The position numbers and the translations under genes were made by a program. From Mobula hypostoma (Eukaryota): a stretch of DNA of 64,000 nucleotides. The stretch lies in the NCBI RefSeq assembly GCF_963921235.1, contig NC_086108.1, positions 73,472,001 through 73,536,000 on the forward strand, read 5' to 3'. Of this stretch, positions 1-64,000 are shown piece by piece (position 1 is the stretch's first letter; each line of letters starts with the position of its first letter). The notes beneath the pieces are model-generated. The model was not told the DNA's origin. It saw nothing but the letters and a program-made list of their open reading frames with translations, and did no database searches.

Positions 1-258
1 TTGAACCACCAGTAATGATCTTTTCCTAAATCCTTTATAATTGATGCAGTGAAAAGAAAAGCAATAAAGGAATTGTGGAATTACTTCCCAACCCTAAACA
101 GATAAGTAGAAAATAATTGTTTAGCTGTGGCCATTAAAACAACATTCAATATAGTAGAGAGGTTCTCTGGAAGAAGTGAAAGATACTCGCTGCATAGTAG
201 AGAAGAGACATATTGCCAGGAAATGCTAAGACCTAAAGAACATCAAACTGAAGAAGCA

Positions 259-512
259 CAGGATCAGATACCAGTATGACTGGAAATGTGCAGTAGACTC
301 CAGTCCTTTTTTGGGGAAATACAGAGGCAGGCTTCAGTCAGACTTGGGAAGACCAGGGTCAGACACCATTCAGATGGCGATGTGCAGAGCCAGATTCCAG
401 TCATATTCGAGAAGTACAGAGGCAGACTCCTGTCTGACTGGAAATGTGCAGAGACAAATTCCAGTCAGACTGGGAATGAGCAGGGGCAGGCCTACCAGAG
501 AAGACCAGTAAG
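259..512 (+). repeat. Degenerate minisatellite, ~32-bp period, ~8 units
   Basis: Units start at about 259, 291, 322, 354, 385, 417, 449 and 481. Consensus is roughly CAGAGGCAGACTCCAGTCAGACTGGGAATGTG, with an internal palindrome CCAGTC-A-GACTGG. Confidence 0.8.
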
Positions 513-839
513 AGACTTGGCGCTGGTGAACCATTGCTTAACAACCAAACTGAGGAAGGAAGGGAAGAAATCTGGAGTTCCACAGTGGTGACATCAGAGA
601 GAGATTCCAGAGAAATGCCTTTGAAATAAGGAAAATAACGTGAATATTTTATTTTAAAGTTTTTGATTTTTCGGAAAAGGAACCAACAAGTCAGCATATC
701 AAGTGGTGAAAATTTCTGCTCTAAGAATGCTCAACAGATATTATATCATCCAATATCTGATTATATCATCTAACAGATTCTCACATAACATGAACAATGG
801 ATATTTAAGTTTGCCGACGACTCCACTGTCATTGGCAGA

Positions 840-1832
840 ATCAAAGGTGGTGATAACTCATTATATAGGAGGGAGATTGAAAATCTAGCTGAATGGTGCC
901 ACAGCAACAAGCTCTCACCCAATGTCAGCAAAATCTAAGAGCTGATTATTGATGACAGGAGGAAGAAGTTGGGTGTCTATGAGCCAGTCCTCATTAGGGG
1001 ATATAAGGGAATTGGAGGTGGAGAGAGTCAATGATTTAAATTCCTTAGTGTTATCATAACAGAGGATCTGTCCTGGGTCCAACATGTAAATGCTATCACA
1101 AAGAAGACACAACAGTACCTCTACTTTCTTAGAAGCTGGCACAGACTCATCTAAAAATTTAGCCAATCTCTATAGGTGCACAATGGAGAGTATCCAGACT
1201 GGTTGCATCATGCCCTGGTATGGAAACACCAATGCCAGGAATGGAAAATCTACAAAATATGGTGGATACAACCCAGTCCTTGGGATGCATGGTGTCCCCA
1301 AGGAGGGATAGCACCTTTGGTGAAAGGGCTTGACATGTGAGCTGCTTACTCACCCTTGCTCCCCACAAGACAACTAACTCTCATCTGCGGCTCCAAGTAG
1401 TGATTTGCATGTAACAGCGGCCACACCCCTGTACACCGCTTTGACAGGCAGGCTCAACCAGGTGAGGGTAGCCAACAGCCTCATACCCCGGTGAGATAGG
1501 GACCTGCCTGTCATAACATGTGAAGTCAGCTTTGGCGGGCTGGGTGGATGAGATCTACAGTGAGATCCCAGGGCCAGGAAGGCAGTACTGCAATGCTCTG
1601 TGGAGAGCCAAGGGCAGGACAAGGCTCAGAAGATATCATAGTTATTCACTGCAAACAAGAAAGATCCCAGTTTGTGACACTTGTTCGTACCACTGGACCT
1701 GCACCTGAGGTCAAGAGAGTGGAACTGCCCCAGTGCAATGGCTTTTCTGCTTCAAAAACTCCCCCACACAAGCTTTCCCATCATCATTGGACATGATGGA
1801 CAACCAGCAGAACCAGTCCATCACAGGCAACA
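840..1832 (+). mobile_element. Rex1/Babar-type LINE RT C-terminal fragment, interrupted at ~1281-1810
   Basis: Degenerate YRREIENLAEWCHxNxL..NVSK and 'LANLYRCTMESIQTGCIMPWYGN'. The element resumes as 'ccagtccatcacaggcaa' after the insertion. Confidence 0.75.
1280..1810 (+). mobile_element. Non-autonomous retroelement (probably RTE-related) inserted in Rex1
   Basis: Non-coding insert flanked by a duplicated CCAGTCC (~1273-1279 and ~1813-1819), splitting the Rex1 sequence. Family assignment is by resemblance only. Confidence 0.5.
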
Positions 1833-1834
1833 TG

Positions 1835-2095
1835 AGATAACGAGATAAAGAGTCTTAAAGTGAGATCATTGGTTGTGGGAACATTTCAATGATGAGGCAA
1901 GTAATTGTAATTACTTCCTTTTATTCAAGAGCCTGATGGTTGAGGGGTAGAAACTGTTCTTGAGCCTGCTGGTGAAAATCCTGTGGCTCTTGGACCTTCT
2001 ACCTAATGGCAGCAGTGAGAAGAGAGAATGACCTGGGTGATGAGATGTCCGATGATGGACTTTGCTTTCCAATGACAGAGTTATGGATAAGGAGA
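1835..2095 (-). mobile_element. Rex1/Babar-type LINE 3' fragment
   Basis: ORF 1911-2153 contains HHPGHSLFSLLPLGRR..TSRLKNSFYPSTIRLLN, a typical Rex1 C-terminus. Confidence 0.8.
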
Positions 2096-2371
2096 GGGAG
2101 GAATGAACATTTGCACTGCCGTCAGACTGTAGGTGAGGGGTGAACCTAGTCAATCACATGGCAGTCAGAGGAACTAGCTTACCAGAATAAATTCAACATG
2201 GCTAATTATTTCACAATCAGTTCAATCTCAGCAAAGTGATCAAGTTTGTCATCAACAATGCTTTCATGTGGCATTTACTCACCAAAACATAGTTACCAAT
2301 TCACTATTTCGGTTTTGACAGGCCTACTTGTTTCCAGACTTCATTTTAGCATCATGGACCGGAGAATTAAA

Positions 2372-2868
2372 CTCTAGATACGTGGCATGTCTCTTTGTTG
2401 TTTTCTTGTCCCATGGGCCTAGATTGCTGACTTCCAATGTGTCTTGGATAACAAGGTTTATTTATTTGCTATTTTAAATTGCCCTTCAGTTGTTATACCC
2501 CAGAAGAGAACAAATGGTCTAAAACCCACCATCCCAGCAACAGGATATCACAGTAGAGTTCCTCAGGGCAATACCCTAGATCGACCTTCAGTTGCTTCAT
2601 TAATAACCTTCCTTCCATTATAAGGAGGTTAACTGTTATTCCGTTCATTCACCCCTCCTCAATAGGTGTTCCAGCATCTGCAAGTGTTCTCTTGTTCCTC
2701 AAAAGGTGAATTAGTCCATGCCTGCAGGTAGAAGGATCCAAATAACACCCTTTACAATAGACTAAGGAACAGCAAATGAGTAAACCTTGTTATGCAAGAC
2801 ACATTGGAAGTCAGCAATCGAGGCCATGGGACCAGAAAACAGCAAAGTAACCTACCACATATCTAGAG
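2372..2868. repeat. Long inverted repeat, arms 2372-2470 and 2771-2868, ~300-bp spacer
   Basis: The reverse complement of the right arm aligns with the left arm along its whole length (ctctagata..gattgctgacttccaatgtgtctt..ataacaaggttta..atttgct). Confidence 0.9.
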
Positions 2869-2869
2869 G

Positions 2870-3365
2870 GAAGAATGTATTGGCTGGGATTGTTCTCAGC
2901 GAAGCTCAGGAGACTGAGAAGTGGCCTTATCGAAGTTCATAAAATTATGGGGGCATAGACAGGGTCGATAGTCATTGCCTTTCTTCCAAGGAAGGGGAGC
3001 CTAAAACTGAAAGGCGTGGGTTTAAGATGAGAGAGAAGAGACTTAAAGGAGATCTGAGGGGTAAATTTCTTGCCCAAATACTTGTGGGTAAATTGGTTAA
3101 TTGGTAACATAGGTGTAATTGGGCAATGCAGGATCATTGAGCCGAAAGCCTATTACTGTGCTGTATTGCTAAATAAGTATACAAATACAGATGGTGGTGG
3201 AGGCAGGAATGATTACAATGTCTAAAAAGTATCCAGACAGATATATGGATGGGAAATGAATAGAGAAATATGGGTGAAATGTAGGAAAATGTAATTAGTG
3301 TAGATGGGTTGGAAAGGACACATTGGGCCAAAGGCCCTATTTCAATGCTAAATGACTATGACCAT
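2870..3365 (+). mobile_element. Old CR1 LINE 3' fragment, with a SINE-like tail piece at ~3085-3180
   Basis: Degenerate LGLFS..RRLRxxLIEVxKIM.GIDRVD sequence followed by a CR1-type 3' UTR. Confidence 0.65.
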
Positions 3366-4289
3366 CGTAATGTAGAAATACATAACCATTAATTGTTGCT
3401 GGGTCTAAATGCGGGAACTCTCTCACCAAGAATACCATGTGAGCACCTTTACTGGAATGACTGCAGTGATTCAAGAAGGTGACTTACCACCACCTTCTCA
3501 GGGACAGTTATGGATGATGCCTGAACCCCAAAAATTAAAATTCTGATAGTCAATCTGCCACCAGAAAAAGACCAGCCATTGAACAGCAGTCAGAGGAGCA
3601 GTCAAACCAGTCAGTCGAAATGCAGTTAGAAGAAGACCTGACATAATGAGTGGGGAAGCAGTCAGAGGGGACTTAATCAATAAAACTATAGTTGGAGTAG
3701 TTGAATGGGCAGTCAAAATCCAGGAAGCACTTTCAGCCCTGATTTATGACATAAGTCTTGCACAGACTCAGCTGATTTAATTAAGGATGCCCAAATAGAA
3801 TAGTTGAGGTGATTTGAGAAAAGAAAAAGTGAAATTAGTTTATAACCAAAAGAAAACTGATACTAATTGAAAGAAGTGTGAGCACATAATTTTAGATGAG
3901 GTTCTTGGTTAAGCAAGTCCAATTATCTTTCTTGTTAAAAATTGCAAAGTCAGACTCTACTCAGACATTAACATTTTATTTCTATAAATATAAAAATGTT
4001 CCTTAATAATTCCTTTCTAAACCACAAATGCTTCAAAGTATAGCTTGACTGATTATACATGGTATATGAATTCATGAGACTAATTTAAAGGAATACTATT
4101 TATTTTATCAATCAAAATTTAAAACACTTGCACTTAACTTACACTATTTGATGCCATTATGTAGAAAGCAAATCAGCATGAGGTTGTAATTTAGCCAATG
4201 ATAAGGTATCTGCATTTATTGAGGGTTTGGCTACACATATAGTAGGACTTACACTTTCTTTTTATAACTCCAGAGATTAATTCCTCAAA

Positions 4290-6243
4290 TATTCAACCCG
4301 GAAAAGTGTGAAGTGATTCACTTTGAAAGGTCAAACTTGAAGGCAAAATGCAGGGTTCATGTACAGGTTATGCAGAGGAGCAGAGGGAACTTGAGATCCA
4401 TGTCCCCATAGATCCCTCAATGTTACCACACTTGTTGATAAGGTTGGTAAGAAGGCGAATGGTATGTTGGCTTTCATTAGTTGGGAGATTGAGTTCAATA
4501 GCTGCAAGGTAATGTTGCACTGTGAGGGTCATGTTTTTTGACTTCTCCAGTGTGTTCAACACCATTCGCCCTGCTCTTCTGGGGGAGAAGCTGACAGCGA
4601 TTCAGGTGGATGCTTTCCTGGTGTCATGGATTCTTGATTACCTGACTGGCAGACCACAGTACGTGTGCTTGTAACACTGTGTGTCCGACAGAGTGATCAG
4701 CAGCACTGGGGCTCCAGAGGGGACTGTCTTGTCTCCCTTTCTCTTCACCATTTACACCTCGGACTTCAACTACTGCACAGAGTCTTGTCATCTTCAGAAG
4801 TTTTCTGATGACTCTGCCGTAGTTGGATGCATCAGCAAGGGACATGAGGCTGAGTACAGGGTTACGGTAGGAAACTTTGTCACATGGTGTGAGCAGTAGT
4901 ATCTGCAGCTTAATGTGAAAAAGACTAAGGAGCTGGTGGTAGACCTGAGGAGAGCTAAGGTACCGGCAACCCTTGCTTCCTTCCAGGGGGTCAGTGTGCA
5001 CATGGTGGAGATTACAAATACCTGGGGATACAAAATAACAATAAACTGGACTGGTCAAAGAACACTGATGCTGTCTACAAGAAGGGTCAGAGCTGTCTCT
5101 ATTTCCTGAGGAGACTGAGGTCCTTTAACATCTGCCGGACGATGCTGAGGATGTTCTACGAGTCTGTGGTGGCCAGTGCTATCATGTTTGCTGTTGTGTG
5201 TTGGGGCAGCAGGCTGAGGGTAGCAGACACCAACAGAATCAACAAACTCATTCGTAAGGCCAGTGATGTTGTGGGAATGGAACTGGACTCTCTCACGGTG
5301 GTGTCTGAAAAGAGGATGCTGTCCAAGTTGCATGCCATCTTGGACAATGTCTCCCATCCACTACCTAATGTACTGGGTGGGCACAGGAGTACGTTCAGCC
5401 AGAGACTCATTCCACCGAGATGCAACACAGAGCGTCATAGGAAGTCATTCCTGCCTGTGGCCATCAAACTTTACAACTCCTCCCTTGGAGGGTCAAACAC
5501 CCTGAGCCAATAGGCTGGTCCTGGACTTATTTCCTGGCATAATTTACATATTACTATTTAACTATTTATGGTTTTATTACTATTTAATTATTTATGGTAC
5601 AACTGTAACGAAAACCAATTTCCCCTGGGATCAATAAAGTATGACTATGACTATGACTATGAGTTCTATAAATCCCTGGTTAGACCAGACTTGGAATATC
5701 GCGTTCACGTCTGGTTGCCTCATTCCTGGATGGACATGGAAGATTCAGAGATGGTGCAGAGGAGATTTACCAGAATGTAGTATGGATTAAAGAGCATGTC
5801 TTATGAAGACAGGATGAGCAAGCTAGGCCTTCTCTCTTTTGAGCAAAGGAGGATGACAGGTGACTTGATAGAGGTGTACAAGATGATAAGAGGCATACAA
5901 AATGAAGAGGCATAGATTGAGTGGACAGATAGAGACTTTTTCCAGTGCAGAAATGGCTAATACACAAGGGCATAATTTTAAGGGGATTAGAGAAAAGTAT
6001 AGTGGGGAGGTATGTCATTTACACAGAGAGTGGCGGGTGCAAGGAATGTACTACCAGCAGTGGTGGTAGAGGTAGATACATTAGGGATAATATTAATAGA
6101 CTCTTAAATAAGCAGATGGATGATAGAAAAATAGAGGGCTATGTAGGAGGGAAGGTTGAATTTGATCTTAGAGCAGGTTAAAATTTCAGCACAACAATGT
6201 GGGCCAAAGGGCCTGTACTGTGCTGTAATGTTCTATGTTCTAT
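4290..6243 (+). mobile_element. CR1 LINE 3' fragment split by a Rex1 insertion (CR1 parts 4290-4519 and 5661-6243)
   Basis: FNPEKCEVIHF before the insert and YKSLVRPDLEY after it; ends in a gttctatgttctat tail. Confidence 0.85.
4520..5660 (+). mobile_element. Rex1/Babar LINE, 5'-truncated, RT pseudogene with (GACTAT)n tail
   Basis: ORFs 4681-4899 (STGAPEGTVLSPFLFTIYTSDF..KFSDDSAVVG) and 5142-5513 (..RHRKSFLPVAIKLYNS); AATAAA followed by (GACTAT)3. Confidence 0.9.
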
Positions 6244-7689
6244 TCCAGAATCTTATTACTTCTGTCAAATACCACGTCTGCCTGGGACTCCTATTGTAGT
6301 TCTGTACTATTCCACTCCTAGGCCTTGGATTACAAATTGAATTTCAATTTTGTTTCCAAAGGCAAGGAACAACACTTAGGTTGTTTGATTTCAGAACTTA
6401 TGTTCTTTCCCAATATCTGTAGGTCAGTTTACCAATAGAGGGGTTTTCTGTTGGTAACCACCATGTCTATAAGCTCTGAATTTAACTGCATATACATTTC
6501 TGGGCAAGGATGATCTGCAGAGCAAACAAATCTCTTCCATTCTCTACTTCCTACTGTACTTCGGATGTGTCAGTTAATATAACGTATCATATCATTTGTG
6601 AGTAAACTCAAGCATGTCTTGCTAAAACTTTTAATCAGTCTATTCATACAAGGACTTATTGACAGACACAAATAGTGTAAGTCCTGAAGAGTCAAACACT
6701 CAATAGATTGATTCAAACCACCTACTTTGAATTCTTCTAACTAAACTGGAAGAATGTCTCAGAAAGCCATATACAATCTTAGTCTGCAGGGAAAAGAGAA
6801 TGCTATCTTTGAATGAATAACTCAAGCAGAAACTTCCAAAGTCTAATTAATCCTCATGCCACACTACAAGACAAACTGAACAGTAGAAAATATAAGAATC
6901 TGTTGTGTTTTTATACTCAGGAGGGGCCATTTTCATTCGATATTGCAGAAAGCAGAAAAAACGTCCTGAGAATAGACCTGCATCACCCCTGTACTCGTCT
7001 GGTACAGCTCAGTTCAATTATAGTCAGAGTTCAGTGGAGTTACTAGAAGCTCTTATACTGAGGGGAGAAAATCAAATTAAAGGATGATTTAGAGAATCCA
7101 AAACATGTACAGAAACAACAGAAAAGAAGTTAGAGCTCTAATAACTGTACCAGGAGTATCAAGGAAGGCAGAGTATATTAATTTCAATGCCAATGGTGTT
7201 GTGAAGCTGGTGGATATAGAAGTCTTCATTCAGCCAACCAAGCGGGAATCATACTGGAGACACTCTTGGAAGAAGAGGCCTGTCTGACCCAATATTACAT
7301 GACATTTTTATATGCTAAAGATCAAAAGTAACAGCAGGATAGTTCTATAGTTACGTTGTATCCACAATGCTTCCTTTGAATTACGTATAACATTGAAACA
7401 CCTCCATCTTCACACCAACACTCCAGACACTCTAAATGAATGTTAATCCCCACTGACTCTCTGGCTGCATTCATGCATATGCAGACATCTCAAGTGAATG
7501 GGTGTTTCCTGGTTTGCAATCAATCCCCGTCTGCAGCTCCAGGAAGATTATCGTTCAGAGCTGCATTTTAAATTCAATCTACAATCCATGTTCAGGTCTG
7601 AAGCCTGATTGCTATTGCAATTAGTATTTGCTATACACTATACCTTAACTCCAGAATATGGTCTAGCAAACAGCAAGTACCTGATTACA

Positions 7690-7826
7690 AACAACAGCAA
7701 TTCTACAGATGCTGGAAATTCAAGCAACACACATAAAAGTTGCTGCTGAACGCAGCAGGCCAGGCAACATCTCTAGGAAGAGGTGCAGTCGACGTTTCAG
7801 GCCGAGACCCTTCGTCAGGACTAACG
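7690..7826 (-). mobile_element. Short Penelope-like element (pLTR end) with 15-bp TSD
   Basis: TSD AAGTACCTGATTACA at 7675-7689 and 7827-7841. Homologous to the pLTR of the GIY-YIG-bearing copies at 35018 and 44105. Confidence 0.85.
7787..7822 (-). ncRNA. Minimal type I hammerhead ribozyme motif (PLE-associated)
   Basis: Minus strand reads AGUC-CUGACGA-AGG-GUCUCGG-CCU-GAAAC-GUC^GACU: stem I, catalytic core, stem II and a palindromic ACGU stem III. Confidence 0.75.
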
Positions 7827-9367
7827 AAGTACCTGATTACAGATTATTTGGGTGGTCTATGTGGCAGAAACAGAAGTGCTTAGATATGGAAACACCCCTG
7901 CGAGGGACTGATCAACCTTACCCTGTGGCTAGAAGAGGCAGAGAAATCAGATTCACATTGTAGAGGGTGGGGAGAGAGGGAAGTCAGACAAATATTGTTT
8001 GACTCCTCTACAGCTTTTTGAAAGATTGCTTGGTAAGATGGAGCTTGGGGGCAGTATGATGGTAAAAATTAAGACAGGCGTGTCTTGTTGAAAGTTTGGG
8101 AAGCAGGGCAGAAATTAGCCCTGGCATTGGTTGTTCAGAGGGCTAAATGGGGATATGTGAATTTGGATAGAGGGGATCATGGATCAGAATTTTTAATGGA
8201 AGGTATTACAGGATGCAGTGGTGTGGAAATGCCCAACGATGAAGATAGTTGGTTGTTTACCTGGCAGCTGTCCTACTTTGATAAAAGAAAGTTGTCCCTC
8301 AAGGACCTAATGGTGAGCTTTCTCTCAGGGTACAAAAGCCAAGTTCTCTTGCAATGATCTAAAGCACAAGAAATGATATTACTCAATATGCTAGTGATTT
8401 GTAAGTCACACTAGGACTGCAAAACTCAAGAATGCTGGTCAAATTTCTAGAATGACATAGAATGACTGGGCAACAGTGTCTACCACATTACATTTTAGAC
8501 AAATAGCAATCTTTAAAAGCACAATACTGATAAAAATGTCATGCAGCTGAATTTCTGGGAGTGATTGCATCAGATGCCCAAAAGAACGATATACATTAAG
8601 TCCTCTATATGAGAGGGAGAAATTCTTTCCAAGACCATTCGGAAGATGATTTTCAACATTGGCCAGAAGGTATGACAGATAAAATTAGAGGTCCCTTGCC
8701 AAGAGCAAATGAAAATGGCAACACCTTCTCCGTGCAGGTATAAACATGCATGAGGTATTACAAGCATAAAGGTTAGGAGTCGGATGTGATGTGACAAAAA
8801 ATGAAACCTTTTTTTAAGTTTTAGCTTGGCAATGTTTTAGTTAATTCAGTAATACATAATGAACTAAAGTAACTGCCTTTAGAATCAATTTGACTCAATA
8901 TAATATTAAGGACTTTCTTGTCTAATTTGACTCACCACGGCTGATTTCAGAGAGGAACCAATTCTAACAGAGTAAACAGTGGAATTTGCTCTGTTGCATT
9001 TTTTGAGTACAGCACATGTTCATTCCAGTTCGACAGCAACTCAAGACCAAATGTGACAATAATTTAATGAAGAATAATAAATTGAGCGGTACTTATTGTT
9101 ATCATTTATAGAACCATTGCTGCACTTAATATTATAATAGCCCACACAAAATATTATAAAACAAATTACAAGCCTTTACTTCAAGAAGTTGTCACGGTAT
9201 TACTTCTAGCTGCACCAGATTTGTACTATTAGGGTTGATTAATATTTCTCACTGCTCATATATAAAGAAAAGTAGACCCACTTTTCACAATTCTCAAAAG
9301 GAAAACTTGCAGAAAATGTATACTCTGTTGGAGTCAAAAGGTCATAAAGAAATACAGCAAGGAAGTA

Positions 9368-9591
9368 ACACACATAAAAGTTGCTGGTGAACGCAACAGG
9401 CCAGGCAGCATCTATAGGAAGAGGTACAGTCGACGTTTCGGGCCAAGACACTTCAGTGTCCTGATGACGGGTCTCGGCCTGAAACGTCGACTGTATCTCT
9501 TCCTAGAGATGCTGCCTGGCCTGCTGCATTCACCAGCAACTTTTATGTGTGTTACTTGAAATTCCAGCATCTGCAGATTTCCTCGTGTTTG
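9368..9591 (+). mobile_element. Fold-back Penelope-like element with 13-bp TSD, inserted in a CR1 tail
   Basis: TSD CAGCAAGGAAGTA at 9355-9367 and 9592-9604. Inverted partial pLTR plus pLTR with terminal extension. Hammerhead core CTGATGA..GAAACGTC at 9458-9491 has a mismatched stem II base. Confidence 0.85.
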
Positions 9592-10734
9592 CAGCAAGGA
9601 AGTAGGCCATTTGGCCCAACTGGTCCATGGTCCACAGCATCCTCCTTAAACACTGGGGATTTCCACAGGTGTTGGAAATTTATTTCAGATTTTCACCGAC
9701 TTCTGTATGCTGCAACTCACAATTCCAGATGTTGTTATTTTTCTCTTTCACCAACTGCCCTCATTCAGCTATTTCTAGTTACACTCATTGGGACAGAATG
9801 AAAGCAACTGTACCACCAGTGTCCATCCTATTGCCAACACCCCATTGTTCTGTCTACCCATCCTCTCTGCAAATTAAAACACACTTTTGTTCTCATTTTT
9901 TCCAATTCTGGTTAAGGCCTTTTGACTTGAGATATTTACCTGCTTTCACTTTTTCATCAGCATTACCCAACCAGCTGAGAATTTCCAACACTTCCTGAGG
10001 ATTATTCTTGATGAGGTCCTCCAGCTCAAGTGGGCCTGATGACAGTGAGGGAACCAAAGCAAGACAGATCCACAACATGAGAGGTAGATAGGCATTTCAG
10101 AGAACATAATTTACAGGAGTATGCCGGAAGACTACAGACAGGGAAAGAAGGGATTGTTTTACATAGAGCTGAGATAGATTCGATGGGCAAAATGGCCCCC
10201 TTCTGTGTAATAATAATGTAGTGACAAATGTAACAGTAGGTAAAGTTACTTCCTCAGATTTTACTAACTTTGTCAGAAACTCTTCATTATACTAAAAACT
10301 CTCTCTGTTTCTAAACTTTTCTCATAGTCAGAAGTATTAAAAGTCTTAACATGCCAAAGAAGCTTTTAAAAATATTTCAACACTTCTAGACAGCTTTAAA
10401 ATCCAAATCGATAAGTCATTTGGATATTCCAAAGACGTACGGGTTAGTAGGTTAATTGGTCACATGTGTGTAACTGGGCGATGTGGGCTCGTTGAGCTGG
10501 AATGGCTGTCATCGTACTGTATCTCTAAATAAAATAAAAACAAATAGTTGCTGGCCTGAGGAGGAAGATGAACAGCAAGTTAATTGGGAAGAGAATGTCA
10601 GCATAGTTCCAAACAGATTATAGGAAAGGATTAGTGTCTTACCATTCAAAGAGATAAGAGAGATCATCGGGAGGATAGAAAAAGGGAGTGCATGTCTGAA
10701 ATCAGGTGTTAAAGGAATAGAAATTACTAAAGTT

Positions 10735-12050
10735 TGAAGTTCAAAGCTCAATGTAATTTTATTATCGAAGTATATGTTATGTCACCACATACAATCTGGA
10801 GATTCATTTTCTTGCAGACATTTGTCGTAAATACAAGAAACACAAAAAAAAATCAATGAAAGACCGCACCCAACAGGCCTGAGAACCATGTGCAAAAGAT
10901 AACAACTGTGCAAAAGCCAAAAAAGAAAGAAAACAAGAAATAATAATAATAACAATAATAATAAATAAATAAACAAAAAGAGATTGAGAACATGAGAAGA
11001 AGAGTCCTTGAATGTGAGCCCTAGATTATGGGATCAGGTCAGTGATGGGGCGAGTGAAATTGAGTGCAGTTATCCCCCCCCCCCACAATTCAAGAGCCTG
11101 ATGTGAGAGGGTATAATTGATCCTGAACCTGGACACGTAGGTCTTGAGGCTCCTGTACTTCCTTCCTGATGGTGGCAGCAAGAAGAGAGCTTGTTGGTGG
11201 TTGCTGTTTTCCTGTGACACTGCTCCACGTAGATGTGCTCACTGGTGAAAAGGGCTTTACGTGAGATGGACTGGGCTGTATCCACTACTCTCTATAGGTT
11301 TTTCTGTTCAAGGGCATTAGTGTTTTCATATCAGGCCATGGTGCATCCAGTTAATATACTCTCCACTGCACACCTTAGAAGTTTATCAAGTTTTATATGG
11401 CATGCCAAATCTTCACTAACTGCTGGACCCAGGACAAATTCTGTGAAGTGATAACACTGAGTAATTTAAAGTTGCTGACCCTCTCCACCTCTGATCCACC
11501 GATAAGGACTGTGTCATGGACCTCCTCCTGAAGTCAATAATAGTTCCTTGGTCCGACTGACATTGAGTGAGAGGCTGTTGGTGTAGCACGATTCAGCCAG
11601 ATTTTCAATCTCCCTCCGATATGTTGATTTGTCACCACATTTGATTGGCCAGCTTAAATATGGCTTTGGATCTGTGCCTAGCCTCAAAGGCATAAGTGTA
11701 AAGTGAGTAGAGCAGGGGGCTAAGCACACAGCACAACGGTGTTCCTGTGCTGAATTTAATTGTGGAAGATATGTTGTTGTCAATCCAAACTGACTGAGGT
11801 CTGCAAGTGAGGAAATCAAGGATCCGGTTGCATAAGAATGTATTGAGGGCTAGGTTTTGAAGATTATTGATAAGTTTTGAGGGGATGATAATAGTGAATT
11901 CGCTGTCCAGATGTTCCAGGATTGAATGAAGAGGCAATGAAATGGCATCTGCTGTTGACCTGTTGTGATGGTAGGCAAACTGGAGGGGATCCAAGTCACT
12001 TGTCAGGCAGGAGTTGGTATGACACACAGGCTGAAGAGAGTCAAGATACA
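10735..12050 (-). mobile_element. Rex1/Babar-type LINE fragment (degenerate RT plus 3' UTR)
   Basis: LDPLQFAYHHNRSTADAIS..ILDFLTCRPQSV..LSPLLYSLYT; YRREIENLAE..LNVSRTKEL; LLPPSGRKYRSLK. Confidence 0.85.
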
Positions 12051-14134
12051 TCTGATTGGTGGGCTTTGCTTCCTTGGAGTCAACCCTTACTTAAAGACTC
12101 TCATCTTAAAATTACAAAGAACATTTGTTTTTACTGTGCAGTGGCTAGGAAAAATATTTCACACTCATACCATAATGCTGCAAATTCTAACAAGTCTGTG
12201 ACAGAAATCAAGCAAGCACGGATATGTTCTCCACAGAGGATGGAAGAGGTGCTGCTATATGTCTAACGGACGGGCAGATGGGGCAAATTCATCACCTGGG
12301 CTTTACTTCCAGTCAGACATGTCAGAAGCAAAGGTGATGAGTTATGATCTTTCTGATATACAGCCCACATCAGTTATGTTTGTAGCTTTTCTTGGGAAAT
12401 CTTCGGAGCCATTCTGCCCGGACCCCTGGTTACTGGCACGCCATTGCCCTCCTTCTGAGCACCATGCTATTTTCCTCAGACACTGACTGAGGATATCCTG
12501 GGAATAGTTTACAAGGTATGGATAAAATTCAAATAAGTGCAACTAATTGAACAGTTCATCAGAAAGCCAGGACAAACAAAATTGGATCAGATGAAAAAAA
12601 GTAATACTGGAAATACTCAACAAGCCTGACAGTATCTGTACAGAGGTAAAAACAGCTAGCATTCTGCATCAGTTCTGTGTACTTCCACCATTCTCTGCTT
12701 TTAATCACAAACTTACACCATTTGTAATTTTGGTTTGTTTTATAATGGATTAAAAAATCTCTTCAATGCCATGTGACTTTTATCCTATTCACTGTTCTGT
12801 AATTTTATAAATTGAGAATGATTAGTATACTTGGCAAAAACATCGCAGCATACCCATGTGATTTGTTACAGGAAGATTTCTTACTTTTAGTTGTATTATC
12901 GGGAAATAATTTGAGCAATAGCAAGCTAAAAGTAGAAACTGAGAGGAGGAATTATCCACAGCTCCACAAATGTCTTATGATCACCAGCTGGTGGCTATAA
13001 AGTTGCAATGCCATCAGCTGACTCATACTTGACCAGCACCTGGCAACGTCTCAAAGACTGCAGATTTTAATTATCCATCAAAATAACACAGAAGTGGCTT
13101 TGCTTCATAACCAATTATTGTATATAATTTAATCTTAATTCAGCTGTTTGAATTTTGATTATATTCACTCCTTTATCTACCATGACAAATATCTAGAGAC
13201 CAAATTTAATTTTAATCATTAAGACACACATGATCTTCAGTCATAGAAATTATTCCTTTGTTTATATATAGTAGATTCTCTTTCAAACCTTTCTATAGCA
13301 TATTATCTAAGTGTCATTAGCTAAAATTAAAACAATAAAAATTTATCAATTTTTATCTTAATTTTGGATGACAGAGTTAGAGACATCCTTGTCCTTTGTC
13401 AGTTAGCAGTTACTGAGGGTATGTTGGGAAGGAATGTTTCCACATTCACGTATACAGTAGATTAACAGTGAACATGCATATATAATAAAGATGATACATT
13501 TTTGTTTTGTGGAATGGATATACGGGCATCAACAATTCTCCAGTGTCTCTTCAGGGTGGATATTCTTCATGCACAAGCACAGACAAGTCCCAGCAGGGAC
13601 AGAGAGAGCTGATCTAAAATTGTACATGCTTTTGCTCTCCCTGGAGTCTGCTGATATACGTATTGCTCGGAAAGTACAGGAGCATGCTAATCCCCTTGTC
13701 CTCATCCACAAAAGGATCTGATCTACTTCAAAACATGATGGATTCTAATAATTTTACAGTACTTATTAACTCCGCAGCAAATAGATTTTTAATATTCAGA
13801 TCAATGTAATTTTAAAAAGCTTGGAAACTAAACACTAACCAAGCTCTATGCTTTGAGCAAATAATTAGCCTGAGACATCAATCCAATACTAGCAAGAAGA
13901 ACTACATTGGCCATATCAATCTTTGTAAGAACATCACTTGCATATCTGTATTGATGGGCAAAACAAAAAAAAAGATTAAAATAAAAAAATTGAACGTTCT
14001 ATATTGTCCACTGCCCCAATCAACATTTTCCCTAACTTCATGTTATTTGGTAATATATTTTAATTCTATTTCTATGATTCTTTTGGCAATGCTCCCCCTC
14101 ATACACTGCACTTCTGTGTAATTCACCGGTAAAA

Positions 14135-14405
14135 TTTCTGTCCCTTTAGGACAGAGAGGAAAAGGAATTTCCTTAGCTTGAGGGTGGTGAATATGTGGAA
14201 TTTATTGTCACAGAATGACCAAGTCATTGGGTATATTTAATGCAGAGGATGATATGATCTTTATTAATAAGGGTGTCAAAGGTTTCATGCTGAAGACAGG
14301 AGATTGGAGTTTAGAGGGATAGTAAATCAGCCATAATCAAGTGGTGGGCAAGACTCAATGGGCAGAAAGGCCTAATTGTGCTCCTATATCTTATAGTCTT
14401 ATGTA
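14135..14405 (+). mobile_element. Old CR1 3' end
   Basis: 'tttaggacagag..ggaatttccttagc..agggtggtgaatatgtggaat' followed by a CR1 3' UTR hairpin and tail. Confidence 0.7.
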
Positions 14406-14699
14406 AGAGTCACTGTGGAATATGATAGTTTCATATTTGATTTCAAATATTCATTCACTAACTGTTTGGATGTAGAGCAAAAAGATTTCCACTTACCAGT
14501 GATGATCATGTGAGGAAAAGCCAAACAAAAGCCAGAGTTCTTTCCTCCTTCATATGGTGAAGAAGTATCATACACAGATACACAAAAGTAGAAATAAATT
14601 TATCAAAGTCCCCCATCTGGTTGAGGGACATATTGCCTAATACAGATAGAGCATCACAGTTCAGAAGCAAGTTATACTTTGTTACCTTGAAAATCATGG

Positions 14700-15520
14700 A
14701 TTCAAAATCAGAATCAGGTTTAATGTCACTGGCGTATTTTGTGACACTTCTTGTTTTGTGGCAGCAGTACAGTGCAATACATAATAATAAAAAACAAAAA
14801 TTACAATAAGTGTAAGTATATGTTTAAAAGATTAAATTGAATAAGGAGTGAAAAAAGAGAGGGGAAATAGTGAGGTAGTGTTCATGGGTTCATTGTCCAT
14901 CCAGAAATCTAATGGCAGAGAGGAAGAAGCTGCTCCTCAAACTTTGAGTGTCTGTCTCCAGGCTCCTGTACTTCCTCCTTGATGGTAGCAATGAGAAGAG
15001 GACATGTACTGGATGCTGGCTGTCCGTAATGATGGATGCTGTCTCTTTGAGGCATCGCCTTTGGAAGGTATCCTTGATGCTGGGGAGGCTGGTACCCATG
15101 ATGGAGTTGGCTAAGTTTGCAACTTTCTGCAGTTTTTTCCAATACTGTGCAGTGGCCCCTCCATACTAGATTGTGATGCAACCAGTTAGAATGCTCTCTA
15201 CGGTACATCTCTAAAAATTTGTAAGTGTCTTTGGTGACGTACCAATTCTCCTCATGCCTCCAATGAAGTCTAGCCACTGTAATTATATCAATATGCTTGG
15301 CCCAGATACATCCTCGGATATTGGCATCCAGTAACTTGAAACCACTCACCCTTTGCACTTCTGATCCCTCAGTGAGGACTGGTGTGTGTTCCCTCAATTT
15401 CCCTTTCCTGAAGTCCACAATCAAATCCTTGGTCTTACTGACGTTGCATGCAAATTTATTGCTGCAACACCACTCAATCAGCTGATCTATCTCACTCCTG
15501 TATGCCTCCTCATCACCATT
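14700..15520 (-). mobile_element. Rex1/Babar-type LINE 3' fragment
   Basis: IVDFRKGK..HTPV; GTSLPSIKDTFQRRCLK..FSLLPSRRKYRSL..SFFLSAIRFL; ATCAGA-like tail repeats at ~14700. Confidence 0.85.
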
Positions 15521-15639
15521 GTAAGCTTATGATCAACTCAGTAGGGTGAACAGTCTACTTCATAGCTATATAGCATGAAAACGTGGCCTTTGGCCTGCTG
15601 GGTGCTGGGTCCTACCATCCATGCATCTATACTAATCCA

Positions 15640-15890
15640 GCATTAATCTCATTCCTATTTTCCTCAATACACCCCTCACCCTCCACTCCAGATTCTACAA
15701 CTCTCCGATACAGGAGGGGAAATTTAACCTAACGTGCCACATGTCTTTGGGATGTGGAAGGGAAATGAAGTACCTTGATGAAATCCACACAGTCAGAGGA
15801 AGAATCTTCAACCGCCACATTGTCAGCGCCCAAGTTCAGGGCTAAATCCAAGTCTCTGGCACTGAGAGATCATCGCACCACTGTGGCATT
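15640..15890 (-). mobile_element. Degenerate V-SINE (HE1-like) copy
   Basis: 'tctttgggatgtggaagggaaa..aaatccacacagtcagaggaagaa' resembles the V-domain on the minus strand, with a degenerate tRNA head at ~15840-15890. Confidence 0.55.
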
Positions 15891-16014
15891 GTAATTGATT
15901 CTGGAATATAACAGTAGTATCAAGGAAAGAATCAGACTTTTGGTAGGATATTAGAAATAAAAGGTTTTACCCTGAAGAGTACAACGGTTCAACTAAGAAA
16001 GAGAAAGTCTGATA

Positions 16015-17394
16015 CAGGTGTCCCCCACTTTTCGAACGTTCGCTTTACGAAACCTCACTGTTACGAAAGACCTACATTAGTACCCTGTTTTCGCTTTCAG
16101 AAGGTGTTTTCACTGTTACGAAAAAAAAAGCAGTGTGCGGGGAAAATCAGTGCGCGATAAAAGGCAGCGCGCCGCGTGCCCCGAGAAGCCGCACTCCCCG
16201 GATTCGGAACGGCATTCTCGCCGGCATCGCTTAAGCACGCGCCTGGGAGCATGCGTTTGCAAGATGAGCTCTAAGGTATTGGAAAAGCCTAAAAGAGCTC
16301 GTAAGGGTGTTACACTTAGCGTAAAACTAGACATAATTAAGCGTTTTGATCGTGGTGAACGAAGTAAGGACTAAGTGAGTTTGGCATGTGGAAACTGACG
16401 AACATGATGTTGAAGAAGTTTTGGCATCCCATGACCAAGAACTGATAGATGAAGAGCTGATGCAATTGGAAGATGAAAGGATAATAATCGAAACCGAATG
16501 CAGTAGCGAACGGACCCAAAGAGACTGCGTGAGATTTTCGCTGCAATGATAAAGTACGACTTTAATTTTGAAAGGGTACGTAGGTTTAGGGGATATTTGC
16601 AGGATGGTTTGAGTCCTTATAAAGAACTGTGTGATAGAAAAATGCGCGAGGCTCAGCAGAAAAGCAAGCCTTCCGCATCAGCCACAGCAGACAACGAACC
16701 TCGACCTTCGACATCGAGGCAGGCAGTCATAGGAGAAGATGAGCTGCCTGCTCTAATGGAAGCAGACGACGAGATGACACCCCTGTGTCCCACCACCCCA
16801 ACACCCAGGTCGCTGCACCCCTGCGTTCTTCGCGGTTCGGTATCTGTCGGTGGCCTGGAGGGTGGGGGCCACTGCACCACCCAACCAGCGACGACTCAGC
16901 CTACCACACCATCATCAGTGTGCTCGGTGGTGAACCAATTCCAGTAAGTGATACTACACTGTACATACATTATTTCTACTTTATACAGGTTGTGTATTTT
17001 TACGTGTTATTTGGTATGATTTGGCAGCTTCATAGCTTAAAGGTTACTGGAGAGCGCTTGCACTGTGTTTTTGCCAACAGCGCTTGCGTGAGATTTTCTA
17101 CCGAGAGCACTTGCGCAAGATTTTCGCTATGGAGAACAGTAATGATTGTGGAAAAGTATTTCTACTTTATATAGGCTGTGTATTTATCATATCATTCCTG
17201 CTTTTACTATATGTTACTGTTATTTTAGGTTTTATGTGTTATTTGGCATGATTTGGTAGGTTATTTTTGGGTCTGCAAACGTTCACAAATTTTCCCCGTA
17301 TAAATAAATGGTAATTACTTCTTCGCTTTACAACATTTCGGCTTACGAACCATTTCATAGGAACGCTCAACCTTCAGATGGCGGGGGAAACCTG
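16015..17394 (+). mobile_element. Tigger/pogo-like (Tc1/mariner superfamily) internally deleted DNA transposon
   Basis: TA TSDs at 16013-14 and 17395-96; imperfect TIRs CAGGTGTCCCCC / CAGGTTTCCCCC. Retains a CENP-B-like HTH start (MSSKVLEKPKRARKGVTLSVKLDIIKRFDRGERSKD) and a C-terminal remnant (YDFNFERVRRFR..YKEL). No DDD domain. Confidence 0.85.
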
Positions 17395-17681
17395 TAACAG
17401 GATAGATATGAATAACACAAGGCTGCCAACCCCCTTCACTTGAAGCCAGTTGTAAGTTCAGAAGCATAAATCTGATATGCCTTATCTGGATCTAAAGGAC
17501 TGAGATTGTTGATGGTTAACTTGAAGGGACCAGTGTTGGAATTATCAGAGACAACAATAAAAATACTCAAAGCAAGAAAAAACCAACAGCAGAAAATTGG
17601 AGTTCAGACATGCTGCCTATCCATGTCAAGGACATTACAGTAATGGCAGATTAATTAGAATATAGAAAACATACAGCACAA

Positions 17682-17832
17682 TGGCCCTTGTGGCTAAAGG
17701 GATCAGAGGGTATGGAGGGAAGGCTGGGGCGGGGTTCTGAGTTGGATGATCAGCCATGATCATACTGAATGGCGGTGCAGGCTCGAAGGGCCGAATGGCC
17801 TACTCCTGCGCCTATTTTCTATGTTTCTATGT
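17682..17832 (+). mobile_element. Very short 5'-truncated CR1 3' end, same family as 45014-47962
   Basis: Closely matches 47812-47962 and ends in ttctatgtttctatgt. Splits the host CR1 tail. Confidence 0.85.
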
Positions 17833-18120
17833 AATACAGGCCCTTTGGCCCACAAAGCTGTGCCAAACATGTCCCTGCCTTAGAACTGCCTAGGCTTTAC
17901 CCATAGCCCTCTATTTTTCTAAGCTCCATGTAGCCATCCAGGAGACTCTTAAAAGACCCTAACGTTTCTGTCTCCACCACCGTCGCCGGCAGCCCATTCC
18001 ACACACTCACCAATCTCTGTGTAAAAAAACTTACCCCTGACATCTCCCCTGTACCTACTTCTAAGCACCTTAAAACTATGCCCTCTCGTGCTAGCCATTT
18101 CAGCCCTGGGAAAAAGCCTC

Positions 18121-19470
18121 TTGGGAGTACTAAGAGATAGAATCTACAAGCATTTGGATAGACAGGGACTTATTAGGGAGAGTCAACATGGCTTTGTGCA
18201 TGGTAGGTCATGTTTGACCAATCTATTGGAGTTTTTCGAGGAGGTTACCAGGCAAGTGGATGAAGGGAAGGCAGTAGATATTGTCCACATGGACTTCAGT
18301 AAAGCCTTTGACAAGGTCCCACATGGGAGGTTAGTTAGGAAAATTCAGTCGCTCGGTATACATGGAGAGGTGGTAAATTGGATCAGACATTGGCTCGATG
18401 GAAGAAGCCAAAGAGTGGTAGTAGAGGATTGCTTCTCTGAGTGGAAGCCTGTGACTAGTGGTGTGCCACAGGGATCAGTGCTGAGTCCATTGTTATTTGT
18501 CATCTATATCAATGATCTGGATGATAATGTGGAAAATTGGATCAGCAAATTTGCTGATGATACAAAGATTGGAGGTGTAGTAGACAGCAAGGAAGGTTTT
18601 CAGAGCCTGCAGAGGGACTTGGACCATCTGGGAAAATGGGCTGAAAAATGGCAGATGGAGTTTAACGCAGACAAGTGTGAGGTATTGCACGTTGGAAGGA
18701 CAAACCAAGGTAGAACATACAAGGTTAATGGTAAAGCACTGAGGAGTGCAGTAGAACAGAGGGATCTGGGAATACAGATACAAAATTCCCTAAAAGTGGC
18801 GTCACAGGTAGATGGGGTCGTAAAGAGAGCTTTTGGTACATTGGCCTTTATTAAACTAAGTATTGAGTATAAGAGCTGGAATGTTATGATGAGGTTGTAT
18901 AAGGCATTGGTGAGGCCGAATCTGGAGTATTGTGTTCAGTTTTGGTCACCAAATAACAGGAAGGATATAAATAAGGTTGAAAGAGTGCAGGGAAGGTTTA
19001 CAAGGATGTTGCTGGGACTTGAGAAACTCAGTTACAGAGACAGGTTGAATAGGTTAGGACTTTATTCCCTGGAGCGTAGAAGAATGAGGAGAGATTTGAT
19101 AGAAGTATATAAAATTATGATGGGTATAGACAGAGTGAATGCAAGCAGGCTTTTTCCACTGAGGCAAGGGGAGAAAAAAACCAGAGGACATGGGTTAAGG
19201 TGAGGGAGGAAAAGTTTAAAGGGAACATTAGTGGGGGGCTTCTTCACACAGAGAGTGGTGGGAGTATGGAATGAGCTGCCAGATGAGGTGGTAAATGCAG
19301 GTTCTTTTTTAACATTTAAGAATAAATTGGACAGATACATGGATGGGAGGTCTATGGAGGGATATGGTCTGTGTGCAGGTCAGCGGGACTAGGCAGAAAA
19401 TGGTTCGGCACAGCCAAGAAGGGCCAAAAGGCCTGTTTCTGTGCTGTAGTTTCTATGGTTCTATGGTTCT
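18121..19470 (+). mobile_element. 5'-truncated CR1 LINE (RT region) nested antisense in another CR1
   Basis: 371-codon ORF 18088-19203 with QHGFVHGRSCLTNL, DFSKAFDKVPH and SKFADDTK; (TTCTATGG)n tail. The host CR1 resumes at ~19469. Confidence 0.92.
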
Positions 19471-21547
19471 ATCCACACGATCAATGCCTCTTATTATCTT
19501 GTATACCTCTATCAGGTCACCTCTCATCTTCCGTCGCTCCAAGGAGAAAAGGCCGAGTTCATTCAACCTATTCTCATAAGGCATGCTCCCCAATCCAGGC
19601 AACATCCTTGTAAATCTCCTCTGCACCTTTTCTATGGTTACCATATCCTTCCTGTAGTGAGGCGACCAGAATCAAGCACAGTACTCCATGTGGGGTCTGA
19701 CCAGGATCCTATATAGCTGCAACATTACCTCTCGGCTCTTAAACTCAATCCCATGATTGATGAAGGCCAATGCACCGTATGCTTTCTTAACCACAGAATC
19801 AACCTGTGTAGCAGCTTTGAGTGTCCTATGGACTTGGACCCGAAGATCCCTCTGATCCTCCACACCGCCAAGAATCTTACCATTAATACTATATTCTGCC
19901 ATCATATTTGATCTACCAGAATGAACCACCTCACACTTATCTGGGTTGAACTCCATCAACCACTTCTCAGCTCAGTTTTGCATCCTATCAATGTCCCGCT
20001 GTAATCTCTGACAGCCCTCCACACTATTCACAACACACCCAACTTTTGTGTCATCAGCAAATTTACTAACCCATCCCTCCACTTCCCCATCCAGGTCATT
20101 TATAAAAATCATAAAGAGTAGGGGTCCCAGAACAGATCCCTGAGGCACACCACTGGTCACCAACCTCCATGCAGAATATGACTCGTCTACCACCACACTT
20201 TGCTTTCAGTGGGCAAGCCAGTTCTGGATCCACAAAACAATGTCCCCTTCGATCCCATGCCACCTTACTTTCTCAATAAGCCTTGTTATCAAATGTTATG
20301 TTATCAAATGGTACGTTATCAAATGCCTTGCTAAAATCCATATACACTACATCTATGGCTCTACCTTCATCAATGTGCTTAGTCACATCCTCAAAAAATT
20401 CAATCAAGCTTGTAAGGCACGACCTCCCTTTGACAAAACCATGCTGACTACTCCAAATCATATTATGCCTCTCCAAATGTTCATAATTCCCGCCTCTCAA
20501 GATCTTCTCCATCAACTTACCAACCACTGAAGTAAGACTCACTGACCTATAATTTCCTGGGCCATCCCCACTCCCTTTCTTGAATAAGGGAGCAACATCC
20601 ACAACCCTCCAAACCTCCAGAACCTCTCCCGTACTCATTGATGATGCAGAGATCATAGCTCAGCAATCTCCTCCCTTGCTTCCCACAGTAGCCTGGGGTA
20701 CATGCGTCCGGTCCCGGTGACTTATCCAAATTGATGCCTTCCAAAAGCTCTAGCACATCCTCTTCTTTAATATCTACATTCTCAAGCTTTTAAGTCCACT
20801 GCAAGTCATCCCTACAATCACCAAGATCCTTTTCCATAGTGAATACTAAAGCAAAGTATTCATTAAGTACCTCCTCTATTTCCTTCGGTTCCATACACAC
20901 CTTTCCACTGCCACACTTGATTGGTCCTATTCTCTCACGTCTTATCCTTTTGCTCTTCACATACTTGTAGAATGCCTTGGGGTTTTCCTTAATCCTCTCT
21001 GCCAAGGCCTTCTCATGGCCCCTTCTGGCTCTCCTAATTTCATTCTTAAGCTCCTTCCTGCTAGCCTTATTATCTTCTAGATTCTTATCATTACCCAGTT
21101 TTTCTAAACCTTTCGTAAGCTCTTCTTTTCTTCTTGACTCAATTTACAGCAACCTTTGTACACCACGGATCTTGTACCCTACCATCCCTTCCCTGTCTCA
21201 TTGGAACGTACCTACGCAGAATCCCACATAAATATCCCCTGAACATTTGCCACATTTCTTCCGTACATTTCCCCGAGATCAGCTGTTTCCAATTTGTGCT
21301 TCCAAATTCCTGCCTGATAGCCTCATATTTCCCCTTACTCCAGTTAAACGTTTCCCTAACTTGTCTGTTCCTATCCCTGCTATGGTAAAGAGATATTGTG
21401 ATCACTATCTCCAAAATGCTCTCCCACTGAGAGACCCAACACCTGACCAGGTTCATTTCCCAATACCAGATCAAGTACAGCCTCTCCTCTTGTAGGCTTA
21501 TCTACATATTGTGTCAGGAAACCTTCCTGAACACACCTAACAAACTC

Positions 21548-21745
21548 TGATGATGATGATGATGACGACATCGACTCAGGCCTGAGAGGCCAGCGTCAGG
21601 CATTTTCATGCCTTACAAGGCGCGGAATGAGAGACTGTGTGGCGCGCTACTCCTCACACAGATATTTCGCAGTACAGTATTCTTCTTTATTTTACGAGGT
21701 CAAGTTGCGAGCTCAACACTCAACCTGGCACGGATGGAAAGCGTT
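21548..21745 (-). mobile_element. SINE-like insertion with (CAT)n tail in the CR1 endonuclease
   Basis: Plus-strand (GAT)n run at 21548-21565 and a CpG-rich, non-CR1 body that replaces part of the endonuclease. Confidence 0.6.
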
Positions 21746-22989
21746 TATAAAAAACACCCAGTAAAATTATTGACTCCTTCCTATTCCTAACTTCCACCCA
21801 CAGAGACTCTGTAGACAACCCTTCCATGACTTCCTCCTTTTCTGCAGCCATGACACTAATTCTGATCAGCAGTGCCACGCCCCCACCTCTTTTGCCTCCC
21901 TCCCTATCCTTTCTGATACATCTAAAGCCTGGCATTTGAAGTAGCCATACCTGCCCCTGCACCATCCAAGTCTCTGTAATGGCCACAACATCATAGCTCT
22001 AAGTGCTGATCCACAATCTAAACTCATTCGCTTTATTCATGATACTCCTCGCATTAAAACAGACACATCTCAAACCATCGGACTGAGTGCGTCCCTTCTC
22101 TATCACCTGCCTATCCTCCCTTTTGCACCGCCTCCAAGCTTTCTCTACTTGCGAGCCAACCTCCCTTTCCTCCGTCACTTCAGTTCGGTTCCCACCCCCC
22201 AGCAATTCTAGTTTAAACTCTCCCCAATAGCCTTAGTAAACTTCTCCCCCACCCCCACCCCCAGGATATTGGTCCTCCTCGGATTCAAGTGCAACCCGTC
22301 CTTTTTGTACAGGTCACACCTGCCCCAGAAGAGGTTCCAATGATCCAGAAATCTGAATCCCTGCCCCCTGCTCCAATTTCTCAGCCACGCATTTATCCTC
22401 TGCCTCATTCTATACCGATACTCACTGTCACGTGGCTCAGGCAGTAATCCTGAAATTATTACCTTTGAGGTCCTGCTTCTCAACTTCTTTCCTAAGTCCC
22501 TGTAGTCTGTTTTCAGGACCCCCTCCCTTTTCCTACCTATGTCGTTGGTACCAATATGCACCACGACCTCTGCCTGTTCTCTTTCCCACTTCAAGATATC
22601 ATGGACGTGATCAGAAAAATCCCGGACCCTGGTACCTGGGAGGCAAACTACCATCCACGTTTCTTTCCTGCATCCACAGAATCACCTATCTGACCCCGTA
22701 ACTATAGTGTCCCCACATATTTGACAGGAAACACACCGACTTTAATACTACTCAGAGCAGTATCTTACTTTGATGACATGATCCATTTCCAGTTTCATCG
22801 GCCAGAAGATGCAATGGTTTAAATTACTTTCTCAATTTTCCTGGATCAGCTTTTCACTCCCATTCACAACCTTCCCCTAAGGATGATAATGCTACAAGGA
22901 AATAAGAGGACCCATCATTCCTTTTTTGCATTATTTATCTATTTTTGTAACTTTTTTTTTATGTTTTGCACTGTACTGCTGCCCATGTG

Positions 22990-23299
22990 TGGGCACGTGG
23001 CCAAGTGGTTAAGGCATTGGACTAGCAACCTGAAGGTCATGGGTTCGAGCCCCAGCCAAGGCAACGTGTTGGTCCCTTGAACAAGGCACTTAATCACACA
23101 TTGCTCTGCGACAACACCGGTGCCAAGCTATACGGGTCCTAATGCCCTTCCCTTGGATAACATTGGTTTCGTGGAGAGGGGAGACTTGCAGCATGGGCAA
23201 CTGCTGGTCTTCCATACAACCTCGCCCAGGCCTGTGCCCTGGAGAGTGAAGACTTTCCAGGTGCAGATCCATGGTCTCACAAGACTAACGGATGCCTTA
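22990..23299 (+). mobile_element. tRNA-derived SINE with CORE-like domain and RTE-like 3' tail, inserted in a Rex1 3' UTR
   Basis: Pol III A box TGGCCAAGTGG at 22998-23008 and B box GGTTCGAGCCC at 23042-23052; CORE-like 'cccttgaacaaggcacttaatc'; tail 'ccatggtctcacaagactaacggatgcc'. Confidence 0.8.
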
Positions 23300-24849
23300 A
23301 GCAGCTACAAAATAAAAATTGTCAGTCTAATAAACTTGATTGTGATTCTGAAAAAAAAATTACTTTTAAGAATTCAAGATGGATATGAAAGGAAACAGCA
23401 AAGGAATAAATACAATATTCTATTCATACAACATTGATTAGAGTCTCAAGAGAAGTTCCTTTAGCTAATCAGAATAATTTTAGGATATAGTAATTAGTCA
23501 GGTTGAACAGTGGACTTGATGAATCCTGCTTCTAGCGAAGAGCCAAGCTTGAAGTAACTGCCAGTTCTACCATCCTACAGTTCCTTTAGTCACCTCATGT
23601 CCTGGATGAGCTGGATAACAGGAATTATCTTACCTCCTCTTTTTCCATTGACAGTGTAAATTGCAGGATAATAGATAAGAGTTTAAATAAGCATTTTGAA
23701 GGGGAGAAAATAATGAAAATCTGCCAGTAATTCCTTCCTTTTTAGGATTGCATTTTAAGAGATTATCACTTTGCAGAATCAGCATCAGCATAACACAAGA
23801 ACAAAGTATTTTGTTTGCGTCTAAACACACTAAGCAATCTCCACACGTTATGTAGTTTTAAAATATGTGCTGATACACAATTATAATCAACGCATCCACT
23901 CAGACACACAAAGACACAAGTGTGCAAAAAGACACATACATGGGGCCCAACAATACTTTGAGTTATCTTTCTGGTAGAATGCCATCTATTATGTGCTGAA
24001 GTTAGTAGTATGTAGATCACCTGGAAATTTTAAGACTATTTATTTTCCTGTAAACACAATTGGCATATTGAAAGCAGTAACAATGGAAACAATTCTCTTC
24101 ATTGAAATCACTGCCTACAAAATAACAAACAGAACACAAGGTCAAAAGAAACTGGCACATTGCCTATTTAGACTGAACACTTTGAAAGGGAGATAGGAGA
24201 CAAGGGAAGTCAAAAAGCAACCAGACCCTAGGCATGGTCTGAGTAGAGTGATCAAACGCAAATTCATAGAAGTCAAGTCTAAAGTAACAAGCCACCTCCT
24301 TATTTCCTTTATAAACAGTGCACAAGATGAATATTCGCACTGCCTACATTGTGGTATTATACCTTTGGTCCATTCCTACAGTGATTGTATCTCTACAGTA
24401 GGCTAATAATTCCTTCTTATATCCCATTCATAATACTTAAACATAAGCAAAGTAATTTCACAAATGCTTTTTGTCGTTATCAGTATTTTGGTAATGACAC
24501 ACTAAAATATTTTGGTCAGCAGCTACTGTATATAATTTTGCCTTCTTCTGACACATTGGAAAATACAATTACTAATATAAATTCAATTGTATATTGCAAT
24601 GAGTAGCTTGGTTTTTTAAAACTTCTTTTTCAATATCTCACCCCAGCCAAAAAGCTAACTATGAATCAGGCTCCGATGGAGGTGACATATAATGTTGCAC
24701 TGACCATAATGAAGTGGACGTGGGGAACTCAGTACAATTTATTCCTCTCCCTCTTGGAAGATGCTTCCTAAGTGTCACATAACAAAGCCAAGCTTATGAA
24801 GTAGATTTCATTGCATAGTGCTATTGTGGGCCCCTTATCTAAGAAATGT

Positions 24850-25211
24850 TGGGCGGCAGGGTGGAGATACATCTCTACCAGAGGAAGTGTAAGGCACTCC
24901 TTCCCTCCACGAGCCTGCAGGTAACCCTTGACCCCACCGTTCAGGCTCAACTGAAGCCATGGGAGCAGGTGGTCGATGGTTGTATGAACAACTGGTGCTT
25001 ATCACAAGAGTTGATTATGTGACCACTGACTCCAGGCAGACAATCTCTAAAGAGTATTGGTAATGGTTGGGGTCACCTGTCTTGTAAAGACACAGCCCAC
25101 AGGAAGGCAAAGGAAAACCACTTCTGTAGAGAAATTTGCCAAGAATAATCATGGTCATGGATAGACCATGATCACCTATATCATACGACGTGGCACATAA
25201 GCATGATGACA
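24850..25211 (+). mobile_element. RTE-related non-autonomous element (SINE-like)
   Basis: Contains 'gaaggcaaaggaaaccacttctgtagagaaatttgccaagaa', resembling the RTE/Bov-A-type motif. TAAGAAA is duplicated on both flanks. Confidence 0.6.
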
Positions 25212-25470
25212 TAAGAAAAGATGTGCTGGCATTGGAGGGGATCCCGAGGAGGTTCACAAGAGTGATTCCAGGAATGAAAGAGTTAATGTATAAGGAGCAC
25301 ATGTTGGCTCTGGGCCTGTACTCACTGGAGTTTACAAGAATGAGAGGGGAATCTCATTGAAACAAAACAAATACTGAAAGTCCTAGATATAGTAGATATG
25401 GAGAGAATGTTTCCTATAGTGGGGGAGTGTAGGACCAGATGGCACAGCCTCAGAATTGAGGAATATCTCT

Positions 25471-26165
25471 TTATTAGATTATTAGATTATGAGGACACGC
25501 AGTCCTCTTTTATTGTCATTTAGTAATGCATGCATTAAGAATTGATACAATTCCTCCAGAATGATATCACAGAAACACAAGACAAACCAAGACTAAAAAA
25601 AACTAGCAAAAACCACATAATTATAACATATAGTTACAACAGTGCAAGCAATACCGTCATTTGATAGAAGAACAGACCATGGGCACGGTAAAAAAAGTCT
25701 CAAAGTTTCTTCAAAGTCCCATCATCTCACGCAGGCAGTTGAAGGAAGAAAACTCTTCCTGCCATAAGCTTCCAGCGCCGCAAACTTGCCGATGCAGCAT
25801 CCTGGAAGCACCCAACCACAGTCTGACTCCAAGTCCGTACGAAAACTTCAAGCCTCCGACCAGCTCTCCGACACCGAGCACCGAGCACCATCTCTGCCGA
25901 GTGCTTCGACTCCGGCCCCGGCAACAGGCAATAGGCAAAGCCGAGGATTTGGGTCCTTCCCCTCTGGAGATTCTCGATTGCACAGTAGCAGCGGCAGCGA
26001 AGCAGGCATTTCAGAAGTTACTCCAGATGTTCCTTCGTGCATCTTCACGTCTGTCTCCATCAAATCAGGATTGTGCATGGCATCCTACTTCACAAATATG
26101 ATATCAATTCGGAGCGGCCACGCACGCTGCGTCGTGCCGCCATCTTCCCCTCCTCTCCTCTCCCC
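25471..26165 (-). mobile_element. Non-coding, CpG-rich non-autonomous LINE derivative
   Basis: Minus strand starts GGAAGATGGCGG and ends with AATAAA plus a (TAATCTAA)n tail. Inserted in CR1; no RT homology visible. Confidence 0.6.
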
Positions 26166-26712
26166 TTAGAACAGAGATGAGGAGGAATTTCTTTGGAGAG
26201 AGGGTGGTAAATCTGTGGAATTCATTGCCACAAACAACTATGAAGACCAAGTTATTGGGTATTTTTAAAGTGAAAGTTGGTAGGTTCTTGATTAGTCAGA
26301 GTGTCAAATGTTACCAAAAGAATGGGTTGAGAAGGATAATAAATCAACCTGAATGGAATGGCAGAGCAGACTCGATGGGCCAAATGGCCTAATTCGACTC
26401 CTCAGTTTTATGGTCTTATGGGTCTGATATTGAAAGTTAGTTAAATGAAAAATCATTTTGAACGTTTTTTTTCTAAGTGGTGTCCAATCATACATAGGTC
26501 ATCTGATGTTTCAAAACTAGGCCTACCACTATATAGAACCTCTTTTATCATCAGTTTTGTGTCCTGTTTTCACACGTGGTAACAGAAGCAAGATCAACAC
26601 TCTGAGCAAGATATTGAGAAGAGCAATAAAAGAGATCTCCCTGAAGATCCAGCCAGCAAAGAATTAAAACAGTTTTAACTTGCATGGAGAAAACATGCAG
26701 ATGTTCAATGGA

Positions 26713-26814
26713 AGGGTCCTGACGAAGGGTCTCAGCCTGAAACGTCGACTGTACCTCTTCCTAGAGATGCTGCCTGGCCTGCTGCATTCACTAGCAACTT
26801 TTATGTGTGTTGCT
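26713..26814 (+). mobile_element. Short Penelope-like pLTR piece with intact hammerhead core (26716-26750)
   Basis: GUC-CUGACGA-AGG-GUCUCAG-CCU-GAAAC-GUC-GAC. Degenerate 14-bp TSD AGATGTTCAATGGA / AGATGTCCAAAGGA. Confidence 0.8.
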
Positions 26815-27389
26815 AGATGTCCAAAGGATTTTCCTTCAAAGACTAAAGGACCAAGAGATTTTAGATGATAATAGAAGCTGATCATTTCCTGTCGCCAAGA
26901 AAACAATAAAATTTATTTCTGGTTATTAAAGAAATCATGTTTTGTAAAAGGAAAAATCACTTTGAAATTATTTGCCATCCTGGACCATCCTAGTGAGTTT
27001 GGTGAGAAATTGGCAATATACGTTAGAGCTTGAATTAACTCTTCTCGGGCTTCCAGCTGGGCACAGGTATTGATTAAACCAACATTTCAATGACAAACTT
27101 TGCCATCTTCTTTGGGGATTACATGTTAGCTTTGTTTCAAAAGTGCTTCTCTCACCAGAGAATGAGACTTAATCTTAATTGAAACTTTTGTGATCCATCA
27201 CAGGAATGGTGGAACTTTGGTATAGCCCATCATTTGGATGAGACAATAAACCAAAGCACCAAAGCAGCATCTTCCCTTTCCGATATTTGTAATTTTTTTT
27301 TTGCCAATGTTCAGCATTGATTGGATCTTCGGATTTTAACATATGTCTGCATACACTATGACTGCCTCATTTTCCCAACATGACTGCAA

Positions 27390-27592
27390 GCTTGTTGTAC
27401 AGGCAGACACATTAAGCACTTTTAAGAGACACTTTAACAGGCACATGAATATGAAGGAAATGGAAGGGTATGGAAATTGTGTAGGCAGAAGGGATTAGAT
27501 GAGTTGGCCATATGATTACTAATTTAATTGGTTCGGTACCCCACTGAGGGTTGAAGAGCCTGTTTCTGTGTTGGACTGTTCTATGTTCTGTG
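27390..27592 (+). mobile_element. Old CR1 3' end
   Basis: 'gcagacacattaagcacttttaagagacactttaacaggcacatgaat..gttctatgttctg'. Confidence 0.7.
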
Positions 27593-27637
27593 TAATATGA
27601 AATTTAATTTATGTAGGTCCTTCCACAACTCATCTTA

Positions 27638-30487
27638 TTAGAACATAGAACATAGAATAGTACAGCACAGTACAGGCCCTTCGGCCCACAATGTTGTGCC
27701 GACCCTCAAACCCTGCCTCCCATATGCCCCCACCTTAGATTCCTCCATATACCTGTCTAGTAGTCTCTTAAACTTCACGAATGTATCTGCCTCCACCACT
27801 GACTCAGGCAGTGCATTCCACGCACCAACCACTCTCTGAGTAAAAAACCTCCCTCTAATATCCCTCTTGAACTTCCCACCCCTTACCTTAAAGCCATGTC
27901 CTCTTGTATTGAGCAGTGGTGCCCTGGGGAAGAGGCACTGGCTGTCCACTCTATCTATTCCTCTTATTATCTTATACACCTCTATCATGTCTCCTCTCAT
28001 CCTCCTTCTCTCCAAAGAGTAAAGCCCTAGCTCCCTTAATCTCTGATCATAATGCATTCTTTCTAAACCAGGCAGCATCCTGGTAAATCTCCTCTGTACC
28101 CTTTCCAATGCTTCCACATCCTTCCTATAGTGAGGTGACCAGAACTGGACACAGTACTCCAAATGTGGCCTAACCAGAGTTTTATAGAGCTGCATCATTA
28201 CATCGCGACTCTTAAACTCTATCCCTCGACTTATGAAAGCTAACACCCCATAAGCTTTCTCAACTACCCTATCCACCTGTGAGGCAACTTTCAGGGATCT
28301 GTGGACATGTACCCCGAGATCCCTCTGCTCCTCCACACTACCAAGTATCCTGCCATTTACTTTGTACTCTGCCTTGGAGTTTCTCCTTCCAAAGTGTACC
28401 ACCTCACACTTCTCCAGGTTGAACTCCATCTGCCACTTCTCAGCCTGCTTCTGCATCCTAACAATGTCTCTCTGCAACCTTTGACAATTCTCTACACTAT
28501 CTACAACACCACCAACCTTTGTGTCGTCTGCAAACTTGCCAACCCACCCTTCTACCCCCACATCCAGGTCGTTAATAAAAATCACGATAAGTAGAGGTCC
28601 CAGAACCGATCCTTGTGGGACACCACTAGTCACAATCCTCCAATCTGAATGTACTCCCTCCACCACCACCCTCTGCCTTCTGCAGGCCAGCCAATTCTGA
28701 ATCCACCTGGCCAAATTTCTCTGGATCCCATGCCTTATAACTTTCTGAATAAGCCTACCATGTGGAACCTTGTCAAATGCCTTACTAAAATCCATATAGA
28801 TCACATCCACTGCACTACCCTCATCTATATGCCTGGTCACCTCCTCAAAGAACTCTATCAGGCTTGTTAGACACGATCTGCCCTTCACAAAGCCATGCTG
28901 ACTGTCCCTGATCAGACCAAGATTCTCTAAATGCCTATAGATCCTATCTCTAAGAATCTTTTCCAACAGATTTCCCACCACAGACGTAAGGCTCACTGGT
29001 CTATAATTACCCAGACTATCCTTACTACCTTTTTTGAACAAGGGAACAACATTCGCCTCCCTCCAATCCTCCGGTACCATTCCCATGGACAACGAGGACA
29101 TAAAGATCCTAGCCAGAGGCTCAGCAGTCTCTTCTCTTGCCTCGTGGAGCAGCCTGGGGAATATTCTGTCAGGTCCTGGGGACTTATCTGTCCTAATGTA
29201 TTTTAACAACTCCAACACCACCTCTCCCTTAATATCAACATGCTCCAGAACATCAACCTCACTCATATTGTCCTCACCATCATCAAGTTCCCTCTCATTG
29301 GTGAATACCGAAGAGAAGTATTCATTGAGGACCTCGCTCACTTCCACAGCCTCCAGGCACATCTTCCCATCTTTATCTCCAATCAGTCCTACCTTCACTC
29401 CTGTCATCCTTTTTTTCTTCACATAATTGAAGAATGCCTTGGGGTTTTCATTTACCCTACTCGCCAAGGCCTTCTCATGCCCCCTTCTTGCTCTTCTCAG
29501 CACCTTCTTAAGCTTCTTTCTTGCTTCCCTATACTCCTCAATAGACCCAGCTGATCCTTGCTTCCTAAACCTCATGTATGCTGCCTTCTTCCACCTGACT
29601 AGATTTTCCACCTCACTTGTCACCCATGGTTCCTTCACCCTACCATTCTTTATCTTCCTCAGCGGGACAAATTTATCCCTTACATCCCGCAAGAGATCTC
29701 TAAACATCGACCACATGTCCATAGTATATTTCCCTGCAAAAACATCATCCCAATTCACACCCGCAAATTCTAGCCTTATAGTCTCATAATTTGCCCTTCC
29801 CCAATTAAAAATTTTCCTGTCCTCTTTGATTCTATCCTTTTCCATGATAGTTATAAAGGCCAGAGAGCGGTGGTCACTGTCCCCCAGATGCTCACCCACT
29901 GAGAGATCTGTGACCTGACCCGGTTCATTACCTAGTACTAGATTTAGTATGGCATTCCCCCTGGTCGGCCTGTCCACATACTGTGACAGGAATCCATCCT
30001 GGACACACTTAACAAACTCTGCCCCATCTAAACCCTTGGAACTAATCAGGTGCCAATCAACATTAGGGAAGTTAAAGTCACCCATGATAACAACCCTGTT
30101 ATTTTTGCACCTTTCCAAAATCTGCCTCCCAATCTGCTCCTCTGTATCTTTGCTGCTACCAGGGGGCCTATAGAATACCCCTAGTAGAGTAACTGCTCCC
30201 TTCCTGTTCCTGACTTCCACCCATATTGACTCAAAAGAGGTTCCTGCTACATTACCCACCCTTTCTGTAGCTGTAATAGTATCCCTGACAAGTAATGCCA
30301 CCCCTCCTCCCCTTTTTCCACCCTCTCTATCCCTTTTAAAGCACTGAAATCCAGGAATATTGAGAATCCATTCCTGCCCTTGTGCCAGCCAAGTCTCTGT
30401 AATGGCCACTACATCATAATTCCATGTATGTATCCAAGCTCTCAGTTCATCACCTTTGCTCCTGATGCTTCTTGCATTGAGGTACAT
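27638..30487 (-). CDS. CR1 ORF2 protein (APE endonuclease plus reverse transcriptase), uninterrupted 949 codons
   Basis: YLNARS, AITETW, GDFN, SDH (endonuclease); QHGF, DFSKAFD, GVPQGSVLGP, FADD (RT). No internal stops. Confidence 0.9.
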   Translation of the reverse strand: MYLNARSIRSKGDELRAWIHTWNYDVVAITETWLAQGQEWILNIPGFQCFKRDREGGKRGGGVALLVRDTITATERVGNVAGTSFESIWVEVRNRKGAVTLLGVFYRPPGSSKDTEEQIGRQILERCKNNRVVIMGDFNFPNVDWHLISSKGLDGAEFVKCVQDGFLSQYVDRPTRGNAILNLVLGNEPGQVTDLSVGEHLGDSDHRSLAFITIMEKDRIKEDRKIFNWGRANYETIRLEFAGVNWDDVFAGKYTMDMWSMFRDLLRDVRDKFVPLRKIKNGRVKEPWVTSEVENLVRWKKAAYMRFRKQGSAGSIEEYREARKKLKKVLRRARRGHEKALASRVNENPKAFFNYVKKKRMTGVKVGLIGDKDGKMCLEAVEVSEVLNEYFSSVFTNERELDDGEDNMSEVDVLEHVDIKGEVVLELLKYIRTDKSPGPDRIFPRLLHEAREETAEPLARIFMSSLSMGMVPEDWREANVVPLFKKGSKDSLGNYRPVSLTSVVGNLLEKILRDRIYRHLENLGLIRDSQHGFVKGRSCLTSLIEFFEEVTRHIDEGSAVDVIYMDFSKAFDKVPHGRLIQKVIRHGIQRNLARWIQNWLACRRQRVVVEGVHSDWRIVTSGVPQGSVLGPLLIVIFINDLDVGVEGWVGKFADDTKVGGVVDSVENCQRLQRDIVRMQKQAEKWQMEFNLEKCEVVHFGRRNSKAEYKVNGRILGSVEEQRDLGVHVHRSLKVASQVDRVVEKAYGVLAFISRGIEFKSRDVMMQLYKTLVRPHLEYCVQFWSPHYRKDVEALERVQRRFTRMLPGLERMHYDQRLRELGLYSLERRRMRGDMIEVYKIIRGIDRVDSQCLFPRAPLLNTRGHGFKVRGGKFKRDIRGRFFTQRVVGAWNALPESVVEADTFVKFKRLLDRYMEESKVGAYGRQGLRVGTTLWAEGPVLCCTILCSMF

Positions 30488-30500
30488 ACATTTCAGCCCT

Positions 30501-30737
30501 CAACAGGAATTCTGCAGATGCTGGAAATTCAAGCAACACACATAAAAGTTGCTGGTGAACGCAGCAGGCCAGGCAGCATCTCTAGGAAGAGGTGCAGTCG
30601 ACGTTTCAGGCCGAGACCCTTCATCAAGGTCCTGACTAGTCCTGACGAAGGGTCTCGGCCTGAAACGTCGACTGCACCTCTTCCTGGAGATGCTGCCTGG
30701 CCTGCTGCGTTCACCAGCAACTTTTATGTGTGTTGCT
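30501..30737 (-). mobile_element. Fold-back Penelope-like element with perfect 14-bp TSD, inside the CR1 ORF2 5' region
   Basis: TSD TACATTTCAGCCCT at 30487-30500 and 30738-30751; near-perfect inverted arms of ~95 bp. Confidence 0.9.
30638..30673 (+). ncRNA. Minimal type I hammerhead ribozyme motif
   Basis: AGUC-CUGACGA-AGG-GUCUCGG-CCU-GAAAC-GUC^GACU. The mirror copy on the minus strand (~30596-30628) has a UUGAUGA core. Confidence 0.75.
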
Positions 30738-32326
30738 TACATTTCAGCCCTTCTACCTTACTGCCTTTACACCGTTTATTCTGCTTCTCTTTCCTCAAAA
30801 CCTCTCTGTATGTTAGATCTGGCTTTACTCCATGTACTTCTTTCACTGCTCTATTGCTCTGGGTCCCATCCCCCTCGCAAATTAGTTTAAACCCTCCCGA
30901 ACCATGCTAGCAAACCTACCTGCAAGGATATTGCTCCCCCTCGAGTTCAGGTGCAACCCATCCAATCTGTACAGGTCCCACCTTCCCCAGAAGAGATCCC
31001 AATGATCTAAAAATCTAAAACCCTGCTCCCTGCACTAAAGCACCTCACACCCAGTGAAACAACAGTTTTGTCCAGTTCTTCTTTTCTATCTCAGGATTGA
31101 GGATAACTTCCTATCTGGCTTTGTGAGTTATGATGTGACAAAACAGACCAATGTAGGAATTCCAGATTCTTCCACAGATAGGCCAAGAAGTGTCTGATGG
31201 GGTGAGTGAACTGTTTGTAAGATGGTATGCTCATCCCACTGTTTACACTGGGCATGTGTGTTCTCCAGATGGATAGATATGAGCCTCCCTGTGCCAAAAT
31301 TCCTGTCCATGGACACATAGCCAGAGAATCCCAGAAGTCAGACTTTAAGTAAATCCCCAGATCTGTTTCTAGTCTACACAGTAAATTTACCCAAATGCAT
31401 AGGACTGAACATTTAAATTTCCTCTAAAATTTGTCATTATATTTCTTGATCGAGATTTTTTCTTCTTGGAGAATAATCTTTTACCTACAGTGAGTTGTTG
31501 CACAGAAGATTTGAGTAATTTGGGCCCCATGTAGTTAAAATACCATTGTATATCCATACATTCATATGTATGTTTTCTTTGATACCAATCAATGCAATTT
31601 GCTTTGGGTTAATCCTGGCTGCCCTTGCTTAATTGTAAATTTAATCCCTTTGGAATGGTGTCATCCAGCTGCATTAAAAGTGCTGTGGATAATAGAAACC
31701 TTCAGCACTTTCAGAAAGTTGAAATTTGTAAAGAGTGGATGCAACACAAGTTCTTTTTCAGTAAAACTTGAATAAAACAGACTCATAATTACACCATAAC
31801 ATTGGAAGTAGAAAATCCTGAATACATGTGCTGATCTAGAAGGAATTCCCAAGAAATGGATTACAAGTCTTTCTGAGGCTGCCTGGTAACAATAACAACA
31901 AAATCTTATTAAATTCAACTTAATAAAAAAGGGAAAAAAACTCATTGTGGTTAGTGTTTCAGTAGAGATAAACAGAGTTGAATTTCTATCTCATTTTAAG
32001 AAGCAGCCTGCAATAACTTGCAATATACGCTTTGTGGCCACATCATTAAGTACCTCACGTCCCTAATAAAGTGACCAATAAGTTTATGCCCATGGTCCAT
32101 ATTGTGCATCTCCACACTACTATTGCAATGCATGTTTATTTGAGTGACTGCCTCCTTCCAGTGGGTTTAAACCAGTCTGGCCATTCTCTTTGGACCTCTC
32201 TCATTAACAAAGCATTTTCACCCATGGAACTGCCGCTCACTGGATTTTTTTTTGTTGTTTGTTTGTTTTACACCATTCTCTGTAATCTCTAGAGACTGTT
32301 GTGTGTGAAAATCCCAGAAAATCCCA

Positions 32327-33036
32327 TGACAGAAAGGATGTGGATACTATAGAGAGAGTGCAGAGGAGGTTTACAAGGATGTTGCCTGGATTGAAGGGTG
32401 TACCTTATGAGAATAGGTTGAGTGAACTTGGAGTGACAGAGGATGAGAGGTGACCTGACAGAGGTGTATAAGGTCTGTGGCCATCGAGCATGCAGCTCCT
32501 CCTGTGGAGGGTCAGACACCCTGAGCCAAATAGACTGGTCCTGGACTTATTTTCCATCTGGCATAGTTTGCATTTTGTTGTTCATTTGTTGGGGTTTTTT
32601 TGTATTGCTATATTTACACTCTATTCTTGGTTGGTGCGGCTGTAATGAAACCAAATTTCCCTCAGGATTAATAAAGTACATCTATCTATCTATAAGATGA
32701 TGAGGGGCATCGATCGTGTGGATAACCAGAGGCTTTTTCCCAAGGCTGAAATGGCTAACATGAGGGGGTATGGTTTTAAGGTGCTTGGAAATAGGGGATG
32801 TCAGAGGTAAGCTTTTCACAGAGTGTAGTGGGTGCGTGGAATGCACTGCCAGCGGCGATGGTGGAAGCGGATACAATGGGGTCTTTTAAGAACTTCTTAG
32901 ATAGGTACATGGAGCTCAGAAAAATAGAGGGATATGTACTGGGGAAATTCTAGGCAGTCTCTAGAGTAGGTTACATGGTCGGCACAACATTGCAGGCCAA
33001 AGGGCCTGTAATGTGCTGTAAATTTCTATGTTCTAA
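32327..33036 (+). mobile_element. CR1 3' fragment inside the Tc1-like element
   Basis: RKDVDTIERVQRRFTRMLPGL..MRGDLTEVYK|MMRGIDRVD; ends in an 'tttctatgttcta' tail. Confidence 0.85.
32473..32690 (+). mobile_element. Rex1 3' end inside CR1
   Basis: Homologous to 5455-5640; (CTAT)n tail; TATAAG duplicated at 32467-72 and 32691-96. Confidence 0.85.
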
Positions 33037-34579
33037 GATGCAATTTCTAAGAGACTCAAACCACACTGTTTGGGACTAACAATCATTTTATGGTCAAAGA
33101 TACTTAGATCACATTTCTCCCCCATTCAAATATTTGGTCTGAACCTCTTGACCATGTCTGCATGCTTTTAAACATGGAGTTGCTGTCACATGCTTGTCTG
33201 ATTAGATATTTGCATTAACGAGCAGGTGTACAGGAGTACCTAATAAAGTGGCCACTGAGTGCGTTTCTGCTTAGCTGGCTTTTATAATTAATGACAAAAG
33301 CAACAATTTTGACCGGACTTCATTCCTTAGACCTAATAATTAGTAACAAAGAGGAAGTCTTTATCACAGAATTTGCTGGAAGAATATTTTGTAAAGTACA
33401 TGGTTAATTTAGCTTTCTGCTCACAGTTTAATCCACAAATTTGAGAGGAAATTACAGGACAAAAGGACATTTGCTTCACCAAAAAGTGTTAAAATTTGAG
33501 TGATGAATGCTGGAAACTTTGACTAAGTGAAACAGAGAAGATAAATTTTATCACAAAGTAGACACAAAAGGCAAAGTAAAAAGTAAAGAATAGACAAGAA
33601 AGCAGAAAAATAAAGAAAAAACATATTTTACCCTTTTAAAATTCTTTTGATTGTTTGCTGTAAGGATATGAGAAATAGATTGGCAGAAGTTATCTCTTAA
33701 CATGTTGTTCAAATCAAACCTAGCCTGTTTGATGCTAGATACACACACACATTTAAACTACAATTACTAAAACATACAAAAACTTCATGAACCTCATAGG
33801 CTGAGATGTGATGTTCACAAAACTAATGGCAGACAGTACAAATCTCCCAGTAACTTATGATCCAAATTTCACCGTGTCTCACCACCTCACCACGAGTGAT
33901 AACTGGTGTGTACATTAATAAGAGTGTCTATTACTCATTCAAAGTTGTCTTTACAACAAACCCTGGACCATCAACCAATCCCAAGCATTTCATGCTATTC
34001 TGATATAATAGTCCCCAGTGGATACTTGAGCCACTGAAAATGAAACTGCTCATTATGCAAGTTCTACCCATTGCTCTTATCAGTAAAGTTGTTTCTTTTA
34101 ATATTCATGTAAAGGGAAGAATGATCTGTAAGAAATAACTTGTGCATTCATATAGTTTGATAAAACACTAGGTTATGTTTTAAATATGCTTCATTTCACG
34201 ACTGCTTTTTGGTCTGCCTACCCTTCAAAGAAAAAAAAGCAACATATGGCAACTTTAGCAATAATATGTTAGCCAGTAGGTGCAGCACAAATTCACTGCT
34301 ATCGCTTTAGTAAACTAAAGTACAAAGTGTATGCTGGATAATATAAGGGACAGCTTAAAGGAGTAATCAAGAATCCTCAACCCAAAAGATTATCCAGAAG
34401 ATTTAAAGAAATTGCAGCAGTGGAAATACTAGATGTTTATCAGGAAATGTAAGCCCACGAGAGTGGTGGTGGGAAACTTACCATGGGCATTCTCCTGAAT
34501 CAAATGAAACCTCTGAGTATAATACCAATAGCAGGAATCTCTTGAATTACATTAGACACAAACAAATAAGAACATTGAA

Positions 34580-34905
34580 TTGTGGGGTAGATAGAGTCTT
34601 TCTCCTAGAGTGGAAATGTCAACTACCAGAAGGCATAGTTCTAAGGTGAGAGAAGGAAATTTTAATGAATATGGGCGAGACAAGTTTTTTTTTATGCAGT
34701 AGGTGCTTGGAATGTACAATCAAGGGAGCTAATGGAAACAGATATAATAGCAATGTTTCAGAAGCATTTATACAGACATATGAAGAGATGAAGAGGAGGG
34801 AATGGAGGGATGTAAAGCATGTGCAGGCAGATGGGACTATTTTAATTGGGCATCATAGTTGCAACAGACATTGTGGACTCTACTGTTCTGTGTTCCATAT
34901 TTTGT
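34580..34905 (+). mobile_element. Old CR1 3' end
   Basis: 'tttctcctagagtggaaatgtcaactaccagaaggcatagttctaaggtgag..gtaggtgcttggaatg' followed by a CR1 3' UTR. Confidence 0.65.
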
Positions 34906-35017
34906 AATAATCAGTATAACATCTACCTGATAGGAATTTCTACCATGCAGCATTAGAATAATTCATTTTCAATGTGCTGAAAATATTGATATATATCTAA
35001 GTTATATTTTGAATTAA

Positions 35018-35838
35018 AAACATGAGAAATTTTCCAGATACTGGAAATCCAAAGTAACACACACAAAATGCTGAAGGAACTCAGCATCCATGGAAGTAAG
35101 AAAAAACAGTCAACATTTTGGGCCAAGACTCTTCTTCAGGACGGGAATGGAAGGGGAAGACACCAGAATAAAAAGGTAGGGGAAGGGGAAGGAGAACAGC
35201 TAGAAGGTGATAGGAAAGGAGAGTGGACCATAGGAGAAAGGGAAGGAGGAAGGAACCCAGGGGGAGGTGATAGGCAGGTGAGAAGAGGAAAGAGGCCAGA
35301 GTGAGGAATAGAAGAAGAGGGGAGATGAATGGAATTTTTTTTACTGGAAGGAGAATTCAATCGGGTTGGAGGCTACCTATACAGAATGTAAGGTGTTGCT
35401 CCTCCACCCTGAGGGTGGCCTGGTCGTGGCGCAAGAAAAGGCCATGGACTGACATGTCGTAACAGGAACGGGAATGGGGATTAAAATGTTTGGCGACTGG
35501 GAAGTTTCGCTTTTGGCGGATAGAGCACAGGTGCCTGACGAAGTGTTACACCTGCTCTTTCACCTCCTCCCTCATCCCCATTCAGTCCTGCAACACTTCA
35601 CCTGTGAATCTATTGTGGTCGGCGCTCGCGACGCAGCCTATTCTACATTGATGAGACTCATCATAAATTGGGAGACCCTCCTAGCTATCCTCATTCCCCT
35701 CCTCCCACCTTTATATTCTGGTATCTTCTCCCTTTTCCCCTATGCTGAAGAAGGGTCTCAGCCTGAAACATTGACTGTTAATTCATTTCCATTGATGCTG
35801 CCTGGCCTGCTAAGTTCCTCCTGCATTTTGTGTGTGTT
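35018..35838 (-). mobile_element. Penelope-like element 3' fragment (GIY-YIG remnant) with inverted 5' segment and inverted pLTR
   Basis: Minus strand gives HFNP..DMSVHGL..ATLRVEEQHL.F..GSLQP. Plus strand 35585-35680 gives QHFTCES..FYIDET..LGD (GIY-YIG N-part). pLTRs at both ends in opposite orientation. Confidence 0.8.
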
Positions 35839-37835
35839 AATTAAGTAATTAGCAACAAATCTACCCAGTGACAAAAAAAATACTCAGAACCTCTTAAAAT
35901 AGTAACCCGCCTTTTAAACCACATAGGGACTAAAATTCTGAAAATAAATTGTTTCTTAAGGAATTACCACTGAAGTCAATTCATCTGTGTTAAATTCTCC
36001 TAACATTCATTTCTAACTTTAGGCTAGTCATTAACAATCACTACTGCAGTTACAAAATTGCTTTTCTGTGGCATATGGAGATGCTGACTTGAAACAAAAT
36101 GTTAACCCATTCCTGTTCTATTGTAATTGGTGGCTGAAATCCCTCACGGTCTAAGAAATACTTAGCCATCTACAAAAAGACAGAAGAGGTCAGATCTGTG
36201 ACCAAATTGTAAAGACTTAAACTGGGAAGTATTTTTCTTGTCATATGTTTTGACCAAACAGAGATATCCTTAGGTTATAGTGGACTAAATGTAGAAATTT
36301 CTAATAGGCACCTCAGTATGTTTAGAACTGCTCTAAAAATGGATAAGGAAAATTCAAGCTTTATACTAAGCAGTGAAATTAGGCCTTAGTAACAATTAGT
36401 GAGCAAATTATAAAATAATTGCCTTTAAGAAGAGGAGTGGAGAGGAAAACTGGTCTGCTTACTAAAGAGGCCCTGTATAGCCAAGTGAAACTGTGTCTGG
36501 TAATTGTAAAGTCTCAATGCTTCTAGACCTCTCTCAGTATGAGTCCTACTATTAATACAAAGTATGCATATGAATTGTATAATGGGCATTTTTAATAACA
36601 AACTCTTTTCAAATTGGAGCCCAGACAATAATTTTCCCAATGACCTATTCCAAGTGAAAGGTGCAGTAGAGGTCAATGCAACTACAATAAGTGCTCATAA
36701 ATGTAAAATGCACTACTTTACTTTGATCATCACTTAACCAGAGCAAGAATCTACCAGGACGGAGCCATTGTAGGCATTGCTTTAGTGCCTCATCTTTAAT
36801 TGTAGTTAGATCAAAAAGAATCAGATTGTTAAAACAGTTTGTACTTGCAGATCTAGCTGAAGGTCGAATGCTGGCACGAAAATAGTTTACTTTGAATAGA
36901 GATACAAGGTTGGTGCTTATTCTTGTCAACAGTTTTACTGTTGCTTTGAGCATAGACAGAGGTATGTACTTACCAGATGGAATAACAAATGACCAAGGCG
37001 GGCAGCACAGCAGCCAATCTGCAAATTTTGATCATTAGTCATCTGCAACTTGAAACTTCAATAGTTGAAAAGCTGTTTTTGTTTCAGACATCGCTGCTGC
37101 ATACCTACAACTAACCCCATGTGAAGACGATTTATCATGAAGCAATAGTTAGAAAGCTTGGCCAAGATGCCAATTTTTAGCAAAGCAAGAAATACAGTTT
37201 CAAGCTCAAAATGTCTTTGCCAAACCACAAAACTCGTGAAAGTGACAATCAGTCTTAGGAGCTTCACAAGACATAATAACTCACAGAGAAGTGCAAAAGG
37301 CAAAAACAAGATTGAGATGACTGTTTTCACACAAAGTACAAACATCTAACAACTTTTTTTCTAAGTTTATTATAAACTATATTCGGAGAGTTCACTCAGA
37401 TTTAGTTTGCTTTGGCAAATCTTCCTGAGCAGCTGACCAGTAAGCTTTGGCTGAACAGAGATCAAGGATTTTAGCACCTACGTACTGTCTAAAGAGGATT
37501 CTCAATGTGAGTTATTGCACTGATTTTATAAAATATCACAAATTAATCTTAATTATAATGTATAATAAAATTCTCTAAGACTAATAAAAAGGACAAGAGT
37601 GCACAATGGCAAATAACATTTCAACATACTTACTGAATGCTGAAACACAAACCCCCAGGAGTATCTCAAAAAAATGCCAATACAGTGGGTTTTCACACAA
37701 GACCATTCCAGGAATTGACCCAGGTCCCACCCGAAATAGTTTGACTTCACATTATTAATTGTAACTCTGCACCGCAGCATGTACTGCTCCCAGTTATAAG
37801 ATTGGGGCATAGGCAAATCCATTCTCCATGCACTG

Positions 37836-37930
37836 ACAACACACGCAGAATGCTGGAGGAACTCAGCAGGCCAGGCAGCATCTATGGAAAAGAGTACAGT
37901 TGGCATTTCAGGCCGAGACCCTTCAACCAG
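37836..37930 (-). mobile_element. Older Penelope-like pLTR fragment
   Basis: 'acacgcagaatgctggaggaactcagcaggccaggcagcatctatgg..tttcaggccgagacccttc'; hammerhead core degraded. Confidence 0.75.
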
Positions 37931-38140
37931 AATCACCTTATGTACAGACACTCCTGTGCCTAGAGTCACTTTATGGGCATACAACCAATGTTTCTTATTT
38001 ATTGTGCTTTTGATTATTATTGTGATCCTTATCTTACTTTGTGTTTCTTTTGTGCTGCATCAGATCCAGAGTAACAATTATTTCATCCTCTTTTACAGGT
38101 GTGTACCAGAAATGATATTAAACAATCTTGAATCTTGATG
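37931..38140 (+). mobile_element. Rex1-type LINE 3' UTR
   Basis: Ends 'aatgatattaaacaatcttgaatcttga', a short tandem tail typical of the family. Confidence 0.55.
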
Positions 38141-38219
38141 TCTATCTGCCCATCAAGCACAGTAGTGTATGTTTTCAGTAATCCTACCCTAATCTATTTA
38201 TGAGCTCCGCCACTCACAT

Positions 38220-38452
38220 TCTCCTCACATATGCCCCAAATTCTACCACTTATCTACACACCAGAGGTAATTAACAATGACTAATTAACCTACAAGTGCT
38301 CACATCTTAGGATGTGAGAGGTAATCAGAGGAAATACATGCAGTCACACGGAGAATGAGCAGACTACACATAGACAGTACCAGAGCCAGGATTGAACTCA
38401 CGTCACTGAAGATGTGAGGCAGCAACTCTAGCAGGCATACCACTGTGTCATC
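38220..38452 (-). mobile_element. Degenerate V-SINE (HE1-like) copy
   Basis: 'ggatgtgagaggtaatcagaggaaatacatgcagtcacacggagaatgagcagactacacatagacag..aggattgaactc'. Confidence 0.55.
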
Positions 38453-41400
38453 ACGTCCTGTAGCCAGGTTGGCATGGTAATTTGGGAAAAAGTTTCTGGA
38501 ACCTTCAGGTGAATGGATCATGATTGCTTTTCACCAATTATGGTGAAATTATAGCATTTGATCCTTCTCACTTCCTCAACAACCAACTGCTTTAATAGGA
38601 ACTGTTTATTTTCTAGTATACTAGAATATACGTTAAATTAATTTAATAAAGTTCTCCTAATAACCAACCTCAATATGCTTGGTGTTCACTCTCCTTTACA
38701 TTGCTTTGCATGTTAATCAGGGCAGGTAAGTTTGAGGTCACATTTAGGAGTATCTAATTGCAGTCATTGTTACTGGTTTTAGTTTGTGAATAACTCTCGT
38801 GTGAAGATTCTAATGGAATTCATTTAAGTTTATGAGAAGCACAAATCAAAATTTTTCACTGAAGCAAGAATAGGAAAACATTGTCACTGTAGTTCTGATA
38901 TCTGCTATAATAGCTATTCAGATAAGTGTATCAGCCATCAAAGCTGCTTTTGCATTTCCTATAAATGAATGCAACCCACAACGAAAGGTGGGTTACCATT
39001 TGGAAAATCCTCCATATTTTTACTCATTCACAGAATGAAAAGATAAAAAAAGATTTGTGTCAATTGTTGAAAGGAACTTAAGACCATGGTGTCCCAGGGC
39101 AGCTCATTTGCATGCATGTTAAAATAGTCATTGGCTTGAATCCTGCAGAGAGTGAATGCAAGTCACCGCCGTACATCAAAGTCTGTAGAAATTACAGCAA
39201 AAGCATAGCGATAGGTCAGGCTGGGAAGAATGAAACAATCTCACTCATGTGATTCTCAGTGAACTTCAAGCGTGACTTATCAATCTTTCCCTCATGGTGC
39301 CCATGAAACTCTTGACCAAGCAGCCAAATAAGATAACAGAGCACAGCATTAATTTTCTCAAGGAAATTGAAATAATAAGGCATAAGCTCCTGAATCACTC
39401 TGCCAGCAAAGCTGGCAGGAACATAATTTGTGCCACTTGGGAGATGCTAGGTAGCCAGTTTCAAATCTCAGCACTTTCAACCAGCCTTACTGGGAATTTA
39501 ATGGTTTCATGTGAGCAAATATGATGACACTCATCAATTCCACAGCTGTCCTTTGTTAAATGTAAAAGTACTAAAAGGTTACAAAAGTCTATGAATAGTG
39601 GTGACTACATCAACTTCACTCCACCAAACCTGCCCACAAACCATATTTATGATTCCTCTGGTCCTCTCAAGGACAAACGTTGCAGATATTATTGCCTTAT
39701 TATAAAGTTTCTCCATGTTCACAATTATTATAATTGACTGGATAGGTTTGTAATTTAAACTTTACCCATTGATTTGACTTTTACCCAAGAGAGATCAGGA
39801 AGGACTGATTGCAAAATGAAGACATTGCTATTATTTCCAACTTATTGTAGAATCTCAGCAAAAATCACAGAAATCTTACCAGTTGAGGAAGCAGGAGCTC
39901 TTTCTGTTAAGGTGGATGATGGAATGTTCTGGAGAAGCTTGCATAACAACGTAGAGACTATCAACAGTGCCCTGGAGGGCAAGGAAGCCAGAAATCTTGT
40001 AAAAATGGATAGACCTATTTTACTGCTATATTGTTGTCAAAGGTGATGAATTCCTCAGCTCTTCAGTAAACTGTGCTGGTCCCATAATGAATGAATGCCC
40101 AAGATACAATCTAGTTGATATTAAATAGATTCTCCCATGGCTGCCTGAAATCATTCTGTTCCTAAGTGTTATTGTCACCTTCATTGCTACATACAAATTA
40201 TGTAGGCAGGTGACTATGGCTGGAGGGTCTTGTGCAGTATGTAGCTGTGGGTTTACTACTAGCTCTATAGTACAGCCTACAGTCCCTGTGTACATCATAT
40301 CCCAAAAATTCCCATTACACATATGCTGCTTGCATATTCAGTGGAGGGGATTAGGGTAGGTAGTTGCATCTAATTTTGATCAGCTTCTGTAGTCACTACT
40401 TGCCTCTCCTCCTCATTCTTCTTCATGATAAACTGAAAATCATTTGTTGATCTGACCCTGTTATCACTTAGGCAGGAGGATCATAAATAAATCATTCAAA
40501 AAAACATTATTTCAAGTTGTGGAAATTGCAATTCAATCTTTCCAGCTCTTCTGGCCCAGAAGCTCTTCATTTTCACTTGTCTCAGTGGATACTGGCAGTT
40601 GTTGCCTCTTATAAATCTCAGTCTATATTTTCCATAGTGTATTAGGATGGTAAATGTTAGGGCTCTTGCTCTCTACTATTACGTCAATCTTGAAAAATTA
40701 CCATTTAGACTCAACCTAATATCTTCTTCTGTGGCTTGGAATTAAACTTTATTGGACAAAACTTGTGTGAAATGCCTTGAGGCATATTATTATGTTAAAG
40801 GTACTTTGCAAATGCAGGTTGCTATTGCTGCATTGACAGTCGTCTTTTTGAAATATGTATTTGAGGTCTATTGAGACATAATGAGTGAACAGTGGTAACC
40901 TTTACAAAGTACAAGCAAAGCAGAGTATGGGTTTCAATGGCAGAGGATGGGTGGTAATAGCTCCGTCCCAGTGATCCTACCTGGAAAAACAACTTGTCAT
41001 TTATCCACCATGAATATGCAGAAAGTAGCAAACTAATTCACCTCCTTTGTTAATGTATTAGGCGTTTCCTTCTGCAACAGGCTGACCAAGTCAATACTGC
41101 ATCCTGGATAAATCTTCATTTTGCGAAATAGCTTGTTAATAAATCAGCCTCTCGATTTTTGAATTCCAACTTGTTTGATAATGCTGTGATGTCCTCTATT
41201 GTCATAGAACAATGTTATCCAAGAAATCCATTCAGTACAACCATTTAAAATTAAAGATAGGCCTCCTTTCTATCTTATTTTAGATTTTTGTTATGGTTTT
41301 TCTGTATAGTTTTCTTGTTACGGTTGTACCTCGATATAGCTATTCTTTTTCTATTTACTTGCTTATGGTCTTACCCAAGGTGATTAGTGAGCAGGCATTC

Positions 41401-42664
41401 ACTGCAGTCTCTTGTTAATGTAGCTATCACTCAAAGGGTTAAATATAGCCTGAATCAGGGAAATACAGCAGGATAAAGGGCTCCATCATTTCTAATGAAC
41501 ATGACACATAATAGGCAACGTCTTGGAAAGACTAGAATACTATGTTATGCCTCTGCTATTATGAACCTATTCTCCACAGCACTGAAAGATGCAGCTGCTC
41601 TTAGGTGCTATAATGAATTTGGGGCCACTTGGGTTTTCATACAGCTGATTACTTAATGAGGTTTACCTTTCCGAGCTTTTTTGCTGAGCTACTCGGGTCC
41701 CAAGGGTGCTTATGAATAAGTTATAGCCTGCTGTAATGCATACTCATTATAATATAGTAAAAGTTACACAGCGCTTAGCAACCACAAAGCCTCAATTTTT
41801 TTTTCTCCTGCTACTAATTTAATAATGCAGAGTAAAGCTCTCTTTAAGAGCTAGCATAAGCTGCTGTGGACACCAAAAGCTAATTATGTTGTTAGCAGAG
41901 CAGTTTTCGTGCTTTTGGTCAATTATTATCCTTTCTGTTCCCATTCTTCTCCATTGCTTGAGCACAGATCCATAGGTATCAGCAGCTTCTGATACCTCAC
42001 CTAAATGTGTACACCTCAATATGCACATCAGCAGACTGTTCTACTACAGGACTATCACAGCCAAATTTAGGCAATGCACACACGCTAGATTCAGACATCT
42101 CAAAAGTAGAGGCAGCCTAGTTCACGCTCTAAATGGGCACATGGGAACCTGTACCTAATGTGAAAGAGCTATCCCCCAAAAATAACTGGGCAATGTCTTG
42201 ACATACTCATACCATTCAAACAATACCTCAGTTCAAAACTAAGCATCCATAAAAACACTATGGGTTGGTATAGCAATAGAATTATGTCCCACTATAATCT
42301 GTACAGGTAGGACTTAATATAATCATCGCACCCTCATTACCAGCTAGGCTCCATAGATAGAAAAGAATGCGAGAACAACACCAAGTCCTCTTAAAAATAA
42401 CATATTATAGGTAAAGGCGGAGGTAAGTACTCTCTTAACACTTAAGACATTACTTCTAAACAAATAATGACCAATGCAGAGAAGACTACAGCCCAACACA
42501 GGTAAAGGTCAATTATCCCTCAACCAAAAGTTCAGGTCAAATCACTGCAGGTCTTCTATGGCCATTTCTGAATGGTTCTGGACAATTGAATGAATTGGAC
42601 AGGAATGAATCTTCACAACCATTTCCAATCAGAACCCAGTGCATACATGCAAAAGATGACTGAA

Positions 42665-43130
42665 ACATTATGACAATGAGTGATGAGATAGGTAGGGTTT
42701 GTTTTCCGTGGAGCAAAGGATGCCTAATGTGACCTGATGGAAGTGTATAAAATCATGAGGGAGATAAATAGAGTTGTGGATAGTAAAAGCCTTATTCCAA
42801 TGGTGAGACTGACAAAGACTAGAGGGCAAATGTTTAGAGTGAGACAAAGGATCGGGGGATATTTTTTTCACACAGAATTTGATTGGAGTCTTGAATGCAC
42901 TGCACAAATGGTGGTGGAGGTAAATACTGTCATAACATTTAAGATGTGTCTAAACAAATAGTTAATCAACAAACTCTCTGGATATTTGTTTGTTTAGACA
43001 TGTCTTAAATGTTACAAGAGTGTTTACCTCCGCCACCAACACAGGTAAGTAGGATTAGTGGAGATTGGTACAATAGGCAACATAGACATGTTGGGGCAAA
43101 GGGCCCATTTTTTGCTGTATGACTCAATGA
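42665..43130 (+). mobile_element. Old CR1 3' fragment containing a 50-bp inverted duplication
   Basis: MEVYKIMREINRVVDS..KTRGQMFRV; hairpin arms at 42909-42958 and 42989-43038. Confidence 0.75.
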
Positions 43131-43392
43131 TTAAGTTTTGTAGCCCATCTTTAACCAAATGTTTCAAGTGATGATCTACCATATCTTTGTAATAATGAGA
43201 AATGACAAACCATCTTTGTATTTGTTCAACTATTATTGTAATACAAAGCCATCAATGAGAATCCTTTTGCAATGCTATCAGGAAGGACCTGGGTATAAAA
43301 GGGGTGATGTTACCAAGCAGCAGAAGCCCCCTGCTCAGACCCATTCTCAGTCCACACAGACTGATGACCTACTGGGCACATTTCACACTAAA

Positions 43393-43611
43393 TTGTTGTT
43401 GAGTGTCATCGAGACATCGAGACAACTGGCAACCCTATGAGTAATGTAATTGTCCATAGGGTTTTTGAGGTAAGATATGGAAGTAGATTGCCAGGTCTTT
43501 CTTCCATACAGATACTGCTACTGCCCAGGGTAGGACCTGGCCGATTCGAACTCAGGACCGTCCGCCTCGAAGTCCAGTGCTGATGCCATTACACCACTAG
43601 CTGGCCCAACG
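43393..43611 (-). mobile_element. tRNA-derived SINE with RTE-like tail (CAA)n and 9-bp TSD
   Basis: Minus strand has A box TGGTGTAATGG and B box GAGTTCGAATC. TSD CACACTAAA at 43384-92 and 43612-20. Confidence 0.85.
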
Positions 43612-44104
43612 CACACTAAAAGTCAACAGCAGCAAGATGAGGCATTGTTCCTTAATAGCTCATTTGACGATTCTCCATACCTTTCACGATCAAAATCAAT
43701 TACCTGGAGATGATGGAAGCTTGACTTAGAAGGGCCAACGCTTGCACTGGGTGAAGTATATAAATAAATTTTAAAACCCATATTCAGGTAACAATGCTCA
43801 TTTTCAACCCAGTGTTGCAACTTGAGTTCTCCAAGGTCCAGGATCTTATGTTGAAGAACACACTGACGCTGGGTACAGTCACACAAAGGGCCACTGAGAA
43901 AGGTCTCTCCCACACTGTGCACTAATTAGATGGACTTTGAGTTAAAAACCTCAGGAAATATTTGCTCAATGGTTGCTTATAAATAATAACTGAAGATATG
44001 TTAAAATTAACTAATTTGAATGATGAGATCTGCTATGAAAATGTTGACTTGAATGGTCTGTACCGTGTAAATAAAATATATTTTGAAATTAAAGAGAAGT
44101 GCTT

Positions 44105-44690
44105 ACCCATTTTAATTCCACTTCCCATTCCCATTCTGATATGTCTATCTGTGGCCTCCTCCACTGTCGTGATGAGGCCACACTCAGGTTGGAGGAACAA
44201 CACCTTATTTCTGTTTGGGTAGCCTCCGATCTGTTGGCATGAACATCAATTTCTCAAACTTCCGGTAATGCCCCTCCCCCTCCTTCACCATTCCCCGTCC
44301 CCTTTTCTCTCTCTCACCTTATCTCCTTGCCTGCCCAACGCCTCCCTCTGGTGCTCCTCCCCCCCCCTTTTCTTTCTTTCACGGCCTTCTGTCCTCTTCC
44401 ATCAGACTCCCCCTCCTCCAGCCCTGTATCTCTTTCACCAATCAACTTCCCAGCTCTTTACCTCACCTCTCTCCCTCCCGATTTCACCTATCACCTTGTG
44501 TTTCTCCCTCCCTCACCCCATTTTTTAACTCTACCCCTCACCTTTTTTTCTCCAATCGTGCTGAAGGGTTTCAGCCTGAAAGGTCGACTGTACTCTTTTC
44601 CATTGATGCTGCCTGGCCTGCTGAGTTCTTCTAGCATTTTGTCTGTGTTGCTTGGATTTCCAGCTTCTGCAGATTTTCTCTTGTTCACTC
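44105..44690 (+). mobile_element. Penelope-like element 3' end (GIY-YIG C-terminus, pyrimidine-rich UTR, pLTR)
   Basis: HFNS..SHSHSDMSICGLLHCRDEATLRLEEQHL..LGSL..GMNINFSNFR*, then a degraded hammerhead at ~44557-44590 and the terminal extension. Confidence 0.85.
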
Positions 44691-44805
44691 ACTTGAAATG
44701 ATGCAACAATGACTGCTCCATTACTGCACTCCTATTCCATCCCTTTGGGTACTTCTTCAGGAAGGTAATTCATGTATCTCTGAAAATGGAAAGGATAGAA
44801 GAGTA

Positions 44806-44964
44806 ACACACATAAAAGTTGCTGGTGGACGCAGCAGGCCAGGCAGCATCTCTAGGAAGAGGTGCAGTCGACGTTTCAGGCCGAGACCCTTCGGCCACCA
44901 GCAACTTTTATGTGTGTTGCTTGAATTTCCAGCATCTGCAGAATTCCTGTTGTTTGCGTTTTTA
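44806..44964 (+). mobile_element. Fold-back Penelope-like element with perfect 16-bp TSD
   Basis: TSD AAAGGATAGAAGAGTA at 44790-44805 and 44965-44980. The inversion point lies inside the hammerhead core. Confidence 0.88.
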
Positions 44965-45013
44965 AAAGGATAGAAGAGTATAGTCATAATTAGTGAGAGA
45001 CAACCAAGGGACA

Positions 45014-47962
45014 ACCACTTTTCAACGTAATTGTATAACGGCTAACAGTATTGCAAAAGCGAGCCAGAAGGCTTTGTGTGTCAATGCAAGGAGCATTCGT
45101 AACAAGGTGGATGAATTAAAAGTGCAGATTGTTATTAATGAATATGATATAGTTGGGGTCACAGAGACATGGCTCCAGGGTGACCAGGGATGGGAGCTCA
45201 ACATTCAAGAATATTCAATATTCAGGAGGGATAGACATGAAAGAAAAGGAGGTGGGGTAGCATTGTTGGTTAGAAAGGAGATTAACGCAATAGAAAGGAA
45301 GGACATTAGTCGGGAGGATGTGGAATGGATATGGGTAGAGCTGCATAACACTAAGCGGCAGAAAGCGCTGGTGGGAGTTGTGTACAGGCCACGTAACAGT
45401 AGTAGTGAGGTTGGGGATGGTATTAAACAGGAAATTAGAAATGTGTGCAATAAAGGAACAGCAGTTATAATGGGTGACTTCAATCTACATATAGGTTGGG
45501 TGAACCAAATTGGTAAGTGTGCTGAGGAAGAGGATTTCTTGGAATGTATGCGGGATGGTTTTTTGAACCAACATGTCGAGGAACCAACTAGACAGCAGGT
45601 TATTCTAGACTGGGTATTGAGCAATGAGGAAGGGTTAATTAGCAATCTTGTAGTGAGAGGCCCCTTGGGTAAGAGTGACCATAATATGGTGGAATTCTTC
45701 ATTAAGATGGAGAGTGACATAGTTAATTCAGAAACAAAGGTTCTGAATTTAAAGGAGGGTAACTTTGAAGGTATGAGACGTGAATTAGCTAAGATAGACT
45801 GGCAAATGACACTTAAAGGGTTGACGGTGGATATGCAATGGCAAGCATTTAAAGATCACATGGATGAACTACAACAATTGTTCATCCCAGTTTGGCAAAA
45901 GAATAAATCAAGGAAGGTAGTGCACCCGTGGCTGACAAGGGAAATTAGGGATAGTATCAATTCCAAAGAAGAAGCATGCAAATTAGCCAGAAAAAGTGGC
46001 TCACCTGAGGACGGGGAGAAATTCAGAGTCCAGCAGAGGAGGACAAAGGGTTTAATTAAGAAGGGGAAAAAAGATTATGAGAGAAAACTGGCAGGGAACA
46101 TAAAAACTGACTGTAAAAGCTTTTATAGATATGTGAAAACAAAAAGATTGGTTAAGACAAATGTAGGTCCCCTACAGAGAGAAACAAGTGAATTGATTAT
46201 GGGGAGCAAGGACATGGCAGACCAATTGAATAACTACTTTGGTTCTGTCTTCACTAAGGAGGACATAAATAATTTTCCGGAAATAGTAGGGGAAAGAGGG
46301 TCCAGTGAGATGGAGGAACTGAGGGAAATACATGTTAGTAGGGAAGTGGTGTTAGGTAAATTGAAGGGATTAAAGGCAGATAAATCCCCAGGGCCAGATG
46401 GTCTGCATCCCAGAGTGCTTAAGGAAGTAGCCCAAGAAATAGTGGATGCATTAGTGATAATTTTTCAAAACTCTTTAGATTCTGGACTAGATCCTGAGGA
46501 TTGGAGGGTGGCTAATGTAACCCCACTTTTTAAAAAAGGAGGGAGAGAGAAACTGGGGAATTATAGACCGATTAGCCTGACATCAGTGGTGGGGAAAATG
46601 CTAGTATCAGTTATCAAAGATGTGATAACAGCACATTTGGAAAGCGGTGAAATCATCGGACAAAGTCAGCATGGATTTGTGAAAGGAAAATCATGTCTGA
46701 CGAATCTCATAGAATTTTTTGAGGGTGTAACTAGTAGAGTGGATAGGGGGGAAGCAGTGGATGTGGTATATTTGGATTTTCAAAAGGCTTTTGACAAGGT
46801 CCCACACAGGAGATTAGTGTGCAAACTTAAAGCACACAGTATTGGGGGTAAGGTATTGATGTGGATAGAGAATTGCTTGGCAGACAGGAAGCAAAGAGTG
46901 GGAATAAACGGGACCTTTTCAGAATGGCAGGCAGTGACTAGTGGGGTGCCGCAAGGCTTAGTGCTGGGACCCCAGTTATTTACAATATATATTAATGACT
47001 TAGATGAAGGAATTAAATGCAGCATCTCCAAGTTTGCGGATGACACGAAGCTGGGTGGCAGTGTTAGCTGTGAGGAGGATGGTAAGAGGATGCAGGGTGA
47101 CTTGGATAGGTTAGGTGAGTGGGCAAATTCATGGCAGATGCAATTTAATGTGGATAAATGTGAGGTTATCCACTTTGGTGGCAAGAACAGGAAAACAGAT
47201 TATTATCTGAATGGTGGCCAATTAGGAAAGGGGAGGTGCAACAAGACCTGGTGTCATTGTACACCAGTCATTGAAAGTGGGCATGCAGGTACAGCAGGCG
47301 GTGAAAAAGGCGAATGGTATGCTGGTATTCATAGAAAGAGGGTTCGAGTACAGGAGCAGGGAGGTATTACTACAGTTGTACAAGGCCTTGGTGAGACCAC
47401 ACCTGGAGTATTGTGTGCAGTTTTGGTCCCCTAATCTGAGGAAAGACATCCTTGCCATATAGGGAGTACAAAGAAGGTTCACCAGATTGATTCCTGGGAT
47501 GGCAGGACTTTCATATGATGAAAGACTGGATCGACTAGGCTTATACTCGTTGGAATTTAGAAGATTGAGGGGTGATCTTATTCAAACATATAAAATCCTA
47601 AAGGGATTGGACAGGCTAGATGCAGGAAGATTGTTCCTGATGTTGGGGAAGTCCAGAACGAGGGGTCACAGTTTGAGGATAAAGGGGAAGCCTTTTAGGA
47701 CCGAGATTAGGAAAAACTTCTTCACACAGAGAGTGGTGAATCTGTGGAATTCTCTGCCACAGGAAACAGTTGAGGCCAGTTCATTGGCTATATTTAAGAG
47801 GGAGTTAGATATGGCCCTTCTGGCTAAAGGGATCGGGGGTATGGGGGGAAGGCTGGTACAGGGTTCTGAGTTGGATGATCAGCCATGATCATACTGAATG
47901 GCAGTGCAGGCTCGAAGGGCCGAACGGCCTACTCCTGCACCTATTTTCTATGTTTGTATGTT
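45014..47962 (+). mobile_element. CR1 LINE, 5'-truncated at the start of ORF2; EN plus RT pseudogene
   Basis: 813-codon ORF 44993-47434 (CVNARS, TETW, GDFN, SDH, FADD), frameshifted near 47230; CR1 tail at ~47945-47962. Confidence 0.95.
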
Positions 47963-49109
47963 AAAACACTTGGATCTTAAAAAGTAGAAAGAATATCTGC
48001 CCCTTCTTTGATCTCTGGTGGCACAATGGCTGAGCCTATTATCTTTTAGATGGCTCACCATGCGGACACAGTAGGTAGTATTAGCAGGATACCTTCATCT
48101 ACAAGATTTATGGAAGGGAGCTAGTGACCATGTTGCAATGCTAGGGTATGTATGATATGTCCACAGATTAATGATAACTGTGTGAGGACAGCAATGCATC
48201 TGTTTATAGATAGGATTTGTTGCTATTTTCACTGACCTAAACCAGAAAGAAGAGGCTATTGTTTATTCCATTAGGTCATTATTTTTGGCATCAATCCCTT
48301 GGCCATCTCAAACTGATCCTAGTTTATTTCAGTCCTTGATAGCTTCCCTGGGCTCTTGAACATGCTGGAAATGTCTACTATTATCCACATGTTGATGGAA
48401 GAAGCTACACTCTCCCAGGTCTCTGCTGATGTCATTCCTGCCAGTGGCACCAAGTTGCACATTGACAATAAGCAGTCAAGATTCAGGACTCATCAAGGTA
48501 GGGTAGAAGTGGGAAGGACAGTTCTCTGACTGATGTGATACAAACCAGGATCACAATCTCAATGTAAGACCAAACTATAAATAACAAAAACCACACCATT
48601 GTTTATTGACCTCTGCTCCATCTTCAATATTATAATTACAAGATCTTGGCCAAGAAGAACAACAGATACAAATCAATGGATTCAAATAAATCACGGACCA
48701 GAGCCACTAAGGTGCTCTTATAGGTCGGTCAGATGATTCATAGCCAATAACTCTGGAATGCAACATTTGAACTGGTAAGGAATGAATATAGAAGCAGATG
48801 CTTCAATTGAAAAAGTTGCGATAACTCTCCAACCACCAGAGACCAACTATTGTGGATGTGGAGTACTCCATTGGCACATGGAAATCATACCAGGATCACA
48901 AGGAACACATGCCAGCATAGACTCTTTTTCGGAGTATTTCCTTTTCTACTATTTGACTGTTCATGGAGGCTCAGGAAATCTTAGTAGGTGTGCACACAGG
49001 TATTCGGTTGTGTAAATTCAAGTGCTTTTCCATAGAGAAAATAAAGGTACTTGTCAGTAATTACAGATTCTCTCTGAGCCTCTCTGGTTATTATCACTAA
49101 GGGGCAGAT

Positions 49110-49387
49110 CCTTGTAACAAAGCAAACTCATCACTGGACTCCAGACCTAGGAGTCAATGTCAACTGGATCCTTGTCTTCCTGACCAACAGACTGCAATGG
49201 GTAAGAAAACGCAGCAATACCACTGCCACAATTGTTCTCTCTTCTTCCCTCTACCACTGGGTAGAAGATACAAAAGTGCATACCACCAGGCTCAGTGGCA
49301 GCTTCTACTTCGCAGTTAAAATACTAGTAAATGATTCTTTACTACAATGGGATGGACTCCTGACCTCACAATCTACCTCATTATGAT
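49110..49387 (+). mobile_element. Old Rex1-type fragment; its 3' UTR continues at 53757-53940 after the CR1 insertion
   Basis: 'tgtcaactggatccttgtcttcctgaccaacagactgcaat' (NWILxFLTNRxQ); the UTR reads continuously as 'gacctcacaatctacctcattatgat|cttgcacc'. Confidence 0.7.
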
Positions 49388-52300
49388 AGAAACATAGAAA
49401 ATAGGTGCAGGAGTAGGCCGTTCGGCCCTTCGAGCCTGCACCGCCATTCAGTATGATCATGGCTGATCATCCAACTCAGAACCCTGTACCAGCCTTCCCC
49501 CCATACCCCCGATCCCTTTAGCCAGAAGGGCCATATCTAACTCCCTCTTAAGTATAGCCAATGAACTGGCCTCAACTGTTTCCTGTGGCAGAGAATTCCA
49601 CAGATTCACCACTCTCTGTGTGAAGAAGTTTTTCCTAATCTCGGTCCTAAAAGGCTTCCCCTTTATCCTCAAACTGTGACCCCTCGTTCTGGACTTCCCC
49701 AACATCGGGAACAATCTTCCTGCATTTAGCCTGTCCAATCCCCTTAGGATTTTATACGTTCCAATAAGGTCCTCCCTCAATCTTCTAAATTCCAACGAGT
49801 ATAAGCCTAGTCGATCCAATCTTTCATCATATGAAAGTCCTGCCATCCCAGGAATCAATCTGGTGAACCTTCTTTGTACTCCCTCTATGGCAAGGATGTC
49901 TTTCCTCAGATTAGGGTAGGGGACCAAAACTGCACACAATACTCCAGGTGTGGTCTCACCAAGGCCTTGTACAACTGTAGTAGTACCTCCCTGCTCCTGT
50001 ACTCGAATCCTCTTTCTATGAATGCCAGCATACCATTCGCCTTTTTCACCATCTGCTGTACCTGCATGCCCACTTTCAATGGCTGGTGTACAATGACATC
50101 CAGGTCTCGTTGCACCTCCCATTTTCCTAATTGGCCACCATTCAGTTAATAATCTGTTTTCCTGTTTTTGCCACCAAAGTGGATAAACTCACATTTATCC
50201 ACATTAAATTGCATCTGCCATGAATTTGCCCACTCACCTAACCTATCCAAGTCACCCTGCATCCTCTTAGCGTCCTCCGCACAGCTAACACTGCCGCCCA
50301 GCTTCGTGTCATCCGCAAACTTGGAGATGCTGCATTTAATTCCCTCATCCAAGTCATTAATATATATTGTAAACAACTGGGGTCCCAGCACTGAGCCTTG
50401 CGGCACCCCACTAGTCACCGCCTGCCATTCTGAAAAGGTCCCATTTATTCCCACTCTTTACTTCCTGTCTGCCAAGCAATTCTCCATCCACATCAATACC
50501 TTACCCCTAATACCGCGTGCTTTAAGTTTGCACACTAATCTCTTGTGTGGGACCTTGTCAAAAGCCTTTTGGAAATCCAAATATACCACATCCACTGGTT
50601 CTCCCCTTTCCACTCTGCTAGTTACATCCTCAAAAAATTCTATGAGATTCGTCAGACATGATTTTCCTTTCACAAATCCATGCTGACTTTGTCCGATCAT
50701 TTCACCACTTTCCAAATGTGCTGTTATCACATCCTTGATAACTGACTCCAGCAGTTTCCCCACCACCGACGTTAGGCTAACCGGCCTATAATTCCCCGGT
50801 TTCTCTCTCCCTCCTTTTTTAAAAAGTGGGGTTACATTAGCCACCCTCCAATCCTCAGGATCTAGTCCAGAATCTAAAGAGTTTTGAAAAATTATCACTA
50901 ATGCATCCACTATTTCTTGGGCTACTTCCTTAAGCACTCTGGGATGCAGACCATCTGGCCCTGGGGATTTATCTGCCTTTAATCCCTTCAATTTACCTAA
51001 CACCACTTCCCTACTAACATGTATTTCCCTCAGTTCTTCCATCTCACTGGACCTTCTGTCCTCTACTATTTCTGGAAGATTATTTATGTCCTCCTTAGTG
51101 AAGACAGAACCAAAGTAGTTATTCAATTGGTCTGCCATGTCCTTGCTCCCCATAATCAATTCACCTGTTTCTGTCTGTAGGGGACCTACATTTGTCTTAA
51201 CCAATCTTTTTCTTTTCACATATCTATAAAAGCTTTTACAGTCAGTTTTTATGTTCCCTGCCAGTTTTCTCTCATAATCTTTTTTCCCCTTCCTAATTAA
51301 GCCCTTTGTCCTCCTCTGCTGGACTCTGATTTTCTCCCAGTCTTCAGGTGAGCCACTTTTTTCTGGCTAATTTGTATGCTTCTTCTTTGGAATTGATACT
51401 ATCCCTAATTTCCCTTGTCAGCCACGGGTGCACTACCTTCCTTGATTTATTCTTTTGCCAAACTGGGATGAACAATTGTTGTAGTTCATCCATGTGATCT
51501 TTAAATGCTTGCCATTGCATATCCACCGTCAACCCTTTAAGTGTCATTTGCCAGTCTATCTTAGCTAATTCACGTCTCATACCTTCAAAGTTACCCTTCT
51601 TTAAATTCAGAACCTTTGTTTCTGAATTAACTATGTCACTGTCCATCTTAATGAAGAATTCCACCATATTATGGTCACTCTTACCCAAGGGGCCTCTCAC
51701 GACAAGATTGCTAATTAACCCTTCCTCATTGCTCTAACCCAGTCTAGAATAGCCTGCTGTCTAGTTGGTTCCTCGACACATTGGTTCAAAAAACCATCCC
51801 GCATACATTCCAAGAAATCCTCTTCCTCAGCACACTTACCAATTTGGTTCACCCAATCTATATGTAGATTGAAGTCACCCATTATAACTGCTGTTCCTTT
51901 ATTGCACACATTTCTTATTTCCTGTTTTAATACCATCCCCAACCTCACTACTACTGTTAGGTGGCCTGTACACAACTCCCACCAGCGTTTTCTGCCCCTT
52001 AATGTTATGCAGCTCTACCCATATTGATTCCACATCCTCCCGACTAATGTCCTTCCTTTCTATTGCGTTAAACTCCTCTCTAACCAGCAATGCTACCCCA
52101 CCTCCTTTTCTTTCATGTCTATCCCTCCTGAATATTGAATATCCCTAAACTTTGAGCTCCCATCCTTGGTCACCCTGGAGCCATGTCTCTGTGATCCCAA
52201 CTACATCATATTCATTAATAACAATCTGCACTTTTAATTCATCCACCTTGTTACGAATGCTCCTTGCATTGACACACAAAGCCTTCTGGCTCGCTTTTAC

Positions 52301-53756
52301 AACACTCTTCGCCCTTATACAATTATGTTGAAAAGTGGCCCTTTTTGATTTTTGCCCTGGATTTGCTGGCCTGCCACTTTTACTTTTCACCTTACTGCTT
52401 TTTGCTTCTACCCTATTTTTACACCCCTCTGTCTCTCTGCACTGGTTCCCATCCCCCTTTTGTGAACTAACCTCCTCTCGCCTAGCCTCTTTAATTTGAT
52501 TCCCACCCCCCAACCATTCTAGTTTAAAGTCACCTCAGTAGCCCTCGCAAATCTCCCTGCCAGGTTATTGGTTCCCCTAGGATTCAAGTGTAACCCGTCC
52601 TTTTTGTACAGGTCACACCTGCACCAAAAGAGGTCCCAATGATCCAAAAAGTTGAATCCCTGCCCCCTGCTCCAATCCCTCAGCCACGGATTTATCCTCC
52701 ACCTCATTGCATTCCTACTCTCACTGTTGCGTGGCACAGGCAGTAATCCCGAGATTACTACCTTTGCGGTCCTTTTTCTCAACTCCCTCCCTAACTCCCT
52801 GTATTCTCCTTTCAGGACCTCTTCCCTTTTCCTACCTATGTCATTGGTACCTATATGTACCACAACCTCTGGCTCCTCACCTTCCCACTTCAGGATATCT
52901 TGGACGCGATCAGGAATATCCCGGACCCTGGCACCAGGGAGGCAAACTACCATCTGGGTCTTTGGACTGCATCCACAGAATCGCTTATCTGACCCCCTTA
53001 CTATTGAGTCCCCTATTACAACTGCCCTCCTCTTCCTTTCCCTACCCTTCTGAGCTACAGGGCCAGACTCTGTGCCGGAGGCACGGCCACTGTCACTTCC
53101 CCCGGGTAAACTGCTCCCCCAACAGTACTCAAACAGGAGTACTTATTGTCAAGGGGCACAGCCACTGGAGTACTCTCTATTACCCGACTCTTCCCCTTCC
53201 CCCTCCTAACCATGACCCACTTGTCTGCCTCCCGTGGCCCCGGTGTGACCCGTGGCCTGTAACTCCACTCTATCAACTCCTCACTCTCCCTGACCAGACG
53301 TAGGTCATCGAGCTGCAGCTCCAGTTCCCTAACGTGGTCCCTTAGGAGCTGCATCTCGGCGCACCTGGCGCAGATGTGGACGTCCAGGAGGCTTGGAGAC
53401 TCCAGGGCCTCCCACATCCGGCACCTAGAACAACAAACTGCCCTCACACTCATACTGCCCCTCTCCTCAAATAACAACAAAAAATGAATACCAAACCATC
53501 CTTGCCTCGCCCGTTTCCGCCTAAGCCCGTTGAGCTGAAGCCCTTAAGCCTTCACTCTGCTCCCGGCTCACTCCGTAGCCTGCAAACTACACTGTCTGCT
53601 GTATGAGGCTCTGTTCTTTTTAAATCTTCCGCGCTTCACTGCCTGACGTCACACACCTGTGCAGTCCCGCCTCTCTGAACGCCGATGGAAAAAACGAAAA
53701 ATTCAAAAATGGCTTCCTCCGCACTCCCGCTCCGATTCTCAGACTTCCTTTTTCGA
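49388..53756 (-). mobile_element. Full-length CR1 LINE (~4.37 kb): 5' UTR, ORF1 (Cys-rich N-terminus plus SGNH esterase), ORF2 (EN-RT), all disrupted
   Basis: ORF1 pieces 53055-53480 (AVCCSRCRMWE..HICARC) and 52519-52953 (esterase); ORF2 fragments from 52513 to 49457; ATGAT duplicated at 49383-87 and 53757-61. Confidence 0.95.
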
Positions 53757-55269
53757 ATGATCTTGCACCTTACTATTTACTGGCACCGAACTTTCTCTTA
53801 AGATGTTACAGTTTATTCTGTATCATTTTTTTACTTTGTTCTACCTCAATGTAATGATTTGATCTGTACAAACAGTATGCAAGACAAGGTTTTTCATTTT
53901 TTCTCTGTATATGTGACTATAATAAACCGATTCCATTTCTAATTCATGTTAAGAATAAGCAAGTTAGGACTAAAACATAGAAAAACTTCTTCACTCTGAC
54001 CATAAATCTTAGGAATTCCCTACCAAGGAAGCCAAAATAATTGACTGCATTGAGGATGATATGAATTACTCACCCTATTTCAGTTGTAATGCTAATGCTT
54101 GAGACAACTGTAATTCTTTGCTATTAACACGTGCTAATGAGGGAAACATCATGATTGGTTGTTATGGTGCATTACAATTGCTCACATTTTTGTACAAGAT
54201 GTGGACAATGCCCTAACAGCTCTGGATCAGTCTGGTGACAGCTACCCTGTAAAGCCACCGCAATCTGTGATTTTACGAGCAATTAAATTTCTAGGCAAGA
54301 AGTTTCATCCAACCGACCTACTGTTGCCACAACAAAGTTTAATTGCTTATTTGATTCAAGTAGATTCTGTTGAGAAGAAGTTTCCTTGCATAAAGGTATT
54401 AAGTAATGTCTTTCTGGATCAAGAACGGGCAAACAGGACTGTGATGTCATTATTCAAGAAAGATTCCATTAAACTTAGCTGAAAAGGTCAATGATGCTGA
54501 AAGTAGGAATGAAAGAAATAATCTTTCTATTGTGAACCTCTCAAAAAACACAAAACCACAAGTATACACAGTTACGTTCAGTCTGACTACATACAATGGA
54601 GATGAGATCCTTACATTGACAGTCGAATTTTCGTCATCATGCCCCAGTGCCTCAGACTGTTCTCTAAGTTAGAAATAATAATATAATGAAGCTACAGTCC
54701 TTAAGAGAGGAGGAGGAGTGGTTATTCAGTCAGGTACAAGCAATGATTTTTCATGCCTTGACTGCTAAATTAAACAGAAATATGGGACAGAATTTACATC
54801 TGCTGAGTAAGCCCTCTAACATGCTGAGAGTTATGAAATTTTACTTACACAAAATATAATATCCATGACCCAAGTGGCACTTGCTTATTTCAGAATTTGC
54901 AAGGCATCTTGTAATTCATCAAAACTTTTCGGGATGAGCCTAATGAGGATCAGATGGTCAGGAAATAAGGGGGAGTTTTTCAGGAAATTAACTTTGGTCG
55001 CACTCAGGTGCACATACCCTAATGTGCAATTTTTCCCCACTCCGACGATTTTCCACCCACTTACCTTATCTGTGTTCCAACTCCAGACGAGCAAGGTTCT
55101 GCAGTGGGAGCACAGGATCAATACACCAGCCCATTCACATTAGCTTGTCTTTATCTCCTCACTTCACAGTAATTTTTATTTGGAAGATAACCATTACATT
55201 ATTGTTGGAGTGTTTAACTGTTATTTTTCTCCCAGTTGTAGCTGCTATTCTGACTCTTATACCAACACA

Positions 55270-55530
55270 CAAATTTGAGGAGAAATTTCTTTAGCCAAGA
55301 GCTGGTGAATCCATGAAATTCATTGCCACGGATAGCTGTGAAGGCCAAGTCATTGGGTACATTTAAAGCGGAGATTTAGTCGTTCTCGACTAGTAAGAGC
55401 ATAAAAGTTTCTGGGGAGAATGCAAGAGATTGGGGTTGAAAAGGACAAGTAGTCAACCATGCTGGAATAGCAGAGCTGACTTGATGGGCTGAATAGCCTA
55501 ATTCTACGCATATGGACATCTACGGCTCCT
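55270..55530 (+). mobile_element. Old CR1 3' end
   Basis: 'gaggagaaatttctttagccaagagctggtgaatccatgaaattcattgcc..gggctgaatagcctaattct'. Confidence 0.7.
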
Positions 55531-56089
55531 ATACCTTAAGGCTAAAATATCCCAATGAGAATTGCACAAATCTTCATTAACAACAAAAGTAATTAAATAG
55601 AGTTGGAGAGATGTCAGGGCTTTGGGAGGCAATTGCAAAGGGCTGCAGGTGTAGCTCCCAAAGGCATAGCAATAAACAAAGACCCAAGTTAGAGAAGTCG
55701 ACACATGAAGAGGATATAGGACTTTATTTTTAGAAGTATGCTCTAGAGAAGTTGAAATTACCCATCAGGACATCTTTAGAAGTTTATTCATTTCAGAACT
55801 GTGATGCAATAGGTGCTTGAGGGACATTCCCTCTTCCGTAAGAGGAGAATTCTGTAAGCTGATGCTGGTTGATCTATGATATTTAGATTATATTTTAAAG
55901 CATTCATTTCAAATTACTTCTATCCTAGAACATTATTCTTGTTTCCAATCAGATTTTATACAAATCACTAGAGGAGTTCTGTTATAGTGCATCTCATCAT
56001 CTATTGAAGCAACCAAACATGTTCCAGTAGAGAAGCAATTTGAAAGGGAATGACCATAAACACCACACTTCAGTACTTTAATTAAATCT

Positions 56090-58030
56090 GTTCTAAGTTC
56101 AAAGTAAATTTATTATCAAAGTACTTATAAGATACCATATACAACCCTGAGATTTATTTTCTAGCAGGCATTCACAGTAAGTACAAAAAACACAATAGAA
56201 TCAGTGAAAGACTATCCCCAATAGGATGGGCAACAACCAAGACAACAAACTGTGCAAATACAAAATGAGAAAAATAAAATAAATAAATAAATAAATAAAT
56301 AGATAGATAGATAGATAGATAAGCAACAGATTTCAAGAAAATGAGTTGTAGAGTCCTTGAAAATGAGTCCATAGGTTGTGGGCACAATTCAGCAATGGGA
56401 CGAGTGAAGCTATCCTTCTGGTTCAGGAGTCTGATGGTTGTAGGGTAATAACTGATCCTGAACCTGAGGCTCATGTACCTTTTTTCTGATGGCAGCGGCA
56501 AGGAAGGAGCATGACCTTGATGATGGATGCTGCTTTCCTGTGACATTGCTCCATGCAGACGTGTTCAATGATGGGGAGGGCTTTACCCATGATGGACTGG
56601 GCTATATCCACTACTTTTTGAAGAATTTTCCATTTATAAACATTGATGTTTCCATACCAGGCTATGATGCAACCAGTCAATATACTCTCCACCGCATATC
56701 TATGGAAGTGTGTCAAAGTTTTAGATGACATGCTGAATCTTTGCAAACTACTGAGAAAGTAGAGGCACTGCCATGTTTTCTTCATAATGACACTTACGTG
56801 CTAGACCCAGGACAGATCCTCTGAAATGATAAAACTGAGAAATTTGAAGTTGCGGTTCCCCTCCATCTCTGATCCCCTGATGAGAACTGGCTTCACGGAC
56901 CTCCAGTTTCCTCCTCCTGAAGACAATAATCAGCTCCATGGTCTTGCTGACATTGAGTGAGAAGCTGTTGTTGTGGCACCATTCAATCAGATTTTCAATC
57001 TCCCTCCTATGTGCTGATTTGTCACCACCTTTGATTCATCTGACAGTGGTGTCGTCAGCAAACTTAAATATGGCATTGGAGCTGTACTTAGCCTCACAAT
57101 CATTTGTATAAACTGAGTAGACCAGGGAGCTAAACACACAGATTTGTTGTCCACATGGAGAATGGAGATTGTGGAGGAGATATTGTTGCCAATCTAAACT
57201 GACTGGGGTCTGCAGGTGAGGAAATCTAATTGCACAAGGAGGTATTGAGGCCAAGATCTTGAAGCTATTGATTAGAGTTGAGGGTATGATAGTATTGAAT
57301 GTTGATCTATAGTCAATGAAGAGCATCCTGATGTATGCATCTTCACAGTCATAATGTTCCAGGGCTGTGTGAAGAGCCAATGAAGTGGCGTCTGATATGG
57401 ACCTGTTGTGTCAGTAGGCATACTGGAACTGATCCAAGTCACTTCTCAGACAGGAGTTGATATACTTCATCACCAAACTCTCAAACCACTTCATCACAGT
57501 GGATGTAAGAGCTACTGGATGACTGTCATTGAAGCAGGTTATCATGTTCTTCTTAGGCACCGGTAGAAGTAAAGCCTGCTTAAAGCAGGTGGATACCACA
57601 GACTGCTGAAGCTAGATATTAAAGATTTCAGTGTATGCCCCAGCCAGTTGATTATCACAGGTCTTTAGTACTCATCCAGATACTCCATCAGGGACGAATG
57701 CTTTTTGTGGTTTCACCCTCCTGAAAGATGCTATCATATCAGCAATAGAGACATCTTAGGATCATCAGGAGCTGTGGAGTTCATGAGTGTGCCTCCATGG
57801 TTTGATAGTCAAAGCGAGCATAAAAGACATTGGGCTCTTCTGGAAGTGAAAATTTGTTGTGAACTGTGTCTCTTTGTAGGAGGTGATAGCATTCAAGTCC
57901 TGCCACAACTGCTGAACATCCTTCAGTGATTCAAGTTTGGTTCAGAATTGCCACGTTGCATGTGAGATGGCTTTCTGGATATTGTGCCTGGACCTCTTGT
58001 ATTTTACTTAGTTGCCATACATGAATGCCA
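56090..58030 (-). mobile_element. Rex1/Babar-type LINE, ~1.9 kb degenerate
   Basis: FKQALLLPVPKK..PVALTSTVMKWFE; YIRMLFIDYRSTFNTIIP; FKFADDTT; ESILTGCIIAWYGN. (AAAT)n(AGAT)n in the UTR at 56272-56321. Confidence 0.88.
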
Positions 58031-58789
58031 CTCATGGTTCATCCTGGGCTTAAGTACCTTTATCAATAGTTAAACAATTAATATGAAAAAATATTTGGTT
58101 TGATGCTAAGATAGAATCTGAATAGTTGATTGACTGGGGAATTGTCCAAAAGTTCTCATACTCTTTGCATTGAGCAATGTTCTGATTTCTAGGTCAACAC
58201 TTCAGTGCTTTGGAGAGACTGTTTGAATGACATGTTAAAGTGAAGTATTTTCTGGCCATAAAGGACGCAACAACATGTTTTGAAGAACAGTGGATTATTC
58301 CCATTATCATTAAAGGGAGGTCACAGACCAGGGTAGATATGGTAATAGAAATATTTTCTCCTTTCTTTAACAAATTAATATTTTAGTTAATTTAATCAGT
58401 TAAATAAATCTATTGCTTAATATTTATTTACATCTTAATTTTCAAAAAAAAAATTAATCCATGTCAACATTAGGGAACAGTTAAAAATCCCTCTTCTCAT
58501 CAGAGTGTTTGGGCTAGGGTCCATAGCGCCCATTGCTGCTAATTACCTTTCCTGAACAGCTCCATGGGTCGTCAAGGGATTAGTACAGCCATTGGATTCA
58601 GGAAGGAATGGGTGCTAGAGATGTCCCGGTGGGTGTTGGGAAGACATGGATGAGTGGATGAATGAAGTTCATAGGGAGCTACTCATAATCTATCCCATTG
58701 GTGCAAGGTTTTACTGCTTCTTGAAGGAAGAACACTTTTAAAAACTCAAGAGCTATGGTATCAATTAGTTATAATGAGAAGCTTTCAGT

Positions 58790-59395
58790 TATGTTTTGTG
58801 GACCAAGCGTTTTACTCACACCACTTTTCAACAATTCAGCTACAATGTGACATTCCAACTCTTGCACTTAATGCCCCATGCAATGAAAGAAAATGTACCA
58901 TACACATTTGTCATCACTTTATCTACTCACGCCACAGCTTTCAGTGAACTATATATCCCTTGGTCTTTCTATTCTATGACACGCTCCATAGTCCTGCTAT
59001 TTCGTATGCAAGACCTGCCCTGGTTCCCAAATGCATCACTGCATACTCGTCTGAGCTAAGTTCCATCTTCTATAACTTTACCCACTTCCCCAGGTAAACT
59101 AAATCCTGTTGCAACTTCAGACAACTTTCTTCAGGGTCCCACCACACCACTAATCACGTCATCTGCATTCTCATACAAATAGTTAATATACATGACAAAC
59201 AACAAGGGAACCTAATACCAATCTCTGTACACACCACTGGTCACAGACATCGAATTAAAAAAAAAACTTCACTACCTGCCTCTGACTCCAATCACCAAGC
59301 CAATTTTGCATTCATTTGGCTGGGTCACTGGCATCTTATGTAATATCACCTTCTGGACCAGTCTACTGTGTCATATTTTGTCAAGAGCCTTATTA
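58790..59395 (-). mobile_element. Old CR1 RT fragment
   Basis: Reverse-complement similarity to the RT region of the younger CR1 copies ('acaccactggtcacag', 'ttgtcaagagccttattaa'). Confidence 0.6.
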
Positions 59396-62300
59396 ATTTT
59401 TTAAAAATTCCATGTTAATGTGCAATAATAAAAAAACAAAGTTGGGACCCATAAAAATGTAATAGAAGTGTAATATTGAAAAGCAGGAATTCCAGGTTAG
59501 AGATGGCCAATAGAAGCAAACTTGGGGCAGTCAGAATACTTGATTTATCAGGATATTACACTATGTCTTTTTGCTGCTTCAGTAGCAGTTGGACTTCATA
59601 GTGTTTAGACAACAAATCCACAAGGGGCTAATTTTACAGATTATTCTTGCAGCCAATTATCTTTTAGCACATCAAAGCTAAACTCAGACAGATGAGCATG
59701 AAGAGTAATTATCTTAATGAACACTTCCCACAAACCACAAAAGGTTGCTACGATGGAAAAGGTCAGCTGTGAAGTGTAATTAAAATTAGTAATGTATTTA
59801 TCAGCTTTGTCTTGGTATTAGCATTTGCACAAATGAGGAAGAAGACTGCAGGTTCAAGCAGCACTGCAGATACTCCAGAACATCATCCAAACTGGGGCTT
59901 CTGTACAATACTGAGGGAGTACTAGATTATCAGAGGAGCTATATTTCAAATGAGACAATAACTAGTGACTTCATCTCGCCTCTCAAAACTGATGCAGGAA
60001 ATTCCACAGAATTCTTCAGGGAATAGACTGGCATTCCTGCGATTGCCAATTGTGGCAATATTTCAGAAGTTCTATATGAGTAGCAGACTACTCATACAGA
60101 TGTCCTGGAGTGATGTTAGAAATGAACAAGAATAGCCTTTTGCAGAGAAATATAAATTCTATTGGTCTGTCAATAGTCAGTCAAACACCATTTTTCAAGT
60201 CAAGCTTAATAGCGGTCAAACTTCATCAACTCACATGCGCCATATTTACATTTCGCATTAGCTATTCCAAATCGCTATATACACTCAATATAGGGAGAAA
60301 CAAATGTTTCCATGTATCATATATGTCTGTATTATATGCAAAATCTGTAGGGGAAAACATATTTTCTTTTCTAGAAGAATCCATTAGAAACTCTGTACAG
60401 TGAATGCCCAGAGACAAAAGGCTTTGGCATTTATTGTTATATAAAAATAGATTAAGAATACTGGAATAAAACATTGAAATGAAACTGTAAGACAGAACTC
60501 TGTAATATGAAAAGGAGCTTGTATGCAGTTGCTATGTATGTAACAGGTTTATAACTTTGAAATCAGTGAATAAAAGGGTGTGTGTTTGTTGGGTATCTAA
60601 AATGCCAGAGATTATTTCAATGTCCAGCTTCACCTTGAGCTAAAACTAATACCAACATAGTTAAACTCCCAATAAAGATACACTTCTTATTCATTGCTTC
60701 CATTTGGTTTTAATGCCTGGTTCTGTAGTCCCTAAACAAATTTCAATTAAAATGAAAATGGCTTCAGCCTTAGAACAAAACAGTTTTAAGCTGAGTTTAA
60801 ACTTTGAAATTAAAGACTGTCATGTCTGTGAAGACAGAATCTATGCGTACCACAGGCATTTGTCAATGTAGAATCCAGAAAGAGGGATGCAATTAATGGA
60901 ATATGTTTTGTATGGCTGTAATGGCTGTCCTAAGTGTCAATTAATCTGATTGATGATCTTTTGTGTCATTGAAATAGTAACCTAAACAACACATATGATA
61001 ATAAGTGTAATCAAGTGTCATCCCATATTAACATGCATTTAATGCTAAAGAACATACTTGGTCCCCTCATGGGCTAACTCAGATTTCAGTAGGGCAGAGT
61101 TCATTAATGCTCTGAAGTTAAATGCTTGCAACCCATATCTGACTGCCTCAAAACACTGCTTCGGTGTTAAATTATATAAAATATAATAAAATATTGTACA
61201 TAAAATATTGCGTAGCTTGCAAAAGTCAAAATGTTTTTTTTTACGTACATTCGGAGAATGACTGTTAGAGCTCAGGTGAAGGTTGCTGAGTGAGATTTAA
61301 GTTAAATGAATTCCAAAATATCCCTACTAAACACAAGGTGAATAGCTTCTAATTTTTTTTTAGGCTATTTCTGTTAACTTTTAATTTTTTGGGGCTATTT
61401 CTCTGATCAGGTTCCAGGGTTTTCTGTCACTTTGCTGTGCCAGTACATTATTCCTGGTCATTTTCAATCAACTTTCTTCCTGAGTAGGGGTAGCTTTTAG
61501 ACGCCCAGTTGTCAGAGTGGATTGGTGAAAAATAATAGAAAGAAAAAAAACCTCAGTATTTTGAAAAGTGGCGAAGTGTGTTGAAATGATGGTCAAAAAT
61601 TATACAAATCAGCAAGAGAAAAAGGATAAATTAATGAAAAACAATAGCTCTTTAAAAACCATTTTTAATGGAAAATACAGCTGAACAGGATATTAAATCA
61701 GCCAAGGAGAAAACCATAGAATCACGACAAGATGATTAATGAATTCAAATGCCTGAATTGCCTTCCACATGATAAAGCTTTACAGCTCATCCAGTAGGAC
61801 AGATGCAACGCCTCCTGTATCCAAGTAATTTGCCCTATTATAGAGTCATAAATATAGTCATTGTGGATCTTTTAATACCGTATGGGATCTATAGAAACGG
61901 TTACCAATACTAGTGTCAGCTGAAAAATACGAAGCCATAATTTACTTGTGGCTAACAGTGATAAAATTGAGAAAAGTCTGCCAAATCCTCAGAAGAACCA
62001 GCATTACTGAGAATGAAACAAACTATTAATTTAATATAGTATAGTAGAGTGTAAAGTCAAGTGGTAAAACAATCCAAATAATACCTTATGTGCGATGAAA
62101 CACACTTTGCAAAATTTGACAAGTAAACTGCATCTCTTTACAGAGGCAATATCTATTTCCTGCTGGAATGCTTGCTTTCCTGCTGTAAATAATTTTAATG
62201 TATGCCAGTTCTCCAGTGAGATCAAATGCTTTAGAAATATTAAGTCTTTGTGTTAGACTCACATTTGAATTTTAGAAACTCAGAATAGAGCTTGGCTAGA

Positions 62301-62549
62301 AGATGTTGCCTCCAAAGGAAAAAACAACATCTAAACATAAATTAAATTGCTTAGTTTTCTCTGCTTCAGTGGAAAAAGCACTGGAATGTCAAATCTTTCT
62401 TTATAACTAGTTTCTTGTCTCTGGCATTAGCCTCAAGTTCAATGCCATATATGCTCCATGGTTTTGATATTTTCATAAAATACTATTCCTAAGACTTGCA
62501 CATAAAAATATAGTACACGTATCACCAAAGTCAATGTTAATCAGGCACT

Positions 62550-64000
62550 CAAGATCGATGTCGTCGTGGCTATCGCTCGAGGTCGAGGATAATTGTCTTC
62601 GTTCTGTTGATCTATTTATGGGCTCTCAAGTGGCTTATGAGTCCAATCTTGGCTTTGAAAGTTCTTCTGCATTCAGGACAGGTAGTTCCTGATGGCAAAT
62701 CAGGCTTTGGTTGTTGCTGCCTCTCTTTCCATTTTCTTCTCTTTTCTTCTAATTCTGCACATCTGTTGACTTCAAAAGTTGCTGTTCCTTCTCGGATGAT
62801 GGCTTGCCAGAGTTTCCTGTCCTTGGCATTGGTTTCCCAATTGTTGATGTCAATGTTACATTTCTTCATGTTGGCTTTTAAGACGTCTTTGAATCTCTTC
62901 TGTTGTCCGCCTCTTTTACGTTTGCCTTCTTTAAGCTGGGAGTAGAAGATTCATTGCGGCAGACGTTCGTGTTTCATCCGAACAATATGACCACTCCATT
63001 TTAGTTGGTTTGTGATGGTGTAGGCTTCAATACTTGTTGTTTTTGCTTCACTTAGCATGCTGATGTCGGTTCTTCTATCTTCCCAGCTGATATTTAAGAT
63101 GTTTCGAAGACAGTGTTGATGGAACTTTTCAAGTGCCTTCAGATGTTGTCGGTATGTTGTCCAGGTTTCTGATGCACACAGGAGCGTTGGGATTACCACT
63201 GCTTTGTACACTAATATTTTGGTGTTTGTTCAGATGCCACGATCATGAAAGACTCTTGTTCGGAGATGTCCAAAAGCTGCTCCAGTGCATTTAAGACGAT
63301 GTTGGATCTCGTCATTAAGGTCGACATTGGAGGAGAGGTGATTTCCAAGATATGGAAAGTGGCCCACATTTTCCAGGGTTGCTTCACCAAATTGAATTAA
63401 TGGTTCTATCCGTTTTGTCTCAGTTGGTGATGGTTGATAGATGATCTGAGTCTTCTTGGAATTAATGGTGAGCCAAAGTTTCGTGTATGCACGGTTGAAG
63501 GCAGTCAGAATCTGTTGTAGGTGGTTTTCTGAAAGAGCTGCAACACTGTTATCATCTGCGTATTGGAACTAGATGAGGGAACTCGTGGATGTCTTCGTTT
63601 TGGATTTGAGACGGGCAAGATTGAAAAATCTGCCATCTATTCTGTAGATAATTTCGATTCCTGGGGGTAGATCGTCCTTGATAATGTGGATGCTTGTTGC
63701 AATGAAGATGGTGAACAAATTTGGGGCAATCAAGCATCCTTGTTTTACTCCTGATCTAACTTGAAAAGACTCACAGTTACTGTTGCTGACCATGACTGTG
63801 GCAAACATGCCATCGTGGAGGAGTCTCAGGATTCGAATGTACTTTTCAGGGCATCCATAGGTGGATAGGACATCCCATAGGAATTCGCTTGATACCGAGT
63901 CAAAGGCTTTGGTGAGGTCGATGAATGCCATGTACAAAGGTTAAAGTTGTTCACAACATTTTTCTTGTAGTTGTCGCATTGTGAAGATCATGTCGATTGC
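62550..64000 (-). mobile_element. RTE-clade LINE 3' portion (RT and C-terminal zinc finger), continues beyond the window
   Basis: YMAFIDLTKAFDSV, GVKQGCLIAPNLF, QYADD, YKAVVIPTLL..ETW, CPECRRTFKAKIGLISHLRAH*. Confidence 0.92.

Follow-up and report, generated by a model that had tools for sequence, protein, structure and literature searches.

The CR1 LINE at positions 49386-53758 of the window, by which we mean the whole 64,000-nucleotide stretch of Mobula hypostoma DNA analyzed in the present study, raises the question of how ribosomes reach ORF2, which encodes the endonuclease and reverse transcriptase (EN-RT). The start of ORF2 lies in the -1 frame relative to ORF1 and lacks an ATG. Based on sequence comparisons, we consider it likely that a programmed -1 frameshift at a conserved, in-phase heptamer produces an ORF1::EN-RT fusion in esterase-type CR1 LINEs. 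The layout of the junction, its phase, the nucleotide conservation of the heptamer, the replacement of the heptamer by A_AAA_AAC at a single locus, and the absence of start codons from most lineages were observed. The frame relation, the conservation, the missing ATG, and the replacement support the esterase-ORF1::EN-RT fusion proposed in the first-pass annotation of this DNA.

The flagged junction and its element

The features of the element and of the CR1 junctions in the window are as follows.

49386..53758, minus strand: CR1 LINE with an esterase-type ORF1, full-length but decayed
52519..53453, minus strand: ORF1, Cys-rich N-terminus and SGNH esterase (PF13472), ending ...VTLN*
52535..52537, minus strand: TGA located two codons upstream of the heptamer and shutting the -1 (ORF2) frame
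52522..52528, minus strand: slippery heptamer T_TTA_AAC (plus-strand GTTTAAA), in X_XXY_YYZ phase with ORF1
52519..52521, minus strand: ORF1 stop TAG, adjoining the 3' end of the heptamer
52502..52511, minus strand: G-run GGGGGG(T)GGG, candidate stimulator, beginning 10 nt past the heptamer
52148..52528, minus strand: ORF2 start in the -1 frame, with an 86-codon linker, NARS (52270), and TETW (52192), without ATG
50461..51366, minus strand: ORF2 fragment, reverse transcriptase start (PF00078, E 8.9e-16)
30882..30891, minus strand: junction GGT TTA AAC TAA of a second CR1 subfamily
22208..22217, minus strand: junction AGT TTA AAC TAG of a third CR1 subfamily

Membership in CR1 was judged on an SGNH esterase ORF1, an ORF2 with APE and RT, and a short-repeat 3' end, and the element has all three. 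ORF1 matches Pfam Lipase_GDSL_2 (PF13472, E 1.8e-15), and its closest named relatives are from rays and sharks (top identity 90%). APE precedes RT in ORF2, as NARS/TETW and RVT_1 in the flagged copy and as Exo_endo_phos and RVT_1 in a relative within the window (27641-30499). The 3' terminus (...TTTCTATGTTTCTAT at 49400-49386) consists of short tandem repeats without poly(A) or LTRs, which we take to be the CR1 type of tail. The family is large, with 3136 first-look candidates for the flagged junction.

The flagged element shares 93-94% identity with the sister copies L334 and L335 across 4261-4384 nt. The first-pass annotation had called it a full-length copy, which holds for its length (49386-53758), but not for its intactness. 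ORF1 is interrupted by a frameshift near 53140-53060, and ORF2 has a premature stop at 52147-52145, 127 codons past the heptamer, as well as more breaks. A 5'-truncated sister copy lies inverted approximately 1.4 kb from the element (45015-47963 on the plus strand versus 49386-52338 on the minus strand, 94-99% complementary). In the CR1 with the junction at 30891, the linker/ORF2 start is split by two head-to-head short SINE-like repeats (30501-30745), and this repeat also borders the copy at 44771-44960.

Re-reading of the minus strand (...GAG GTG ACT TTA AAC TAG AAT GGT TGG GGG GTG GGA) confirmed that ORF1 ends ACT TTA AAC TAG with T_TTA_AAC at plus-strand positions 52522-52528. From the heptamer, the -1 frame reads FKLEWLGGGNQ...NARS...TETW for 127 codons without Met. 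The earlier description of this frame as running straight into the endonuclease without Met was accurate regarding Met; however, the 86-codon linker intervenes. The G-tract placed about 6 nt downstream does begin there (GGTTGGGGGGTGGG from +7), but its conserved portion is the G-run at +11 to +16. An X_XXY_YYZ heptamer in phase and a downstream ORF open in the -1 frame, both expected of programmed frameshifting, were found at this junction.

Since a TGA closes the -1 frame two codons 5' of the heptamer, in 49/49 sister copies with an open linker, a start codon further upstream cannot reach ORF2 in the flagged family. The ATG near the ORF1 stop of the flagged copy is in the +1 frame and encodes 8 codons, and an AUG overlapping or adjoining this stop in the ORF2 frame (SART1-type stop-start) is absent from the copy. 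The in-phase heptamer precedes the stop at all three CR1 ORF1 ends of the window (22217, 30891, and 52528). The background frequency of TTTAAAC is 1.2e-4 per base (800 kb of evenly spaced genome stretches).

Nucleotide conservation of the heptamer

TTTAAAC was present in 30/30 close copies fetched from the genome, a count that says little because the copies were picked by similarity. A tail-blind survey was performed on 80 evenly spaced 10-kb stretches with an esterase profile from which the ORF1 tail had been omitted. Its 16 readable ORF1 ends comprised ten exact TTTAAAC, five one-change variants, and one deleted junction; the variants and the deletion fit the neutral decay of dead copies, as expected. 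Over all fetched loci, 166 CR1-like junctions formed 29 clusters, 11 of them with at least two copies. TTTAAACTAR was found in 63/69, 19/22, 18/19, 14/15, 7/8, 4/4, 3/3, 2/2, 2/2, 2/2, and 2/2 copies of these multi-copy clusters.

Synonymous conservation was assessed in 18 lineages (10 from this genome and 8 external, including L141), each represented by a single real copy whose ORF1 end is open. Of the 29 clusters, this set omits five strays belonging to larger families, four decayed singles without a clean heptamer (L067, L075, L079, and L101b), and two singles with the heptamer and no open ORF1 (L087 and L122), and L154 was handled separately. The last Leu codon of ORF1 was TTA in 18/18 lineages (background for Leu, 23/167), and the last Asn codon was AAC in 18/18 (background for Asn, 31/80). 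The base preceding TTA AAC was T in 17/18 lineages over ten amino acids, with the exception yielding G_TTA_AAC. The ORF1 stop directly followed the heptamer in 18/18 lineages (TAG in 13, TAA in 5).

On a tree of these sequences, parsimony gave 0 changes for TTA, 0 for AAC, and 1 for the preceding T, compared with 13 at positions one and two of the codon to which this T belongs. In 17 control columns, where the amino acid is conserved, the mean was 4.9 changes (range 1-9, none at zero). The first-pass annotation had stated that free synonymous variation of the Leu-Asn codons across subfamilies would speak against frameshifting, and neither codon changed. The junction shows nucleotide conservation beyond the need of the protein, as is expected of a programmed -1 frameshift signal.

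These data also bear on the explanation that the protein needs a C-terminal Leu-Asn, or that ancestry alone is shared, with the codons being a by-product. The lineages are related and, therefore, not independent, and an LN end is also found in some bacterial SGNH proteins. However, 5-6 codons occur at the other invariant Leu columns and both Asn codons at the other invariant Asn column, while the third base before Leu stays T through 13 changes of its amino acid on the tree. Three bacterial SGNH esterases ending in LN use TTA AAC, CTG AAC, and TTG AAT (TTA AAC in 1/3). The ORF1 identity to the external loci is only 31-42%. We regard this explanation as largely refuted, with hardly any probability left to it.

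Synonymous variation is also low at a second site, the Gly codon of the (I/F)SG(L/I)L motif (ORF1 alignment column 12, approximately 250 nt upstream of the heptamer), which is GGA in 17/18 lineages.

Heptamers in other animals

A metagenome scan yielded 79 loci, the majority of which were bacterial esterases or unrelated ORFs without an endonuclease behind them. Nine external loci had a clean LN* end and an endonuclease match, with T_TTA_AAC in 8 and G_TTA_AAC in 1. The endonuclease was in the -1 frame at 8/9 of these loci; in the out-of-register exception (L155), the G-run is one base shorter. Loci in host-contaminated genome bins had an identical junction, with AAG in one copy. At one of them, L349, 962 uninterrupted codons follow from the heptamer, and the first Met is codon 59, past NARS. 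Animal CR1 sequence occurs in the bacterial genome bins G001 (L260-L271), G002, and G003 and in P0025, which is labelled Pseudomonas aeruginosa; this points to host contamination of those records.

One locus, L154, combines an esterase ORF1 with a -1-frame endonuclease but lacks LN. It carries TCA AAA AAC, an in-phase A_AAA_AAC, at the same distance from DGLH as T_TTA_AAC elsewhere, and its ORF1 stop comes ten codons later. The -1 frame opens three codons before the heptamer and reaches the endonuclease through a linker without ATG. Downstream, a C-rich stretch (CCCTCCATCCCGCCC, within L154:508-549) is found in place of the G-run, reminiscent of PCBP-type stimulators.

The ORF1 tails of proteins were compared among the best 150 profile matches at 50% clustering, which gave 94 readable tails and 59 after collapsing. 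An LN end was found in 28, a GN end in 8, KN was carried by 3, and 20 had none of these. LN-ending named proteins belong to rays, sharks, sturgeon, two turtles, a snake, and a monitor lizard. The residue before LN has T/C-ending codons in 12 tails and A/G-ending codons in 1, and the corresponding numbers before GN are 0 and 7 (all Gln); Fisher p is 4e-5 with KN included and without correction for kinship. This pattern is what T_TTA_AAC and G_GGA_AAC require, with G_GGA_AAC being deduced from the protein only. Six proteins keep KN at the same position and have longer tails. Neither viral contigs nor 101 genomes around G001 yielded DNA of the GN-ending lineages, and four genomes reached through the loci contained the LN type only.

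Tandem slippage predicts that one canonical heptamer can take the position of another, as seen for A_AAA_AAC in DNA and for GN and KN in proteins. Canonical slippery sites include U_UUA_AAC of coronavirus 1a/1b, the MMTV-type A_AAA_AAC, and the PEG10-type G_GGA_AAC. Seven other ORF1 tails have FL/FF at a similar position (P0157, P0169, P0176, P0184, P0192, P0197, and P0202) and could hide heptamers of the U_UUU_UUA/C type. Two L2-like esterase loci, L149 (1134-1138) and L151 (2502-2506), lack a heptamer and instead carry TGATG at the ORF1 stop, and their downstream sequence looks decayed; the overlap suggests that reinitiation may replace frameshifting in that group.

Start codons, the downstream element, and known systems

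Among the open-linker sister copies of the flagged family, 7/49 carry ATG as linker codon 37, a position occupied by GTG in most. Linker ATGs are absent from the lineages with 14, 8, and 5 open copies and from six single-copy lineages, and occur at unrelated positions in five other lineages (5/8, 3/3, 2/2, 2/2, and 1/1 open copies). One of these five lineages, represented by L326 (1/18 representatives), has an ORF1 stop that overlaps a start codon of the ORF2 frame (UAAUG). Near-cognate GTG, TTG, and CTG codons are frequent in linkers, and TTG/GTG are common to the members of a family. No start codon position is common to all lineages in the linker comparison. In most lineages, ORF2 initiation upstream is excluded because the -1 frame is shut 1-6 codons 5' of the heptamer.

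These observations are relevant to termination-reinitiation in the style of L1 and SART1, in which ribosomes would terminate and then resume translation in the -1 frame, from an AUG or near-cognate codon, to give free ORF2p; the conserved heptamer, stop, and G-run would serve as a ribosome-retention signal. We consider this route unlikely. It would account for the stop fixed right behind the heptamer in 18/18 lineages, and it is in keeping with the linker ATGs of several lineages, the family-shared TTG/GTG, and the UAAUG of one lineage, which is its only direct support. L1 ORF2 tolerates the loss of its AUG. The first-pass annotation assigned termination/reinitiation to L1 and SART1, in agreement with the accessible part of PMC2881922, in which ORF2 initiation in both elements is unconventional and dependent on ORF1. 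However, reinitiation does not predict the X_XXY_YYZ pattern or a swap to A_AAA_AAC or GN, and it is at odds with the lack of a shared start position, with the L154 heptamer ten codons ahead of its stop, and with the six KN proteins with longer tails. The linker ATGs, the UAAUG, the frequent near-cognate codons, the missing downstream fold described below, and the 20/59 tails without LN, GN, or KN stand against the frameshift. The lineage with the stop-start overlap (L304, L305, L307, and L326 of this genome; TTTAAAC TAATG) has both the heptamer and the overlap, and could use both routes.

Downstream of the stop, G is present at +12 and +14 in 18/18 lineages and at +11 in 16/18. The G-run starts 10 nt past the heptamer in most lineages and 7 nt past it in L145 and L153. 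Both +11 and +14 fall on third codon positions of the -1 frame; at such positions, G makes up 26% of the linker background, and Gly is encoded by mixed codons. The constraint on the G-run, therefore, likely acts on the RNA. Folding of the 18 lineages, without an explicit pseudoknot model, revealed neither a hairpin nor a pseudoknot downstream of the heptamer (0/18 with z < -2 at 45, 70, or 100 nt; mean z -0.39, 0.00, and 0.20, respectively), and a strong first stem of a classical stem-loop or pseudoknot 5-9 nt downstream was absent.

A quadruplex, upstream pairing, and long-range pairing were also rejected as structural roles of the G-run. A G-quadruplex appeared in the MFE of only 3/18 lineages, and several lineages have too few G-tracts. 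Upstream pairing partners of the G-run were inconsistent, and the run was unpaired in local folds. No common site of long-range pairing was found inside the element in 19 junction-holding long stretches of 21. A C-rich stretch near nt 690-710 of 18S rRNA was among the top three pairing sites in 15/18 lineages, with pairing energies mostly near shuffled controls (8 shuffles at a coarser step).

G-runs are known splicing and hnRNP H/F elements. A non-translational motif, such as a splice acceptor, a TATA-like internal promoter, or a packaging/protein-binding element, with ORF2 made from a shorter RNA, would agree with RNA-level constraint on the G-run and with the resemblance of TTTAAACTAG to a branch point plus AG. 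However, TAA in 5/18 lineages leaves no AG, the motif is phase-locked to ORF1 at any tail length (22-39 aa) and is exchanged for other slippery heptamers, and a shorter RNA would still be without an AUG in most lineages. We regard such a motif as very improbable. None of the listed carriers of the sequence was recorded as RNA. Contigs from four runs presumed to be RNA, a type of data that cannot settle this point, showed neither an indel in the heptamer nor a joint that recurred at the junction. Two of 16 long matches (P0232 and P0234) join esterase and endonuclease in frame; these look like single-copy indels and were not counted as natural fusions.

We favor the frameshift, which may operate as follows. 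At UAG/UAA, most ribosomes would terminate, freeing ORF1p. A smaller share would stall while tRNA-Leu and tRNA-Asn occupy UUA AAC, shift back onto UUU AAA, and continue, giving an ORF1::EN-RT fusion of approximately 1,300 aa (about 1,270-1,330 aa) with the junction peptide ...T-L-N/K-L-E-W-L-G. Slipping would set a high ORF1p:ORF2p ratio, similar to Gag:Gag-Pol. The pause may be caused by the stop next to the heptamer, by the G-run beginning 10 nt downstream, or by both; as no RNA structure is evident, a bound protein could mediate the effect. This step is the weakest part of the proposal, and our best guess for the stimulator is the adjacent stop together with a protein on the G-run.

In its gene content, the element resembles vertebrate canonical CR1 with an esterase ORF1 (subgroup 7, ORF1 type IVB, PMC4120745; survey PMC13343379, both from their accessible parts): a Cys-rich/esterase ORF1, APE and RT in ORF2, a short-repeat tail, and a high copy number. 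The accessible parts of PMC4120745, PMC13343379, PMC11303007, and PMC3905857 do not mention "frameshift" or describe the mechanism of ORF2 translation; that of PMC4255032 uses the word only for decay, and CR1 is not mentioned in that of PMC5009743. No report of CR1 frameshifting was found in the literature searched, which did not extend to supplements or to the CR1 and SART1 papers of 1997-2005. The principle is not new for non-LTR elements, since the APE-type Dictyostelium elements TRE5-A and TRE3-A need a -1 frameshift for ORF2 translation, as stated in the accessible part of PMC5911963. These elements belong to a different clade and have a different ORF1 without an esterase, and the stated -1 frameshift is the likeness. 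Similar to CR1, L1 and SART1 have a bicistronic RNA and an ORF2 dependent on ORF1 translation (PMC2881922, accessible part); in contrast, they give free ORF2p, whereas CR1 mostly has no start codon and keeps a slippery heptamer.

CR1 shares with the -1 frameshifting of viruses and LTR elements an in-phase X_XXY_YYZ heptamer, a structural gene upstream, and the polymerase gene in the -1 frame. It differs in having no detectable stem-loop or pseudoknot, a stop adjoining the heptamer, and an unstructured G-run at a 10-nt spacer. The C-rich motif of PRRSV also has a 10-nt spacing. Frameshifting in PRRSV is stimulated by protein (nsp1beta-PCBP), and natural quadruplex stimulators of frameshifting are not known, both according to the accessible part of PMC5009743. 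The short, single-stranded, structure-free downstream motif is common to PRRSV and CR1; the CR1 motif is G-rich, and its trans-acting protein is only hypothetical.

As a broader and tentative proposal, in which our confidence is limited, a Gag-Pol-like fusion may extend across the clade, from sharks and reptiles to distant animals, through interchangeable canonical heptamers and, in place of an RNA fold, stimulation by the adjacent stop together with a single-stranded G-run that keeps a 10-nt spacing and is probably protein-bound. CR1 is the dominant retrotransposon of most vertebrates, according to the accessible part of PMC13343379. If frameshifting occurs, it would fix the ORF1p:ORF2p ratio and, in the manner of retroviral Gag-Pol, keep the RT attached to a membrane-binding esterase. 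The many CR1 ORF2s that lack a start codon ahead of the endonuclease would thereby also be explained, and the annotation and engineering of CR1 ORF2 would change. Because the CR1 signal has neither a stem-loop nor a pseudoknot, it may reveal an unusual stimulator; a protein-bound G-run with a stop would give the most abundant vertebrate LINE a frameshift stimulator of a new class. The junction signal is approximately 25 nt long.
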